Counted from the stretch's first letter, positions 1 to 64,000 are shown. The stretch is 64,000 nt of DNA from Synergistaceae bacterium (GCA_036652335.1 JAVVWB010000004.1:1-64000); one strand, 5' to 3'. Numbers and translations: made by a program. The notes: generated by a model not told the origin, from the letters alone.

Positions 1-2
1 GG

Positions 3-146
3 GGCGTAGGTGTAAAGTATCAGTACACACCAGCAATCGCATTCATGCTCGCATATGATTCAGTAGATTACGGTGATCAGGGACGTACAAAGGAAGCAGC
101 TACATACGGTAAAGATAACCTCGTAATCTTCCGTACAACAGTTAAG
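3..146 (+). CDS. 3' end of a gene (5' part lies outside the window); alternating hydrophobic pattern suggests an outer-membrane beta-barrel/porin C-terminus; possible frameshift near 119-121
   Basis: Frame 3 is open from the window edge to a TAA at 144-146 (ends ...GKDNPRNLPYNS). Frame 1 from 109 encodes ...VKITLVIFRTTVKF*, which ends in Phe. A rho-independent terminator follows at about 172-203. Confidence 0.3.
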
Positions 147-171
147 TTCTAATTTAACTTAATTAACAACA

Positions 172-203
172 AAAACAGAGCCCTTTTGGGCTCTGTTTTT
201 TCT
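172..203 (+). terminator. rho-independent terminator
   Basis: Hairpin aacagagccc/gggctctgtt followed by a T-run. Confidence 0.6.
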
Positions 204-390
204 ATGTATCTCCTGTATATTTATCTAATTTAATTTTTTTATTATGTACTTTACAAGTAATTTGTATAAGCAACTTTACACATTTAGCTAACTATTATTT
301 AACACAGTTTTTTGTACAAACATATAAACTTTGGATATTTTTCTCGCAGTGAGAATTAACTATAAACAAGAAAATGAGAGGAGTTTTATA

Positions 391-1164
391 ATGAAGAAAA
401 TTGTATCTGTAATGGCACTTCTTTTGATTGCAATATTTTGTTTCTCCACTTTAGGAAGTGCAGACTCTTTTGACACAGTATTGCAACGTTGGACAAAAAG
501 TAAAAAATTCATTGACCAAGAAGATAAACTCTCGTCAGTAGAGACCTTTGCTACATATTACTCTGCCGAGTTTATTGAAGCATATATTCAAAAAGAAGCA
601 AAAAAAGCTATGTGGACACAGCAAGAAACTGAAGATTATAAGTATAATTTTTTAAAAGCTCTAAGACTCAATGAAATGATTCCTATTCACATTAAATTTA
701 TAAATAATGCTCCTACAATGTACTTAGGCCCATTTGATATATTTGTTAAATTAAAAATAGGAAACAAAACTTATAAGCCTGTAGATTACGATAAAAGATT
801 TAACTTTAAATTCCAAGGTGAAAAAGAAGGTCTAGTTTACTTCCCCCGTTATGATGCAAAAACAGGGAAAGATCTCTTAAAGGGAGTAAAAAATGTAACT
901 TTGGAATTACCTTCAAGTATAACTCCAATCTCTAATGGTAAAGAGATTAAGTTCATGTGGGATGTATATAATGATAACCCATCTAAACTTTATCAGGGTA
1001 AGTCTGCAAACAAATTTGAGACAGATAGGCTTTTACTAAGACTTGATAAGCTTAAGAAAGATAAGGCAGGTCTTGAATCACAATTAAACACCGTAAACCA
1101 AGAAATTGACGTAATACAGAAGAGACTTGATGAACTTACAGAAGTAACAGGCAGTTTATTATAG
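391..1164 (+). CDS. secreted protein of unknown function with N-terminal signal peptide and C-terminal coiled coil
   Basis: GAGAGGAG Shine-Dalgarno at 374-381. MKKIVSVMALLLIAIFCFSTLGSA has a signal-peptide character. The C-terminus carries heptad-like LxxLxxL repeats (LLLRLDKLKKDKAGLESQLNTVNQEIDVIQKRLDEL). No family recognised. Confidence 0.55.
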   Translation: MKKIVSVMALLLIAIFCFSTLGSADSFDTVLQRWTKSKKFIDQEDKLSSVETFATYYSAEFIEAYIQKEAKKAMWTQQETEDYKYNFLKALRLNEMIPIHIKFINNAPTMYLGPFDIFVKLKIGNKTYKPVDYDKRFNFKFQGEKEGLVYFPRYDAKTGKDLLKGVKNVTLELPSSITPISNGKEIKFMWDVYNDNPSKLYQGKSANKFETDRLLLRLDKLKKDKAGLESQLNTVNQEIDVIQKRLDELTEVTGSLL

Positions 1165-1599
1165 TTTAGTAAAGAATATAATAAAAAAGAGGGTCACTCA
1201 AACGTACTAATACTACGTTGATGTGGCTCTCTTTTTTACTTTATTCTTATATGTAAAAATAAATCTAATATAAAACTTTGTATAATATCCAGTTTATTTA
1301 AAAAATTCCTTCCTTTATATATAGTATCATTTTACCTTTAAATTATTTAAACGAGTGTTATATGAAAATAATAAAGAGATTTTAAATCCATATCACCTAG
1401 TAAAAATATATTATTTTATGTTGAATATCTCACTTTGTCTTTTTGATAAAGTTTCTAGATGTTTAAATTTATCTTTTTATAATATTTGTGAAAAGTTGTA
1501 GGGGAGTATGTTTTTTTATCGTAGTTTTGTGAATGAGAAAGATAAAGTAAAGGGTGAGTAGATATAAAATTTGTCAAAGAAGTATTTTTTATTATAAAG

Positions 1600-1733
1600 A
1601 AAAAGTGCTCTTTATTGGAAACCCAGAACCCCCATGGCACCCAAAAGACACCGCTTAATGCTGCTTCCTTCCGGACCTGACATGATTCGCGGGCTTTCGC
1701 CGCATGGGACTGGATTTCCAATAAAAAGCACTT
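1600..1733 (-). ncRNA. ffs: signal recognition particle RNA (small, 4.5S-type SRP RNA, ffs)
   Basis: The minus strand reads ...GGUGCC...GUCAGGUCCGGAAGGAAGCAGC..., the hallmark domain IV motif of bacterial SRP RNA. A long closing helix (aagugcuuuuuauuggaaaucc / gguuuccaauaaagagcacuuuuuc) and a U-tract at the 3' end are present. Confidence 0.75.
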
Positions 1734-1811
1734 ATAACTATGGTATTATACAGTAATATCAAAAAAAATCAACATAGTTTGCATAATATCTTCTAATGTT
1801 ATAATAACAAA

Positions 1812-1888
1812 TGGCGTGCCTGTGGGGATTCGAACCCCAGACCTTTGCCTTCGGAGGGCAATACTCTATCCAGCTGAGCTACAGGCAC
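1812..1888 (-). tRNA. tRNA-Arg (anticodon CCG)
   Basis: Cloverleaf on the minus strand: GUGCCUG acceptor stem, anticodon loop CUCCGAA, GGUUCGAAUCC T-arm, encoded CCA. Confidence 0.85.
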
Positions 1889-1938
1889 AAAGTATAGAGT
1901 CTAGAATTATATCATATTTTTAGTCGGAGAGCATATAT

Positions 1939-2385
1939 ATGGATGATTTGTTTTTTATGAAAGAAGCCCTTTTAGAAGCCCGTAGGGCTATGAAGTTGGG
2001 GGAGATACCTATTGGTGCTGTTGTCGTAAAGGATGGCATCATAGTAGGCAGGGGATACAATCAAAGAAAAATAAACAATTCCCCTTTGGATCATGCTGAG
2101 ATTATTGCTATGAAAGAAGCAGCAAGTAATATAAATAGTTGGCGACTTGACGAATGTACGATGTATGTAACATTGGAACCATGTGTAATGTGTGCAGGTG
2201 CTTCCGTTCAGTGTAGGCTGGGAAAAATTGTCTATGGTGCAAGAGACGCCAAAGCAGGTGGAGTGGGTTCTCTGTACGATATTCCCTCAGATTCTAGAAT
2301 GTATCACAGGTGCTGTGTCGTTAAGGGAGTATTAGAACGTGAATGTGCAGAACTTTTAGCAGAGTTCTTTAGGAAAAAGAGGTAA
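1939..2385 (+). CDS. tadA: tRNA-specific adenosine deaminase TadA
   Basis: Cytidine/deoxycytidylate deaminase zinc motifs HAEIIAM and PCVMCAGA; 148 aa. Confidence 0.9.
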   Translation: MDDLFFMKEALLEARRAMKLGEIPIGAVVVKDGIIVGRGYNQRKINNSPLDHAEIIAMKEAASNINSWRLDECTMYVTLEPCVMCAGASVQCRLGKIVYGARDAKAGGVGSLYDIPSDSRMYHRCCVVKGVLERECAELLAEFFRKKR

Positions 2386-2421
2386 TTTTCTCTCATTTAT
2401 TTTTGACACTTTAAGTGCAAT

Positions 2422-2450
2422 ACGATATAATCTCTTGCGGTACTAATTCT
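2422..2450 (+). promoter_or_regulatory. sigma-70-type promoter for the tRNA-Ser pair
   Basis: TTGACA, 17-bp spacer, TATAAT, about 10 bp upstream of tRNA-Ser. Confidence 0.55.
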
Positions 2451-2459
2451 ACTCCTCAT

Positions 2460-2552
2460 GGAGGGGTGGCCGAGAGGTCGAAGGCGGGCGACTCGAAATC
2501 GTCTTGGCGGTGCTGAGCTGTCACGTGGGTTCAAATCCCACTCCCTCCGCCA
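2460..2552 (+). tRNA. tRNA-Ser (anticodon CGA)
   Basis: GGAGGGG acceptor stem, anticodon loop CUCGAAA, long variable arm, GGUUCAAAUCC T-arm, encoded CCA. Confidence 0.9.
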
Positions 2553-2587
2553 TTTTACCAATAAAATTTAATATCTTTTCTTTATGC

Positions 2588-2676
2588 GGAGAGTTGTCCG
2601 AGTGGTCTATGGTGAACGGTTGGAAGCCGTTTGCGGTGTTGAGCCGCCAGAGGTTCAAATCCTCTACTCTCCGCCA
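2588..2676 (+). tRNA. tRNA-Ser (anticodon GGA)
   Basis: GGAGAGU acceptor stem, anticodon loop UUGGAAG, long variable arm, GGUUCAAAUCC T-arm, encoded CCA. Confidence 0.9.
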
Positions 2677-2762
2677 ATTTTTTTCACTTCATTTCAACCT
2701 TGTTCAGAATAACACACAAACTAGGCTATTACTCACAAAACCCCACTTTTATTTTATTTGAC

Positions 2763-2937
2763 TGTTCACTATTGTTCACATTATAATAGTTCAAACCACG
2801 TGCAAACCGTACAACAAACCGTACAACGTTTTTGTTTTGGTGTCTTTGAGATATAAAAAAGCACCGTACAACACCGTACAACGAAGTGTATTGTTTTTGA
2901 CTTAGCATTGCAATTGCTTGTTTATGCACCGTACAAC
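2763..2937 (+). repeat. array of short direct repeats: 2x TGTTCAC and 5x ACCGTACAAC, between the tRNA genes and the Abi gene
   Basis: TGTTCAC at 2763-2769 and 2773-2779. ACCGTACAAC at 2806-2815, 2818-2827, 2863-2872, 2873-2882 and 2928-2937, the first four as two adjacent pairs. Confidence 0.7.
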
Positions 2938-3070
2938 GCGCGTACTCGCTTTTTACCATGGTAGGGTGCTTATATGTCAAATATTTTCGTTTTAAAGTTT
3001 GTTAATAGGAGTTTTGTTTAAAAAGCTATATATATAGCTTTTTGATTCCTATTTGAATATTGTAAAATGT

Positions 3071-3832
3071 TTAATAAATTCCATGCTTTTTTAAATCGTT
3101 AAAGATAGAGTCAATTCTCTGATTGTAAAGTTCTTGATAGTTAAAAAAATGATTGTTTGAGTATGTTTCATGGCTACTAGGTGAAACCCAACTAATTAGT
3201 TTAAGTAATCGATTGTGTTTTTCTAAAAATAAGGTATGTAATGTATTTAAAGATTGTGTGTTGTCAAATCCTATTCCTTCGTGATGAAAAATTCTGTTAC
3301 GTAATTTTTTAGCCCAGTTAATTTCGTTTAATATTTCTCCTTTTGTCTTTTTTGTATTAGGAAATAATTTATTTTTTATTGGAGTCCAAAAAAATAAAGG
3401 GTCATTATTATTACTTCGTTCACCAAGAATTGAGTACCAAACCCCAAAAGATAAACGGGAAACAATATCACCGGGAATAATAGGTCTTGTTAGGATTTTT
3501 CTGTTTGCGTCTTTTACAGCCTCAGAAATTTTATTCATTGTTTCTTGATTTTTAGGCATCCATAAATACCACTGACAAGGATTATTGTCTTGAAGAAGAG
3601 ATTTACTTTTTTGTATATAAAAATCACTTAATAAGTTATAGATTTTATTTCGCAGACAAATTTCTAAAACATTCAAGGTTGAATAAATTAGAGAAGTTGC
3701 AGACTGAACAGCATAGTATATTATGACTAAATTTTCATTTGATTTGTTTGATAAGAAATATTTGTGTTTTTCTAGTTTTTCACGGGAAATATTATTAAGG
3801 GATTCTGTAATTTTTAGTTCTTTATCAGTCAT
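3071..3832 (-). CDS. abortive-infection protein, Abi_2 (AbiD/AbiF-like) family, HEPN-type (putative RNase)
   Basis: The ~250-aa product contains RNRIFHHE (an Rx4H HEPN-like motif) in the C-terminal half. Overall composition and length resemble lactococcal AbiD/AbiF. AAGGTGA Shine-Dalgarno precedes the ATG at 3830-3832. A GTG at 3844 is an alternative start. Confidence 0.7.
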   Translation of the reverse strand: MTDKELKITESLNNISREKLEKHKYFLSNKSNENLVIIYYAVQSATSLIYSTLNVLEICLRNKIYNLLSDFYIQKSKSLLQDNNPCQWYLWMPKNQETMNKISEAVKDANRKILTRPIIPGDIVSRLSFGVWYSILGERSNNNDPLFFWTPIKNKLFPNTKKTKGEILNEINWAKKLRNRIFHHEGIGFDNTQSLNTLHTLFLEKHNRLLKLISWVSPSSHETYSNNHFFNYQELYNQRIDSIFNDLKKHGIY

Positions 3833-3978
3833 TTTTTGTGTCACCTTTCAACCTTTTTACGTTGTATTTTATGTGTTTTTAGGTATTATATGCTTTACAA
3901 ATCATTTCTTTTTTTTGTATACTTTCAGTGTTAGACCTCGGGATGGCTGTCAGTAATGATAAAATGCCGAGTGTTCGA

Positions 3979-4016
3979 AGAGTATCCGCCGACCTTTTTA
4001 GGTTGGCGGTTTTTTT
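3979..4016 (+). terminator. rho-independent terminator on the + strand, upstream of and antisense to the Abi gene 5' region
   Basis: ccgccgacc ... ggttggcgg hairpin followed by TTTTTTTG. Confidence 0.5.
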
Positions 4017-4375
4017 GTTTAATCTCGTGTTCACTTAGAAATCACTTGTTATAGTATATTATGCCGTTTGGTATAGTCGTTGCAATAAACAATTTTATTT
4101 ATTCTTTTTAATAATTAAGATTTATTTAATAGCTTTATCTTTCAATAAAATTACTGTAGATATGTATTCACTACGAAATACGACAAAACTCTCCGCCATT
4201 TTTATACCCTTTGACTTTTCAAAAAAATATCTCAAAAAACTATTGTATTTATTTATATATGTATGCTATACTTGGGAGCGGTGTATAACACACACAAATG
4301 TGGATTGTAAAATTGTTGCCAAAATGGTGTTTTTACAAGAAGAAGCATTTGGAGGAAAAAACAGGAGGGATTCAC

Positions 4376-5203
4376 ATGGGAGTAGTAAGTATGAAACAGC
4401 TTCTTGAATGTGGTGTTCACTTTGGACATCAGACAAGACGTTGGAACCCGAAGATGAAACCATTCATCTTCACAGAACGTAACGGCATTTACATCATCGA
4501 TCTTCAGAAGACAGTCAAAGGACTTGAAAAAGCTTATGACTTTGTCCGTGAAGTATCAAAATCAGGCGGAAATATCCTTTTCGTAGGTACAAAACGCCAG
4601 GCACAGGATCCTATTCGTGACGAAGCTCTTAGAGCAGGTCAGTTCTTCATTAATCAACGTTGGCTTGGTGGACTTCTCACAAACTTTGCTACAATTCGCC
4701 GTCGTGTAATGCGTATGGTCGAACTCCAGACAATGGAAGCAGATGGATCAATCAATAAGTACCCCAAGAAAGAAGTCATTCTTCTCCGTAAAGACCGTGA
4801 AAAGCTCGAAAAGAACCTTTCTGGTATTAAGGATATGAAGAATATTCCTGATGCTCTCTTTATTATTGACCCACGTCGTGAGGATATTGCAATCCTTGAA
4901 GCACGTAAGCTCAATATCCCTATTATTGCTATTGTTGACACAAACTGCGATCCTGATTTTATCGACTTCCCAATCCCGGGTAACGATGATGCAATCCGTG
5001 CAATTGAGCTCGTAGTAAGCCTTATGGCTGATGCCTTTATTGAAGGTCGTCAGGGACAGGATTCTAAAGTTGCAGTAGAAACAGAAGAAGTTGCAACAGA
5101 AGAAGTTGTCGTATCAGAAGCTGTTGAAGTTGTTGCCGAAGAAAGCGACAAGAAGACAGTAAAGACAATGGAAGAGCAGAAGGGCTGGAAGGAGAGTAAA
5201 TAG
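4376..5203 (+). CDS. rpsB: 30S ribosomal protein S2 (with acidic C-terminal extension)
   Basis: [27 protein letters not shown]; AGGAGGGA Shine-Dalgarno 6 nt upstream. Confidence 0.95.
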
Positions 5204-5204
5204 T

Positions 5205-5801
5205 ATGGCAGAAATTACAGCAGCACTTGTATCAGAACTTCGCGCACGTACATCAGTAGGTATGATGGATTGCAAAAAAGCACTCGTTTCATGTGAAGGT
5301 GATATTGAAAAGGCAGTTGACTTTCTTCGTGAAAAGGGACTTGCTAAAGCAGCAAAGAAAGCCGATCGTAATGCTGCTCAGGGCATGATTTTCTCATACA
5401 TACACAACAATGCAAAGCTTGGAGTCCTAGTAGAGCTTAATTGCGAAACAGACTTCGTTGCACGTACAGAAGAATTCCAGAAACTTGGACACGAAATTGC
5501 AATGCATATAGCAGCAGCAAACCCCACATATATTAAACCAGAAGATGTCCCTGCTGATGTAATTGCACACGAGACAGAAGTTATTAAGGCTCAGGCTCTT
5601 GAAGAAGGTAAGCCAGAGAAGATGCTTGATAAAATCGCAGAAGGTCGTATTAACAAATTCTACGAGGAAAACTGCTTGCTCGAACAGAAATATATTCGTG
5701 ACCCAGAAGTAAAGATTAAAGACCTTCTAATCGAAGGAATTGCAAAAATTGGTGAAAACATGCAGATTCGCCGTTTTGCACGTTTCATAATAGAAGCTTA
5801 G
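5205..5801 (+). CDS. tsf: elongation factor Ts
   Basis: EF-Ts N-terminal UBA-like region TAALVSELRARTSVGMMDCKKAL. Confidence 0.95.
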   Translation: MAEITAALVSELRARTSVGMMDCKKALVSCEGDIEKAVDFLREKGLAKAAKKADRNAAQGMIFSYIHNNAKLGVLVELNCETDFVARTEEFQKLGHEIAMHIAAANPTYIKPEDVPADVIAHETEVIKAQALEEGKPEKMLDKIAEGRINKFYEENCLLEQKYIRDPEVKIKDLLIEGIAKIGENMQIRRFARFIIEA

Positions 5802-5810
5802 TTATGTTTT

Positions 5811-5840
5811 TTAACGAGGGACTCGTTCCCTCGTTTTTTT
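5811..5840 (+). terminator. rho-independent terminator after tsf
   Basis: aacgagggactcgttccctcgtt hairpin followed by a T-run. Confidence 0.7.
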
Positions 5841-5874
5841 TTAAATTTTTATTCTTGGAGAGGAGTTTTTTGCT

Positions 5875-6585
5875 ATGGAGCGTAAGTATAACAGAGTCTT
5901 GCTTAAACTTTCTGGAGAAATTCTTGCTGGTGATGCACACTTTGGACTTGATTATGATGCAATTAACGGTATCTGTGAACAAATTGTTGATGTCGCAAAG
6001 GAAGGTATTTCAATTACAATGGTTGTGGGTGGAGGTAATATTATTAGAGGTGCCCAAACTATAAGGATAGAAAGAGCTCAGGCGGACTATATGGGTATGT
6101 TGGGTACTGTTATTAACGCTCTTGCTCTTCAAGATAGTCTTGAAAGGTTGGGTCAACCTACTAGAGTCCAATCCGCTATAGAGATGAGACAGGTTGCAGA
6201 GACGGTAATTAGACGTAGAGCAATTCGTCATCTTGAAAAGGGTAGAATTGTAATTTTTGCGGCAGGAACAGGTTCTCCGTATTTCTCAACAGATACAACT
6301 GCGGCGTTAAGAGCTTCCGAAGTCGGTGCTGATTGTGTAATTAAAGCAACGAAAGTTGATGGCATATACGATAAGGACCCAGCAAAGTATCCTGATGCAA
6401 AGAGATTGCCAAAGATTTCCTATATGGATGCAATTAGACAGCAGTTGGGTGTTATGGATGCGGCAGCCTTTTCTCTCTGCCAAGAGAACAACATTCCCAT
6501 TGTAGTTTTTGATGTGCTTAAAAAAGGTAATTTACGCAAACTTTTAATTGAAAATCAAGATATTGGATCAGTCGTTTCTAATTAA
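5875..6585 (+). CDS. pyrH: UMP kinase
   Basis: Typical PyrH sequence YNRVLLKLSGE...VVGGGNI. Confidence 0.95.
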   Translation: MERKYNRVLLKLSGEILAGDAHFGLDYDAINGICEQIVDVAKEGISITMVVGGGNIIRGAQTIRIERAQADYMGMLGTVINALALQDSLERLGQPTRVQSAIEMRQVAETVIRRRAIRHLEKGRIVIFAAGTGSPYFSTDTTAALRASEVGADCVIKATKVDGIYDKDPAKYPDAKRLPKISYMDAIRQQLGVMDAAAFSLCQENNIPIVVFDVLKKGNLRKLLIENQDIGSVVSN

Positions 6586-6656
6586 CTATTTTTTTTCCAA
6601 ATATCTGCTATTATATATAAAGTTATAACAAATAATATTATTAAGGAGTGATCTGC

Positions 6657-7214
6657 GTGCCTCAGAATTTACTAAATGAACAAAAGACCCGCAGTGAAAA
6701 GTCTCTAGAGCATTTAAAGGGGACTTTACAGGGGATTAGAACAGGAAGAGCTCATCCAGCATTGATTGAGGATATTAAGGTTGATTATTTTGGAACACCG
6801 ACACCTATTAAGAATATGGGTACAGTGTCTATCCCAGAAGCAAGGCAGCTACTTATTACACCATGGGATAAGACGGCATTACATGCAATAGAGAAGGCAA
6901 TTCTTGCATCACCTCTTGGTGTTACACCTCAGAATGACGGTGAATCTGTGCGACTCAATCTTCCTGAACTTACGCAACAGCGTCGTATTGATTTATCAAA
7001 GATAGTAAATAAAGATGCTGAAGAAGCACGTATTTCTGTCCGTAATATTCGTAGAGATGTAATTGAAGCTTTTAAAAAGCTTGAAAAAGATAGTAAAATT
7101 ACAGAAGATGAATTAAAAAAATATCAAAAAGATGTACAGGATAGTACTGACGTTTACATCAAGAAGATAGATTTAATGGCTTCAGAGAAAGAAAAAGAAA
7201 TTTTAGAAAAGTAA
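6657..7214 (+). CDS. frr: ribosome recycling factor
   Basis: LQGIRTGRAHPALIEDIKVDYFGTPTPIKNMGTVSIPEARQLLITPWDK. A GTG start 8 nt after AAGGAG is preferred over the ORF-track start at 6648. Confidence 0.9.
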   Translation: MPQNLLNEQKTRSEKSLEHLKGTLQGIRTGRAHPALIEDIKVDYFGTPTPIKNMGTVSIPEARQLLITPWDKTALHAIEKAILASPLGVTPQNDGESVRLNLPELTQQRRIDLSKIVNKDAEEARISVRNIRRDVIEAFKKLEKDSKITEDELKKYQKDVQDSTDVYIKKIDLMASEKEKEILEK

Positions 7215-7307
7215 TTTTATTTAATGTGTTGAAAAAGAGATGTGTTTGATTTATTCAAATACATCTCTTTTTTTAGACAAAAATTTTATAGAGTGTAAAA
7301 TATAGCT

Positions 7308-8549
7308 ATGAAAGAAAAAGATTTTTTACTCATAGTTAAAGAAAATAATGCCCATGCGTATCTTGTCGGAGGAGCTGTTAGAGACAAGATTATTGGTGTT
7401 GCGGCTAATGATAAAGATTATGTTATTACAGGTTTTACAGAAGAAAAGCTTTTAAATATTTTCCCAAAAGCCCGTAAAATAGGTAGTTCTTTCCCTGTTT
7501 ATTTGTTAAAGCTTGACGGTATTTTCTGCGAGATTTCTCTTGCACGAAAGGAAGTAAAAAACGGAGAAGGTTATCGTGGTTTTGATGTCGTTTTTACGCC
7601 AGATATTTTAATTGAAGAAGACCTGTATAGACGTGACTTAACTATGAATGCTATAGCTTTTGACCCTTTAGTAGATTTATTTATTGACCCTTATGGTGGT
7701 ATTGATGATATTAGGAAAAAAATATTAAAAGCAGTTTCTGAACATTTTGTGGAAGATCCTGTTAGAGCTCTTAGAGCTGCTCGTCAGTCAGCACAGTTTG
7801 ATTTTGTGATAGATGAACTCACTGTTTCTTTTATGAAAAAGTGTAAGGATGAGTTGCTTTTAGAACCAAAAGAACGAATTCTTACAGAGCTTAGTAAAGC
7901 GCTTTCAACAAAAAAACCATCAATTTTCTTTAAAAATATGAATGATGCCTCTTTACTTGAATATATTTTCCCGTGGTTATTTAATTTAATAGGTAAAAGT
8001 CAACCAGTGAAATATCACCCAGAGGGTGATGCTTATAAACATACTATGCTTGTACTTGATAGAGTATCTTCTGATACTTCTAGTTTAGAAGCTAGATTTG
8101 CGGCTTTGATGCATGATATTGGCAAGGGAGTGACCCCTTCATCTATCTTGCCACATCATTATGGCCACGATGTCAGAGGGTTGAAAGTATTAGATGAAAT
8201 TCGAGACACTCTTAAAATTTCAAATCTTTGGTACTACTCTGCTAAGTTTGTTATAAAAGAACATATGAGAGCCAATAGATTAGTTAAACTATCAAAGATT
8301 GTTGACTTGCTTATCAAAATTAAGAAAAGTCCTCTTGAAGTTAAGGATTTTATTTCTATTGTTAGTGCTGATAATAATGGAAAACTCGTTAATTATCTAA
8401 AAAATTATGATGAATATTTTTCTGTTATTAGTGATATAGTGGTAGAATGTGTCCCGGATAATTTAAAGGGAAAAGAAGTAGGGGAGTGGCTTTTTAGAAA
8501 GAAAGTTGCTGCTTTTACAAATTATTTAGAAAAAAAGAGAGGGGATTAG
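7308..8549 (+). CDS. cca: CCA-adding tRNA nucleotidyltransferase with HD domain
   Basis: PolyA-polymerase head motif GGAVRD...DKDYVI and HD motif HPEGDAYKHT...MHDIGK. Confidence 0.85.
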   Translation: MKEKDFLLIVKENNAHAYLVGGAVRDKIIGVAANDKDYVITGFTEEKLLNIFPKARKIGSSFPVYLLKLDGIFCEISLARKEVKNGEGYRGFDVVFTPDILIEEDLYRRDLTMNAIAFDPLVDLFIDPYGGIDDIRKKILKAVSEHFVEDPVRALRAARQSAQFDFVIDELTVSFMKKCKDELLLEPKERILTELSKALSTKKPSIFFKNMNDASLLEYIFPWLFNLIGKSQPVKYHPEGDAYKHTMLVLDRVSSDTSSLEARFAALMHDIGKGVTPSSILPHHYGHDVRGLKVLDEIRDTLKISNLWYYSAKFVIKEHMRANRLVKLSKIVDLLIKIKKSPLEVKDFISIVSADNNGKLVNYLKNYDEYFSVISDIVVECVPDNLKGKEVGEWLFRKKVAAFTNYLEKKRGD

Positions 8550-8565
8550 CCCCTCTCTTTTTTAT

Positions 8566-9729
8566 TTATAATGATTCTAGAAATTCTTTGAGTCTTTTCA
8601 TTCCTTCTTTTATGTTTTCGGAAGAACAAGCATAGGAAAATCTTAAGAAACCGGGTGCAAAGAAAGCAGCTCCTGGGATTGCTGCTACATATTTCTCTTC
8701 AAGGAGTCGTTCGCAGAATTTGATGTCATCAGGTATTGGTGATTTTCGTATGTCTACAAAAATATAGAAAGCTCCTTCTGGTTCTTTTACTGTTACATAC
8801 GGCATGTCTCTTACAAGGCTAAGTATTAAATTTTTTCTTTCTGTAAAAGCTTTTTTCATCTCTTCAACGTCGTTGTCTCCGTCCTTAATTGCAGCGAGTG
8901 CTGCCCACTGTGCAATAGAAGAGGCATTTGAGGTGAGGTGTGTTTGCATTGTGTTCATTTTTGTAATCATTTCTTTTGGAGCTAGGGCGTAACCGATTCT
9001 CCAACCTGTCATTGCATATGCTTTACTTACCCCGTTGATGATAACGGTCCTGTCTTTAAGGTCAGGTGCTATGTTGAGTATGTTGTAATGCTTAGCAGGT
9101 TCATATGCAAATCTCTCATAGATTTCGTCAAATATTATCCAAAGTCCATGCTCTCTAGCTATGTCTGCTATCATTGACATTGTATTTTCATCATATATTG
9201 CACCTGTCGGGTTTGACGGGGAGTTGATTATTACTCCAACTGTTTTGTTGGTTATTACGTCTTCAATTGATTTTTTAGTAGGGACGAGGTCACTTTTCAA
9301 TGTGTCTACAATTATTTCTTTACCTCCGGCAAGATGAAGCTGTTCTACATAGCTCACCCATGCAGGTGCAAAAAGTAGGACTTCATCACCTTCGTCTACG
9401 AGCATTTGCATTGCCATATATAAGAGAGGTTTTGCCCCTGATGATACTAGGACTTCTGAGGGGTCATATTCTAGACTAAAACGTTTCTTGTAGTAATTGG
9501 ATACTTCTTTGCGTAACTCTATTATTCCAGAGTTAAGGGTATAATGTGATTCTCCTCTTTTGATTGCCTCAATTGCTGCGTTGTTTGCACACTCAGGAGT
9601 TCTGAAGTCAGGCTCTCCGGCGCCAAAAGAAATAACCGGTTTACCTTCTGCTTTCATCGTTTTTGCTTTGCCTGATATACTGATGGTTGCAGATGGTTTG
9701 ATGTCTAAAATTCTTTTTGAAAATTTCAC
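8566..9729 (-). CDS. aspartate/aromatic aminotransferase (PLP-dependent, class I)
   Basis: GEPDF, NSPSNPTG and SKAYAMTGWRIGY (PLP-lysine region). A bidirectional terminator (gagaggggattagcccctctc) separates it from cca. Confidence 0.85.
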   Translation of the reverse strand: MKFSKRILDIKPSATISISGKAKTMKAEGKPVISFGAGEPDFRTPECANNAAIEAIKRGESHYTLNSGIIELRKEVSNYYKKRFSLEYDPSEVLVSSGAKPLLYMAMQMLVDEGDEVLLFAPAWVSYVEQLHLAGGKEIIVDTLKSDLVPTKKSIEDVITNKTVGVIINSPSNPTGAIYDENTMSMIADIAREHGLWIIFDEIYERFAYEPAKHYNILNIAPDLKDRTVIINGVSKAYAMTGWRIGYALAPKEMITKMNTMQTHLTSNASSIAQWAALAAIKDGDNDVEEMKKAFTERKNLILSLVRDMPYVTVKEPEGAFYIFVDIRKSPIPDDIKFCERLLEEKYVAAIPGAAFFAPGFLRFSYACSSENIKEGMKRLKEFLESL

Positions 9730-9944
9730 ATTATTTCCCCCTTTATTATGTTTGAGTTTGTGTTATTGATTATACATAATGCCTAATAAGAGTCAATATA
9801 AAAAGCTGTAATTTTTGTTAAATTTTTGTTTAATGTAAGGGTAGAAAATTTGATGGGCAGAATTGAAAATACCGTAATAAAGTGATAAGATACAGTAAAG
9901 CAACAAAGTCATCCGTATTTAGAGCACAGAATGGAGGAGTTGCT

Positions 9945-10490
9945 ATGGAAGTACGTTTTGTGAATCGTAATGTGGAACTTGAGGGAGATATTAAGGATTA
10001 TATGGTAAAGAAACTTGCCAAGGTTGAGAAATTCTTTGACAAGATCCTTGATACTCAAGTAGCTCTGAATTTCAAGAGAGGTATGCACGTAGTCGAAATT
10101 ACTTCTAATGTGAATGGTGTGGTTATGAGAGGCGAGGACTACGCACCGGATCTCCGAAAGGCTTTTGACAAAGCTTTAAAGAACATTGAAAGACAAGTCA
10201 AGAAGCACAAGAGTTATTTGACTGATAAGGGCAGACTTAGAGTTCAGGATGTTTGTTTTGATATTGATCCTGATTTGTTACCACCATTACCATATGAAAA
10301 AGAAGATGTTTCAAAGGAAATTTTAAAGATAAAGAAGTTTAATGTAGACGTAATGACACCAGAAGAAGCAACTAGACAGATGGATTTGTTAGGGCATAGT
10401 TTCTTCCTTTTTAAGAATGATGAAACAGGTGTGTTCAACGTGGTTTACCGCAGAGATGAGGGTGGCTACGGATTACTTGAGCCTAGATAA
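9945..10490 (+). CDS. hpf: ribosome hibernation promoting factor (long HPF)
   Basis: S30EA N-terminal domain plus long-HPF C-terminal dimerisation domain; GGAGGA Shine-Dalgarno; terminator at about 10514-10545. Confidence 0.85.
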   Translation: MEVRFVNRNVELEGDIKDYMVKKLAKVEKFFDKILDTQVALNFKRGMHVVEITSNVNGVVMRGEDYAPDLRKAFDKALKNIERQVKKHKSYLTDKGRLRVQDVCFDIDPDLLPPLPYEKEDVSKEILKIKKFNVDVMTPEEATRQMDLLGHSFFLFKNDETGVFNVVYRRDEGGYGLLEPR

Positions 10491-10609
10491 TATATAATAT
10501 TTATTTATAACTAAAGAGGAGCCATAGGCTCCTCTTTTTTCTTGACCTTTTTGCTTTAACAATGTACCTTTATCAAGTGGTTATCAATTTATATATCGAG
10601 GTCGTTTAA

Positions 10610-12574
10610 ATGTCTGAAAAATTATTGTTGGCACTTAATCCAAAACAAAGAGAAGCTGTTGAATTCTGTGATGCAGATGAACTTGTTTTTGCTGGTGCTG
10701 GAAGTGGGAAAACAAAAGTTTTGACCACAAAAATTGCTTATTTAATTGAAAAAAAAGGTGTAAACCCATGGGAGATATTGGCTTTAACCTTTACAAATAA
10801 GGCTGCTCGAGAGATGAGAGACAGGGTCAATCTCTTAATAGGAACCGATTTGAATGGAATGGAAGTTTCAACTTTTCATGCCTATGGACTAAAATTTTTA
10901 CATAGATATTCGGAGACATTGACAGCCTTAGGTTATCCATCTGCGTTTGTAATTTTCGATAGAAGTGATGTTAGGGGAATTGTTAAGAAGTTGCTTGCAT
11001 CTCTTGATATAGACCCCAAACAGATAGACGTAGGTGCTGCGATAGAGCTTATTTCTAGAGCTAAAACTGAGGCTAATCCGGTAAGCCGAGAAGTATATAT
11101 AGATCAAAAATGGAGAGCGTTATATGAGGGTTATCAAAAAGCGTTGCGTACTTGTGGTGCTTTGGATTTTGATGACTTGATGGTTTTGCCTTTGCATATT
11201 CTTGCAACAAATACTTTTGTAAGAGAGAGGGAACGTAAGCGTTTTAAGTGGATATTAGTAGATGAATATCAAGACGTAAACAGACCTCAGTATCTTTTGT
11301 TGCGTTGTCTTATGGATGATAAGAAGAGAATTATGGTTGTCGGTGACCCTGACCAGTCTATTTATGGTTGGCGTGGTGCTGATATGTCTATGATTTTAAA
11401 TTTTGAGAGAGATTTTCCTGCTTCAAAAGTTGTTGTACTTGACCAAAATTATCGTTCTACTGGCAATATATTGGACGGTGCAAATGGTGTAATTCAAAAA
11501 AATAGTGATAGACCTACTAAAAATTTATGGACTGCTTCTGTTCGTGGTAAAGAAATTAAAATCTTTAGAGCTAACAATGACATGGATGAATCAGAGTGGA
11601 TTGCAAAAAAAATATATAGACTTGTTGCTGAGGGCTATCACTACGGAGAGATTGCAATTCTGTATAGAATGAATGTGTTAAGTAGAGGGCTTGAGCAGTC
11701 ACTTTTGGAACGTTCTATCCCATATAGAGTTATTAGAGGTTTGGCTTTCTATGAGCGTGCAGAAGTAAAAGATGTACTTTCTATTATGAGACTTGCGGTT
11801 AATCCTAAGGATAGTCTCTCTCTTTCAAGAGTTTGTAGTGTTTCTGTAAAAGGAGTAGGAAAGAAGAGTGTAGAAGTTTTAAATGAGCAGATAGAAAAGT
11901 TGGCAGACTTAAATCCTATAGATGTTTGGAAAGAGATTGAAATAACCGGTGGTGGACTCAAGGGAAAGGCTGGAGTAGGTGTAAAATCTTTGGCAAGTGA
12001 TATGCTAGATGTCCTATCTAGAGCAGAGAGTATAAAAGATACTATAGAGTTGATTTTATATACAAAAGGTTATAGTGAATATTTACAGAATAATTACCCT
12101 GAAGATTGGGAAGAGAGAGAAGATAACGTGCTAGAAATTCTTTCACTTGTCCCAGAAGACGGAACCGTTGCTGAAGTTTTAACAGAAATTCCTTTATTTA
12201 CAGATCAAGATTCAAATGAAGAGATTGTTGATAGTGTAAATATGTTGACTTTACATGCTGCAAAAGGGTTGGAGTATCCTGTTGTCTTTATCGTTGGTAT
12301 GGAAGAGGGAATATTCCCTAGTTCTCGTGCGCTTGATATAGAGAGTGATATTAGTGAAGAAAGACGTCTTTGTTATGTTGGAATGACACGTGCAAAAGAA
12401 CAACTTTTCCTAACTTCCGCCTCAAGTCGATTATTATTCGGTGACATTCAAAGAAATTTGACTTCAAGGTTTATAGGTGAAATTCCTCAAAATTGTGTCG
12501 ATTTTGAAGATGCTACAAAAGGGGGTTCTTATAGTTATGATTCTCGGTCTAACGGGAGACGTTGGCGCTGGTAA
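10610..12574 (+). CDS. ATP-dependent DNA helicase, UvrD/PcrA family
   Basis: Walker A AGAGSGKTKVLT; motifs VLTTKIAYL..LTFTNKAAREM, DEYQD and VGDPDQSIYGWRGA. Confidence 0.85.
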   Translation: MSEKLLLALNPKQREAVEFCDADELVFAGAGSGKTKVLTTKIAYLIEKKGVNPWEILALTFTNKAAREMRDRVNLLIGTDLNGMEVSTFHAYGLKFLHRYSETLTALGYPSAFVIFDRSDVRGIVKKLLASLDIDPKQIDVGAAIELISRAKTEANPVSREVYIDQKWRALYEGYQKALRTCGALDFDDLMVLPLHILATNTFVRERERKRFKWILVDEYQDVNRPQYLLLRCLMDDKKRIMVVGDPDQSIYGWRGADMSMILNFERDFPASKVVVLDQNYRSTGNILDGANGVIQKNSDRPTKNLWTASVRGKEIKIFRANNDMDESEWIAKKIYRLVAEGYHYGEIAILYRMNVLSRGLEQSLLERSIPYRVIRGLAFYERAEVKDVLSIMRLAVNPKDSLSLSRVCSVSVKGVGKKSVEVLNEQIEKLADLNPIDVWKEIEITGGGLKGKAGVGVKSLASDMLDVLSRAESIKDTIELILYTKGYSEYLQNNYPEDWEEREDNVLEILSLVPEDGTVAEVLTEIPLFTDQDSNEEIVDSVNMLTLHAAKGLEYPVVFIVGMEEGIFPSSRALDIESDISEERRLCYVGMTRAKEQLFLTSASSRLLFGDIQRNLTSRFIGEIPQNCVDFEDATKGGSYSYDSRSNGRRWRW

Positions 12575-13130
12575 AAGCACGTTATGTCGTGTTTGGAAAG
12601 ATATGGGAGCGTATGTAATTGATTCAGACTCCTTAGCTAAAAATTTATGGAATTTAAAAACGATACAAAAAAAAGCGAAGATTAGGTGGGGGGATGATTT
12701 CTTTTCCTGCCCAAGTTCTGAGATGTCAAAGAAGATAGCAGATAAAATATTTAATGATGATGAAGAGTATAAGTTTGTTTCTGAACTTTTGCATAAAGCT
12801 ACTATTTCACGACTAAAAAAAATTGCCGAGAAATCTGATGCAAAATGGATTGTTGTTGAAATCCCACTTCTTTTTGAGTGCGGAGTACCTGAGTGGATTG
12901 ATAAAACTGTTTACGTCTCAGCATCTCTTGGAAAACGTGTAGAGAGAAATGCTATAAGAGGCTGGAATGAGCTTGAATTGTCAAGAAGAGAGGATAAACT
13001 TCTACCCCGAGAGGAGAAGATGAAAAAAGCGGATTGGATAATTGAAAACAGTGGAACACTCAAAGAATGGGAAGAAAAAGGATATGAGTTTGCACTCAAA
13101 ATCCTTTCTCTTACCCGACTTGTTAGATAA
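12537..13130 (+). CDS. coaE: dephospho-CoA kinase
   Basis: MILGLTGDVGAGKST P-loop; AAGGGGG Shine-Dalgarno. The start overlaps the 3' end of the helicase gene by 38 nt in another frame. Confidence 0.85.
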   Translation: MILGLTGDVGAGKSTLCRVWKDMGAYVIDSDSLAKNLWNLKTIQKKAKIRWGDDFFSCPSSEMSKKIADKIFNDDEEYKFVSELLHKATISRLKKIAEKSDAKWIVVEIPLLFECGVPEWIDKTVYVSASLGKRVERNAIRGWNELELSRREDKLLPREEKMKKADWIIENSGTLKEWEEKGYEFALKILSLTRLVR

Positions 13131-13635
13131 ATGAATCTGTAAGAGTTGTTCTTTTTACTAAGGTATAAGTTACTAATATACCCAATATAGTTCCAGGAAT
13201 GCTACTTACTAAAAAAGATGTTGATAAAAAGGAGAATGCCACATTTGTACCTAATATTGGAGCGATTATCAGAGAGCTTACCCATGCTCCCACTAATCCT
13301 GTACCAATAGGCTCAGCTATTGCGGAGTAGATTTTTCTGTTTTGTGGAAGAAATAGTGACACCAGTCCGACAAAAAAGGCTCCAAACATGCTCCCTGGGA
13401 AAGCAAAAAGGCTCCCTGTTCCCAACATATTTCTTATTAGACTTGTAGTAAACGCTGTACCTATTGCCCAAAAGGGCCCGAGCAATATTCCCGAAATGAC
13501 ATTGATCGTATGCTGAAATGGATAGCACTTTGTCGGGCCAAGAGGTATTGAAACTACGGAGAGGATTACCCCAATGGATGATAGTATTCCACAAAGTACC
13601 GTTTTTCGTAGTATTTTACTTTCTTTTATAGACAT
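13123..13635 (-). CDS. thiW: ECF-transporter S component, ThiW-like (putative thiazole/thiamine precursor transporter)
   Basis: Multi-pass membrane protein with a PFQHTINVISGILLGP motif typical of ThiW. TTGACA-17-GATAAT promoter and AGGGGG Shine-Dalgarno upstream. Divergent from the thiamine pyrophosphokinase gene. Confidence 0.55.
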   Translation of the reverse strand: MSIKESKILRKTVLCGILSSIGVILSVVSIPLGPTKCYPFQHTINVISGILLGPFWAIGTAFTTSLIRNMLGTGSLFAFPGSMFGAFFVGLVSLFLPQNRKIYSAIAEPIGTGLVGAWVSSLIIAPILGTNVAFSFLSTSFLVSSIPGTILGILVTYTLVKRTTLTDSFI

Positions 13636-13734
13636 GTATCGGTACCCCCTATAGAATAATTTCCAAGCAAGAATTATCCTGTTATTTCTTACCAATGTCA
13701 AATGAAAGAAAGATGCAAGCGAGCGTGATAACTT

Positions 13735-14433
13735 ATGAAGAAGATATCAATACAAAATGTAGAAATAGAATTTTTGTGTGATGTAAATGTAGATTTAATG
13801 GTGCTAGGTGGTCGTGTGCCATCATGTGAATGGCTTAGGTCTATTGATTTTTATAATAAAATTTGGGCTGTAGATAAGGGCATAGATATATGCTCACTTG
13901 CAAATATTAAGGCAGATTTTTTAATTGGTGATGGAGATAGCGCCGATTGTAAGAATTGGAATGATGCAAAGAATTATGGTGCAAAGGTCTATAGTTATCC
14001 CGTAGAAAAAGATTTAACTGACTTTCAACTTGCGTTAGACCTTTACGACTCAGAACAAAATGAGCTTTCTACTGATAATAAATTATTTTTGACTGGTGCT
14101 TGGGGAGGTAGATTTGATCATCTCTGGAGTTTGTTTATTTCTGCATTAAATTCGCATAGAATTCCTATAGGTATTGCAGATGAAAGAGAAACTATTATAT
14201 TCTTGAATGGAGAATCATCTTTACACCTTGCTTTTGATAAAAAACCTCTATCTTTTTCTCTTATATCTTTTTCACAAATATCTACAGGAATTACAACTGA
14301 CGGACTAAAATGGGAGCTAGAAAATTTCAATTTAGAGTACAAAAATCCTTTTAGTATTAGCAACGAAGTGTTGGAAAGGACTGTAGATGTCTCATTAAAA
14401 TCAGGACAGATAGGTGTTTACTGGTATTGGTAA
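13735..14433 (+). CDS. thiamine pyrophosphokinase
   Basis: LIGDGDSAD and GGRFDH motifs. Confidence 0.8.
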   Translation: MKKISIQNVEIEFLCDVNVDLMVLGGRVPSCEWLRSIDFYNKIWAVDKGIDICSLANIKADFLIGDGDSADCKNWNDAKNYGAKVYSYPVEKDLTDFQLALDLYDSEQNELSTDNKLFLTGAWGGRFDHLWSLFISALNSHRIPIGIADERETIIFLNGESSLHLAFDKKPLSFSLISFSQISTGITTDGLKWELENFNLEYKNPFSISNEVLERTVDVSLKSGQIGVYWYW

Positions 14434-14505
14434 GCCTAGCACATATTTTTCTCATTATTTTGTGCTAAAATACATTGGTTATCTAGTTTAAGGATGTGAT
14501 TTATT

Positions 14506-15123
14506 ATGTTTTTTGGAGGAGAATCCTTTTCTGCAAAATTAGCAGAAATTCTTCTAAGTTTGCCTGCTGTTGTATGGGCAATAACATTTCATGAATTTTG
14601 TCATGGCTATGCCGCAATGAAATTGGGAGATAGAACTGCAGAGCTTGATGGGAGACTAAGTCTTAATCCTTTACACCATCTTGATCCTATCGGTGCTTTG
14701 TGTCTTTTGCTTTTTAGATTTGGCTGGGCAAAGCCTGTACCTATTGATTCACGTTATTTTAAAAAGCCCAGAAGAGATATGATTATAGTTAGTCTTGCCG
14801 GAGCAGCTGGAAATATTTTAACTGCATTTGTATTTGCAAAGCTGTATATTTTCTTTCCTGTGCTTTTTAGTAGCTATGCTGCAAGTCAATTTGTAAGAAT
14901 AATGATTTATATGAATGTTGGGCTTGCTGCTTTTAATTTGTTGCCCATTCCACCACTAGATGGTTCAAGAATCCTTTATGTTTTTTTACCATATAAGTGG
15001 ATGGATTTTTATTACAAGTTAGAGCAGTATGGTATGTTTATAATAATGGGGCTAATAATGTTAAATGTGCTTCCAATATTGATGACGCCACTTCAAAGTC
15101 TAATTCTTTATTTAATTTTTTAG
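14506..15123 (+). CDS. site-2 protease family (M50) zinc metalloprotease, small membrane form
   Basis: HEFCHGYAA (HExxH) within a transmembrane segment, followed by further transmembrane helices. Confidence 0.7.
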   Translation: MFFGGESFSAKLAEILLSLPAVVWAITFHEFCHGYAAMKLGDRTAELDGRLSLNPLHHLDPIGALCLLLFRFGWAKPVPIDSRYFKKPRRDMIIVSLAGAAGNILTAFVFAKLYIFFPVLFSSYAASQFVRIMIYMNVGLAAFNLLPIPPLDGSRILYVFLPYKWMDFYYKLEQYGMFIIMGLIMLNVLPILMTPLQSLILYLIF

Positions 15124-15137
15124 GTTGTTGTGTAGAT

Positions 15138-15917
15138 ATGAGAATTTTAATTACAAATGATGACGGTGTTTACTCTGTAGGGATACAGACATTAGCATTG
15201 AAACTTATATCAGAAGGACATCAAGTCCTTGTTGTCGCACCTGATAGAGAACGTAGTGCATGTGGTCACAGTATGACTCTTTCTCGCCCTGTTGCTTTAA
15301 AGAAAATTGACCGCAAATTTCTTTATGGTGATTATGACGCTTATGCTTCTGATGGAACACCCACCGACTGCGTCGTTTTGGGTTTTGATGTTCTAAAATT
15401 TGATGCTGATCTAGTTATTTCTGGAATAAATCAGGGTCCAAATTTAGGAGACGACTTGACTTACTCTGGTACAGTTTGTGCTGCGATGGAGGGAGTTGTC
15501 TTTGGAGTCCCGTCTATAGCGGTTTCTTTAGATATGTCTTCAAAAGATAAAGAAGTTCACAATTCTACAGCAGCAGAATGCGTTAGTGTGTTATTGAAGT
15601 GGATGGATAAAAATACAATGAAAAAAGGTGTGCTTTACAATATAAATGTGCCCAATTTACCTTTTTCTGAACTAAATGGTATGGCTGTTACACGAAAGGG
15701 TGTTCGTCTATACAGTGATAAAATATCTACTACTAAAAGCCCTATGGGGACGATGACGTATTGGATTGGTGGAAAGATAGAGGATGAATTGACTCCTGGG
15801 ACTGATGTTTGGGCTGTGAGAAAGAATATTGTCTCTTTGACACCAATACACATGGATATGACTTCTTATGAGGAAATTGATATTTGTAAAGAATTAGGAA
15901 TTGAATCTTTAATTTAG
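15138..15917 (+). CDS. surE: 5'/3'-nucleotidase SurE
   Basis: MRILITNDDGVYSVGI; ATG at 15138 chosen over the upstream in-frame extension. Confidence 0.9.
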   Translation: MRILITNDDGVYSVGIQTLALKLISEGHQVLVVAPDRERSACGHSMTLSRPVALKKIDRKFLYGDYDAYASDGTPTDCVVLGFDVLKFDADLVISGINQGPNLGDDLTYSGTVCAAMEGVVFGVPSIAVSLDMSSKDKEVHNSTAAECVSVLLKWMDKNTMKKGVLYNINVPNLPFSELNGMAVTRKGVRLYSDKISTTKSPMGTMTYWIGGKIEDELTPGTDVWAVRKNIVSLTPIHMDMTSYEEIDICKELGIESLI

Positions 15918-16000
15918 ATATATTGATTTTGAACTTTATCCATTTAAGTGTTGACAAAAAAAACTTTGGTGATAAACTTACCGTATTCTAATTAAATACT

Positions 16001-16241
16001 TTGCGATGATAAGGAATAAACGATTTTACAGCAACAGAGATTAAGTGCCATCGGCTGAAAGCACTTTTTGCTAGGTAATTTTGTTTTCGTACCTTTGAGC
16101 AGGTTCCGAAGAAAGATTTCTTTATATCAAGTAGGAATACAGCTTTAATTAGCTGATAAGTGGGCATTTATTGCTAACCAGGGTGGTACCGCGGATTATT
16201 ATTCGTCCCTTTTCTCATAGAGAAGAGGGACGAATTTTTTT
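16001..16241 (+). promoter_or_regulatory. T-box riboswitch leader (specifier CGU, arginine) with intrinsic terminator, upstream of argG
   Basis: Stem I: K-turn GCGAUGAuAAGG pairing with CCUUuGAGCA, AGAGA AG-bulge, distal hairpin AGUGC...GCACU. Specifier CGU-A sits immediately 5' of the CCUU strand, the position of GGC-A in Bacillus subtilis glyQS. T-box sequence AAUUAGCUGAUAAGUGGGCAUUUAUUGCUAACCAGGGUGGUACCGCGG at about 16145-16195. Terminator hairpin attcgtccc...gggacgaat plus a T-run at 16201-16241. A TTGACA promoter lies at about 15950. Confidence 0.8.
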
Positions 16242-16291
16242 ATTTTAAAAATATTAAAATGCATAGATTGCAAATCGAGGAGGAGTTTGAA

Positions 16292-17551
16292 ATGGCAGTA
16301 GAAAAAAAAGGTAAAGTAGTATTAGCATACAGCGGTGGACTAGATACATCAGTAGCAATTCCATGGCTTAAGGATCAAGGGTATGATGTCATAGCTCTCA
16401 CAATGCACGTAGGACAGCAAGCAGATGACCTTGAAGATATTAAAGCAAAGGCATACGCTTCTGGTGCTGTAAAAGCATATGTGGTTGATTTGCGTGAAGC
16501 ATTTGTAAATACATTTGTATGGCCTTCACTTAAATCAAATGCATTATATCAGAGTGTCTATCCTCTTAATTCAGCTCTTTCACGCCCAATGATTGCACAG
16601 GCACTTATTTGGTGCGCAGAAAAAGAACAAGCTGTTGCTGTAGCTCATGGTTGTACAGGCAAAGGACAGGATCAGGTCCGTATTGAAGTTTGCTGTAATG
16701 CACTAAACCCTGACATTGAAGTTTTAGCACCTGTAAGAGACTGGAGCTTTACAAGAGAAGAAGAGATGGATTATGCTGAGAAACACAATGTTCCAGTACC
16801 TACAACACGTAAGAGTCCTTATAGCTTAGATGATAACCTTTGGGGACGCTCAATAGAATGTGGCGTACTTGAAGATCCATGGAATGAACCACCAAAGGGT
16901 GCTTATGCTCTCACGGTTGATCCTAAAGATGCACCTGATAAAGAAGTCGTTGTTGAGGTAACTTTTGAAGAAGGTGTACCAGTTGCAATCAATGGTGTAA
17001 AGATGGATTCTTTGTCATTGATAGATTATATGAATAAGACAGCTGGAAATGCAGGTTTTGGTAGAATTGATATGGTTGAAGATAGACTTGTTGGATTTAA
17101 GAGCCGTGAAGTTTATGAATGCCCCGGTGCTCTTGCGCTTATTACAGCACATAAAAAGCTTGAGACAATTACACTTGCAAAAGATGTACTAAAGACAAAG
17201 AAAGAGCTTGAAGTTAAATTTGCTGAAATTGCATATGAAGGCTACTGGTTCTCACCACTTATGGAAGCCACTCAGGCATTTATGGATTCAACACAGAAGT
17301 CTGTAAATGGAGTAGTTCGTATGGTGTTCTACAAAGGTAATTGCATTGTAAACGGGATGAAGTCAGACACATCTGTATATAGTAAAGCACTTGCCACATA
17401 CTCAGATGGTGATGTATTTGACCAGTCTGCATCAGTAGGCTTTATTAAGATTTGGGGTATGCCTATTAAGACATGGAGACAGGTTCACAAGGATAAGAAT
17501 GTAAACCCTATTGATTCACTTATTGTAGAAAAAGGCGAAGGCGCATACTAA
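16292..17551 (+). CDS. argG: argininosuccinate synthase
   Basis: AYSGGLDTS PP-loop; GAGGAGGAG Shine-Dalgarno. Confidence 0.95.
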   Translation: MAVEKKGKVVLAYSGGLDTSVAIPWLKDQGYDVIALTMHVGQQADDLEDIKAKAYASGAVKAYVVDLREAFVNTFVWPSLKSNALYQSVYPLNSALSRPMIAQALIWCAEKEQAVAVAHGCTGKGQDQVRIEVCCNALNPDIEVLAPVRDWSFTREEEMDYAEKHNVPVPTTRKSPYSLDDNLWGRSIECGVLEDPWNEPPKGAYALTVDPKDAPDKEVVVEVTFEEGVPVAINGVKMDSLSLIDYMNKTAGNAGFGRIDMVEDRLVGFKSREVYECPGALALITAHKKLETITLAKDVLKTKKELEVKFAEIAYEGYWFSPLMEATQAFMDSTQKSVNGVVRMVFYKGNCIVNGMKSDTSVYSKALATYSDGDVFDQSASVGFIKIWGMPIKTWRQVHKDKNVNPIDSLIVEKGEGAY

Positions 17552-17572
17552 TTTTATAGTTTATAAACGTAA

Positions 17573-17612
17573 TAATTAAGCGGAGAGCAAATTATAGCTC
17601 TCCGCTTAATTT
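17573..17612. terminator. bidirectional terminator between argG and the encapsulin gene
   Basis: aagcggagagc ... gctctccgctt perfect hairpin. Confidence 0.7.
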
Positions 17613-17682
17613 GTATTTAAGTAAAAAAATACTGGATGAAATTAACTTTTCACCCAGTATTTTATAATTAAATAATCTTAAG

Positions 17683-18483
17683 TTAGATAATCTTGAACGG
17701 GACTATTGCTTCTGGTGCATTAACTCGGAATGTAAGTGTTTCTGTTATATAGAAGTTGACTTCTGTATTTGTGTGTGACTGGTATCCAATTGAAAAATCT
17801 TGTCCTATTATTAGTTCCGAATCGCCACCACGTAGAGAGACAAGCATTGCTGTATCATACTGTTCTGAAGGAATTATCTTATCTCCTATAATAGCTTCTA
17901 CTTTATTTTTTAGAGGGTAGCCACAGGCGGATGTCTGAATTTTTGTCCATAGAGCTTCTGAGCAGACAAGAGCAACTGGCCCTTCAACGTTTTTGTTTTT
18001 AAGAACCCTAAGAGCTTTTGAGAGTGCTGTTAAGATTGATTCATCGTTAAGTTCCATTTCAATGGCTTCGTTATCAGCTTCAAGCTCGAGTCCGAGTACT
18101 CCTGCGTCCTCTATGCCTTGGAAAATTACTGTGTCTTCAAAAAGAGCTGCTTTTCTAGCTGCTTCCTGTACAGGAGCAAAGTCTACAAGTTTGCTTCCTC
18201 TTGAAATATCATCTAAGTCCCACATGGGGAGTGTGAATGGTACACGAATTTCCATAAGAGGAATTACTTCTCTAATACCGAAGTTGACACCCTCAACAGG
18301 GGATTCTTCTACGAGAGAAAGTGTCCCTTCTGAAACAGAGTCGTATCCCCAACCTTTAGGTCCTTCTACATCAACAACTTTACGGCCTGTAAGTGTTGAT
18401 TTGAGAACTGCTTTTGCCTGTTCGTCTATTTCATCCCATGCTGCAGGAACGATAGGTGCAAGTGATCTTTTAAGAATATCCAT
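17683..18483 (-). CDS. encapsulin nanocompartment shell protein (family 1, linocin M18-like)
   Basis: 266 aa, collinear with Thermotoga maritima encapsulin: MDILKRSLAPI..., ...FITETLTFRVNAPEAIVPFKII. GAGAGGAG Shine-Dalgarno. Confidence 0.9.
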   Translation of the reverse strand: MDILKRSLAPIVPAAWDEIDEQAKAVLKSTLTGRKVVDVEGPKGWGYDSVSEGTLSLVEESPVEGVNFGIREVIPLMEIRVPFTLPMWDLDDISRGSKLVDFAPVQEAARKAALFEDTVIFQGIEDAGVLGLELEADNEAIEMELNDESILTALSKALRVLKNKNVEGPVALVCSEALWTKIQTSACGYPLKNKVEAIIGDKIIPSEQYDTAMLVSLRGGDSELIIGQDFSIGYQSHTNTEVNFYITETLTFRVNAPEAIVPFKII

Positions 18484-18506
18484 TATATGTTTTCTCCTCT
18501 CTAATC

Positions 18507-18842
18507 CTAGAGTTTGCCAATTCCAAGGTCAATTGAAGAAACTGATGAAGAAGCGGTCGCTGCTTCATGTTCCCCAAGTGGTGCTGTAGTAAATAAGTAA
18601 TCTTTAAGTTCTTTGTCCCAGTTGCTTTGATTTCTGCGTATCCATTCCATAAGCATTGCTGCGTGTTCTTTTTCTTCGTCTCTATTGTGTTCCATTATGC
18701 GTTTTAGTTCTTCATTTGTTGCGGTAGCTACTCTCTGATTATAAAAGTCTACAGCCTCTAATTCTTCTCTTAGACTGGTAATAGCCTTTGTTATATCGAG
18801 TGTTTTAGAATCCATTTTTTCGTAAGGTTCTGTGTATGACAT
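18507..18842 (-). CDS. ferritin-like protein (Flp) encapsulin cargo with C-terminal targeting peptide
   Basis: Ferritin-like four-helix motifs (EExAxxFY, EEKEHAAML). C-terminal SSVSSIDLGIGKL matches the encapsulin cargo-loading peptide consensus (GSLxIGxLK). GGGAGGAAAAC Shine-Dalgarno before the ATG at 18840-18842. The ORF-track N-terminal extension is rejected. Confidence 0.85.
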   Translation of the reverse strand: MSYTEPYEKMDSKTLDITKAITSLREELEAVDFYNQRVATATNEELKRIMEHNRDEEKEHAAMLMEWIRRNQSNWDKELKDYLFTTAPLGEHEAATASSSVSSIDLGIGKL

Positions 18843-19054
18843 AGTTGTTTTCCTCCCCTGTAATTTGAAATGATTTTTAAATACTACTCTACAATTATAT
18901 ATCTTTTTCACATTATAGCAAATGTTATTAGACTTAATTTGTTTTAGAAAAAATACTGTTTTGTATTTGAAGAAGTCTGTATTTGCTGTAGAATATAAGC
19001 TATACTTTTATGAACTGATTTAAATTTTGAGTAAATTACATGGAGGTCGTTTTG

Positions 19055-19843
19055 ATGGTTGATTCTATTTGTACGCATGAACATAACCTTTCTGATTATG
19101 AGTGTCTTGTAGTTACTTCTGAGATGCTAACAGACCGTCTTGCGTGGATTACGTTTAAGTGCGACTCTTTGGCACGAATTATCCTGCCAGGTCATTCTGT
19201 TATGGTTTTTCCATTAATGTCATCATCACCCCTTTTAGGTCGTCCTTTTGGAGTAGCTGATGTTGATATAAACAAGGGCGAATTATCTGTATGTTATATG
19301 GTTATTGGACGTGGAACTGAACTTATGTCACAAACTATACCTGGATCGGTTATGAGGGTAAGAGGGCCTTTTGGAAAACCACTCCCTAAAAGAGACGGGA
19401 ATGTTTATCTCTGTGGAGGCGGTGTAGGGGTAGCTATTTTTCTTCTCTATAGAAAACTTTATCCTGAATATTCTAAGGGGCTTTATTTAGGAATACCTGG
19501 TAAGGGGTTTGAAAGGTTTGCAGAAAAGATTCACTCTTTAATTCCAGATGCAAAGATATATACAGATGATAACTCTTTTGGTGAAGGTGATTCTATGTTT
19601 AAAGTATTGCCTCATAATCTTTCAGAAAATAAAGAAGAAATTTGGGCATGTGGTCCTGAAGGATTTTTAAAAGCATTAGAGAGACATTGCCCTAAAGATA
19701 AAAAAAATGTATTTTTTGCTCTGGACAACAGAATGGCATGCGGCTATGGAGGTTGCATGGGGTGTGTAATCGAGACGAAGAATGGTATGAAACGTATTTG
19801 TGTTGACCAATCACTCTTTAGTGCTGATGAGGTGAATTTATAA
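19055..19843 (+). CDS. pyrK: dihydroorotate dehydrogenase electron-transfer subunit (PyrK-like, 2Fe-2S)
   Basis: FAD/NAD-binding fold with GRPFGVAD and a C-terminal Cys cluster CGYGGCMGC...C; located directly upstream of pyrD. Confidence 0.8.
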   Translation: MVDSICTHEHNLSDYECLVVTSEMLTDRLAWITFKCDSLARIILPGHSVMVFPLMSSSPLLGRPFGVADVDINKGELSVCYMVIGRGTELMSQTIPGSVMRVRGPFGKPLPKRDGNVYLCGGGVGVAIFLLYRKLYPEYSKGLYLGIPGKGFERFAEKIHSLIPDAKIYTDDNSFGEGDSMFKVLPHNLSENKEEIWACGPEGFLKALERHCPKDKKNVFFALDNRMACGYGGCMGCVIETKNGMKRICVDQSLFSADEVNL

Positions 19844-20757
19844 TGGATAATAAACTTTCAATTAAAATTGGAACAGTTGAAATACCTTCTCCTGTTATTC
19901 CAGCCTCTGGTGTCTGGCCCTATGAAGAAGAATTTTGGTATGGAACTAGGACTGAATTTCTAGGTGCAGCGTGCACTAAAGCAATTAGCTTAAATCCGAG
20001 AAGAGGAAATGACGGTATAAGGCTTTGGGAAACACCGTCTGGTATTCTAAATAGTATCGGATTACAAAATGTTGGAGTACACGAGTTTGTTAAGAGATAT
20101 ATGAAAAGAGTTCTAAACGGAGATGTCTTACCAATTGCGAATGTCGTAATGGAGAGACCAGAAGAGACTGTTGAGACGTTAAAAACTATAGAAGATGCTG
20201 GTGGTATGCCTGTTGTTGAGCTTAATATTTCTTGTCCAAATGTTGACGGGGATGGGATGTCTTGGGGAATGGAAGCAGAAACGGCTGCAAAGGCTGTTGC
20301 TGCTGCTCGTAAGGCATGGAATGGTCCACTATGGGTGAAAATGACACCACAAACTGCTACCCCTGCTTTAGTTGCTAAGGCCATTGAGAACGAAGGAGCG
20401 GATGCTCTGGTTGTTGCAAATACATGGCTCGGTATGGGTATGAATATGGAAACAGGCAAGCCTGCATTTAATAGGGTCGTTGCTGGTTTATCAGGTCCTG
20501 CGGTCTTTCCACTATCCTTGCGTTTAGTTTGGCAAGTTTGTGGTGCGGTTAATATCCCTGTTATTGGTTGTGGTGGGGTATCAACAGCTGAAGACTGCGC
20601 TGCAATGCTGATGGCAGGCGCGTCTGCTGTTGAAGTCGGAACGGCTTTCTTTACAGATTTGAATGCAGGAAAGACCATTTGTAATGGTTTATATCGATAT
20701 ATTGAAAAATATGGGGTAACCAATCTTTCAGATCTAATCGGATTTGCAAGAAAATAA
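19843..20757 (+). CDS. pyrD: dihydroorotate dehydrogenase catalytic subunit (class 1B)
   Basis: NISCPN active-site region and TIM-barrel Gly-rich motifs; terminator at about 20762-20790. Confidence 0.9.
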   Translation: MDNKLSIKIGTVEIPSPVIPASGVWPYEEEFWYGTRTEFLGAACTKAISLNPRRGNDGIRLWETPSGILNSIGLQNVGVHEFVKRYMKRVLNGDVLPIANVVMERPEETVETLKTIEDAGGMPVVELNISCPNVDGDGMSWGMEAETAAKAVAAARKAWNGPLWVKMTPQTATPALVAKAIENEGADALVVANTWLGMGMNMETGKPAFNRVVAGLSGPAVFPLSLRLVWQVCGAVNIPVIGCGGVSTAEDCAAMLMAGASAVEVGTAFFTDLNAGKTICNGLYRYIEKYGVTNLSDLIGFARK

Positions 20758-20887
20758 AATTAAAGCCGGAGAAATCCGGTTTTAATTTTGCAAATAAACT
20801 TTGTTTTTATACCTTACTCATAGTATAATAAAACATTACAATAATACATTATATGACTGTTCGTGATATCTTTCCGGAGGGATACAT

Positions 20888-21562
20888 ATGACTGAAGATA
20901 ATTGCTTTGCCTTTGTACTTACAATAGATGGCCCTGCCGGTGCAGGTAAAAGTACTATAGCAAAGTTGGTCGCTAAACAACTTGGTTTGCCTTATCTTGA
21001 CACTGGCTCAATTTATAGAGCCATATCATGGTTTTTAAATAGTAATAATTTAAAACCAGAAGACGAAAATAAAATTGAGGACGAGCTAAAAAAGTTTTCA
21101 CTAAAACTTGTTGATGGTATGGTTGTTGTAAACGGGATTGACGTAACAAAAGAGATAAGAACCCCATTTATAGATAAAATAGTATCTCCATTTGCGGCTT
21201 TAAAGATAGTTAGAGATTCGTTGCTTGGCTTGCAGCGAGAATTAGCTCAATCCGGTATTGTTGCCGATGGTAGAGATATGGGGACAGTTGTATTTCCAGA
21301 TGCTAGCTTGAAGATTTTCTTAACGGCTTCCGCAGAAGAAAGAGCTTCTAGACGTTACAAAGAAAGACAGGAGCGAGGAGAAGACGTTCTTTACGAAGAT
21401 ATTTTAAAGCAGGTAAATGAGAGAGATTATTATGATATGAACAGAGAAGTTGCTCCTTTAAAACCTGCTCCAGGTTGTGTAATATTAGATAGTACGTCTA
21501 TGTCAATAGAAGAGGTTTCTGATGCTATTTCTTCATTAGCTAAAGAATTAATAGGAAAATAA
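20888..21562 (+). CDS. cmk: cytidylate kinase
   Basis: DGPAGAGKSTIAK P-loop. Confidence 0.9.
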   Translation: MTEDNCFAFVLTIDGPAGAGKSTIAKLVAKQLGLPYLDTGSIYRAISWFLNSNNLKPEDENKIEDELKKFSLKLVDGMVVVNGIDVTKEIRTPFIDKIVSPFAALKIVRDSLLGLQRELAQSGIVADGRDMGTVVFPDASLKIFLTASAEERASRRYKERQERGEDVLYEDILKQVNERDYYDMNREVAPLKPAPGCVILDSTSMSIEEVSDAISSLAKELIGK

Positions 21563-21565
21563 ATT

Positions 21566-22744
21566 TTGACTCAAAATAAAAAAATATTTGATTTAACTAA
21601 AAAAGAGAAAAAAGCTCTTGTTGTTACAATTGATTTATTAAATTCTTCCTATGAAGTTAATCTCTCTATGGAAGAGTTGATTTTGTTGCTTAAAAATCTT
21701 GATATTGAGACGCTCGCAACGTCAATTCAAAAAAGAATAATACCGGATCCATCATCTTTTATAGGGTTTGGAAAAGCTGTAGAACTTAAGAGTATGGCTT
21801 CTGATCTTTCTGCAAATTTACTTGTAGTAGATGATTTTCTTTCTCCAACACAAAAGAGTAATTTACAAAAGATTACCTCAATGGAAGTATGGGATCGCTC
21901 GTTTGTAATTATGAAGATTTTTGAACGAAGGGCACACACTGCAGAAGCGAAGTTACAAGTTGAAATGGCACAATATAGATATGAGATTCCAAGTCTCAAA
22001 GGATTGGGACATCAAATGTCACGTACTGGTGGCGGAATAGGTACAAGAGGCCCGGGTGAAACAGAGTTTGAGAGACATAGGCGAAAATTAGATAAGAGAA
22101 TTAAATCCATAACTCAAAAACTTGAGGATATAAGAAGGAGAAGAAAAAACCGTCGTGATAAGAGGAAGAGGGATGGAATTCCTCTTGTTTCCCTTGTTGG
22201 ATATACAAACAGTGGAAAATCTACATTGCTTAAATCTTTGTCTAAAGATGGAGATATTGTTTCAGCCAATCAGCTTTTCTCAACCTTAGATACTATTGTG
22301 AGAAGAATTAATTATAGAAATTCATCAGGTGGTTTTTTGTTGTCTGATACCGTTGGTTTTATAAGAAAATTACCACCAGAACTGGTTGCTGCTTTTAGAG
22401 CAACTCTTGAAGAAGTTGCAGGGGCTGATTTGCTCCTAGTTGTTCTTGACTCGTCAGATAAAGACCCTATCTCAACTTTTGATATAGTTCTTAATACCTT
22501 AAAGAGTTTAGAATCAGATACGTTGCCTCGAATCACGGTATTGAATAAAATAGATAAAGACGAGAACGAAGCAGAGTTTGTAGCAATGGAATTAAGAGCA
22601 AGAGGAGAAACAGTAGTTTTTACTTCTGCTACGGAACGTCAAGGTCTTGATCTTCTTTTAGAAACTATTTCAGAAAGATTATTGGAATACTCGTATCCGC
22701 CTATGTGGGCTAATTACAAAAATAACGATTTTAATATAAACTAA
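21566..22744 (+). CDS. hflX: GTPase HflX
   Basis: HflX N-terminal domain (IPDPSSFIGFGK) and G-domain GYTNSGKSTL; TTG start assumed. Confidence 0.8.
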   Translation: MTQNKKIFDLTKKEKKALVVTIDLLNSSYEVNLSMEELILLLKNLDIETLATSIQKRIIPDPSSFIGFGKAVELKSMASDLSANLLVVDDFLSPTQKSNLQKITSMEVWDRSFVIMKIFERRAHTAEAKLQVEMAQYRYEIPSLKGLGHQMSRTGGGIGTRGPGETEFERHRRKLDKRIKSITQKLEDIRRRRKNRRDKRKRDGIPLVSLVGYTNSGKSTLLKSLSKDGDIVSANQLFSTLDTIVRRINYRNSSGGFLLSDTVGFIRKLPPELVAAFRATLEEVAGADLLLVVLDSSDKDPISTFDIVLNTLKSLESDTLPRITVLNKIDKDENEAEFVAMELRARGETVVFTSATERQGLDLLLETISERLLEYSYPPMWANYKNNDFNIN

Positions 22745-22765
22745 TTGTTGATGGGGTGTGTTTTT

Positions 22766-23653
22766 ATGTATATAAGTATGACTGGTTTTAGTAGAGCACA
22801 GGTACAGCAAACATGGGGAACACTTAGCCTTGAACTTTCGAGCGTAAATCACCGTTATCAAGAAATTTTTGTGAAACTTCCAAGAGAATTTTCTAGTTGG
22901 GAACCTTGGTTTCATCAGAGATTGCGTAAATATTTTAGAAGAGGAAAAGTCCAATTAAGAATGGAAATTCTTTGGGCTCCATCTTTTAGAACAGGAAGAA
23001 TAAACAGAGAAATATTTTCTTCATATCTTGAAGAATTTTCTGTCATACAAAAAGAACTAGGCCAAAATCACGAATTAGATATAGAAAGAATTGTTTCGTT
23101 ACCAGGTGTGTTGGATATGCCAAAATTTGAATGTAGTGAAGAGGCGGAATCACTTGAAAGTGTCTTTGATGCGTTGCTCCTTGACGGTGTAACTTCTTGG
23201 CAAGATATGCGGAAAACGGAGGGTATGCATTTAAAGGATGAAGTACTGGAACATCTGTCTGAATTGGAACGTTTAGCTACCGTTATAGAAGATAAATGGT
23301 TGCCTGCTAAGAATTTGGCGTTTAAGGCTTTAAAAGATAGGTTAAATGAAACATTGGACTCTTTAGGTGGAAAATTGGATGATGACCGTTTTATGCAAGA
23401 AGTTGTTATTTTAACAGATAAATGGGATGTATCTGAAGAGTTGGGTAGATTAAAAAGCCATGTTATGAAGTTCAAAAAAACAGGAGAAGAAAGTGAGTCT
23501 TCTGGTAGAAAGTTAGATTTTATTGTTCAAGAGATGAACAGGGAAGTTAATACATTGGACTCAAAAGTTGCAGACGCTGAGATCCGTTGGTTGGCGGTTG
23601 ATGCGAAAGCAGCTCTTGAAAGAATAAGAGAACAAATTCAAAACTTGGAGTAG
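22766..23653 (+). CDS. yicC: YicC-family protein (UPF0701, stress-induced endoribonuclease-like)
   Basis: SMTGFSRA...SVNHRYQEIFVKLPREF N-terminal YicC domain plus DUF1732 C-terminal region. Confidence 0.8.
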   Translation: MYISMTGFSRAQVQQTWGTLSLELSSVNHRYQEIFVKLPREFSSWEPWFHQRLRKYFRRGKVQLRMEILWAPSFRTGRINREIFSSYLEEFSVIQKELGQNHELDIERIVSLPGVLDMPKFECSEEAESLESVFDALLLDGVTSWQDMRKTEGMHLKDEVLEHLSELERLATVIEDKWLPAKNLAFKALKDRLNETLDSLGGKLDDDRFMQEVVILTDKWDVSEELGRLKSHVMKFKKTGEESESSGRKLDFIVQEMNREVNTLDSKVADAEIRWLAVDAKAALERIREQIQNLE

Positions 23654-23659
23654 AATTCA

Positions 23660-23914
23660 ATGAATTACAAACTTGTACATGTCGGATTTGGTAATATGGT
23701 GGTAGCTGAAAGAATTATCGCAATTATTGCTCCTTCTTCCGCACCGATTAAACGTCTCAAGGAAGAAGCAAAAGAAGCAGGCTTGCTTGTTGATGTAACT
23801 CAAGGAAGAAAAACGAGAGCAATTTTAATTATGGATAGCAAACATGTTATACTTTCTGCAATTCAACCGGAGACAATAACAGGCAGATTTGTTGACGATA
23901 AAGAGGATAAATAA
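23660..23914 (+). CDS. remA: DUF370 protein, RemA/YlzA-like
   Basis: [33 protein letters not shown]...[24 protein letters not shown] is nearly collinear with B. subtilis RemA. Confidence 0.8.
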
Positions 23915-24486
23915 TGATAATGAGAAAGGGTCATCTATTCGTTATTTCTGGTCCATCCGGTGCAGGAAAGGGTACTATATTAAAAAGGGCACTCCCGCAA
24001 CTGACAGATATTTCTTTTTCTGTTTCGTGCACAACTAGGAAACCTAGAGAAGAGGATGTAGAAGGAACTACATACTTTTTTATTACAAAAGATAAGTTTA
24101 AAAGTATGATAGCTAACTCTGAATTTATTGAGTGGGCAGAAGTGCATGGTAACTTTTATGGCACCAAGAAGGAGTATGTACTTTCTGAAATTGAAAAAGG
24201 AAAAGATGTCTTTTTGGAAATTGATGTTCAGGGTGCATTGCAGATAAAAAAAATATTGCCAGAAGCTGTAACTATTTTTATAAAACCACCTTCTATTGAT
24301 GTTTTGAAGGAAAGATTGATTTGTAGGGGAACTGAGAGTGCATCAGAGTTTGATTTGAGAGTAAGTAATGCAAAAAAAGAAGTAGAATTATGTTGCTTTT
24401 ATGACGCAATAGTTATAAACGACAGCCTAGATAACTCTGTCGATGAATTTATAAAAATAGTAAAAAATTTTAGGGGGAACCAATAA
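23914..24486 (+). CDS. gmk: guanylate kinase
   Basis: ISGPSGAGKGT P-loop. Confidence 0.9.
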   Translation: MIMRKGHLFVISGPSGAGKGTILKRALPQLTDISFSVSCTTRKPREEDVEGTTYFFITKDKFKSMIANSEFIEWAEVHGNFYGTKKEYVLSEIEKGKDVFLEIDVQGALQIKKILPEAVTIFIKPPSIDVLKERLICRGTESASEFDLRVSNAKKEVELCCFYDAIVINDSLDNSVDEFIKIVKNFRGNQ

Positions 24487-24728
24487 TGATTTATATGGAT
24501 TTAGAAAAGATTTATGCTGAAAGAGATATACCCAATAAGTATATTTTAACCCTTGTGCTTGCAGCTAGAGCTCGTCAGTTGAGTGAGAGAAAAGAAGTCA
24601 GAGCTGGCTTGGATGAGAAGTATATATCTATGGCTGTTGATGATATTACAAACGCTAAAGTTGATTTTGAAGTAGTCAATTTTACAGATGCAACTGAGAC
24701 CGAAGATGAACAGCTGGAAAAAATCTAA
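24486..24728 (+). CDS. rpoZ: DNA-directed RNA polymerase omega subunit
   Basis: RYILTLVLAARARQL. Confidence 0.85.
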   Translation: MIYMDLEKIYAERDIPNKYILTLVLAARARQLSERKEVRAGLDEKYISMAVDDITNAKVDFEVVNFTDATETEDEQLEKI

Positions 24729-25914
24729 AAAAATCTTATATGGTGTTTCAGGCGGAATTGCTGCCTATAAGTCTCCTGATATATTACATGGTTGGATAAA
24801 AGCAGGTTGTGATGTTGAAACTATTCTTACAAATGCAGCAAAGTCATTTGTTTCCCCTCTTGCTCTCTCTACTTTAACAAAGAAACGTATATGGTGTGAA
24901 GAAGATTTTTTGAGTAGTGAATATGGATGGAAGATACCACATATTTCTTTGACGGATTGGGCGGATGTATTTGTAATTGCACCTTGTACTGCTAATATTC
25001 TTAATATGTGTGTACAGGGTGATAGTTCTACCTTAATGGGAGCCACGATGTTGGCATCAAAAAAGCCCCTTGTCCTTTTCCCTGCCATGAATGTAAATAT
25101 GTTGTTTAACCCTGCGACTCAAAAGAATATTAATTTAGCGCGCTCTCTAGGTCATACTGTGGTTAATCCTGACAAAGGAATGCTTGCATGTGGTTACGAG
25201 GGAGATGGAAGGTTACCTTCTAATTCGGTTATATATGAATATGTATGGAAAGCTCTTTGCGATAAGAAAGATTTAATAGGCAAGAAAGTTCTTATAACCG
25301 CTGGTCCTACTCATGAGTATCTTGATCCGGTACGCTATATAAGTAACCCAAGTAGTGGAAAAATGGGTTTCGCTCTTGCTCGTGCTGCATGGTATAGAGG
25401 GGCGGATGTTACTCTTATTACTGGGCCTGTTTCGATTGCATATCCTGTAGGAGTCAATGTTGTCCCTGTCGTTTCCGCAGACGATATGTATCAAGCTTGT
25501 ATAGACTATATGCCAAATTCTGACATTATTATAAAATCTGCTGCTGTGGGAGACTTTAAGCCTTCTACTTTTGCAGAGAATAAAATTAAACGTGCGTCTA
25601 AAGATGATTTCTCTATAAATCTTATGCAGAATAGAGATATAGCTGCTGAGTTAGGAAAGATAAAACGAGATGATCAAATTTTAGTTGGATTTGCTGCAGA
25701 AACAGAGAATATTATAAGTAATGCAAAAAGTAAAATTGTCTCTAAGAATTTAGATTATATTGCAGTAAATAATGTGCTTGAAAAAGATGCTGGTTTTATT
25801 AGTGATACTAATGAAGTCACATTTATAAGTAGAAATGGAATTATGTCATCAATAGTTGGCAGTAAAGATGATGTCGCCGATAGTATTTTTGATAATATAG
25901 CTTCTGAAAGATAG
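24706..25914 (+). CDS. coaBC: bifunctional phosphopantothenoylcysteine decarboxylase / phosphopantothenate-cysteine ligase
   Basis: Flavoprotein domain (ILYGVSGGIAAYK) plus CoaB domain; start uncertain (24688 or 24706). Confidence 0.85.
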   Translation: MNSWKKSKKILYGVSGGIAAYKSPDILHGWIKAGCDVETILTNAAKSFVSPLALSTLTKKRIWCEEDFLSSEYGWKIPHISLTDWADVFVIAPCTANILNMCVQGDSSTLMGATMLASKKPLVLFPAMNVNMLFNPATQKNINLARSLGHTVVNPDKGMLACGYEGDGRLPSNSVIYEYVWKALCDKKDLIGKKVLITAGPTHEYLDPVRYISNPSSGKMGFALARAAWYRGADVTLITGPVSIAYPVGVNVVPVVSADDMYQACIDYMPNSDIIIKSAAVGDFKPSTFAENKIKRASKDDFSINLMQNRDIAAELGKIKRDDQILVGFAAETENIISNAKSKIVSKNLDYIAVNNVLEKDAGFISDTNEVTFISRNGIMSSIVGSKDDVADSIFDNIASER

Positions 25915-25918
25915 TAGA

Positions 25919-27739
25919 TTGAGTGAATTAATTTCTGTATCATTACCCGGCCCTTGGTGGACAAAACTTACATACTTACATACAGAGACTCTTGCCATAG
26001 GTGTTAGAGTCTCTGTTCCACTTGGAAAGTCCAAGAGAATAGGGATTGTTGTCGAAAAAGATGATGATACTTTTTCTAACTTTTCTCAACTTAAATTTAT
26101 AGAAAAAGTCATAGATGAAAAACCTCAAATACCTGACGATTTACTTAAGACAATAGATTGGTTCAGAAAAATATGGTTTGTTAGTTTTGGTATGGCGGCT
26201 AAGATATTTTTGCCTACAAAATTTTTTTCTGATGAGCCATTGTCTACTCCAATTTTTCCGAATAAAGATATTGTTTCTCATAAATTTAATGTTGAGTATT
26301 TGTATGAAGTGAATGATTCAAAACGCATGGAGTTGTATAAAAATTTACTTGAAACTTCTAGTGGCAGTGTTTTGATATTATTTCCAGAAGCATCAAAAGC
26401 AAAGGAGTTTTGGAATTCACTTGATGAAGCATGTAAAAGTAGAGGTCTGCTTTGGCCTACAACTCAGTCTGAGAAGCAATGGAAAGTGTGGAAAGAGATA
26501 AGAGTTTCTTCTCCTAAATTTATTGTAGGGTCACAAACAGCTTCATTTGCTCCTTTAAATGATATTTCTCTTATAATTTTAGATGAAGAATGTAGTCGTG
26601 CGTGGTACACATTAAAAAAACCTGTTTTTCACTTTAGACCTATTATTAGTATGAGAGCTAAGTTTGCTAGTGCTAAACTTGTTTTGGGCGGAAGAATCCC
26701 ATCGTCAAAAGCATTTATTCACTGTAGAGAGCAGTATAAAAATTCAACAATTAAAAAAGACAATTCAAAACTTGTTTTTGTTGATTTACACAATTCGTCG
26801 TTTTTTGACGTCGATGCGGTAAAAAATTGTATCCCAATAAGTAAGCCTCTTATAAATAGAACTAAAGACACAATTGCACTAGGCAAGTGGGCATTGTGGA
26901 TTCTAGATAGGAAGGGCTATGCGGGGGAAATTTATTGTGAAGATTGTGGCTCTGCTATTAAGTGTCCTTGTTGCGGGGGTACCATGAGATGGAAATCTAA
27001 AAAAAATTTGCTTTCTTGTATTGTTTGTGGAAAGACTCAACCTATTCCTAGCTCATGCCCTTCTTGTGGGGGCCCATTTCTTGAAGGAGTACGTCCAGGT
27101 TTAGAGGCATTGGCAATGGAAGCAAAAAAACGTTTTGTAAATATTACAAAAAGTGTAATTTTATTTGAGAATGATGGGGAAAAAGTACCTTCACCTGATA
27201 TCCTTATAAAAGAAAATCCAAATGGTGCTTTGTTAATTGGTACAAGAAAACTATTAGCATTGACAGATAAGCTAGATGTAGACTTGATTGGTTGGGTTGA
27301 TGCAGATGGTGAGGCTAGAATCGCTGAGTATGATGCAAAATTAAGGGCATTCTGTTTAATTTTTGAGTCATTGTGGAGAGGGCTTTCTCCTGAGAGTCGA
27401 ACGGTATTGATTCAAAGCAGAGCTCCGTCTAAGAATTGGCAAGCATCTCTTGGATTAGGGTGGAATAGTTTTTGGAAGCATGAGATAGAAGAGAGAGAAA
27501 AATGGGAGTTGCCACCGTTTTTTCCTATGATTAAGGTGACAATACCTAAATATTGCGTAAATAAGTTTGTGGAAGACTTAGATAAACAATTTTTTGATTT
27601 TTGGCAATCGGAAGAAAACGATTGTGAATTATGGATTAGAACGAAGAAGTTTGAAAAATTATATTCACTGTTTTCCTCATATTTTGAAATAAAAAATGTT
27701 AAAAGAGGTTTCCCGGATATAACATTGTTTCTTGACTAA
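25919..27739 (+). CDS. priA: primosomal protein N' (PriA) orthologue with degenerate ATPase motifs (putative pseudo-helicase)
   Basis: Conserved position after coaBC. N-terminal VRVSVPLGKSKRIGIVV (3'-binding domain), LIILDEE (motif II), and the Cys4/Cys4 zinc-binding region CEDCGSAIKCPCCGG...CIVCG...CPSCGG. No GxGKT Walker A (region reads YEVNDSKRMELYKNLLETSSGSVLILFPE). Motifs III (GGRIP) and VI (WRGLSPESR) are also degenerate. TTG start. Confidence 0.75.
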   Translation: MSELISVSLPGPWWTKLTYLHTETLAIGVRVSVPLGKSKRIGIVVEKDDDTFSNFSQLKFIEKVIDEKPQIPDDLLKTIDWFRKIWFVSFGMAAKIFLPTKFFSDEPLSTPIFPNKDIVSHKFNVEYLYEVNDSKRMELYKNLLETSSGSVLILFPEASKAKEFWNSLDEACKSRGLLWPTTQSEKQWKVWKEIRVSSPKFIVGSQTASFAPLNDISLIILDEECSRAWYTLKKPVFHFRPIISMRAKFASAKLVLGGRIPSSKAFIHCREQYKNSTIKKDNSKLVFVDLHNSSFFDVDAVKNCIPISKPLINRTKDTIALGKWALWILDRKGYAGEIYCEDCGSAIKCPCCGGTMRWKSKKNLLSCIVCGKTQPIPSSCPSCGGPFLEGVRPGLEALAMEAKKRFVNITKSVILFENDGEKVPSPDILIKENPNGALLIGTRKLLALTDKLDVDLIGWVDADGEARIAEYDAKLRAFCLIFESLWRGLSPESRTVLIQSRAPSKNWQASLGLGWNSFWKHEIEEREKWELPPFFPMIKVTIPKYCVNKFVEDLDKQFFDFWQSEENDCELWIRTKKFEKLYSLFSSYFEIKNVKRGFPDITLFLD

Positions 27740-27847
27740 ACTTAGTTTTATTTTTAAAAATATATACACGTTGCTTTTTGTATGTATAATGTATATATCA
27801 TTACACTTTGATATTATTTGAAGATTGTAGAAAGAGTAGGTATAAAT

Positions 27848-29167
27848 ATGTCTATAGTTGCATTGGTTGGAAGACCTAATGTTGGAAAGTCTTCTATATT
27901 TAACAGAATTTTGGGAAAGAGGGCTGCTATTGTTGATGACCAGCCGGGGGTAACAAGAGACCGCTTGTATGGTGAGACAGAGTGGGCCAATAAGAAGATG
28001 TATCTTGTTGATACTGGCGGTATTATGTCTGCGACAGAACATCCCTTTATGGATCTTATTGCGAAACAGGTTGATTTGGCTCTTGAAGAGAGTAATGCTG
28101 TCATCTTTGTCGTTGATGGTAGAGATGGAATTACTCACATGGATATAGAGATAGCACAAAAACTACGTAGAAGTGGTAAGCCTGTAGTTGTTGCTATGAA
28201 TAAGCTTGATAATTTAAAACAGGAAGAAGAGAGACTTTACGAAGCTTATTCTCTTGGTTTTGAACATGTTATTGCCACAAGTGCTGAGCACAACAATGGC
28301 TTTGATGAAATTATGGATGTCGTTGCTTCTTATTTAAACGATGAACACGAATTTGAAGATCTCAGTGATGAAATAAGGGTTACACTTGTTGGTCGTCCAA
28401 ATGTAGGCAAGTCAAGCTTGCTAAATGCTATTGCTGGTGAGGAACGTTCAATGGTCAGCAATATTGCAGGCACAACTCGTGATGTAGTTGACTCTTTGGT
28501 TGAAGTCGACGGAGTAAAATTTAGATTTCTTGATACAGCTGGACTGAGAAGAAAAAGTAAGGTAAATACTGATCTTGAATATTATTCAAATGTACGTACA
28601 TATCAAGCAATAGATAGATGCCATGTTGCGCTTGTACTTTTGGATGCACAGGATCCAGTTACAGAACAGGACAAAAGACTTATTGGTCAAGTATTAGAAC
28701 GTGGAAAAGGGCTTGTTCTTGTAATGAATAAGTGGGATTTGGCTCCAAAAGAGAATTTAATTGGAGACACAATGACTAAACTTCTCATAGACGAGTTGCC
28801 TTTTGCAAAGCATGCCCCTAGAGTCTTCATCTCGGCAGTATCTGGACGTAGTCTTCATAAATTGCCTGAGCTTGTTAAGAAAGTAGAAGAAAACAGAAGG
28901 CGTCGTATTGCAACATCAGAGCTTAATAAATTTGTAAGAGAAGTCCTAATATTTGAACGTATGCCAGGGGACGGCAAGGGACATAACTTAAAAGTTTACT
29001 ACTGTACACAGGCTGATGGTGCACCACCAGCATTTGTATTTTTTGTAAATAATGCTGAATTATGCTCTAAGTCATTTAAACGTCATTTGGAGAATTGTAT
29101 AAGGGAAATGGCCGATTATTCTGGTGTTCCAATCAAAATTTTCATGAGAAATAAGGAAAATGACTAA
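27848..29167 (+). CDS. der: ribosome-biogenesis GTPase Der (EngA), tandem G-domains
   Basis: Two GRPNVGKSS P-loops and a KH-like C-terminus. Confidence 0.9.
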   Translation: MSIVALVGRPNVGKSSIFNRILGKRAAIVDDQPGVTRDRLYGETEWANKKMYLVDTGGIMSATEHPFMDLIAKQVDLALEESNAVIFVVDGRDGITHMDIEIAQKLRRSGKPVVVAMNKLDNLKQEEERLYEAYSLGFEHVIATSAEHNNGFDEIMDVVASYLNDEHEFEDLSDEIRVTLVGRPNVGKSSLLNAIAGEERSMVSNIAGTTRDVVDSLVEVDGVKFRFLDTAGLRRKSKVNTDLEYYSNVRTYQAIDRCHVALVLLDAQDPVTEQDKRLIGQVLERGKGLVLVMNKWDLAPKENLIGDTMTKLLIDELPFAKHAPRVFISAVSGRSLHKLPELVKKVEENRRRRIATSELNKFVREVLIFERMPGDGKGHNLKVYYCTQADGAPPAFVFFVNNAELCSKSFKRHLENCIREMADYSGVPIKIFMRNKEND

Positions 29168-29271
29168 AAAACACTGTTTAGCTCTTGACTAAACAGTGAA
29201 AAAGCTGTAAAAACAATTCAGCTAGTTTATCTATATAAGAGAACAGCAAAATTACTGGGAGGTGTCCTATA

Positions 29272-29553
29272 GTGACAAAAACAGATCTTGTGAACGCAGT
29301 AGCTAAAGCAGTCGAAGGCCTTACAAAGAAAAAGGCAGCAGATGTCGTTGATGCAGTGTTCGGTGAAATTCATGATGCACTTAAGAAGGATGAGAAAGTT
29401 CAGATTGTAGGATTTGGTACATTCGAAGTCCAGAAGAGAGCTGCACGTCAGGGTCGTAATCCTCAGGATCCTAAAAAGGTAATCCAGATTCCTGCAAAGA
29501 AAGTACCTGTATTCCGTGCAGGTAAAGCACTCAAGGAAACAGTAAATAACTAA
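29272..29553 (+). CDS. hup: DNA-binding protein HU
   Basis: MTKTDLVNAVA...GFGTFEVQKRAARQGRNPQ... Confidence 0.9.
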   Translation: MTKTDLVNAVAKAVEGLTKKKAADVVDAVFGEIHDALKKDEKVQIVGFGTFEVQKRAARQGRNPQDPKKVIQIPAKKVPVFRAGKALKETVNN

Positions 29554-29584
29554 TAACGTCATTTAACTTTTAATTTTCGCTGAA

Positions 29585-29618
29585 AACCCGACATACGTCG
29601 GGTTTTTTGGTTTTTTTT
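29585..29618 (+). terminator. rho-independent terminator after hup
   Basis: aacccgac...gtcgggtt hairpin followed by a T-run. Confidence 0.7.
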
Positions 29619-29661
29619 ACTTGACCAAAATTAAAAAGGGTTGTATTATACTCACTGCTTA

Positions 29662-29738
29662 CGGGATGTAGCGCAGCCTGGCTAGCGTACCTGCATGGGG
29701 TGCAGGTGGTCGGAGGTTCGAATCCTCTCATCCCGACC
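29662..29738 (+). tRNA. tRNA-Pro (anticodon GGG)
   Basis: CGGGAUG acceptor stem, anticodon loop AUGGGGU, GGUUCGAAUCC T-arm; followed by a terminator at about 29747-29782. Confidence 0.85.
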
Positions 29739-29856
29739 AGAATATTACAGAGAGCTTTTGGATTTCCAAAAGCTCTTTTTTGTTGTTCATAAATAATCAT
29801 TCTAAATTTTATGATAGAATAGTATTGTCAAAATTTAACTATAAGGAAAATTAAAA

Positions 29857-30687
29857 ATGTCAAAAATACCACACTTTATACACAACACAGATATAGGGCA
29901 GAACTTTTTAATAGACCATTCTGTGGTAGACTTTATGATTGAAAATGCAAAACTAACTCCAGAGGATAAAGTATTAGAAATAGGCCCTGGGGAAGGGATG
30001 TTAACAGAGGGGCTATTAGCGTCGCCCTGCTCATCTCTCTGTACTATTGAACTTGATGAAAGGCTCAAACACGTAATAGAGATGTTGGCCATTCAAAATT
30101 CTAAGATGTCAACACGTTGGGGGGATGCTGTTCAGTTCGATTATGAAAATGAACTGCCATTTTCCCCGAACAGAATAATTGCTAATTTGCCTTATCATAT
30201 TACAACGCCGCTTTTATGGGCTTTTCTTGAAAAGTTAGCACCAAAAGATTTGAATTATATGTTGCTAATGGTCCAGCTAGAATCAGGCGAACGAATTTCT
30301 TCAAAAGAAGGACATAGGGAGCGTTCCCCATTAGGAATAACTATAGAGGCTATGGGGGCATCAAAAATTTTAAGAAAAGTTCCTCCTACTTCTTTTAGAC
30401 CACAACCCCGAGTAAACTCTTGCCTTATAGAGATAAAGTTGGAGAAGAATAGAGAACTGGCTAATGATAGAACTTGGAGAGGATTACTCTCTAGATCTTT
30501 TGCACAAAGAAGGAAAACCTTGGTTAATAATTGGATATCCGGATATAACGATGTTACAAAAGACATTGCACTTTCAATTCTCGAAAGAAATGGCTTGAAA
30601 CCATCGTCCAGAGCGGAAGAATTAACTCTTGATTCTTGGTTTGCATTGTTAAAGCAACCTGAATTTTATTTAAAACCAAAAGTCTAA
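29857..30687 (+). CDS. rsmA: 16S rRNA (adenine1518/1519-N6)-dimethyltransferase RsmA/KsgA
   Basis: GQNFLID, LEIGPGEG and NLPYHITT motifs. Confidence 0.9.
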   Translation: MSKIPHFIHNTDIGQNFLIDHSVVDFMIENAKLTPEDKVLEIGPGEGMLTEGLLASPCSSLCTIELDERLKHVIEMLAIQNSKMSTRWGDAVQFDYENELPFSPNRIIANLPYHITTPLLWAFLEKLAPKDLNYMLLMVQLESGERISSKEGHRERSPLGITIEAMGASKILRKVPPTSFRPQPRVNSCLIEIKLEKNRELANDRTWRGLLSRSFAQRRKTLVNNWISGYNDVTKDIALSILERNGLKPSSRAEELTLDSWFALLKQPEFYLKPKV

Positions 30688-30717
30688 TTTAAGCATATGA
30701 GAAAGTGGAGATAATCA

Positions 30718-31653
30718 ATGTGGTGGAACTTAAATAAAGTAATTATTACCGAAAATGAAAAATTACCCATAGATTGGGATTCAATTTTTCCTTCGAAACG
30801 TATTTTTGTAGAAATTGGGTTTGGTAACGGAGAATTCACTGAATTTCTTGCTAAGACCTATCCAGATGTTCTTATAGTTGGAATAGAGGTGTCTCAGTGG
30901 TGTGCCACAAAGGGTGCAAGAAGAGCACTTTCAGAGAACTTAGACAATTTAAAAATTATGCATGGCGATGCAAGATTTATCTTAAAGCATTGTTTTGCTC
31001 CGGAATCGGTAGAAAAAGTTTTTATGAATTTCCCTTGTCCTTGGCCAAAATCAAGACATTCTGCAAGGCGTGTAACAGTCCCTGCTTTTACAGAACTTTT
31101 AGAGTACGTCTTGAAACCAGAGGGGACTTTTGAACTAGCTACTGATGTTGATTGGTATGCAGAAGAAGCTTCTGAGAGTATATCTTCATCAGCACTTTTT
31201 GAAGCTGACCCTATTGTTAGAAATCCCGTTAGACCTTATGTGACAAAGTATGAGAGGAAATGGAAAGCAATGGGCAAGGATACATGGAACCTAATTATGA
31301 GAAAAAAGAAAAACCTAACACCGATTAAAGAAACAGAGGATGATTGGCAAATGGAAGTATGTACAGATAGCAAAAAAACCTTGGAAGAAGTTCTTGAATA
31401 TCTTAAGGACAAAGAGGGCGTGGGTGTCGGTAAACAGGGGCACTGGGTCTTTAGAGATTCTTTTATTTCTTCAGAGGGAGTAGGTCTTATATTAGTTGTT
31501 ACAGCCGATGAAGGTTTTGAGCAGCATTTCTATTTTAAGGTAATTCAGAACACAAGAGGGATTATGATAAAAGTTGATGCTGTTGGTCATCCTTATCGTA
31601 CTCCTGCTATGAGAGCAGCTCTTCTGTATGCTTTGGATGTAGCTAAAGATTAG
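30718..31653 (+). CDS. trmB: tRNA (guanine46-N7)-methyltransferase TrmB with ~110-aa C-terminal extension of unknown function
   Basis: EIGFGNGEF SAM motif and NFPCPWPKSRH (the FPDPWxKxRH motif). The core ends near residue 200; an extra domain follows. Confidence 0.8.
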   Translation: MWWNLNKVIITENEKLPIDWDSIFPSKRIFVEIGFGNGEFTEFLAKTYPDVLIVGIEVSQWCATKGARRALSENLDNLKIMHGDARFILKHCFAPESVEKVFMNFPCPWPKSRHSARRVTVPAFTELLEYVLKPEGTFELATDVDWYAEEASESISSSALFEADPIVRNPVRPYVTKYERKWKAMGKDTWNLIMRKKKNLTPIKETEDDWQMEVCTDSKKTLEEVLEYLKDKEGVGVGKQGHWVFRDSFISSEGVGLILVVTADEGFEQHFYFKVIQNTRGIMIKVDAVGHPYRTPAMRAALLYALDVAKD

Positions 31654-31713
31654 TCATTAATTATTTTTGTTTTACATTTTTGTTGTTACTAAATTTTGGA
31701 GGTATTCCCCTTA

Positions 31714-32205
31714 ATGAAAGATATGCGTCCCACTACAGGAAAAGTGTTATTGGCGCTTTTCAATATATTAGGTCCATTGCAGGATAAAAGTTTTCTTGAC
31801 CTATTTTCTGGTAGCGGACAGATATCTTTTACGGCATCTAACAAAGGTGCTTCTCCTATATATTCTGTTGAATCAGAACGCAAAAGATATGTTGAAATCT
31901 CTAAAAAAGCTCCCAAAAACGTAACATGTTTTTGTCTTGATGTAAGAAGAGCATTGTCTAAATTTTTGAAAAACGGAGAGATGTTTGATGTTATTTTTGC
32001 GGATCCTCCATATGGTCTTGGTTGGGGGAAGGAGTTCCCATCTTTAATTGAAAAGAATGCAGAGTTGCTTTCCCCTAATGGCGTAATTGTTTTTGAACAT
32101 TCAGATTCTGAAGAAATCATGGATATATCAGAAGATTTATGGGAAAGAGAAGATAGATGTTATGGTAAGACAATCTTAAGTTTTTACAGGAGGAAGTCTA
32201 TCTAA
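31714..32205 (+). CDS. rsmD: 16S rRNA (guanine966-N2)-methyltransferase RsmD
   Basis: FSGSG SAM motif and DPPY catalytic motif; start uncertain (31696, 31714 or 31723). Confidence 0.8.
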   Translation: MKDMRPTTGKVLLALFNILGPLQDKSFLDLFSGSGQISFTASNKGASPIYSVESERKRYVEISKKAPKNVTCFCLDVRRALSKFLKNGEMFDVIFADPPYGLGWGKEFPSLIEKNAELLSPNGVIVFEHSDSEEIMDISEDLWEREDRCYGKTILSFYRRKSI

Positions 32206-32684
32206 TGATTAAGGCTATTTATCCAGGGTCTTTTGACCCTATAACGAATGGTCATATATATATTACAGAAAGAGCTGCTTCTTTATTTGATGAGCTTGTA
32301 GTTGGTGTTTTAGTTAATTCAGAAAAGACGCCGACTTTTACTGAACAGGAACGTCAAATTATGGCTCAAGAGGCTTTAATTCATCTCCCAAATGTAAAAG
32401 TTAAAATATTTAATGGATTGCTTGTTGATTTTATGAGGCAAGAACAGAGTCGAATAATAATACGTGGTTTGCGTGCACTTTCAGATTTTGAATACGAATT
32501 TCAGCTTGCGCAGATGAATAGACAGTTAGCTCCTGAAATTGAAACATTCTTCATTGTAACGGATGCTAAATATTCATATCTATCAAGTAGGGGTATAAAA
32601 GATGTATTTAACTATGGCGGCGCAGCTGTGCGTGATATGGTTCCCCCTGGTGTCTTTAGAAAAATGAGAGAAAAAATGGTTTAA
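32205..32684 (+). CDS. coaD: phosphopantetheine adenylyltransferase
   Basis: YPGSFDPITNGH. Confidence 0.9.
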   Translation: MIKAIYPGSFDPITNGHIYITERAASLFDELVVGVLVNSEKTPTFTEQERQIMAQEALIHLPNVKVKIFNGLLVDFMRQEQSRIIIRGLRALSDFEYEFQLAQMNRQLAPEIETFFIVTDAKYSYLSSRGIKDVFNYGGAAVRDMVPPGVFRKMREKMV

Positions 32685-32735
32685 TTTATATAGCTAAAAA
32701 CAAAAGGCGGAGTGCATACCGTCTTTTGTTTTTAG

Positions 32736-33962
32736 CTATTCATGTATAATGATTTTTTGAGTATGTTCTCTTCCGATATTACCGTTATCAGTTAGTTGTT
32801 CCCATATTTCACATGAATTAAGCTCATATTGCATAAGAGCCCTTGCATATTCTGAAATATGTGAGGCTTCTCCGTATCTTGAGATAATGGGTAATGTTGC
32901 ATTCTTTTTCATTTCTCTTAATAGCCTTTTCCCATTTTTATCCATTCCTAGCACACGTATGTATGGGACCCCAATTCGTTGAAAAGCACGGTTCCACCAG
33001 TGCGGTAAGTTTAATAATATGTGTATGGCACTGCGTTTGATTCTGCTTGATGGATAGCGTTTGCTAGTACATGCATCAATCCATTCCGAAAATGACGATG
33101 AAGAGAGTGCTTCTTTTTTTAATTTATATTCTAATCCTTCTGATATTTCAGCAATTTCAGCTATTTTATTGGTATCAGTTCTAATTAATATGTACCTAAG
33201 TAATTCCCATAATTTTTTGTGATTTGACACAGTGTGTCCAGAATTAATTGCATTTCTTGTTACAAATGCAGATTCTTCTGGTAGATATGAAAGAGCGCAC
33301 TCTGTATTGTTTTCATTTATAGCTTTTCTAATTGCAGTCGCACTTGGTATATTGGATAATTCGCTATCGTTGTACATAGATCCTATCCTTTTAACGTTAA
33401 ATGGGACTATGTCGTATTTTTTATTGTAAATTCTTTGTAAATATGATAAGCCCAAAAGATTATTAGATTTTTTTATAATATCATATGTTCCTGGAATGAG
33501 TTTATCTAGTGCTAAAGACCTTGATTCAACAAAAGAATATCCTTTTTCTAAAAAATACTTTAAATAGGACTTGAAAGGTTTGGGTTCTTCGTTTAAAATA
33601 TACAGGATATGCTGTGTGTCCCATTCTGGGTCTTCTAAACCAAAAGACAAATGTGTTACAATGCCAGTTGAGTTTAGAATATCTACTGCACCACTTGAAA
33701 AGGTACCAGCGTTATGAGAAGAGAAAACACAAGGCAATTCAAGAACCAAGCTTGCACCGCAGTCTAAGGCGACCTTGGTCCTTTCCCATTTGTTTAATAG
33801 GGAAGCTTCTCCTCTTTGGACAAAGTTTGATGAAAGTACAACAATAATATTTTCAGTTTCTAATTTTTTCTTGGTTTCACTTAAGTGATATTTGTGGCCA
33901 ATGTGAAAAGGGTTATACTCGGCAATAATTCCGACAACAGGAGTTTGCATAAAATTGTTCAC
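32736..33962 (-). CDS. tmcAL: tRNA(Met) cytidine acetate ligase TmcAL (YlbM-like nucleotidyltransferase)
   Basis: GIIAEYNPFHIGH HIGH-type nucleotidyltransferase motif; adjacent to coaD as in B. subtilis (ylbI-ylbM). Confidence 0.8.
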   Translation of the reverse strand: MNNFMQTPVVGIIAEYNPFHIGHKYHLSETKKKLETENIIVVLSSNFVQRGEASLLNKWERTKVALDCGASLVLELPCVFSSHNAGTFSSGAVDILNSTGIVTHLSFGLEDPEWDTQHILYILNEEPKPFKSYLKYFLEKGYSFVESRSLALDKLIPGTYDIIKKSNNLLGLSYLQRIYNKKYDIVPFNVKRIGSMYNDSELSNIPSATAIRKAINENNTECALSYLPEESAFVTRNAINSGHTVSNHKKLWELLRYILIRTDTNKIAEIAEISEGLEYKLKKEALSSSSFSEWIDACTSKRYPSSRIKRSAIHILLNLPHWWNRAFQRIGVPYIRVLGMDKNGKRLLREMKKNATLPIISRYGEASHISEYARALMQYELNSCEIWEQLTDNGNIGREHTQKIIIHE

Positions 33963-34028
33963 CGTCCTTTGTATTTAAGGATACCACAAAGACGGCGTTA
34001 TTATAATAAGGGAGGCAATTTTGTAACA

Positions 34029-35228
34029 ATGAAAAACTTAGTAGTTAATTGCGGTAGTTCTTCTTTGAAATATCAGCTGGTCGATATGGACGGAGAAAAG
34101 GTTCTTGCAAAGGGACTTGTTGAGAGAATCGGAATCCACGGTTCAAAGATTAAACATTCAAAAACAGGTATGGACTCTGTTTCACGTGAAGTAGATTTTC
34201 CAACACATACAGATGCAATCAGATATGTATTTGAAATGCTTGTAGATGAAACATATGGTGCAGTAAAAAGCCTTGATGAGATATCAGCAGTAGGTCACAG
34301 AATAGTTCATGGCGGATGGAAATTTACTGAACCAGTATTAGTTACTGAAGAAGTAATTAAAGGGATTGAAGAAATAATTCCTTTTGCTCCTCTTCATAAC
34401 CCTGCTCACATTCAAGGTATTAGAGCAGTACAGGCTGTTCTCCCTTCACTTCCTAACGTAGTTGTGTTTGATACAGCTTTCCATCAGACAATGCCAGAAG
34501 AGGCATATGTATATGGTTTGGAATATAAATACCTCGAAGATTATCATATTCGTAAGTATGGTTTTCATGGAACAAGTCATAATTATGTATCACACAGAGC
34601 AGCTGAGATGCTTGGAAAAGACATCAAAGATCTCAAAATTGTAACATGCCACCTTGGTAATGGTAGCTCAATAACAGCTGTAGAAAATGGTAAATGTGTA
34701 GATACAAGCATGGGCTTTGCACCTCTCGAAGGTGTGTTGATGGGAACAAGAAGTGGAGATATTGACGGAGCAGCAGTTGTCTACCTCTCAAGAATTCTTG
34801 GTGATCCAGATGCAGTAAGCGATGCACTTCAGAAGAAGGGTGGACTACTTGGACTCTCAGGGATTTCAAGTGATCTTCGCGATGTTGAAGAAGCAGCAGC
34901 AGCCGGTAATCCAAGAGCACAGCTTGCACAAAACAAGTTACTATATGGAGTAAAGAAATACATTGGTTCCTATGCAGCTGCTATGAATGGTATGGATGTC
35001 CTTGTTTTCACAGCAGGTATTGGTGAAAATGGTATTGCTTTCCGTGAAGAAATTTGTAACGGTCTTAGCTACTTCGGTATTAAAATTGATTCAGAAAAGA
35101 ATAACTGCCGTGGAAAAGAAGTCATTATTAGTACACCTGATTCACGCGTAACAGTAATGGTTGTTCCTACGGAAGAAGAAATGATGATTGCACGCGATAC
35201 AAAGCGTTGCGTAGAAAATTTAAAGTAA
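34029..35228 (+). CDS. ackA: acetate kinase
   Basis: MKNLVVNCGSSSLKYQL; AAGGGAGG Shine-Dalgarno. Confidence 0.9.
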   Translation: MKNLVVNCGSSSLKYQLVDMDGEKVLAKGLVERIGIHGSKIKHSKTGMDSVSREVDFPTHTDAIRYVFEMLVDETYGAVKSLDEISAVGHRIVHGGWKFTEPVLVTEEVIKGIEEIIPFAPLHNPAHIQGIRAVQAVLPSLPNVVVFDTAFHQTMPEEAYVYGLEYKYLEDYHIRKYGFHGTSHNYVSHRAAEMLGKDIKDLKIVTCHLGNGSSITAVENGKCVDTSMGFAPLEGVLMGTRSGDIDGAAVVYLSRILGDPDAVSDALQKKGGLLGLSGISSDLRDVEEAAAAGNPRAQLAQNKLLYGVKKYIGSYAAAMNGMDVLVFTAGIGENGIAFREEICNGLSYFGIKIDSEKNNCRGKEVIISTPDSRVTVMVVPTEEEMMIARDTKRCVENLK

Positions 35229-35233
35229 AATTA

Positions 35234-35794
35234 ATGTCAGAGTTTTTTGAAAAAGTGCCTGAAGAATGGGATAAGAGCTTTTCTTGCTCTATTGTTCCAA
35301 AAGACGGTGCAGAGTATTTAACTTCTTTTCTTCTTACTGTATCTAAGCCCATCAGCTACTGGTCTCAGATATACAAGATTGAAAAAGATATTTACGTAGA
35401 GATAAAAGCTGTAAAAACAGATAACAACGTACTTCTTACTATTTCTTTACAGACCTCAGCGACTCTTCCATGTTTTAGATGTTTAGAACCTGCTACCGTC
35501 GATGTGACAGGAACCCTAAATTACGTCTTAACTTCGGATAAGATTGATGAAGATGAAGAAGATTTGGATTTTGAAGTTTTGACAATAAAATCATGGGATG
35601 AGAAAATTGACTTGTCCTCATTGATTTGGGAAGTTCTTGTAACATCTCTTCCCGTGAGAGCAATTTGTTCACACGATTGTTTAGGACTCTGTAATCACTG
35701 CGGAGCTAACTTAAACAATGGGAAATGTAAATGTGAGAAACAAAACGGAGACCCACGTTTTGATGTTTTACGAACATTTATAAAAGAAAAATAA
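35234..35794 (+). CDS. yceD: YceD-family protein (DUF177, 23S rRNA accumulation protein-like)
   Basis: Cys motifs LPCFRCL...C...C and its position upstream of rpmF. Confidence 0.75.
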   Translation: MSEFFEKVPEEWDKSFSCSIVPKDGAEYLTSFLLTVSKPISYWSQIYKIEKDIYVEIKAVKTDNNVLLTISLQTSATLPCFRCLEPATVDVTGTLNYVLTSDKIDEDEEDLDFEVLTIKSWDEKIDLSSLIWEVLVTSLPVRAICSHDCLGLCNHCGANLNNGKCKCEKQNGDPRFDVLRTFIKEK

Positions 35795-35876
35795 AAAAAT
35801 AACTGCAAAAAATTAAAATTAGTGATAGAATTGCACTGGCGATTTAACGCCGAAGATTTAAGGGGGGAAACAAAGA

Positions 35877-36071
35877 ATGGCAACTCCAAAAAGAAGAGTA
35901 TCCCACTCACGTACGCATGAACGTAAATCACAGTGGCTTGGAGCACTATCAGCACCTAGCCTCACAGCATGTTCACATTGCGGCGAGATGATCGAGACAT
36001 ACCGCGCATGTCCTGCATGTGGTTACTACAAAGGACGTCAGGTTGTTAAAGTTTCTGCTGACGCAGAATAG
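35877..36071 (+). CDS. rpmF: 50S ribosomal protein L32
   Basis: MATPKRRVSHSRTHERKSQW...CSHCGE...CPACGYY; terminator at about 36099-36130. Confidence 0.9.
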   Translation: MATPKRRVSHSRTHERKSQWLGALSAPSLTACSHCGEMIETYRACPACGYYKGRQVVKVSADAE

Positions 36072-36161
36072 TAACACCTAATATATCTCGAATAAGATTA
36101 CGAGGCCCGTTTAGGGTCTCGTTTTTTTTATCTAAATTATAATAAAAATGCACAAAAACTA

Positions 36162-36216
36162 TTGACAGAAGTTGTAATATATAATATCTTAACTGGTATT
36201 AAGACCAGCTACTAAA
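36162..36216 (+). promoter_or_regulatory. fapR promoter with putative FapR operator
   Basis: TTGACA -35 at 36162-36167. The 17-bp TTAAGACCAGCTACTAA at 36199-36215 matches the B. subtilis FapR box TTAGTACCAGATACTAA at 14 of 17 positions. Confidence 0.5.
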
Positions 36217-36237
36217 TTAGTGAAGAGGGGGATTAAA

Positions 36238-36804
36238 ATGCGCTCAGAAACAAGAAAAGAAAGACACAAGCAATTAGTGTCTCTGTTGCGTGATAATCCA
36301 CTTTTGACAGATGAAGAGTTAGCTATATCTCTCTCTGTTAGTCTCAGTACCTTACGTTTAGATAGAGGACTTTTGGGGATTCCTGAATTAAGAGAAAGGA
36401 TGCGCTCTATGGCCGAAAATGCCAATAGTCGTCTTAGATCACTTAAATCAGATGAAGTTGTAGGAGAACTATTGGAACTAGAGCCTAATGTATCTGCGTT
36501 ATCTGTTTTATCAGCAACGGAAGATATAACTTTTAGGCATACAAATATAGTGAGTGACTACTACATTTACTCACAGGCGGCATCTCTTGCGATTGCAACT
36601 ATAAACGAAGACATGGTGGTAATAGGTGCAGCAAGAATTAGATATAGAAAACCTGCATTCATTGGTGATAAGATATTAGCGCGTTCAAAGGTTGGAACGT
36701 TTAAAGGCAATAAATATGTTGTAAGTGTTCACTCAAGCGTTGATGGTAAAGAAATGTTTGTTGCACGCTTTGTTGTGGTTGCAAAAAATGAATTTATACA
36801 ATAG
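36238..36804 (+). CDS. fapR: fatty acid/phospholipid biosynthesis transcriptional regulator FapR
   Basis: N-terminal HTH region (ELAISLSVSLSTLRLD) and C-terminal hot-dog thioesterase-like fold; operon head before plsX. Confidence 0.85.
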   Translation: MRSETRKERHKQLVSLLRDNPLLTDEELAISLSVSLSTLRLDRGLLGIPELRERMRSMAENANSRLRSLKSDEVVGELLELEPNVSALSVLSATEDITFRHTNIVSDYYIYSQAASLAIATINEDMVVIGAARIRYRKPAFIGDKILARSKVGTFKGNKYVVSVHSSVDGKEMFVARFVVVAKNEFIQ

Positions 36805-36819
36805 ACGGAGGTCTTTTTT

Positions 36820-37830
36820 ATGCTTATAGCTCTTGATGCAATGGGTGGCGACTATGCACCGTTAGAGCCATGTCATGGTGCTATTCTAGCCTGTCAGAAT
36901 AATCCGAACCTCGAGGTTATTTTAGTAGGTGATACAGAAAAAATTTCAAAAATAATAGAAAAAGTCGATGAGTCAGTAAAGAGTAGACTTAAAGTTTTAC
37001 ATGCAAATGAAGTTATATCTACAAATGACTCTCCTTCTATATCTATACGCAGAAAGAAAGAATCAAGCCTTGTAAAATGTTTTGACTTGGTTAAATCAGG
37101 TGAGGCAGACGGAGTTGTTTCCTCTGGTAGCACTGGAGCTATAGCTGCTGGTGGAGTATTACTTTTGGGGCGTATCCCTGGTATAGATAGACCTGGCTTA
37201 GGTGCCATGCTGCCGCTTTTGAATAAATCTACATTGTTGATGGATGTAGGCGGAACGGTTCGTTGTAAGCCTATAAATCTTTTCCAATTTGCTCATATGG
37301 GTGCAATATATATGAAGCTGTTTCACAATATAGAAAATCCGTCAATACGGCTCCTATCAAATGGGGAAGAGGTGACAAAGGGAGACGAAGTAATCGCTGC
37401 TTCACGAGAGATGTTGGAAGCAAGTGATCTCAACTATCAGGGATTTGCAGAAGGTAAGGATATACCAAACGGTATATCTGACGTTGTTGTTTGTGATGGG
37501 TTTAGTGGTAATATATTAATTAAATTTGGAGAAGGTCTTGGGGAGCTTCTTAAAAATCAAATAAAACAAGAAAGTAGCCATATACTTTCTAAAATTGGAT
37601 TTCTATTTATGATTCCAGCACTGAAAAGGATACTTGGGCGCTTTGATTGGGAAAAAGTGGGAGGATCTCCGCTCTTAGGTGTAAATGGTACAGTCGTTAA
37701 AGTACACGGACGTTCGAAAAGAAAAGCTATTTCCTATGCACTGTTGGGAGCAGCTAATTTTATAGAGCAAAAGGGCGTAGAAAGAATACGTGAAGAAATA
37801 GCTAAGGAGAATATTAATGGGATTTGTTAG
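36820..37830 (+). CDS. plsX: phosphate acyltransferase PlsX
   Basis: MLIALDAMGGDYAP. Confidence 0.9.
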   Translation: MLIALDAMGGDYAPLEPCHGAILACQNNPNLEVILVGDTEKISKIIEKVDESVKSRLKVLHANEVISTNDSPSISIRRKKESSLVKCFDLVKSGEADGVVSSGSTGAIAAGGVLLLGRIPGIDRPGLGAMLPLLNKSTLLMDVGGTVRCKPINLFQFAHMGAIYMKLFHNIENPSIRLLSNGEEVTKGDEVIAASREMLEASDLNYQGFAEGKDIPNGISDVVVCDGFSGNILIKFGEGLGELLKNQIKQESSHILSKIGFLFMIPALKRILGRFDWEKVGGSPLLGVNGTVVKVHGRSKRKAISYALLGAANFIEQKGVERIREEIAKENINGIC

Positions 37831-38788
37831 CGGACGTAAAGTCAAAATATTAGGTACGGGTATATATGTCCCTGAAAAAGTAATGTATAACTCTGAGTTT
37901 GAATCATTCTTAGATACAAGTGATACGTGGATTAGAGAAAGAACTGGTATAGAGAAAAGACATTTTGCAGCAAAGGGACAAAAATGTAGTGATTTAGCTT
38001 ATTTAGCTGCTCTTGATGTTCTCAAGAAGACAGGATTGCCAGTAGAAAAATTAGATATGATTATAATTGCTTCAAATACACCTGATTCACTTATTCCGTG
38101 TATGGCATCTAAAGTACAAGGTAGGTTGAATGCTGTGAACGCTGGTGCATATGATCTCCAAGCTGGTTGTACGGGAAGTTTAACAGCTATGCAGAATGCT
38201 ATAATGGGTATCGCTTGTGGACTATGGGATAATGTTTTGGTTATTGGATCTGAAGCATTTGAGAAGATTATGGACTGGTCAGACCGTGGAACTTGTATAT
38301 TGTTTGGAGATGCTGCAGGTGCATGTATTTTATCTGTAGCGGATGAGAGTGAAAAACAATTCTTTATCTCCGCTAAATTGACTGCTGACGGATTAAAACA
38401 CGACTACATAACAAATGAAAATAATGGCGATAATGAACACAACTACCTTCGTATGAAAGGTCATGATGTATTTAAGTATGTAAGTTTGAATTTACCCAAA
38501 TTTATAAATGAATTTTGTAGTGAGTCTAAGGTTGATCCAACTGACGTCGATTTTTGGGTGCTTCATCAGGCTAATACTAGGATCATTGATGGTGTATTTA
38601 AAAGGGTAGGAATATCAACAGACAGAACTTTACTTAATTTGGGAAAATATGGTAACACTTCTGCTGCATCAATGCTTGTTGCATTAGATGAGTCATATAG
38701 AGAAGGACGTATAAAGAGGGGCGAAAAAGTTGCTTTTATCGCTTTTGGTGCAGGGATGACTTTAGGCGGATTGCTCTATAACGCATAA
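37817..38788 (+). CDS. fabH: 3-oxoacyl-ACP synthase III
   Basis: Cys-His-Asn KAS III signature regions (GCTGSL, VLHQAN, GNTSAAS). Confidence 0.9.
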   Translation: MGFVSGRKVKILGTGIYVPEKVMYNSEFESFLDTSDTWIRERTGIEKRHFAAKGQKCSDLAYLAALDVLKKTGLPVEKLDMIIIASNTPDSLIPCMASKVQGRLNAVNAGAYDLQAGCTGSLTAMQNAIMGIACGLWDNVLVIGSEAFEKIMDWSDRGTCILFGDAAGACILSVADESEKQFFISAKLTADGLKHDYITNENNGDNEHNYLRMKGHDVFKYVSLNLPKFINEFCSESKVDPTDVDFWVLHQANTRIIDGVFKRVGISTDRTLLNLGKYGNTSAASMLVALDESYREGRIKRGEKVAFIAFGAGMTLGGLLYNA

Positions 38789-38822
38789 CACGAAAGAATA
38801 TATTTTAATAACGGGTGATTAT

Positions 38823-39767
38823 ATGTTTGAGAAAAACAGAATATCAAATTTATTAAAGATTAAATATCCAATTTTACAGGGTGGTATGGCTTGGGTCGCT
38901 GATGCAGATCTTGCAGCCGCAGTAAGTAATGCAGGTGGCTTAGGCATAATTGCTGCTGCGAGTATGCCTGCTGAACTTTTAGAAAAAGAAATAATAAAAG
39001 TAAAGACTCTAACAGATAAGCCATTTGGTCTTAATATAATGTTAATGTCTCCTACTGCGGATGATGCTATGGAGATTGCTGCTAAGTATTCTGTCCCTAT
39101 TGTTACAACTGGTGCTGGACTTCCAGGAAAAGTAATAGAAAGATTAAAACCGCTCGGTACTATCATAGTTCCAGTTGTTGCTTCTGTCGCACACGCTGAC
39201 AGAGTTCAGAAACAGGGGGCTGATGCTGTTGTTGCTGAAGGAAGTGAAGCGGGGGGCCATATTGGAGAGATCAATACAATGGCTTTGATACCTCAAGTTG
39301 TTAATTCCGTTTCTATACCTGTTATAGCAGCTGGAGGAATCGCTGATGCGAGAGGCGTATTAGCAGCTTTTGCGCTTGGTGCAGAAGGAGTTCAGGTTGG
39401 GACTAGGTTTGTATGTGCTACAGAATGTAATGTACACGACAATTACAAGAATAAAATTCTAAAAGCTAATGATAGGTCTACTGTTGTTACTGGACGTCCA
39501 CTAGGGCACCCTGTTAGAGGGATAAAGAATAAACTTACAAGAGAATACGAACTTTTGGAAAAAAATGGTGCTCCACTTGAAGAACTAGAAGCTCTTGGTG
39601 TTGGTAAACTTAGAAATGCTGTTGTTGACGGAGATATGGATTGGGGTGCAATTATGTCTGGGCAGTCAGCAGGCTTGGTTAATAAGATAGAACCTGCATT
39701 AGATATAATAAAAGATTTAACAGATATACAAACAAAATATGATGAAATTATAATGAGGTTAGGCTAA
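38823..39767 (+). CDS. fabK: enoyl-ACP reductase II (FMN-dependent, nitronate monooxygenase family)
   Basis: GGMAWVADADLAAAVSNAGGLGIIAA. Confidence 0.85.
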   Translation: MFEKNRISNLLKIKYPILQGGMAWVADADLAAAVSNAGGLGIIAAASMPAELLEKEIIKVKTLTDKPFGLNIMLMSPTADDAMEIAAKYSVPIVTTGAGLPGKVIERLKPLGTIIVPVVASVAHADRVQKQGADAVVAEGSEAGGHIGEINTMALIPQVVNSVSIPVIAAGGIADARGVLAAFALGAEGVQVGTRFVCATECNVHDNYKNKILKANDRSTVVTGRPLGHPVRGIKNKLTREYELLEKNGAPLEELEALGVGKLRNAVVDGDMDWGAIMSGQSAGLVNKIEPALDIIKDLTDIQTKYDEIIMRLG

Positions 39768-40711
39768 TGAGATATGCAATAATTTTCCCAGGACAGGGTG
39801 CTCAACGTCCAGGAATGGGAAAGGAATTTTTCGATAATTATGCTTCTGCTCGTGAAGTTTTTGAAATGGCAGATGATGCTCTAGGCTTTTCTCTAACGGA
39901 TATGATTTTTAATGGGACACCAGATGATTTAGCAAAAACTTCGATTACTCAACCATCTATTTTAACTGTAAGTATAGCTGCATTCAAAGCGTTGCAAGAA
40001 GAATTTGGAACAGACCTAACCCCAATATGCATGGCTGGGCACAGTTTGGGGGAGTACACATCTCTTGTTGCTTCAGGTGTCCTATCTATAGCTGATGGCG
40101 TAAAGCTAGTTCATTTAAGAGGAGATCTAATGCAAGAAGCTGTTCCTTTTGGTTTGGGAACGATGGCAGCAATAGTAGGATTGCCTTATGAAGAGGTTGA
40201 CTCTATTTGCAAACAGGTATCTCAGAATGAAGTTTGTCAAGCGGCTAATATAAATTCATCTACTCAAGTTGTTATTTCTGGACATACAACTGCTGTTGAA
40301 CGAGCAATAAAAATAATAGAACAAAATGGTAATATAAGAATAGTGCCTCTTAGAGTAAGTGCTCCTTTTCACTCTGATTTAATGAGGCCTGTGGCTGAAA
40401 AGCTAAAGGATGCTTTTGAAAAAATAGAATGGAATGATTCAAAAATTCCTATAATTGCAAATGCAACAGCATTGCCTGTTGAAAGCAAAAATGATATAAA
40501 GAGGGCGTTATACCTACAAACATTTTCACCTGTTCTTTGGGCTCAAAGCGTTGAAGCTATGGAACACAAAGTTGAGGGTTATATTGAACTTGGTCCAGGT
40601 AGTGTCCTCTCTGGTTTGGTAAGAAAAATATCAAAAATTCACAAACCATATCCTGTCTCAAGTACCGAAGAACTTGTAAAAGCGGTCTCGTTTCTTAGAG
40701 AGGAGTGCTAG
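39767..40711 (+). CDS. fabD: malonyl-CoA:ACP transacylase
   Basis: GHSLGEY active-site motif. Confidence 0.9.
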   Translation: MRYAIIFPGQGAQRPGMGKEFFDNYASAREVFEMADDALGFSLTDMIFNGTPDDLAKTSITQPSILTVSIAAFKALQEEFGTDLTPICMAGHSLGEYTSLVASGVLSIADGVKLVHLRGDLMQEAVPFGLGTMAAIVGLPYEEVDSICKQVSQNEVCQAANINSSTQVVISGHTTAVERAIKIIEQNGNIRIVPLRVSAPFHSDLMRPVAEKLKDAFEKIEWNDSKIPIIANATALPVESKNDIKRALYLQTFSPVLWAQSVEAMEHKVEGYIELGPGSVLSGLVRKISKIHKPYPVSSTEELVKAVSFLREEC

Positions 40712-41452
40712 TTGATGTCTCAAGAAGTTGCTTTGGTAACAGGAGCAAGCAGGGGAATTGGTAAAGCAATAGCATTAGAACTTGCTAAGTCGGGTTATAA
40801 AGTTGCGGTAAATTACAATTCATCCTCTGTTGCTGCTGAAGATATTGTTTCAGAAATAATAAAAAATGGTGGAAATGCATGTGCTGTAAAAGCTAATGTT
40901 TCTTCATTAGAGCAAGTGAAAGATATGTTTAAAGAAGTTTCTGAAAAACTTGGAAATGTAGATGTATTAGTTTGTAATGCAGGCATAACAAAGGATAATC
41001 TCTTGATGAGAATGAAAGAAGAAGAATGGGATTCTGTAATTTCTTCTGATTTATCATCTTTTTATTATTGTACAAAAGAGGCAATAAGACCAATGGTTAA
41101 AGCTAAAAAAGGTCGCATAATTGCTATTTCATCCGTTATTGGTTTAATAGGTAACCCTGGTCAGTGTAATTATGCTGCAGCTAAAGCAGGCATGATAGGT
41201 TTTGTAAAAAGTTTGGCAAAAGAGGTTGCATCAAGAGGAATTACTGTTAATGCAATAGCACCAGGGTACATAGATACAGATATGACCTCTACTCTTTCAG
41301 AAGAAGTAAGGAACGAGATTATGAGAAGTATTCCTGTCGGCAGAATAGGGAAACCTGAAGATATAGCAAAGGCAGTTTTATTTTTAGCATCAGATTCTGC
41401 ATCCTATATTCAAGGTCAAGTCCTTGCTGTAGATGGCGGAATGACAATGTAA
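40712..41452 (+). CDS. fabG: 3-oxoacyl-ACP reductase
   Basis: TGASRGIGKA and YxxxK short-chain dehydrogenase motifs. Confidence 0.9.
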   Translation: MMSQEVALVTGASRGIGKAIALELAKSGYKVAVNYNSSSVAAEDIVSEIIKNGGNACAVKANVSSLEQVKDMFKEVSEKLGNVDVLVCNAGITKDNLLMRMKEEEWDSVISSDLSSFYYCTKEAIRPMVKAKKGRIIAISSVIGLIGNPGQCNYAAAKAGMIGFVKSLAKEVASRGITVNAIAPGYIDTDMTSTLSEEVRNEIMRSIPVGRIGKPEDIAKAVLFLASDSASYIQGQVLAVDGGMTM

Positions 41453-41523
41453 AGAAAAGTTTATTTTTAAGCTTTTTTACTATATTTTTCACAAAAGTGT
41501 TAATTTGAAGGGAGGTGAACGGC

Positions 41524-41775
41524 ATGAAAATAGAAGAAGTACAGGCAAAACTAAAGGATATCGTAATTGATAGACTAAACGCAGAAGAAGATCAGATTAA
41601 GCCCGAAGCATCATTTGTCGAAGACCTTGGAGCAGATTCACTTGATATCGTTGAACTTATTATGGGTATCGAAGAAGAGTTTGACATCGAAATCCCTGAT
41701 GAAGATGCAGAAAAGCTCACAACTGTTGGAGAAGCATTGTCTTATGTAAAGACAAAACTTGGAACAGAAGAATAA
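41524..41775 (+). CDS. acpP: acyl carrier protein
   Basis: DLGADSLD phosphopantetheine attachment site; GGGAGG Shine-Dalgarno. Confidence 0.9.
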
Positions 41776-41838
41776 TTTAAATACCGTATATGGGGGGTCA
41801 TACCGGTTATGACTCCCTAAAGGTATGGAGGGTAAAAA

Positions 41839-43077
41839 ATGAGAAGAGTAGTTATAACTGGGCTTGGAGCTGTGACTCCAATTGGATGTGGAAAAGAAGA
41901 GTTCTGGAATGCACTTGAAGAAGGCAAAAATGGTGTTGCTAACATCACTTTGTTTGATACAACAAACCACAACTCAAAAATAGCCGGTGAAATAAAAGAT
42001 TTTAATCCTGAAAATTGGTTGGATAAAAAAGAAATTAGACGTACAGACAGGGTTTTACATTTGGTAACTGCGGCGGCTGATATGGCTGTTGAAGACGCGA
42101 AACTAGATTTAGACTCAATAGATAAGAATATGTTCGGCGTTTATATAGGTAGCGGTGAGGGCGGAATTTCAACAATTGAAGACAACTTCCGTACACTTTT
42201 TGAAAAAGGTCCTAACCGAGTAAGTCCTTTTATGGTGCCGATGATGATAACAAACATGCCAGCTGCTTATGTAGCGATACGTTTTGGTGCTAAGGGACCA
42301 AATATGGCTGTGGTAACGGCGTGTGCGTCATCTATAAATAGTATGGGAGAAGCATATAACTGTATAGTTCGTGGAGATGCTGATGTGATGCTTACGGGTG
42401 GTAGTGAAGCAGCTATAACACCTATTGCTACAGCAGGTTTTGCCTCACTGAAAGCATTATCTGGAAGAGAAGATGATCCTGAACACGCATCAAGACCATT
42501 TGACTTAGGACGAGATGGTTTTGTAATTGCGGAAGGTTCCGGAATCTTAGTTTTTGAAGAACTTGAACACGCAAAAAAACGTGGAGCACACATATATGCA
42601 GAGGTTAAGGGATATGGTATCTCTTGTGATGCACACCACATTACAGCACCTGATCCTGACGGTGATGGAGCATATAGAGCAATGGCAATGGCAGTAAAAA
42701 AAGCTGGTTGGAATGTAGAGGATATTGATCTCATCAATGCTCATGGTACTTCTACACCACTTAATGACAAAATGGAAAGTAGTGCAATAAAAAAATTATT
42801 AGGTGATGGTGTTAATAATACCTATGTCCACTCTACAAAATCAATGATTGGTCATGCACTTGGAGCAGCTGGTTCAATAGAAATGATTGCTTCTTTGTTA
42901 GCAATTGAAAAGGGTATAATTCATCCTACAATTAACCAGTTTGAACCTGATCCATGCTGTGATATCAATATTGTTAAGAACGTAGCGATAAAGTCAGATG
43001 TTTCAAAGATATTAAATAATAACTTTGGCTTTGGCGGACATAATGCTGTCCTTGCAGTAGAGCGATATTCCGACTAG
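41839..43077 (+). CDS. fabF: 3-oxoacyl-ACP synthase II
   Basis: KAS II Cys-His-His regions (TACASS, HGTST, GHALGAAG). Confidence 0.9.
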   Translation: MRRVVITGLGAVTPIGCGKEEFWNALEEGKNGVANITLFDTTNHNSKIAGEIKDFNPENWLDKKEIRRTDRVLHLVTAAADMAVEDAKLDLDSIDKNMFGVYIGSGEGGISTIEDNFRTLFEKGPNRVSPFMVPMMITNMPAAYVAIRFGAKGPNMAVVTACASSINSMGEAYNCIVRGDADVMLTGGSEAAITPIATAGFASLKALSGREDDPEHASRPFDLGRDGFVIAEGSGILVFEELEHAKKRGAHIYAEVKGYGISCDAHHITAPDPDGDGAYRAMAMAVKKAGWNVEDIDLINAHGTSTPLNDKMESSAIKKLLGDGVNNTYVHSTKSMIGHALGAAGSIEMIASLLAIEKGIIHPTINQFEPDPCCDINIVKNVAIKSDVSKILNNNFGFGGHNAVLAVERYSD

Positions 43078-43087
43078 ATATTTAAAA

Positions 43088-43783
43088 ATGGATAAACTAA
43101 TTTTTGAAAACGAATTAAAGAAGTTTCAAACAAAAATTGGATATGTGTTTTCAAATGAAAAATTATTAGAAGAAGCTCTAACTCATTCATCGTATGCGAA
43201 TGAGTTAGGGTGTTCTTTTTTTAATGAGAGACTTGAATTTCTTGGTGACGCAGTACTCGAACTTGTAACATCGGAGAGACTGTACTATAAAGAAAAACAG
43301 CTAGATGAAGGTAAACTTACCTTGTTGAGGTCTCAACTCGTTTGTAAAAAGAGCTTATGTAATTGGGCTAAGATAATTGGATTAAATGAAATAATAAAAC
43401 TGGGTAAAAGTTTAAGAAATACAGGTGCAACTGACTCAATATGTGCAGATGCATTAGAAGCAGTTTTTGGAGCGATATTTCTTGACTCATCATTTGAAGA
43501 TGCAAAAATAATTATTGAAAATTATTTAGACTCACAACTTAATATTTCTCCTGATAATCTTGATCCTAAGACAGAATTGCAACAACTGTTGCAAGGTAAA
43601 GGCATGGGTGTTCCCTATTACAAAACTATTGATAAAAAGGGTCCTGATCATGCTTTAAAATTTAAAGTTGCAATTACATTGAATAATAATGTGATTGCGG
43701 AGGCCTGGGGAAATAGCATAAAAGAAGCTGAGTTTAACGTTGCACAATATATCCTTGAAAATAATATATTAAAAATAAAATAA
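43088..43783 (+). CDS. rnc: ribonuclease III
   Basis: ERLEFLGDAVLEL signature and C-terminal dsRBD. Confidence 0.9.
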   Translation: MDKLIFENELKKFQTKIGYVFSNEKLLEEALTHSSYANELGCSFFNERLEFLGDAVLELVTSERLYYKEKQLDEGKLTLLRSQLVCKKSLCNWAKIIGLNEIIKLGKSLRNTGATDSICADALEAVFGAIFLDSSFEDAKIIIENYLDSQLNISPDNLDPKTELQQLLQGKGMGVPYYKTIDKKGPDHALKFKVAITLNNNVIAEAWGNSIKEAEFNVAQYILENNILKIK

Positions 43784-43796
43784 ATCTTTGCAACCG

Positions 43797-43975
43797 ATTG
43801 CATAAAATATTTTTATGTTGTACAATACACAATATAATGTTGATTTAGTGATTAGGGGGGGAGTATTCATGTGCAAATTTGTAAATGCAGTTCGTGAAAG
43901 CTGGATACTAACTTCTAATTGGTTGTTTGTTTAGACTGCCTTTGTAGGTGGTCTTTTTTTGTATTTAAAGGGGGA
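43797..43975 (+). promoter_or_regulatory. pyr operon promoter and PyrR-dependent attenuator leader
   Basis: TTGCAT-17-TACAAT promoter at about 43797-43830. Candidate PyrR-binding loop UUCGUGAAAGCUGG. Terminator hairpin gactgcc...ggtggtc plus T7 just before the pyrR Shine-Dalgarno. Confidence 0.5.
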
Positions 43976-43981
43976 ATGGAT

Positions 43982-44536
43982 ATGCACTTGTTGAAAGAAA
44001 AAGCTCAGCTTATGTCCTCACAGGATATTAGCAGGGTAATTCGCAGAATTGCGAATGAAATATTGGAACAAAATAAAGGTACGGAGAACATGGTTTTGGT
44101 AGGTATACATCGCAGGGGGGTATACTTAGCTCGCCGTATTCAGAAAATGATTTATGAGATGGAAAATGAAAAGATACCATGTGGAGAACTTGACATTACT
44201 CTTTATAGAGATGATTTAACTTCTTTATTTGAGCAACCAGTAGTCCACAGTACAAGAATGCCAGTAGACATATCAGGAAAAAAAGTTTTTCTTGTTGATG
44301 ATGTCCTTTATACAGGTAGAACCGTTAGAGCAGCACTAGAAGCATTGGTTGATTTGGGAAGACCCTCTCATGTTAAATTAGTTGTAATCATTGATAGAGG
44401 GCACAGAGAGCTACCGATTCATGCTGATATATATGGTAAAAAAGTTCCAACGTCAAAGAATGAAGTTATTGAGGTTAGAGTAAGTGAATTAGATGAAAAA
44501 GATGAGGTGGTCATTTGTGAACGAGAGTCTAAATGA
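43982..44536 (+). CDS. pyrR: bifunctional pyrimidine operon regulator / uracil phosphoribosyltransferase PyrR
   Basis: VFLVDDVLYTGRT PRPP-binding motif; AAAGGGGGA Shine-Dalgarno. Confidence 0.9.
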   Translation: MHLLKEKAQLMSSQDISRVIRRIANEILEQNKGTENMVLVGIHRRGVYLARRIQKMIYEMENEKIPCGELDITLYRDDLTSLFEQPVVHSTRMPVDISGKKVFLVDDVLYTGRTVRAALEALVDLGRPSHVKLVVIIDRGHRELPIHADIYGKKVPTSKNEVIEVRVSELDEKDEVVICERESK

Positions 44537-45473
44537 AGAATCTCAGGTAATATGGAGACATAGAAGTGTTATTGATATTGCTGGATGGACAAGGGACGAA
44601 CTTTATTTTCTTCTAAATCAGTCTAAAAATATGGAGAACGTAATGGATCGTCCAATTAAAAAGGTCCCTGTACTTCGGGGGAAAATGTGTGTGAATCTCT
44701 TTTACGAAAATTCAACTAGGACTCGAGTTTCCTTTGAACTAGCTGAAAAAATGCTATCAGCAGATGTTGTTAACTGGTCTGTTTCTGGCTCAAGCCATGC
44801 TAAAGGAGAAACAATGAGGGATACAGCATGGACACTTGAAGCAATGGGGGCAGACATTGTAGTAATGAGACATGGCGATGTAGGAGCACCTCAATATCTT
44901 GCATCTAAGTTAAAAAGAGCAATAGTAATTAATGCAGGTGATGGTACTCATGCACATCCAACACAAGCCCTTTTAGATCTATATACAGCATGGAAACATT
45001 TCGGTAATCTTGAAGGTAAGAAAATTGCGATCCTTGGAGACGTACTTTGTAGCAGGGTTGCCAGAAGTAATATCATTGGTTTTAAAACAATGGGATGTGA
45101 TGTTGTCTTATCTGGTCCACCGACTGTAATGCCTAGGGATGTGGAATCTCTTGGATGCCAATATGTAAGAGATGCAAAAAAAGCTGTTGAAGATGCAGAT
45201 ATCGTATATCTTTTAAGAGTTCAGAAGGAACGACAACAAGACGGGCTTTTCCCCTCTGTTCATGAATATCATACATGGTGGGGAGCGGATAAAGATCTAC
45301 TTTCCTATGCTAAACCATCAGCTCTTGTAATGCACCCAGGGCCTATAAACAGAGGCGTTGAAATTGCATCAGATGTTGCAGATGGTTCTCAGAGTGTAAT
45401 ACTTGAGCAGGTTCGCTCTGGTGTTGCAATAAGAATGGCCTTACTCTATCTTTGCGGAGGTGGCGCTAGATAA
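44493..45473 (+). CDS. pyrB: aspartate carbamoyltransferase catalytic subunit
   Basis: STRTR and HPTQ motifs. Start uncertain: ATG 44493 or GTG 44520 after GAGGTGG. The gene overlaps the pyrR 3' end. Confidence 0.85.
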   Translation: MKKMRWSFVNESLNEESQVIWRHRSVIDIAGWTRDELYFLLNQSKNMENVMDRPIKKVPVLRGKMCVNLFYENSTRTRVSFELAEKMLSADVVNWSVSGSSHAKGETMRDTAWTLEAMGADIVVMRHGDVGAPQYLASKLKRAIVINAGDGTHAHPTQALLDLYTAWKHFGNLEGKKIAILGDVLCSRVARSNIIGFKTMGCDVVLSGPPTVMPRDVESLGCQYVRDAKKAVEDADIVYLLRVQKERQQDGLFPSVHEYHTWWGADKDLLSYAKPSALVMHPGPINRGVEIASDVADGSQSVILEQVRSGVAIRMALLYLCGGGAR

Positions 45474-46780
45474 TGAATAACATACTTTTAAAGGATTTTA
45501 GAATTTTTGACGGTAAAAAGTTTCTAAAAGAAACTTCTTTGGCAATAAAAAATGGCATTATCTCAGAAATAGCAGAAAATATTTCAGGTGATTTTGAAGA
45601 AGTTTATCATGGAGACAATGTAAAAATCATTTCACCAGGATTTATCGATTTACATGCACATTTTAGAGATCCAGGTGGAGAGTGGCATGAGGATGTTTAT
45701 TCTGGAGCAAATGCTGGTGCTGCAGGTGGTTTTACGACATTAGTTGCTATGCCTAACACTTCTCCGGCAATATCTGAATCCTCTCTTGTAGAGTATGTCT
45801 TAAGACATGGCAAAGCTGCTAATGCCGCCAGAATTTTGCCTTCGGGTTGTGTAAGTAAAAATAGAGAGGGCAAAGAAATGGCGGAGCTTTTAAAAATGAG
45901 TGAGGCTGGTGCAGTTTTCTTTACCGATGATGGTGCTCCTGTAGCTACAAGTAATCTTCTTCGTCTATCACTCCTTTATACAGGAAAAGAGCTTCCTCGT
46001 ATAATGGAACATCCGGAAGATGTCACCTTATTTAAGGGAGGACAAGTCCACGAGGGAAAAGTGAGTGCATTAAGTGGATTAAAAGGTATCCCCGCAGCAT
46101 CAGAAGAAATTGACGTTGCAAGAGGCATTGCTTTAGCAAGAGAGACAAATGGCAGAATACACTTTACTCATTTAAGTAGCAGGGGAGCTCTAGGGCTTAT
46201 AAGACAGGCAAAAAAAGAAGGGCTTGATGTAACGTGTGATACAACGTTCCATCACTTAACTTTGAATGAAAATGCTGTAATCAATAGTGGCTATAACTCT
46301 AGATACAAGGTTAATCCACCTCTTCGTAGCCCAGAAGATCAAAGGGCTATGTGGGAAGGGCTACAGGATGGTACAATAGATGCGATTGTTACAGATCATG
46401 CTCCATGGCATATGGACAGGAAAGATGAACCATTTCAAGATTCGCCTTTTGGTATTGCTTCTTTGGAATGTGCAGTAGCTGTATTGCTAGATTACAGAAC
46501 AAAGACATATCCAGATGTATCACTTGAGACAATATTGAATAAAATCACATCTTCTCCAGCAAGTTTGTTACCTGATAAATGGCAAAAATTAGGCAACTTA
46601 GAAAAAGGTGCTATGGCTGATATAACAATCATAGATGAAAAACGTACAAGAGTTGTAAATTGCAATGAATGGAAAAGTAAAGCCCGTTGCTGTCCATGGG
46701 AAGGTATGGCTCTTACCTCTTGGCCGATTATGACATTCGTTGAAGGTCAAAAAATTTGGGAAGATATAGAAGAATTTTAA
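45473..46780 (+). CDS. pyrC: dihydroorotase
   Basis: DLHAHFRDPG metal-binding motif. Confidence 0.9.
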   Translation: MNNILLKDFRIFDGKKFLKETSLAIKNGIISEIAENISGDFEEVYHGDNVKIISPGFIDLHAHFRDPGGEWHEDVYSGANAGAAGGFTTLVAMPNTSPAISESSLVEYVLRHGKAANAARILPSGCVSKNREGKEMAELLKMSEAGAVFFTDDGAPVATSNLLRLSLLYTGKELPRIMEHPEDVTLFKGGQVHEGKVSALSGLKGIPAASEEIDVARGIALARETNGRIHFTHLSSRGALGLIRQAKKEGLDVTCDTTFHHLTLNENAVINSGYNSRYKVNPPLRSPEDQRAMWEGLQDGTIDAIVTDHAPWHMDRKDEPFQDSPFGIASLECAVAVLLDYRTKTYPDVSLETILNKITSSPASLLPDKWQKLGNLEKGAMADITIIDEKRTRVVNCNEWKSKARCCPWEGMALTSWPIMTFVEGQKIWEDIEEF

Positions 46781-46802
46781 TAAATCAGTGGAGGTTAACT
46801 AA

Positions 46803-47519
46803 ATGATGAAAGAAAAATGTGGTCTTATTGTAGCTTTGGATGTTCCTACTTTATCTGATGCACGCAATTTTTTAGGACGTTTAGATAAAGCAACTAAATA
46901 TATAAAAATAGGGCCCAGACTTTATGCTATGGGTGGAATAGGTTTTGCAAAGGAAATAATTAATATGGGATACAACCTTTTTCTTGATTTAAAACTCCAT
47001 GATATCCCGAACACAGTGGCATCTGCAGTTGAACCTCTTTCTGAACTTGGACTTTGGGCTCTAACTATCCATACATCAGGTGGATATGAAATGATGGCAC
47101 GCTCAGTTGCTATGAGAGATAAAACAGGAAGCAATATGAATTTACTTGGTATAACGGTTCTTACTTCACTAGGAGGAAATTTGTGGAGTGACGTACACCC
47201 TGGTTCAGATTTACAAGAGGCACTTGTATCACGTGCATGTGAGGCAGAGAAGGCTGGTTTGGATGGAATAGTATGTTCACCTCTTGATCTTGAATTGCTT
47301 AGAGGAAAAGCACAAAAGCTTTTGAGAGTCGTTCCTGGAATTAGAGCAAAGAAGGTAAGTACGGAAGACCAAACACGAGTTGCTACTGCTAAAGATGCAG
47401 CTGAAAATGGTGCAAACTATATTGTTGTAGGTAGGCCTATTATTGAAGCTATAGACCCTGTTATTGCGACACAAGAAATATTAAAGACACTTTCGGAGGC
47501 TAATTACAATGACAAATAA
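46803..47519 (+). CDS. pyrF: orotidine-5'-phosphate decarboxylase
   Basis: IVALD...DLKLHDIPNT. Confidence 0.9.
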   Translation: MMKEKCGLIVALDVPTLSDARNFLGRLDKATKYIKIGPRLYAMGGIGFAKEIINMGYNLFLDLKLHDIPNTVASAVEPLSELGLWALTIHTSGGYEMMARSVAMRDKTGSNMNLLGITVLTSLGGNLWSDVHPGSDLQEALVSRACEAEKAGLDGIVCSPLDLELLRGKAQKLLRVVPGIRAKKVSTEDQTRVATAKDAAENGANYIVVGRPIIEAIDPVIATQEILKTLSEANYNDK

Positions 47520-48111
47520 ATGTGAAAATTACGAAGAAGTATCTTCCAAAATTCAGGAAATGATGAAAGAAAGTGGAGCACATCTCGAGGGGCACTTTAA
47601 ATTGACTTCGGGACTACATAGTGGTCACTATGTGCAGTGTGCTCTAATGTTGCGTTATCCACAATTTGCAGCTTATGCAGGAGAAAAGCTTGCAGAACGA
47701 CTTGCACCTTTAAAACCTGATTTCGTCCTTTCTCCAGCATTAGGTGGGCTTATAATCGGACATGAGGTTGCTAGAGCTTTGGGAGTACCATTTATATTTT
47801 GTGAACGACAAGATGGAGAAATGCGGTTGCGTAGGTTCCCTGCCCCTGTTGGCAAGAAATTTGTAATGATCGAAGATGTAGTTACGACAGGAAAATCATC
47901 AAGAGAAACGGCTCAGATTTTGGTTGATTTAGGAGCAGAATGGGTTGGTTCTGGTTCTATTATTGACAGACGTCCAGCGAATTTAGAGGATGATTGGAAT
48001 TTACAATCACTTTGGAAATTGTCCTTTCCCGTTTATACAGAAGAAGAATGCCCATTTTGCAAAGAAGGACTCCTTTTGGTAAAACCAGGAAGCCGTCCTG
48101 ACAAAAAATAG
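47509..48111 (+). CDS. pyrE: orotate phosphoribosyltransferase
   Basis: VMIEDVVTTGKS PRPP motif. Confidence 0.9.
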   Translation: MTNKCENYEEVSSKIQEMMKESGAHLEGHFKLTSGLHSGHYVQCALMLRYPQFAAYAGEKLAERLAPLKPDFVLSPALGGLIIGHEVARALGVPFIFCERQDGEMRLRRFPAPVGKKFVMIEDVVTTGKSSRETAQILVDLGAEWVGSGSIIDRRPANLEDDWNLQSLWKLSFPVYTEEECPFCKEGLLLVKPGSRPDKK

Positions 48112-48121
48112 GCATTTCTTC

Positions 48122-48943
48122 ATGTTTTCGAAAAAATTTTTATTTAAATTTGTTATAAATTATATAATATTATTTTTTACCATTTGCGTGAGCGCTAGAT
48201 GTGCTTACGCAAATGGTATAGCTGTTGCCTCTCCTTGGATAGGAGAAATCGCCAGGTTTATTGCTAAAGATAAAATCATGGTGAGAAACCTATCACGTTG
48301 GGATAGCAATGGGAATACTGTGACTGCCTCCTATCCGAGGAACAATGAAATTATTATATTATTGAGTACAAAAGATATAAAAAAATATAGAGTTACACAA
48401 AATAAGAATGTAAGAGTGCTTTATGACTTTGCTAATATGGATTATGGAAAAGTTAGAGCTACCTTTTACGATCCCGCTATGTTGCCATTCCTAGCACAAA
48501 AAACGATGGAAATAATTGCAGAAACAGATGTTAAGCGTTATTCGTTTTATCAGAGACGATTAGCGGAATTTCAATCAAGAATAAATAGTACTGTTGATGT
48601 TGGTTCTCATTTACTTTCTGATGTACATATATTAGATCTCACAGTGTCAGAAGGTGCTTGGATACAGGCTTCAGCAAACAAAACAATAAAGCCTCCATTG
48701 AAGTTGTGGAATCACTGGAAAAGTGGGGAAACCGTTTCACTACGGGACACATTGAACGAAATAAGAAGGAGAAAATGGCTTGTAATAATTGATCCATGGA
48801 CGCCAGATGAAATTAAAAATATTGCAAAAACGTATGACAATTGCATTCTTTTGCCATCACCGAAGAATGATGCCGATTTTTTTGCCTATTTATATGATAT
48901 GTTGTTAGCTGTAAATAATAAGAAAAATATTATATGTAAGTGA
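48122..48943 (+). CDS. hypothetical membrane-anchored/secreted protein (N-terminal hydrophobic segment), immediately upstream of lptA
   Basis: ORF with hydrophobic N-terminus MFSKKFLFKFVINYIILFFTICVSA. No recognisable family. Confidence 0.45.
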   Translation: MFSKKFLFKFVINYIILFFTICVSARCAYANGIAVASPWIGEIARFIAKDKIMVRNLSRWDSNGNTVTASYPRNNEIIILLSTKDIKKYRVTQNKNVRVLYDFANMDYGKVRATFYDPAMLPFLAQKTMEIIAETDVKRYSFYQRRLAEFQSRINSTVDVGSHLLSDVHILDLTVSEGAWIQASANKTIKPPLKLWNHWKSGETVSLRDTLNEIRRRKWLVIIDPWTPDEIKNIAKTYDNCILLPSPKNDADFFAYLYDMLLAVNNKKNIICK

Positions 48944-49052
48944 ATAAGATATAAATAAGTTACACTAAATTTGTTTTTTAATGTAGAATATGTCTAGCAC
49001 ATCTCGAAAAGAGTATGTGCTGTTTATCATTTTTGAAACGAGGTTATTTTTA

Positions 49053-49919
49053 ATGATACATAAAAATATTAAGAATGTGATTCTTCTATCGGCATTGATC
49101 TGTTTATCTAGTGCATTGCCTGTATTAGCAGAGCAAGCTAAGATGTTTGCGGACAATATAACTTTTAATACAAAAACAAAACTGGCTCACGCAGTAGGGA
49201 ATGTTGTGATTAAACGTGGTACTGGTACTTTGTGGGGAGAAACTGCGGATGGAGATATAAATAAATCTGAATTTTACCTTAGAGGTAATGTACGGGGTGA
49301 ATTTTTACAGCACAACTCAAAACTTAAGGCACAATCTGTTAAATGGAAAAAGAGCGGTGAAGGAAGCCTTGTAGAAGCATTTGATGGTGTCTATCTAGAG
49401 AGAGAACCATCTGATAAATTAAAAGCTCAATACGTGAAGTGGGAACCTGATACAGAAAACTACTCTGCGAAGGGCAATGTTGATGGAATTGTTTCAAGCA
49501 AGTATGTTTTAGCTGAAGAAGTTGGAAGACAAGAAGAAAAATTCTGGGGAAATAAAGTCAAACGCTATGAAGACCTAATACAGAAAACAGCTTTAGCTGC
49601 AAATAGAGTGGATGGGATTATTAAGAATAATGTTGTTCAATCTATGATAGCACTTGGTTCTGTAAAGCTAGATTCCATTGATAATGCGGGTTTAAAAACA
49701 ATTGTTACTGGCGAAAAATTGGTCTATCAAAAGTCTTTGGGAACGATTGTTGTTACAGGTAACCCTTATGTGACAAGAGATGATGGAAAAAATCTTAAAG
49801 CAGATAAAATAATTGTATACGAACAGACTAAAAATATAGAGACGATCGGAAATTCAACAGTTGTTTTTGATTTGAAAGATAACAAAAAACCTAAAAATAC
49901 AAAAAAGAGTGTTGATTAA
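49053..49919 (+). CDS. lptA: LPS export periplasmic protein, LptA/OstA-like
   Basis: Signal peptide plus OstA-like beta-jellyroll repeats (ADNITFNTKTKLAHAVGNVVIKRG...); adjacent to lptB. Confidence 0.65.
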   Translation: MIHKNIKNVILLSALICLSSALPVLAEQAKMFADNITFNTKTKLAHAVGNVVIKRGTGTLWGETADGDINKSEFYLRGNVRGEFLQHNSKLKAQSVKWKKSGEGSLVEAFDGVYLEREPSDKLKAQYVKWEPDTENYSAKGNVDGIVSSKYVLAEEVGRQEEKFWGNKVKRYEDLIQKTALAANRVDGIIKNNVVQSMIALGSVKLDSIDNAGLKTIVTGEKLVYQKSLGTIVVTGNPYVTRDDGKNLKADKIIVYEQTKNIETIGNSTVVFDLKDNKKPKNTKKSVD

Positions 49920-49921
49920 AG

Positions 49922-50647
49922 ATGTCAGATAAACTTATTGCTGAAAATTTATCAAAGACGTTTGGAAAACGTACTGTTGTAGCGGATGTATCTATTTCCA
50001 TAAACAAAGGTGAAATTGTTGGACTTTTAGGTCCCAATGGAGCCGGCAAAAGCACATCATTTTATATGATTGTAGGAAGAATAATTCCAGACAAGGGTAA
50101 GGTTATAGTAAATGGCAGAGATATATCTATGTTGCCGATGTATGAAAGAGCTAAAAGAGGTATAGGATACCTGCCACAAGAAGCATCTGTTTTTAGAAAT
50201 TTAACAGTAGCTCAGAACCTAGATCTTGTATTAGAAGAAGCTGGTATCTCACGTGAAGACAGAATAGTAAAAATTGAGTCTTTACTAAATGACTATGGGA
50301 TATATCACATAAAGGATACCTTAGGCGTTGCCCTTTCAGGGGGAGAAAGACGCCGCGTAGAAATTGCAAGGTGTTTGGCTCTCGAGCCATCATTTATACT
50401 TCTTGATGAACCTTTTAGTGGAATTGATCCAATTGCAGTTGCAGATTTACAATCAATAATAGAGGATTTAAAGAAGAGGGGTTATGGAATACTACTAACT
50501 GATCATAACGTCCGTGAGACTCTCGCAATAACAGATAGAGCGTATCTTATAAACAATGGTCATGTTTTCTTAGAAGGACTTCCAGAAGAAATAGCAGAAA
50601 GTGAAGAGGCGAAAAAATTCTATTTAGGAGAAGATTTCTCTTGGTAA
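49922..50647 (+). CDS. lptB: LPS export ABC transporter ATP-binding protein
   Basis: GLLGPNGAGKST Walker A, LSGGERRRVEIAR signature and ILLDEPF Walker B; 241 aa. Confidence 0.85.
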   Translation: MSDKLIAENLSKTFGKRTVVADVSISINKGEIVGLLGPNGAGKSTSFYMIVGRIIPDKGKVIVNGRDISMLPMYERAKRGIGYLPQEASVFRNLTVAQNLDLVLEEAGISREDRIVKIESLLNDYGIYHIKDTLGVALSGGERRRVEIARCLALEPSFILLDEPFSGIDPIAVADLQSIIEDLKKRGYGILLTDHNVRETLAITDRAYLINNGHVFLEGLPEEIAESEEAKKFYLGEDFSW

Positions 50648-50659
50648 TGGATTTATATA

Positions 50660-52210
50660 ATGAATAAAAATGATCGTAATATGTCAAGTATGGTTGCTCA
50701 TGCGCTAAGAATGATGTTTGGTACTTTTGCCAGCAGAATATTAGGCTTAGTACGTGAAATGTTAACTGCAGCGTTTTTTGGAGCGACACGTCAGCTTGAT
50801 GCTTTCTATATTGCTTATACATTAGCAAATTTATCTAGACAATTATTGGCTGAAGGTGCTCTTTCAGCCTCTTTTGTACCTGTTTTTTCTAGAACACTCG
50901 AAAAGAATGGCAAGGATCAAGCAAGAGACCTTGCTCAGCAGTCGCTTTTTGTCTTGTTATGTGGTGGAATATTTGTTGTCATTTTGGGAGTAATATTTGC
51001 TCCTTTATTTGTCGGTATAATGGCTCCAGGATTTGACTTTTCTGATAGAATTTTGGCGGTATCACTTACCCGCGCGATGTTCCCATTTTTAATCTTTATC
51101 TCTGTAGCTGCATTAGCAATGGGTATATTAAATAGTAATGGGAGTTTCTTTATTCCTGCTATTGCTCCTGCGTTGAGTAATTTTGTTTATATTACATATA
51201 TAATCCTTACTTCAAAACGTCTTTCAGTTTGGAACTTAGTTGTAGCTGTATTGCTTGGCGGTTTATCACAGATGTTACTACAATGGTATTATTGCAAGAA
51301 AATAGAAATTCCTCTTTATCCCAAATTACCACAAAAGGGCAATGAAGATTTAAGAAGTATGATGGGTCTTTTCTTACCTTATGCTGCTGGTCTTTCTTTA
51401 AATCAGGTAAATCCGATAATAAGCAGAATGTTGGGATCATTTTTACAAGGTGGTTCTATCTCTGTCTTAAATTATGCTGATAGAGTGTTACAGTTACCGT
51501 TGGGGTTATTCGTAATTGCTTTGTCACAAGCTGTTTTGCCAATGTTATCTAAGCAGAGCAATGACGATACTGCATCATTTAGAGATTTTATACGTGATGC
51601 ACTTAGACTTAATCTCTTTGTAGTTTTCCCAGTTGCAATATGGTTATCGGTGCTTTCGACTGAGGTTATTCATCTTCTATTTTATAGAGGTGCATTTAAT
51701 ATGTGGGCGTGGCATGCGACTTCGACAGCCCTATCGTTATATAGCTTGGGTCTTCCAGGAATGGCAACAGGTACATTGTTGCTTAGAGCAATGTATGCAA
51801 GAAGAATGCCCAAGTCTGCTGTTTCCGTTACAGTTGTTACGGTGACTGTAAATTTATTTGCTAGCTTACTACTAATGCATTACTTTAAATATGCTGGATT
51901 AGCAACTGCGACAGCGGTAGCATTTACCTCTGCTAGTATTTTTGGAGCTTACTCTTTATCCAAAAATCTAAATGAAAAGTTGTGCGTATTTGAAAGAATG
52001 TGGGTAACTAAACTCCTTGTCTCTGTTTCTATTATGTTGTTATCTGTCCTTGTCTGTAAATATGTTTATCCATATCCAGACCAAAGCAGTTTAACGTCTA
52101 GGGTTCTATGGATAATACTGTTAATGTTTATAGGCGCTTTCTCCTATGCTACTTCTACTCTTCTTCTTAAATGTGGAGAGTGGCAGTGGGTTAGGAATGC
52201 ATTAAAGTAG
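50660..52210 (+). CDS. murJ: lipid II flippase MurJ (MviN)
   Basis: 14-TM MOP-family protein with the typical MurJ N-terminus ...RILGLVREMLTAAFFGAT... Confidence 0.85.
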   Translation: MNKNDRNMSSMVAHALRMMFGTFASRILGLVREMLTAAFFGATRQLDAFYIAYTLANLSRQLLAEGALSASFVPVFSRTLEKNGKDQARDLAQQSLFVLLCGGIFVVILGVIFAPLFVGIMAPGFDFSDRILAVSLTRAMFPFLIFISVAALAMGILNSNGSFFIPAIAPALSNFVYITYIILTSKRLSVWNLVVAVLLGGLSQMLLQWYYCKKIEIPLYPKLPQKGNEDLRSMMGLFLPYAAGLSLNQVNPIISRMLGSFLQGGSISVLNYADRVLQLPLGLFVIALSQAVLPMLSKQSNDDTASFRDFIRDALRLNLFVVFPVAIWLSVLSTEVIHLLFYRGAFNMWAWHATSTALSLYSLGLPGMATGTLLLRAMYARRMPKSAVSVTVVTVTVNLFASLLLMHYFKYAGLATATAVAFTSASIFGAYSLSKNLNEKLCVFERMWVTKLLVSVSIMLLSVLVCKYVYPYPDQSSLTSRVLWIILLMFIGAFSYATSTLLLKCGEWQWVRNALK

Positions 52211-52216
52211 CACAAA

Positions 52217-52783
52217 TTGATTTATAGAGGAGAAGTCACAGTGAATAAGATGATACGCTTTGTTGCTTTAGCTTTTATAATTGTTGTGTTGATTCAGACA
52301 CAAGCTATAGCCAAAATGTCTGATGGTCTTGCTGCCTTACTAAATGAAAGACAAACTAACATTTGGGTAGAGGGGGAGTTCTTAGGTGATTTTATATTGG
52401 GATCAAGAGGACGAATCGAGTTTATATATTTGGATGAAAAGTTATCAAGAGCAATTGCAGAAGAACATACTCTTGCTCAATGGGTAGATGAACTGAATCA
52501 ATATTTTGGATCCCCAGCAACAGAGAAGAAAGCTCTATTCCTAGTTCAGTTAGAGGTAAATAAACCGTGGAGTTTTAATGTATCTGATTTAGTTATTGGA
52601 GATTATAAACCTAAAAAAGAAGATATAATTTCGCTAAGTTGGAGAAATCCAGACGAAACTCTGCAGAGTGAGACTAAATGGCAGTTTGCTTTTGTTGTTC
52701 CAGAATCAATAGTATATAAGAATAAATCAATTAAATTAGGATATAAAGAAGATGTTACAGAATGGAAAATACCCCAAAAATAA
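52217..52783 (+). CDS. hypothetical secreted protein
   Basis: Signal-peptide-like MIRFVALAFIIVVLIQTQAIA; start uncertain (52217, 52241 or 52250); no family recognised. Confidence 0.45.
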   Translation: MIYRGEVTVNKMIRFVALAFIIVVLIQTQAIAKMSDGLAALLNERQTNIWVEGEFLGDFILGSRGRIEFIYLDEKLSRAIAEEHTLAQWVDELNQYFGSPATEKKALFLVQLEVNKPWSFNVSDLVIGDYKPKKEDIISLSWRNPDETLQSETKWQFAFVVPESIVYKNKSIKLGYKEDVTEWKIPQK

Positions 52784-52959
52784 TGCATATGTATAAGTGT
52801 GCGACTTGTCTTAAATCATTTGATAGTGATTTATTTGAAGAAAAATGTCCTTATTGCAGAGGAAAAGTCTTGATTCATTTGGATGGCGAACGTAAAAAAT
52901 CTAGTTGTTCTGGCTGTTCCGGAAATTGTTCCTGTTGCAGTTCATCGTGTGGTCATTAG
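52762..52959 (+). CDS. small zinc-ribbon protein (FmdB-like CxxC...CxxC) with Cys/Ser-rich C-terminal tail
   Basis: YKCATCLKSF...CPYCRG zinc ribbon followed by SSCSGCSGNCSCCSSSCGH. The true start is probably M8 or M10 (52783 or 52789). Confidence 0.45.
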   Translation: MENTPKIMHMYKCATCLKSFDSDLFEEKCPYCRGKVLIHLDGERKKSSCSGCSGNCSCCSSSCGH

Positions 52960-52980
52960 ATTTACTGGAGGTATTTTATA

Positions 52981-54003
52981 TTGGATGAAAAGTTTATAAC
53001 CTTAGCAATAGAATCTAGTTGTGATGATACTGGAATAGCAATTTTAAATGGACAATATGATTTATTAAATTCAAAGCTTGCAAGTCAAATTGCATCTCAC
53101 TCTCAATATGGAGGGGTCGTCCCCGAACTAGCTTCTCGTATGCATCAAGAAGCAATATTGCCTTTACTCGATGAAGTGCTAAAGTCTGCTGGTATTACTG
53201 ACCCGAAATCACAAATTGATTTAATAGCAGTAACTTCTGGTCCTGGATTGATGGGTTCTTTACTTGTAGGTGTAATGGCCGCTAAAGGTCTTGCGCAAGC
53301 TTTGGAAAAACCTATTATTGGAGTTAATCATTTAGAGGGGCACATATTTGCCAATATACTTTCTAATAGAAATTTATGCCCACCATTTCTTTCTGTTGTT
53401 GTCTCTGGGGGGCATACAGAGGTCATATTGGTTAAGCAACTTGGTGAATATAAGCTTATTGGTTCCACAAGAGATGATGCTTTAGGAGAGGCATATGATA
53501 AAGTGTCTAAGGTTTTAGGCTTGGGGTACCCTGGAGGTCCTATTATTGATAAATTAGCTGTGGAGGGCAGTATTGACTCCTTTACTTTTCCTACACCTTT
53601 GTCAAATACCAATAAAGTAGAGTTTAGTTTTAGTGGACTTAAAACTGCTGTCATGAATGCAGTGCAAAAAAAGAATAAATTATCAGAGCCATTTAATAAT
53701 TGTGATCTATGTGCATCATTTCAAAAAGCAGCAATTAACTCCTTAATTTGTAAAATACAGCTTGCAATGGTGCAGACACAAGTTACTTCATTGACGTTGT
53801 CTGGTGGAGTCGCAGCAAATTCTGCATTAAGAAAAGAACTTACTTTGTTATCAGAAAAGCTTAATTGGAATTTATTTTTACCTCCTAAAGATATGTGTAC
53901 CGATAATGCTGCTATGATTGCTGCTGCAGGCTATTGCGCTTATAAAAGAGGAATACGGAGCGATTTATCTCTATCACCCAATCCTTCTTGGGAGATATGG
54001 TAG
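52981..54003 (+). CDS. tsaD: tRNA N6-adenosine threonylcarbamoyltransferase TsaD
   Basis: LAIESSCDDTGIAIL and metal-binding His motifs; TTG start 10 nt after GGAGG. Confidence 0.9.
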   Translation: MDEKFITLAIESSCDDTGIAILNGQYDLLNSKLASQIASHSQYGGVVPELASRMHQEAILPLLDEVLKSAGITDPKSQIDLIAVTSGPGLMGSLLVGVMAAKGLAQALEKPIIGVNHLEGHIFANILSNRNLCPPFLSVVVSGGHTEVILVKQLGEYKLIGSTRDDALGEAYDKVSKVLGLGYPGGPIIDKLAVEGSIDSFTFPTPLSNTNKVEFSFSGLKTAVMNAVQKKNKLSEPFNNCDLCASFQKAAINSLICKIQLAMVQTQVTSLTLSGGVAANSALRKELTLLSEKLNWNLFLPPKDMCTDNAAMIAAAGYCAYKRGIRSDLSLSPNPSWEIW

Positions 54004-54027
54004 AGCATATTATATGAGGTGATATAG

Positions 54028-54939
54028 ATGATAAAAATTGAGTCATTACCTATAGTAAAGTTAATCGGCAATACGCCGTTATATAAGATGTCATTTAAAG
54101 ATTGTGCAGAGATTTGGATAAAATTAGAGGGTACTAATCCAGGTGGATCAATAAAGGACAGAGCTGTCTTTGGAATGTTGCAAAAAGCAGAAAAAGAAGG
54201 TTTGTTGACACCTAAAACAATATTAGTAGAACCGACAAGTGGTAATACAGGGATTGGATTAGCTCTGCTTGGTAGAGCCATAGGACTAAGAGTTATTTTA
54301 ACTATGCCAGATTCTATGTCCATAGAGAGAAGAGCAGTCCTAAAAGCTTTTGGTGCTGAATTAATACTTACACCTGCAAAAGATGGGATGTCAGGTTCAA
54401 TTGCTGAAGCAGAAAAAATTCTCTTGCTTGATAAAAACGCTTTGATGCTTAACCAGTTTAAAAATAAAGGTAACGCTTTTGCTCATGAAACTACTACTGG
54501 TCCTGAAATTATAAGAGATTTACCTAAAGATAGATCTTTAGCTGCTTTTGTATCATCCTTTGGTACAGGTGGAACTTTGTCTGGTATTGCTAAATCTCTA
54601 AAGTCTATTTATCCTAATACAAAAGTATATGGTGTAGAACCTAAGTCTAGCCCCTTACTTACAGAAGGGTATACAGGTAGTCATAAGATTCAAGGAATTG
54701 GCGCTAATTTTATTCCAGAGAATCTTGATGTTTCGCTAGTGGATAAATTTGTAAGTGTATCTGATGAAGATGCTTTGGAGATGACTAAAAAACTTGCCTC
54801 AGAACATGGTCTTTTTAGTGGAATATCAACAGGTGCAAATGTTTTTGCAGCTCTTGAAATTGCGAAAACACTTCCTAAAGATAATATTGTCGTTACTGTT
54901 CAACCAGATAGAGGAGATAAATATCTAAGTATATTTTAA
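54028..54939 (+). CDS. cysK: cysteine synthase A (O-acetylserine sulfhydrylase)
   Basis: GSIKDRA PLP-lysine motif and GTGGT motif; a terminator follows at about 54943-54980. Confidence 0.9.
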   Translation: MIKIESLPIVKLIGNTPLYKMSFKDCAEIWIKLEGTNPGGSIKDRAVFGMLQKAEKEGLLTPKTILVEPTSGNTGIGLALLGRAIGLRVILTMPDSMSIERRAVLKAFGAELILTPAKDGMSGSIAEAEKILLLDKNALMLNQFKNKGNAFAHETTTGPEIIRDLPKDRSLAAFVSSFGTGGTLSGIAKSLKSIYPNTKVYGVEPKSSPLLTEGYTGSHKIQGIGANFIPENLDVSLVDKFVSVSDEDALEMTKKLASEHGLFSGISTGANVFAALEIAKTLPKDNIVVTVQPDRGDKYLSIF

Positions 54940-54975
54940 TAAAAAAGATGGTCGAGAAAATCTCGACCATCTTTT

Positions 54976-55494
54976 TTATTTATATGATGATTCCGGTGCG
55001 GCAGGAAGTGTTGTAAGTTTATTTCTGCTATTTATAACTTTCTGTGATTCTGCATCGGTCCATTTAGTAATTTTTTCTGTAAGAGCATCATCATTAATGG
55101 ATAATATCCGAGCTGCAAGAATGCAGGCATTTTTTGCTCCGTTTAACCCCATTGATGCTACAGGTACTCCAGGGGGCATTTGTGCTACAGAGAGAAGCGC
55201 ATCAAGTCCATCAAGTGCGCCACCTTTAACAGGAACACCAATTACTGGAAGTGTAGTTGATGCGGCAACGACTCCAGGAAGAGCAGCAGAAAGTCCAGCG
55301 ACAGCAATTATGACTTTAATTCCTCTGTTTTTTGCATTTCTTGAATAATGCTCAACATCTGAAGGGGTTCTGTGTGCAGAAGCTATAGCAACCTCATATT
55401 CAATCCCAATTTCTTCTAAGACACCTACTCCTTTTTCTACAATAGGAATATCTGATGCGGAGCCCATTATTATCCCAATCTTCGGATTAGACAT
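54976..55494 (-). CDS. purE: N5-carboxyaminoimidazole ribonucleotide mutase
   Basis: PKIGIIMGSASD. Confidence 0.9.
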   Translation of the reverse strand: MSNPKIGIIMGSASDIPIVEKGVGVLEEIGIEYEVAIASAHRTPSDVEHYSRNAKNRGIKVIIAVAGLSAALPGVVAASTTLPVIGVPVKGGALDGLDALLSVAQMPPGVPVASMGLNGAKNACILAARILSINDDALTEKITKWTDAESQKVINSRNKLTTLPAAPESSYK

Positions 55495-56771
55495 TAGTTG
55501 TCCTCCTTTAAAGATTTGTCACCGATGTCATTTCGGAAATGCATATCTTTAAATGTGATTGTTTTTACCCGTTTGTATGCCAGTTGTTTTGCTTCTTTCA
55601 GGGTATTTGCTAATGCTACAACAGTAAGAACTCGTCCTCCTGATGTCACAATTTCTCCGTTCACATTCTTAGCAGTTCCAGCATGATAAATAAAAGTGTT
55701 TTCTATGTGTGAGTTTAAACCTGAAATTTCGTATCCTTTTTCAAACTTATCAGGGTACCCACCAGAAGCTATAACTACACCAAGAGCTGTTTGTATCGGT
55801 TCTGGCCATGCTACTGATGATAATTCTCCCTTTGCGCAAGCAAGTATAACTTCACCAAAGTCACCATTATAGACAGGTAAGACAACTTGTGTTTCAGGGT
55901 CACCTAAGCGCACATTATATTCTAAAACTGATAAGGAGCCATCTTCTTTTACCATTATTCCAGCATAAATTACGCCGCAAAACGGAATGCCATCTTCTTT
56001 TAAGCCGTTAACAGTGGGGTCTAATACTTCTTTTGTAACCTTTTGCATAAAGGGTTCATCAACCCATGGTACAGGTGAATATGCCCCCATTCCACCAGTG
56101 TTATTCCCTTTGTCACCGTCATATACACGTTTATGATCTTGACTTGAAGGTAACACACGTACCACGTGACCGTCTGTTATTGCGAGTACTGTCATTTCTA
56201 TTCCAGGTACAAAATCTTCAATTACAACTATGCTCCCTGCGTCGCCTAATGTATTGGATTCAAGCATCATTTCACAGGTTTCAAGTGCCTCTTCAAAAGT
56301 GTCTAATAAAAAGGCGCCCTTTCCAGCTGCGAGTCCATCAGCCTTTACAACGTAAGGTGCAGTGCGTTTGTTTAGTGCAACCTTACAGCTCTCAATGTCT
56401 GTGCAACAGTCAAAAGAAGAAGTAGGAATGTTATGTCTTTTCATAAATTCCTTTGAAAAAGCTTTACTTCCTTCTAGTCTTGCACCAGATTTTCCTGGTC
56501 CCATGACAAGAACGCCGTTTTCCCTTAATGTGTCAGCTGTTCCTGCAACGAGTGGTGCTTCTGGTCCAACAAAAACAACTCCAATTTTTTCATTAAGGCA
56601 CAAATCTAGCATTGCTTGAGGATCACATGGATTACCAGAATGACATATGGCAAGTTCAGCAATTCCTGGATTTCCAGGACAACAATGGAGACCGTCTACT
56701 ATTTTGGACTGAGAAAGCTTGTGTATTACTGCGTGCTCTCTTCCGCCACTACCGAGAACAAGAAAATTCAT
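55494..56771 (-). CDS. purD: phosphoribosylamine-glycine ligase
   Basis: MNFLVLGSGGREHA and ATP-grasp motifs. Confidence 0.9.
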   Translation of the reverse strand: MNFLVLGSGGREHAVIHKLSQSKIVDGLHCCPGNPGIAELAICHSGNPCDPQAMLDLCLNEKIGVVFVGPEAPLVAGTADTLRENGVLVMGPGKSGARLEGSKAFSKEFMKRHNIPTSSFDCCTDIESCKVALNKRTAPYVVKADGLAAGKGAFLLDTFEEALETCEMMLESNTLGDAGSIVVIEDFVPGIEMTVLAITDGHVVRVLPSSQDHKRVYDGDKGNNTGGMGAYSPVPWVDEPFMQKVTKEVLDPTVNGLKEDGIPFCGVIYAGIMVKEDGSLSVLEYNVRLGDPETQVVLPVYNGDFGEVILACAKGELSSVAWPEPIQTALGVVIASGGYPDKFEKGYEISGLNSHIENTFIYHAGTAKNVNGEIVTSGGRVLTVVALANTLKEAKQLAYKRVKTITFKDMHFRNDIGDKSLKEDN

Positions 56772-56783
56772 AATTTCTCCTCC

Positions 56784-58313
56784 TTAGTGTCTAAAGGTAC
56801 GGCTCCCGCCGACAAACATACTTATACCTAGTTCTTCTGTTCTATCAAAAACTAATTGGTCTTTGATGGAGCCACCAGGTTGTATTACGACTTCTATGCC
56901 ATGTTCTGCTGCTAATTCTATTGTGTCTGGGAATGGAAAGAAAGCGTCGGATGCAAGGACAGCACCTTTGGCTTTATCTCCAGCAAGATTCATTGCGTAT
57001 CTTGCTGCATCAATTCTGTTTGTAAATCCGCCACCGATACCAACAGCAGCTCCGTCTTTTACAAGTACAATGGAGTTGCTTTTTGTTATTGCAGCAGTTT
57101 TCCATGCAAAAATAAGATCATCCCATTTATCATTTCTTGGATTACCAACCCACTTCCCTTTTTCTATTTCGGGAAGAGAGGGAAGTTTGTCTTCTTGAAC
57201 AAGGAAACCACAACGGTTTGCTGTAATTTGAAGCTTCGGAGCATATCCAGGTGTTATAGTAAGGACACGAAGATTTGGTTTTTTTTCTTTAAAGTATTCA
57301 ATGACATCGTCATCAAATGATGGTGCAGCAACAATTTCAAAGAATGTCTCTGTTATTGTTTTTGCTGTTTCTATGTCCACTTTACGTGTAAATCCAATTA
57401 TTCCGCCAAAAGCAGAAATTGGGTCGCATTCAAGTGCTTTACGAAATGCGTGTAAAGTTGTGTCTGCGTGTGCAGTGCCACATGGCGTTGTATGTTTTAC
57501 AATTGTGCAAGCACAGAGGTCTTGGAATACAGAACATCCTCTTAGTAGGGTATCAAGGTCAAGCAAATTATTATATGAAAGTTCCTTGCCGGAATGTTGT
57601 TCAAATGGTTGCTTTTCAAGTGGTGGTAAATAAAGAGCAGCATTCTGATGTGGATTTTCACCATATCTTAGTTCTTGAATTTTACGAAGAGGTAATACCT
57701 TTACTTCTTCATTTGGAAGTTCTTCTTTTCCTGTTTCTGAACAAAGCCCCTTGTATATTGTGGAGTCATATTGTGATGTAAGTTGGAATGCTTTGAGAGC
57801 CAATTCCTGCTTAAACTCAAGAGTTAGTTCTTGTTTTTTAACAAGTTCTTCTATTAGTCTTGGATAATCTGCGATGTCTGTTACTACTGCCACGTGATAA
57901 TAGTTTTTGGCTCCTGCTCTTATTAATGAGACTCCACCTATGTCTATTTTTTCTATTAGTTGATCTAAGTCGGCACCGCTTTTTGCTGTTTCTTCAAAAG
58001 GATATAATGTGCAAACAACAATATCTATGAGTGGAATGTTGAAATTTTTTCTGTCTTCGTCATCCTGTGCAAGTCCTCTGCGTGCAAGGATTCCTCCCAT
58101 GATTACAGGGTGTAAAGTTTTTACCCTGCCACCAAGTATTGCAGGTAGACCTGTTATGTCTACTACTTCTGTTACTTTTATGCCGCCGTCTTCCAAATAT
58201 TTTGCAGTGCCAGAACTAGATACTATTTCATATCCTTGTTCAACAAGACCTTTTGCTAGTTCTAGGACGCCTGTTTTATCCCAAACAGAAATTAGAGCTT
58301 TTCTTGATTCCAT
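56784..58313 (-). CDS. purH: bifunctional AICAR transformylase / IMP cyclohydrolase
   Basis: ALISVWDKTG MGS-like domain plus AICARFT domain. Confidence 0.9.
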   Translation of the reverse strand: MESRKALISVWDKTGVLELAKGLVEQGYEIVSSSGTAKYLEDGGIKVTEVVDITGLPAILGGRVKTLHPVIMGGILARRGLAQDDEDRKNFNIPLIDIVVCTLYPFEETAKSGADLDQLIEKIDIGGVSLIRAGAKNYYHVAVVTDIADYPRLIEELVKKQELTLEFKQELALKAFQLTSQYDSTIYKGLCSETGKEELPNEEVKVLPLRKIQELRYGENPHQNAALYLPPLEKQPFEQHSGKELSYNNLLDLDTLLRGCSVFQDLCACTIVKHTTPCGTAHADTTLHAFRKALECDPISAFGGIIGFTRKVDIETAKTITETFFEIVAAPSFDDDVIEYFKEKKPNLRVLTITPGYAPKLQITANRCGFLVQEDKLPSLPEIEKGKWVGNPRNDKWDDLIFAWKTAAITKSNSIVLVKDGAAVGIGGGFTNRIDAARYAMNLAGDKAKGAVLASDAFFPFPDTIELAAEHGIEVVIQPGGSIKDQLVFDRTEELGISMFVGGSRTFRH

Positions 58314-58337
58314 GGTAAAGACCTCCATATTTTGTAA

Positions 58338-58910
58338 TTAATTTTTTTCAAAAAAAGATTTTAAAGCAGTTTTATAAATTCTGTGTTCTGTCTTATGAAT
58401 ACGAGCTTCTAATGTTTCTATCGTGTCAGAAGGGCATCTTTCTACCTTTTCTTGAGCAAGAATAGGTCCGTGATCTACTTCTTCATCAACGATATGAACA
58501 GTTACGCCTGTGGTTGTTACTCCAGCATCCCACGCATCTTGTATAGCATGTGCACCTGGAAAGGAGGGGAGTAGTGCTGGATGAATATTAATTATTTTAC
58601 CTTTAAATTTTCTTACGAAAGTAGGTGATAATATTCTCATAAATCCAGCTAAAACTATCCAATCGGTTGAAGTTTCAGATATTGCTTCCGTAATTTTTTC
58701 TTCTGCCAATTCTTTACCAAAGTCTTTATAGCTAAATAACTTTGTGTCTATTCCATATGATTGCGCAGTTGCTATACCTTTTGCAGATATTCTGTCACTT
58801 CCGACAAAAGTAACTTCGGCTTGTAATTCGTTATCAATACAGGCCTCTACCAACTTTTCCATGTTAGAACCGGTACCTGATATTAGTATTGCAATACGCG
58901 GTTTTTTCAT
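58338..58910 (-). CDS. purN: phosphoribosylglycinamide formyltransferase
   Basis: IAILISGTGSN and the HPALLP region. Confidence 0.9.
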   Translation of the reverse strand: MKKPRIAILISGTGSNMEKLVEACIDNELQAEVTFVGSDRISAKGIATAQSYGIDTKLFSYKDFGKELAEEKITEAISETSTDWIVLAGFMRILSPTFVRKFKGKIINIHPALLPSFPGAHAIQDAWDAGVTTTGVTVHIVDEEVDHGPILAQEKVERCPSDTIETLEARIHKTEHRIYKTALKSFFEKN

Positions 58911-59923
58911 TTTTTTACTACCTTACCAATTACTACAGGGGTTTCACCTATTTTTGAAAGGGCTTCTTTTATGTCATTAAGGTCATTCTTATTTATTATT
59001 ATTGTGTATCCTATACCTAGGTTAAAGACCTTTCTCATTTCTTCCTCTTCAATTCCTGCAGTCTGAATTAGATCGAAAATTTTAGGTCTTTTCCATGAGT
59101 TAAAGTCGATATCTATATCTAAGTTGCTAGGTATAATTCTAATAACGTTACCGTACATTCCGCCACCTGTTACATGTGCCATACCATGAACTTTTGATGT
59201 TTTAACTGCTGCTAATGCCGCTTTAACATATAATTTTGTTGGCTTCATTACTGCTTCTGCAACGGTCTCGTCCCATCCATCGGGTGTTGAAGTGAGGTCA
59301 ATATTTAAACCATCTTTCCCGAGAGCAGAACGAACTAGGCTGTATCCGTTGCTGTGAACACCAGAGCTACTTAGTCCTAGAATAATGTCTCCTTCAGCTA
59401 TTTCTGAACCGTCAATAATTTTGTCCTCATCAACGATACCTACTGAGAAACCAGCTAAATCAAACCCCTTATCATCGTAGACACCTGGCATTTCTGCTGT
59501 TTCTCCGCCCAATAATGAGCAAAGGCTTTCTTCGCATGCATCTAGAATTCCTTCTACGACATCTTTAAGTAATGATACATTTAGCTTGCCACATGAAGCA
59601 TAATCAAGAAAAAATAGAGGTTTTGCTCCTCCTGTGACGAGGTCATTGACATTCATTGCTACTAGATCTTGCCCAAGACCTCTATATATTCCCGTTTCTT
59701 TTGCTAGCTCAAGCTTTGTGCCGACTCCATCACAGCAAGCAGCGATACATTGCCCTCCACCAATACGATAGAGACCAGCAAATCCGCCAACTCCACCAAC
59801 TGAATTTTTGTCTTTTTGTCTATTCTTAAGAAGGCCTTTTATTGTTTCAACCCAAGCATCTCCACCTGAAATGCTGACACCTGCTTTTTCATAACTCAAT
59901 TTTCCGGTCATTTTATTCACCAT
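58907..59923 (-). CDS. purM: phosphoribosylformylglycinamidine cyclo-ligase (AIR synthetase)
   Basis: YEKAGVSI, GGFAGL and DGVGTK motifs. Confidence 0.9.
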   Translation of the reverse strand: MVNKMTGKLSYEKAGVSISGGDAWVETIKGLLKNRQKDKNSVGGVGGFAGLYRIGGGQCIAACCDGVGTKLELAKETGIYRGLGQDLVAMNVNDLVTGGAKPLFFLDYASCGKLNVSLLKDVVEGILDACEESLCSLLGGETAEMPGVYDDKGFDLAGFSVGIVDEDKIIDGSEIAEGDIILGLSSSGVHSNGYSLVRSALGKDGLNIDLTSTPDGWDETVAEAVMKPTKLYVKAALAAVKTSKVHGMAHVTGGGMYGNVIRIIPSNLDIDIDFNSWKRPKIFDLIQTAGIEEEEMRKVFNLGIGYTIIINKNDLNDIKEALSKIGETPVVIGKVVKK

Positions 59924-61286
59924 CTTTAGTATTTTTTTGAGAGAGGTATTTACCTGTAAAACATGCTGTGCAAAGTTGGTCTTCCGGTATTCCTATTGCT
60001 TGTATCAAGTCTTCTTCCGTAAGGTAATTGAGGGAATCAGCGTTTACTTTCTTGCGTAATTCCTCCAAAGTCATTCTTACAGCTGCTAAACTTTCCTGCT
60101 TTCTAGTGTCTATACCATATTTGCAAGGGTATAAAACAGGGGGGGAAGCGACTCTAAGGTGTACCTCGGAGGCTCCAGATGTTCTTATCATATCAATTAT
60201 GCGTTCTGCAGTTGTACCCCTTACAATAGAGTCATCAACTATTACAGCTTTTTTACCGTTAAACACTTTAGAGATAGGGTTTAATTTAATTTTTACCCCT
60301 AGCTCACGTACTTTTTGTGTTGGTTGTATAAATGTTCTTCCTACGTAACGGTTCCTTACGACAGCAATTTCAAATGGTGTTCCAGATTCTTGTGCGTAGC
60401 CTATTGCAGATATTGTTCCGCTGTCAGGCATACCAGCTACCAAGTCAGCATCCTTACAAGGAGATTTTTCTGCGAGTAGTCTGCCCATTTCTTTTCTTGT
60501 TTCATAAACAGAACGTCCGTCTATAACACTGTCTGGCCTTGCAGTATATACATATTCAAAAGAACACCTCATACATCTTTCACAAGGGGCCTTTTGTCTA
60601 AGTTTAAGAGATCTCATTCCTTTGTGGTCAATAACAAGGATTTCTCCAGGTTCAATATCACGAATGAGTTCTGCACCTACTATATCAAGTGCACATGATT
60701 CAGAAGCAATGTAATATGTCTCATTCCTTTTGCCAACAACAAGTGGTTTAAATCCCCAAAGGTCTCTTGCTGCAACAAGCATACCATCTAAAATAACTGC
60801 TACAGCACATGAGCCTTCAAGCATGCGTAATGAATCAATAAAAGCATCAAGTGGTTGCATAAATGATTTTTGTGCCATTAGGTGCAGAATAGCTTCAGAG
60901 TCAGTGGCAGAGTGAAAAATTGAGCCACGATTTTCTAGGGTTTTTGTAACTTCTTCTAGGTTTGTGACACATCCGTCATGAGATATTGCAACTGGCCCTC
61001 TAGAGTATGTTGCTCCTAGAGGAAGTATGTTTTGTGGTTGAGACGGGTCTACTGGCAGATAACGAACATGCCCAATTGCATAGGACGCTTTCTTTTCTGC
61101 TAATTTTTCTTGCTTAATAGCATTGTGAAGTAGTCCTAATCCATGAGCAGAGGCAACTCTGTTTTTCTCAATCCATGAGATTCCAGCAGATTCCTGCCCT
61201 CTATGCTGAAGAGCATACAGTCCAAGATATACTTCTTCGAGAACTGTTTCTCCTTTTGTATTATAAGCACCAAAGATTCCACTCAT
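59913..61286 (-). CDS. purF: amidophosphoribosyltransferase paralog with substituted N-terminal nucleophile (Cys1->Ser) and Asn->Asp in the glutaminase site
   Basis: MSGIFGAY (the catalytic copy has MCGIFG). VAISHDGCVTN replaces the N-G oxyanion-hole pair of the other copy (VAIAHNGNLTN). PRTase domain intact (VDDSIVRGTT); Fe-S Cys ligands present. Starts 2 codons after the purC stop, in the same frame, with no Shine-Dalgarno. Confidence 0.8.
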   Translation of the reverse strand: MSGIFGAYNTKGETVLEEVYLGLYALQHRGQESAGISWIEKNRVASAHGLGLLHNAIKQEKLAEKKASYAIGHVRYLPVDPSQPQNILPLGATYSRGPVAISHDGCVTNLEEVTKTLENRGSIFHSATDSEAILHLMAQKSFMQPLDAFIDSLRMLEGSCAVAVILDGMLVAARDLWGFKPLVVGKRNETYYIASESCALDIVGAELIRDIEPGEILVIDHKGMRSLKLRQKAPCERCMRCSFEYVYTARPDSVIDGRSVYETRKEMGRLLAEKSPCKDADLVAGMPDSGTISAIGYAQESGTPFEIAVVRNRYVGRTFIQPTQKVRELGVKIKLNPISKVFNGKKAVIVDDSIVRGTTAERIIDMIRTSGASEVHLRVASPPVLYPCKYGIDTRKQESLAAVRMTLEELRKKVNADSLNYLTEEDLIQAIGIPEDQLCTACFTGKYLSQKNTKDGE

Positions 61287-61292
61287 ATGTTG

Positions 61293-62000
61293 TTACTCAG
61301 AGAGTCTCTTCCAAATTTCTTCGTATGCAGCAAGCACATTTCCCAAATCCTTACGGAAACGGTCCTTATCAAGATGGTCTCCTGTTGAACTGTCCCAGAA
61401 TCTGCATGTATCAGGTGATACTTCATCCGCAAGCATTAGATTACCATCTGAATCTTTACCAAATTCAAGCTTAAAGTCTACAAGTGTTACCCCTTTTGCT
61501 TTGAATAGTTCAGTAAGAGCTGAGTTTACACGAAGTGATATGTCTTTTATTTTTGCAATTTCTTCCTCTGTTGCCCATCCAAAAGCTGTTGCATAGTCTT
61601 CAATTACAAGTGGATCACCAAGGTCATCATTTTTGTAACTGAATTCAATAAGAGGGCGATTTAAAACAATTCCTTCTTTGACGCCTATACGCTTACAGAG
61701 TGAACCTGTTGTTATGTTGCGAACAATAACTTCAAGTGGTACTATGCTTACTCTTTTGACTACCTGATGGTTGTCATCTATTTTGCGTACAAAGTGAGAT
61801 TCAATGCCTTTTGATGCTAAATATTCAAATATTTTTGAGCTAATTTTGTTGTTAAGCTGTCCCTTACCACTCATAGTTGCTTTTTTCTCACCGTTAAAGG
61901 CTGTAAAGCTATCTTTGTATTCCACTATAACTAGATTAGGATCTTCTGTTGTGTAAAGTCTTTTTGCTTTTCCTTCGTAAATGAATTCTTTCTTTTCCAT
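61293..62000 (-). CDS. purC: phosphoribosylaminoimidazole-succinocarboxamide synthase
   Basis: EGKAKRLY ... typical SAICAR synthetase sequence. Confidence 0.9.
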   Translation of the reverse strand: MEKKEFIYEGKAKRLYTTEDPNLVIVEYKDSFTAFNGEKKATMSGKGQLNNKISSKIFEYLASKGIESHFVRKIDDNHQVVKRVSIVPLEVIVRNITTGSLCKRIGVKEGIVLNRPLIEFSYKNDDLGDPLVIEDYATAFGWATEEEIAKIKDISLRVNSALTELFKAKGVTLVDFKLEFGKDSDGNLMLADEVSPDTCRFWDSSTGDHLDKDRFRKDLGNVLAAYEEIWKRLSE

Positions 62001-62036
62001 GTTTATTACCTCCAGATTTTTTTGTAAATTATGTAT

Positions 62037-63410
62037 TTAGATATCGTTTATATTTTCAAATTCTTCGTTTTCAAGATAAGTTCCGTCAAAACAAGCGGTG
62101 CAAAGCTGGTCTCTTGGAATGCCTATTGCTTCTGCTAACTCATCGCATGATATGTATGTTAATGTATCGGCTTTGATTTTTTGACATAGTTCTTCTTGAT
62201 TTAGTTTAGTTGCTATTAATTCATCGGAAGTAGGGGTGTTTATTCCGTAGTAACAAGGGTGGGTGACAGGTGGAGAGGCAATTTTAATATGAACTTTTTC
62301 CGCCCCACTTTCCCTTATCATGGAAATAATTCTCTTTGCAGTAGTTCCTCTTACAAGAGAATCATCAACTAGAATGGCTTCCTTACCTTTAAATATATCA
62401 GGTTGAGGATTTAGCTTAATTTTTACTCCTGCTTCACGCACTCTTTGTGTCGGTTGAATAAAGGTTCGTCCAACGTAGCGGTTTCTTACAACTCCAACCT
62501 CAAAGGGTAATTTTGTCTCTTCAGCCATTCCCAAAGCAGCTAATGTTCCACTATCAGGCATGCCTGTGATTATTGTGTTTTCAGATAGTTTTGTGTTTTT
62601 AGAAAGAATTTTCCCAAGTTGTTTTCTTGCATAATATACAGAACTACCATCTATGGTGCTATCTGGTCTTGCAAAGTAAACATATTCAAAAGAACAATGG
62701 CGACACCTTTTAGGGGTGACAGAGATTTTCCTTGATGTAACTTTATCTTTTTCAATTATTAGAATTTCTCCAGGTTCAATGTCTCTTATCAGTTCAGCTC
62801 CTAGCAAGTCAAGAGCACATGATTCTGATGAAACATAATAAGTGTTCTCTTTTTTTCCTAGTACAAGAGGACGAAATCCCCATGGGTCACGGGCAGCGAT
62901 CAATGCCCCGTTGATAATTACAGCAAGACTATAAGCCCCTCGTAATTTTGAAAGTGCAGTTTCAAGTGCATCAATCTGTACTTTTGAAGGTTGATGTGCC
63001 ATTAACTGTAATATTACTTCTGTGTCTGTTGATGTGTGAAAGATTGCACCTTTGTTTTCTAGATAACCTGCCAGACCAATAAAATTTGTTAAATTTCCGT
63101 TATGTGCAATAGCAACAGGCCCTTGAGAATAATTTGCTCCCAAGGGTTGGCTGTTTCTATTTGTATAGTCTCCTGTTGTTGCGTAGCGAACATGGCCTAT
63201 TGCATAATTAGTATAAATTTTAGCTAGTTCATTTTGATTGAGTGCTTCATGAACCAATCCTAAGCCATTTTTTATGTGCAATCTATCTTCGGAAATCCAA
63301 GCGACTCCTGCAGACTCCTGACCTCTATGCTGTAAAGCATAGAGTCCAAGGTATATATCCTCTAGGACATTGTTGCTGTCCTGGCTATATGCACCGAAGA
63401 TTCCGCACAT
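62037..63410 (-). CDS. purF: amidophosphoribosyltransferase (canonical, Cys1 nucleophile)
   Basis: MCGIFGAY, RGQESAG, HNGNLTN and VDDSLVRGTT; Cys ligands for the 4Fe-4S cluster. Confidence 0.9.
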   Translation of the reverse strand: MCGIFGAYSQDSNNVLEDIYLGLYALQHRGQESAGVAWISEDRLHIKNGLGLVHEALNQNELAKIYTNYAIGHVRYATTGDYTNRNSQPLGANYSQGPVAIAHNGNLTNFIGLAGYLENKGAIFHTSTDTEVILQLMAHQPSKVQIDALETALSKLRGAYSLAVIINGALIAARDPWGFRPLVLGKKENTYYVSSESCALDLLGAELIRDIEPGEILIIEKDKVTSRKISVTPKRCRHCSFEYVYFARPDSTIDGSSVYYARKQLGKILSKNTKLSENTIITGMPDSGTLAALGMAEETKLPFEVGVVRNRYVGRTFIQPTQRVREAGVKIKLNPQPDIFKGKEAILVDDSLVRGTTAKRIISMIRESGAEKVHIKIASPPVTHPCYYGINTPTSDELIATKLNQEELCQKIKADTLTYISCDELAEAIGIPRDQLCTACFDGTYLENEEFENINDI

Positions 63411-64000
63411 TTATTTGGTATCCTCTTTAAAAGCAGTATTCAATTCATTTAGAGAAACCGACATAAAGTCATTGATAATCAATTTGTCCGATCCAGCAGC
63501 TCCAATTTTAGTTATTTTAAATGATTGCCATACTTTTTTAAATTCTTCTTCATTCTTAGATGGGACAGCATATATTGCTCGTGCTCCACCTTCTGAGAAC
63601 AACATTGCCTCTGTAGTTGTTTCTGGTTTGATATTGATATCAATACCAATTTGTGAGGATATTGCTTCACTTGCGAGTGCTACGGCTAAGCCGCCACCAG
63701 CAATGGCTCTTACAGAGTTTGCTAGCGATTTTTGTGCTGTAGCTAAGGCGCAGTCTCTAAAAGTTTTCTCTGCTTCAAAATTTGGTTCTACAGTCTTACC
63801 TAATGGTATACCATCTTTTGCTATTTGATAGCGTGAAGCTCCAAGGGAACCATCAACAGAACCTACAAGATATAAGGCGTCTCCGTTCTGAGTTTTCCCT
63901 GACGGAACAAGTTTGTTTCTGTCTACAGCTAATCCGGCTGTTACAACTAGTGGCGTTGGGTAGATGCGTCCGTCAGAAGTTTCGTTGTATAAACTTACAT
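63411..64000 (-). CDS. purL: phosphoribosylformylglycinamidine synthase subunit PurL (C-terminal part; 5' end outside the window)
   Basis: Open minus-strand frame to the window edge, translating ...GRIYPTPLVVTAGLAV...IAGGGLAVALASEAI...MLFSEGGARAIYAV... (PurL C-terminal domain). The stop abuts the purF start. Confidence 0.7.
   Translation of the reverse strand, partial: VSLYNETSDGRIYPTPLVVTAGLAVDRNKLVPSGKTQNGDALYLVGSVDGSLGASRYQIAKDGIPLGKTVEPNFEAEKTFRDCALATAQKSLANSVRAIAGGGLAVALASEAISSQIGIDINIKPETTTEAMLFSEGGARAIYAVPSKNEEEFKKVWQSFKITKIGAAGSDKLIINDFMSVSLNELNTAFKEDTK

Follow-up and report, generated by a model that had tools for sequence, protein, structure and literature searches.

Organization of the pur operon

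The window, the whole stretch of 64,000 nt from a Synergistaceae bacterium that was analyzed, carries a run of purine biosynthesis genes on its minus strand, ordered purL-purF-purC-purF'-purM-purN-purH-purD-purE according to ORF calls. The ORFs bear out a preliminary description of this DNA, which had reported two full-length purF genes of 457 aa in the order purL-purF-purC-purF'. The features are given below.

63411..64000, minus strand: purL, 3' part (small FGAM synthase II), continuing past the window end; from translation
62037..63410, minus strand: purF, canonical glutamine-dependent amidophosphoribosyltransferase, 457 aa (MCGIFG..., ...IAHNGNL...); from the TIGR01134 score (499 bits) and the site table
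62001..62036, minus strand: purF-purC spacer of 36 nt with a GGAGG ribosome-binding site; sequence aaaaaatctggaggtaataaacATG read directly
61293..62000, minus strand: purC (SAICAR synthetase), 235 aa, between both purF copies; Pfam SAICAR_synt E=1e-88, TIGR00081 279 bits
61287..61292, minus strand: purC-purF' spacer of 6 nt, CAACAT; read directly
59913..61286, minus strand: purF', Cys-less PurF paralogue, 457 aa (MSGIFG..., ...ISHDGCV...); TIGR01134 436 bits
61281..61283, minus strand: purF' codon 2, AGT (Ser), at the Cys1 position; from sequence and alignment
60975..60977, minus strand: purF' codon 104, GAC (Asp), at the oxyanion-hole Asn101 position; from sequence and alignment
58907..59923, minus strand: purM; ORF call, identity via orthologous loci
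58338..58910, minus strand: purN; ORF call, identity via orthologous loci
56784..58328, minus strand: purH; ORF call, identity via orthologous loci
55494..56771, minus strand: purD; ORF call, identity via orthologous loci
54976..55494, minus strand: purE; ORF call, identity via orthologous loci

The translated purL fragment shares 52-66% identity with the C-terminal ends of PurL from related loci, where the called purL genes bear AIRS/AIRS_C Pfam domains, and its stop codon TAA (63411..63413) directly abuts the ATG of purF (junction aaataaATGTGC). The genes of the purM to purE block (54976..59923, minus strand) overlap or abut; they were named from Pfam calls on orthologous loci, to which they are 68-88% identical.

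purC and purF' share a reading frame, and the purC stop lies two codons (CAA CAT) before the purF' ATG, so that no upstream Cys or propeptide can be concealed there. No AGGAGG-like site was found 5-10 nt upstream of this ATG, in agreement with the earlier reading of the junction. The 6-nt spacing without a well-placed Shine-Dalgarno sequence was kept in 10/10 tandem loci examined, which fits the proposed coupling of purF' translation to that of purC.

Active-site residues of the two PurF copies

PurF and PurF' are 56% identical over 451 residues, and both score above the 350-bit cutoff of the TIGR01134 purF model (499 and 435.9 bits, respectively). Sites were numbered by alignment to B. subtilis PurF (1ao0) together with E. 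coli numbering; a phmmer search of the PDB matched PurF' to 1ao0_A with E=1e-118. The window PurF has Cys1, Arg26-Gly27, Arg73-Tyr74, Thr76, Asn101-Gly102, and Asp127, whereas PurF' has Ser2 (AGT) for Cys1, Pro78 for Thr76, Asp104 for Asn101, and Thr248 for E. coli Phe259. PurF' is therefore without both the N-terminal nucleophile of the class II (Ntn) glutamine amidotransferases and the Asn101-Gly102 oxyanion hole, which reads Asp104-Gly105. The contrast between MCGIFG/HNGNL upstream and MSGIFG/HDGCV downstream, first noticed as motifs, was recovered in the ORF translations, and the alignment to both reference enzymes places the Ser and Asp at the true catalytic positions rather than outside them. 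Arg26, Gly27, Arg73 (Arg75 in PurF'), Tyr74, Gly102, and Asp127 (Asp129 in PurF') are retained. Furthermore, as had been described, both copies have the four Fe-S cysteines (B. subtilis C236, C382, C437, and C440) and the PRPP loop, which reads VDDSIVRGTT; C241, C388, C439, and C442 are the aligned 4Fe-4S ligands of PurF'.

An AF2 model of PurF' (pLDDT 80.9, pTM 0.79) had 1ao0_A, 1gph, 6lbp, and 1ecb as its top Foldseek matches (TM 0.77-0.79), with 1ao0_A the best PDB match (TM 0.78). The predicted fold consists of an N-terminal Ntn-type domain and a C-terminal type I PRTase domain, as in the family. PurF' has the make-up of a dead glutaminase: the nucleophile is lost, the transferase-site residues are intact, and the N-domain is retained.

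Only nine fixed differences between PurF' and canonical PurF were found, none within the PRPP loop or the flexible loop. The Phe259 to Thr change is fixed in the PurF' clade and adjoins Tyr258, which contacts PRPP/nucleotide. Fixed changes specific to the clade lie close to the PRPP site (Phe259 to Thr) and in what was once the glutamine loop (Pro78). Together with the known promiscuity of PurF, e.g. a TrpF-like activity cited in PMC3261824, they would be consistent with recruitment of PurF' to a different PRPP-dependent reaction, with another nucleophile or at another step, leaving a merely historical link to the pur operon. Such a change of reaction is very unlikely given the small number and the location of the fixed differences, the conservation of the purF' slot between purC and purM in the pur operon, and the presence of analogous proteins as the only copy in the canonical purF slot of other lineages.

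Conservation of PurF' across the Synergistaceae

The PurF' clade has 100% bootstrap support and takes in about 95 clusters of Synergistaceae proteins (Cloacibacillus, Synergistes, and MAGs), while the window PurF falls in an 'upstream' clade (99.8% bootstrap); all trees were NJ trees. The tandem, with purC between two purF genes, keeps its synteny in Cloacibacillus, Synergistes, and several MAGs.

Residue 1 of the clade is Ser in 81/95 clusters and Ala in 14/95, with Cys in 0/95, and hence does not show the conserved Ser/Thr of Ser/Thr Ntn hydrolases. Residue 101 is Asp in 95/95 PurF' clusters versus Asn in 125/125 canonical representatives. The Thr76 position is occupied by Pro in 94/95 clusters and by Thr in none of the 95, and the Asp127 position by Asp (29/95), Asn (51), Ser (14), or His (1); Arg73 is kept in 91/95. 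In the Ala subclade the glutamine site has decayed further, with Tyr74 replaced by Ser/Asn and Asp127 by Ser. Gly occupies residue 1 in P0423 and in a related Gly1 group, which was placed with PurF' in 48% and with canonical PurF in 47% of NJ bootstraps. Asp366/367, Arg332, Phe334, Ile335, Tyr258, and the four Fe-S cysteines are each kept in 94-95/95 PurF' clusters, and the PRPP loop (DDS.VRGTT) and flexible loop (RNRYVGRTFI) are present in the window PurF' and in 94-95/95 clade members. With Cys1, Asn101, and Thr76 gone and Asp127 unconserved at clade level, PurF' is not expected to be glutamine-dependent. The earlier prediction that it cannot hydrolyse glutamine gains support from these substitutions, including the Ser, Ala, or Gly at residue 1, and on sequence grounds glutamine dependence is very probably absent from PurF'.

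Strong purifying selection acts on PurF', with omega at 0.04-0.18 for pairs with unsaturated dS. A comparison of the window with L001 gave 86% identity for the PRTase domain of PurF' and 71% for the canonical copy.

One base separates TGT from AGT, and an error of sequencing or assembly was accordingly considered, as was a gene copy decaying into a pseudogene. This reading was rejected as already refuted by conservation, and its probability is negligible. For a Synergistaceae MAG, 3-4 independent assemblies in NCBI/Logan encode exactly these PurF' and PurF proteins, which excludes a single-read error, and about 95 clusters carry the same changes, in keeping with the earlier view that this is not a point error. 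The purF' frame is unbroken, with omega far below 1, and the protein is better conserved than its canonical neighbor.

Cys-less PurF as the lone operon copy in other lineages

In two Synergistaceae MAGs (L022 and L026), viewed at operon level, a purC-purL-purF-purM-N-H-D-E operon has a single purF, of the Gly1/Asp101 type, and lacks purS and purQ; the related canonical operon of L031 reads purC-purS-purQ-purL-purF(Cys). Bacillota lineages with Ser/Gly1 and Asp101 carry this form as the sole purF in complete pur operons, as counted within the operon loci. In a Tissierellia lineage Ser1 was found in 117/117 determinable clusters and Asp101 in 118/120, Arg73 and Asp127 are mostly kept, and the large PurL encoded beside purF has lost all three glutaminase triad residues (Cys, His, and Glu) in 14/14 loci with a readable region. 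Most Synergistaceae having PurF' keep a Cys-containing PurQ, so that glutamine is still consumed at the PurL step in the group of the window.

With the columns of residues 1 and 101 masked, Synergistota PurFs formed one clade in 100% of NJ bootstrap replicates, and the Asp101 types split into no fewer than 4 groups (median 7). Among representatives at 50% identity, Asp101 occurred in 7/12 Cys-less versus 0/122 Cys-containing proteins (Fisher p=6e-9). Loss of Cys1 with the Asn101 to Asp change is judged from these trees to have arisen independently in Bacillota.

Three points were absent from the preliminary description: the Asn to Asp change is invariant and convergent, the paralogue is widespread, and the upstream copy also lacks Cys1 in L025, the nearest relative of the window, leaving both purF copies of that operon without it.

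The Ser1 forms, including the window PurF', could still be amidohydrolases in which a weaker Ser1 nucleophile, assisted by Asp101 as in Ser/Thr Ntn hydrolases, acts on glutamine or another amide donor. The window PurF' does keep Ser1, Arg26, Gly27, Arg73, Tyr74, Gly102, and Asp127, the extra decay in the Ala subclade would be expected if Ser forms had kept a function that Ala forms lost, and the conservation of Ser1, Arg73, and Asp127 in Tissierellia leaves room for residual amide-donor chemistry. Retained amidohydrolase activity is nevertheless quite unlikely. Ala (14/95) and Gly variants within or beside the clade are still conserved and bear Asp101, Thr76 is lost throughout the clade, and Asp127 has become Asn in 51/95. 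The tetrahedral intermediate should be less stable with a carboxylate in the oxyanion hole, the C1S variant of the E. coli enzyme is without glutamine activity as cited in PMC3261824, and the destroyed PurL triad next door in Tissierellia points away from glutamine use.

Proposed function of PurF'

Two roles had been put forward for PurF', a PRA synthase that uses NH3 or a regulatory or structural partner of PurF. Comparative genomics favors the first, on the strength of Cys-less/Asp101 PurFs standing alone in other pur operons, the loss of the PurL/PurQ glutaminase, and the kept PRTase site. PurF' is probably a PRA synthase that depends on ammonia and, as such, corresponds among PurF proteins to CPS I; we infer NH3-only activity from the behavior of the E. 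coli C1A and C1S variants and from genomic context.

As a regulatory partner, PurF' would be a non-catalytic subunit in a hetero-oligomer with canonical PurF, tuning feedback inhibition or stability and making little PRA of its own. PurF is a dimer or tetramer with nucleotide sites between subunits, the fixed Phe259 to Thr change adjoins nucleotide-contacting Tyr258, and the paralogues are of equal length and common fold at 56% identity. The two genes also share an operon, with joint transcription, translational coupling, and a spacing kept in 10/10 loci; no differential regulation between purF and purF' was visible, and a heteromer would fit this arrangement equally well. Such a subunit is rather unlikely, however, since the PRTase catalytic and loop residues are kept (94-95/95), the PRTase domain is better conserved in PurF' than in the canonical copy, other lineages have pur operons with a Cys-less/Asp101 PurF on its own, and L025 has both copies Cys-less. 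Furthermore, the ammonia channel is intramolecular, so that the glutaminase of a partner would be unable to feed PurF'.

As an ammonia-dependent enzyme, PurF' would be a competent phosphoribosyltransferase whose N-terminal glutaminase site was permanently disabled and then re-purposed, producing 5-phosphoribosylamine from PRPP and free ammonia instead of glutamine. The operon of the window would thus encode two first-step enzymes, a glutamine-dependent PurF and an ammonia-dependent PurF'. Removal of Met before Ser, Ala, or Gly would leave a free alpha-amino group on a small residue 1; the invariant Asp101 beside it might, speculatively, draw NH4+ and help its deprotonation, and the NH3 would pass through the existing intramolecular channel into the PRTase site. 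The arrangement may go back to an ancestral purC-purS-purQ-purL-purF block that was duplicated in tandem, after which the first purC and the second purS-purQ-purL were lost. The presumed benefit would be the sparing of glutamine and ATP in ammonia-rich, amino-acid-fermenting niches.

More tentatively, and with considerable doubt, the small residue 1 and Asp101 could constitute, beyond a dead glutaminase, a purpose-built site of ammonium capture and deprotonation feeding the old channel. Reached convergently at least 4 times, it would mark de novo purine synthesis independent of glutamine in anaerobes that ferment amino acids (Synergistota, Tissierellia), with the PurL/PurQ glutaminase also lost in some lineages. 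For the Ser forms, a bolder version would make Ser1 and Asp101 a new catalytic pair with an amide donor as substrate.

Implications for purine metabolism

Both purF genes are currently annotated 'amidophosphoribosyltransferase' and both pass the purF equivalog model; as a consequence, metabolic reconstructions assign glutamine dependence to PurF'. If PurF' uses ammonia, Synergistaceae have two nitrogen entry routes into purines, while some Tissierellia and one Synergistaceae lineage may make purines glutamine-free at the PurF step and in places also at the PurL step. Nucleotide synthesis would then be tied directly to the high ammonia of amino acid fermentation in guts and digesters. The recurrent Asn101 to Asp change would represent a natural experiment on the conversion of an Ntn glutaminase to direct ammonia use, paralleling the change of CPS III into CPS I. 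Cultured hosts include Cloacibacillus evryensis, Cloacibacillus porcorum, Synergistes jonesii, Tissierella sp. MSJ-40, and Wansuia hejianensis.

Comparison with known systems

Canonical PurF (EC 2.4.2.14; B. subtilis 1ao0/1gph type, 4Fe-4S) has the same two-domain fold as PurF', and the two are about 41-45% identical over their full length when the B. subtilis enzyme is compared. Both have the PRPP and flexible loops, the channel wall of Tyr74/Ile335, the Fe-S cysteines, and a pur operon setting, whereas PurF' differs in having Ser, Asp, and Pro for Cys1, Asn101, and Thr76 and in the clade-level variability of Asp127, the ligand of the glutamine alpha-amino group.

The activity proposed for PurF', NH3-dependent PRA synthesis, is that of the E. 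coli PurF C1A and C1S variants, which can no longer use glutamine but still work with NH3 (Mei and Zalkin 1989, as cited in PMC3261824). Each of these variants carries one engineered substitution, whereas PurF' is natural and long conserved, with the invariant Asn101 to Asp change and more fixed substitutions. A natural PurF duplicate with Ser for the catalytic Cys is also known from Methanocorpusculum labreanum, where Mlab_0150 accompanies a canonical copy with no function assigned (Brown et al. 2011, PMC3261824). Mlab_0150 is archaeal and was described as a recent species-level duplication (PMC3261824).

Vertebrate CPS I, without the catalytic Cys, uses only free ammonia (PMC7657897). Relative to CPS II/III it resembles PurF' in retaining a glutaminase-like domain without the Cys and in its ammonia-rich physiological setting (PMC7657897). 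Its glutaminase domain is of class I (triad) and unrelated to the Ntn domain of PurF, so that the likeness is one of mechanism and evolution only, not homology. Beta-lactam synthetase and carbapenam synthetase are AsnB-derived class II (Ntn) homologues that lost the N-terminal Cys, while their N-domain is still folded and their synthetase domain active. These enzymes gained a new reaction, beta-lactam ring closure, whereas PurF' appears to retain the ancestral acceptor chemistry.

Organization of the purine operon

A compact pur operon occupies the minus strand at the right end of the window. ORF calls gave the order purL-purF-purC-purF' with two purF genes of equal length, as the preliminary description had proposed.

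Genes of the pur operon in the window
63411 to 64000 and beyond, minus strand: purL (3' part), from the ORF call
62037 to 63410, minus strand: purF, 457 residues, MCGIFG start and IAHNGNL motif, 499 bits against TIGR01134
61293 to 62000, minus strand: purC, between the two purF copies
59913 to 61286, minus strand: purF', 457 residues, MSGIFG start and ISHDGCV motif, 436 bits against TIGR01134
Downstream of purF', reaching 54976, minus strand: purM, purN, purH, purD and purE

Both proteins matched Pfam GATase_6/7 and Pribosyltran, and both scored above the curated cutoff (350 bits) of TIGR01134, the NCBIfam purF equivalog. The 5' end of the operon, with purS, purQ and the leader, falls outside the window; Rfam searches of the window and nine related loci found neither a purine or ZTP riboswitch nor any other leader.

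Translation reproduced the reported contrast between MCGIFG/HNGNL upstream and MSGIFG/HDGCV downstream, codons 2 and 104 of purF' being AGT (Ser) and GAC (Asp). Alignment to B. subtilis PurF (1ao0, E=1e-118) and E. coli PurF placed Ser2 and Asp104 at Cys1 and Asn101, and thus at true catalytic positions. Site numbers follow E. coli PurF, whose N-terminal sequence was checked against 1ecb and 8w7d. In the same site alignment, PurF' of the window retains Arg26-Gly27, Arg73-Tyr74, Gly102 and Asp127 while Thr76 is replaced by Pro, and both copies have the PRPP loop and the four Fe-S cysteines, as had been stated. The paralogs are 56% identical and 76% similar over 451 aligned residues, and the exact window proteins recur in three to four assemblies annotated as Synergistaceae MAG, in keeping with the earlier view of full-length divergence, not a point error. 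The homologue search missed PurF of the window owing to a database quirk, not biology: the representative of its 90% cluster is a 192-aa fragment (P0269, 'hypothetical protein RR272_04615').

The purC stop lies in frame two codons 5' of the purF' ATG, leaving no upstream Cys or propeptide for PurF'; a hidden upstream start or propeptide Cys was thereby ruled out. All the observed details of the preliminary description were confirmed.

Synteny and origin of the tandem copies

The arrangement of purC between two purF genes, which had been proposed as something to look for in other genomes, recurs in Cloacibacillus (L018, L019), Synergistes (L020, L021) and MAGs (L001, L002, L003, L006, L023, L024). 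In these loci the order purS-purQ-purL-purF(Cys)-purC-purF'-purM-N-H-D-E is kept. The spacer from the purC stop to the purF' start, described in the window as two codons with no Shine-Dalgarno sequence, measures exactly 6 nt in each of ten tandem loci and lacks a well-placed Shine-Dalgarno sequence, an invariance that supports the suggested translational coupling of purF' to purC. The two genes also share a frame in all ten tandem loci, the window and nine others, with only a stop and two sense codons between them (61287-61295 in the window), where stop-codon read-through would yield a PurC-PurF' fusion.

A locus of the Aminomonas paucivorans cluster (L031) carries a single canonical copy in the order purC-purS-purQ-purL-purF-purM-N-H-D-E, preceded, as in the tandem operons, by divergent ABC-transporter genes. 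The simplest history would be tandem duplication of an ancestral purC..purF block and subsequent loss of purC from its first copy and of purS-purQ-purL from its second, which would have stranded purC between two purF copies. In neighbor-joining (NJ) bootstraps, the only phylogenetic method used, PurF' clustered with single-copy canonical Synergistota PurFs and apart from the upstream copies in 95.6% of replicates, which makes the Cys-retaining upstream copy the faster-evolving branch. A contig search with PurF' peptide patterns, which were too specific, returned four close Synergistaceae loci and distant canonical PurFs.

Conservation of the PurF' clade

Among the best 120 homologues of PurF', approximately 100 combine a non-Cys residue 1 with H-D-G, and those below roughly 62% identity have MCG.../HNG instead. 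Carriers include Cloacibacillus evryensis, Cloacibacillus porcorum, Synergistes jonesii and Synergistaceae MAGs, and the clade received 100% NJ bootstrap support.

Residues in the 95 clusters of the PurF' clade
Residue 1: Ser 81, Ala 14, Cys 0
Thr76 site: Pro 94
Asn101 site: Asp 95
Asp127 site (glutamine alpha-amino ligand): Asp 29, Asn 51, Ser 14, His 1
Asp366/367, Arg332, Phe334, Ile335, Tyr258 and the four Fe-S Cys: retained in 94-95 of 95

Canonical representatives have Asn at 101 (125/125). Fixed differences between PurF' and canonical Synergistota PurFs are confined to nine positions, including Pro78, Asp104 and Thr248, the last of which adjoins the PRPP-contacting Tyr258.

Omega was 0.04-0.18 for both purF copies in the few pairs with unsaturated dS; since dS was saturated in most pairs, the comparison was based on dN and per-domain identity. 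Between the window and L001, a tandem-locus MAG, PurF' is 86% identical in the phosphoribosyltransferase (PRTase) domain and 73% in the N-domain, with corresponding values of 71% and 72% for the canonical copy. The N-domain of PurF' is thus conserved like the canonical one and is not free to decay. Low omega, domain conservation and the conserved sites in 95 clusters ruled out a recent pseudogene, and artefact or pseudogene was excluded as an explanation of purF'. A confident AF2 model of PurF' (pLDDT 80.9) gave TM scores of 0.77-0.79 to B. subtilis, Arabidopsis and E. coli PurF; by sequence and predicted fold, PurF' is a member of the PurF family.

Further losses in Synergistaceae relatives

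The closest relative of the window, L025 (purC 89%, PurF' 87% and PurM 88% identical), has also lost Cys1 from its upstream purF (L025:1021-2394), which begins ATG TCC and carries HSG for HNG and His for Tyr74. The TCC codon is a single-base change from TGC. This upstream protein is only 69% identical to PurF of the window, in comparison to 87-89% for neighboring genes, and the same protein was also found in a second sample (P0267). Both purF copies of the operon are Cys-less in L025 and PurF' is conserved, suggesting that a glutamine-dependent PurF is dispensable there.

In two Synergistaceae MAGs near Aminomonas (L022:3773-8035 and L026:3267-7528), the sole purF, within the operon locus, is of an MGG.../HDG (Gly1/Asp101) type. 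Their order is purC-purL-purF-purM..., with a purC-purL gap of 27 nt and without the purS and purQ present in L031. Placement of this Gly1 group was split in NJ bootstraps, 48% with PurF' and 47% with the canonical proteins. In the tandem locus L024, the catalytic Cys of PurQ (L024:3015-3731) is replaced by Gly (GIGNGFQ) and the FPGSNCD motif is altered. PurF' of L024, with MAGL.., QDG, Tyr74 to Asn and Asp127 to Ser, is more degenerate than any other type seen.

Convergent Cys-less PurFs in Bacillota

A PurF' profile was compared with 1.84 billion representative proteins and the best 150 were examined. Because this set is clustered at 50% identity, all Synergistota PurF and PurF' proteins merge into one canonical representative (P0274), and it is informative here only for other Cys-less lineages. 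Twelve of the best 150 representatives lack Cys1, those named being from Tissierellia, Tissierellaceae or Bacillota MAGs; seven of the twelve have Asp101, a residue found in none of the 122 Cys-containing representatives (Fisher p=6e-9). With the two diagnostic columns masked, Asp101 PurFs fell into at least four (median 7) separate groups in NJ bootstraps, whereas all Synergistota PurFs formed one clade in 100% of replicates. A single ancient origin of Asp101 PurFs was thereby rejected, and loss of Cys1 combined with the change of Asn101 to Asp is therefore convergent.

Four of these Bacillota proteins (L027-L030), Cys-less and of the Asp101 type, are each encoded in a complete pur operon that has no other purF, with in-frame stops just 5' of the start. 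Co-expression of purF and purF' would suit a regulatory or structural role of PurF' as heteromer partner of PurF, yet this explanation is disfavored by the invariant catalytic PRTase residues of PurF' and by Cys-less PurFs that stand alone in the pur operons of other lineages.

Around P0279 there is a Tissierellia lineage of 120 clusters, isolates included (Tissierella sp. MSJ-40, Wansuia hejianensis). Residue 1 is Ser in all 117 determinable clusters, and position 101 is Asp in 118/120 and Glu in 2/120; the two Glu101 clusters (SRYTHEGD) keep the acidic character if not the exact residue. Within loci L030, L032-L042 and L052-L054, the adjacent large PurL, encoded upstream of purE, lacks the glutaminase triad in all 14 with a readable region: Cys is replaced by Gly (GICNGFQ to GIGNGFQ, GIGSGF. 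or similar) and His-Ser-Glu by Ser/Ala-Ile-Asp (GHSER to SSIDR, TAIDR or similar). Both purine amidotransferases, PurF and PurL, appear glutaminase-dead in this lineage. The PurL triad is intact in two other Cys-less lineages, L028 and L029. In L029, where the operon purF is Cys-less (Ala/Ser1, NDG), PurD (GARS) and a large PurL, the latter with its glutaminase motif intact, are fused in a 1650-aa ORF (L029:13771-18723).

The Ser1 forms, including that of the window, might alternatively be Ser1-based hydrolases helped by Asp101. This is improbable, as it conflicts with the Ala and Gly members, with the inactive PurL glutaminase adjoining in Tissierellia and with the behavior of the E. coli PurF C1S mutant described below.

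Other features of the window

A pyrimidine cluster on the plus strand (43919-48111) encodes a 205-aa ORF, possibly pyrR, followed by pyrB (OTCace), pyrC (amidohydrolase), pyrF (OMPdecase) and pyrE (Pribosyltran); carA/carB and pyrD were not found within it. The state of the CarA glutaminase Cys would bear on PurF', and carA lies outside the window. From 1 to approximately 54 kb, a stretch with mostly plus-strand genes, the GC skew has strongly positive values; across the pur operon on the minus strand it becomes negative, and the cumulative curve peaks near 54-56 kb. The switch may reflect either a simple strand bias of the genes or a landmark of replication.

RNA genes in the window
1617-1716, minus strand: bacterial small SRP RNA
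1815-1888, minus strand: tRNA gene
2460-2549, plus strand: tRNA gene
2588-2673, plus strand: tRNA gene
29662-29736: fourth tRNA gene

Predicted function and comparison with known systems

As judged from the alignments, PurF' is without two defining features of class II glutamine amidotransferases, Cys1 and Asn101, and should not be filed under glutamine-dependent EC 2.4.2.14. The protein retains the entire PRTase site, the closing loop and the channel wall, but not the nucleophile, Thr76 or one of the oxyanion ligands, and across the clade Asp127 has been lost as well. In canonical PurF, Arg73 forms a salt bridge to the glutamine carboxylate, Tyr74 and Ile335 wall a 20-angstrom ammonia channel (PMC7953260), and Tyr258 contacts the PRPP pyrophosphate (PMC7056826). 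The E. coli PurF mutants C1A and C1S lost glutamine-dependent synthesis of 5-phosphoribosylamine (PRA) and kept the NH3-dependent activity (Mei and Zalkin 1989, as cited in PMC3261824). With the glutaminase residues lost and channel, loop and PRTase site kept, the best-supported reading is that PurF' would be an ammonia-dependent PRA synthase. A new PRPP-dependent reaction is possible, but nothing in the genomic context suggests one.

The invariance and convergence of Asp101, together with a residue 1 restricted to Ser, Ala or Gly, all of which allow Met removal, suggest that the old glutaminase pocket was remodelled and not abandoned. The Asp101 carboxylate and the free alpha-amine might recruit and deprotonate NH4+ at the channel mouth. 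Synergistota and Tissierellia ferment amino acids and peptides in ammonia-rich surroundings, a setting in which bypassing glutamine spares the ATP used by glutamine synthetase.

In literature searches of incomplete coverage, no description was found of this natural Cys-less/Asp101 PurF family or its signature, or of joint PurF/PurL glutaminase loss. One archaeal PurF duplicate with Ser for Cys, Mlab_0150, was reported in 2011 with no function assigned (PMC3261824). PurF' would be the PurF analogue of carbamoyl-phosphate synthetase I, in which the catalytic Cys is missing and free ammonia is the only donor (PMC7657897).
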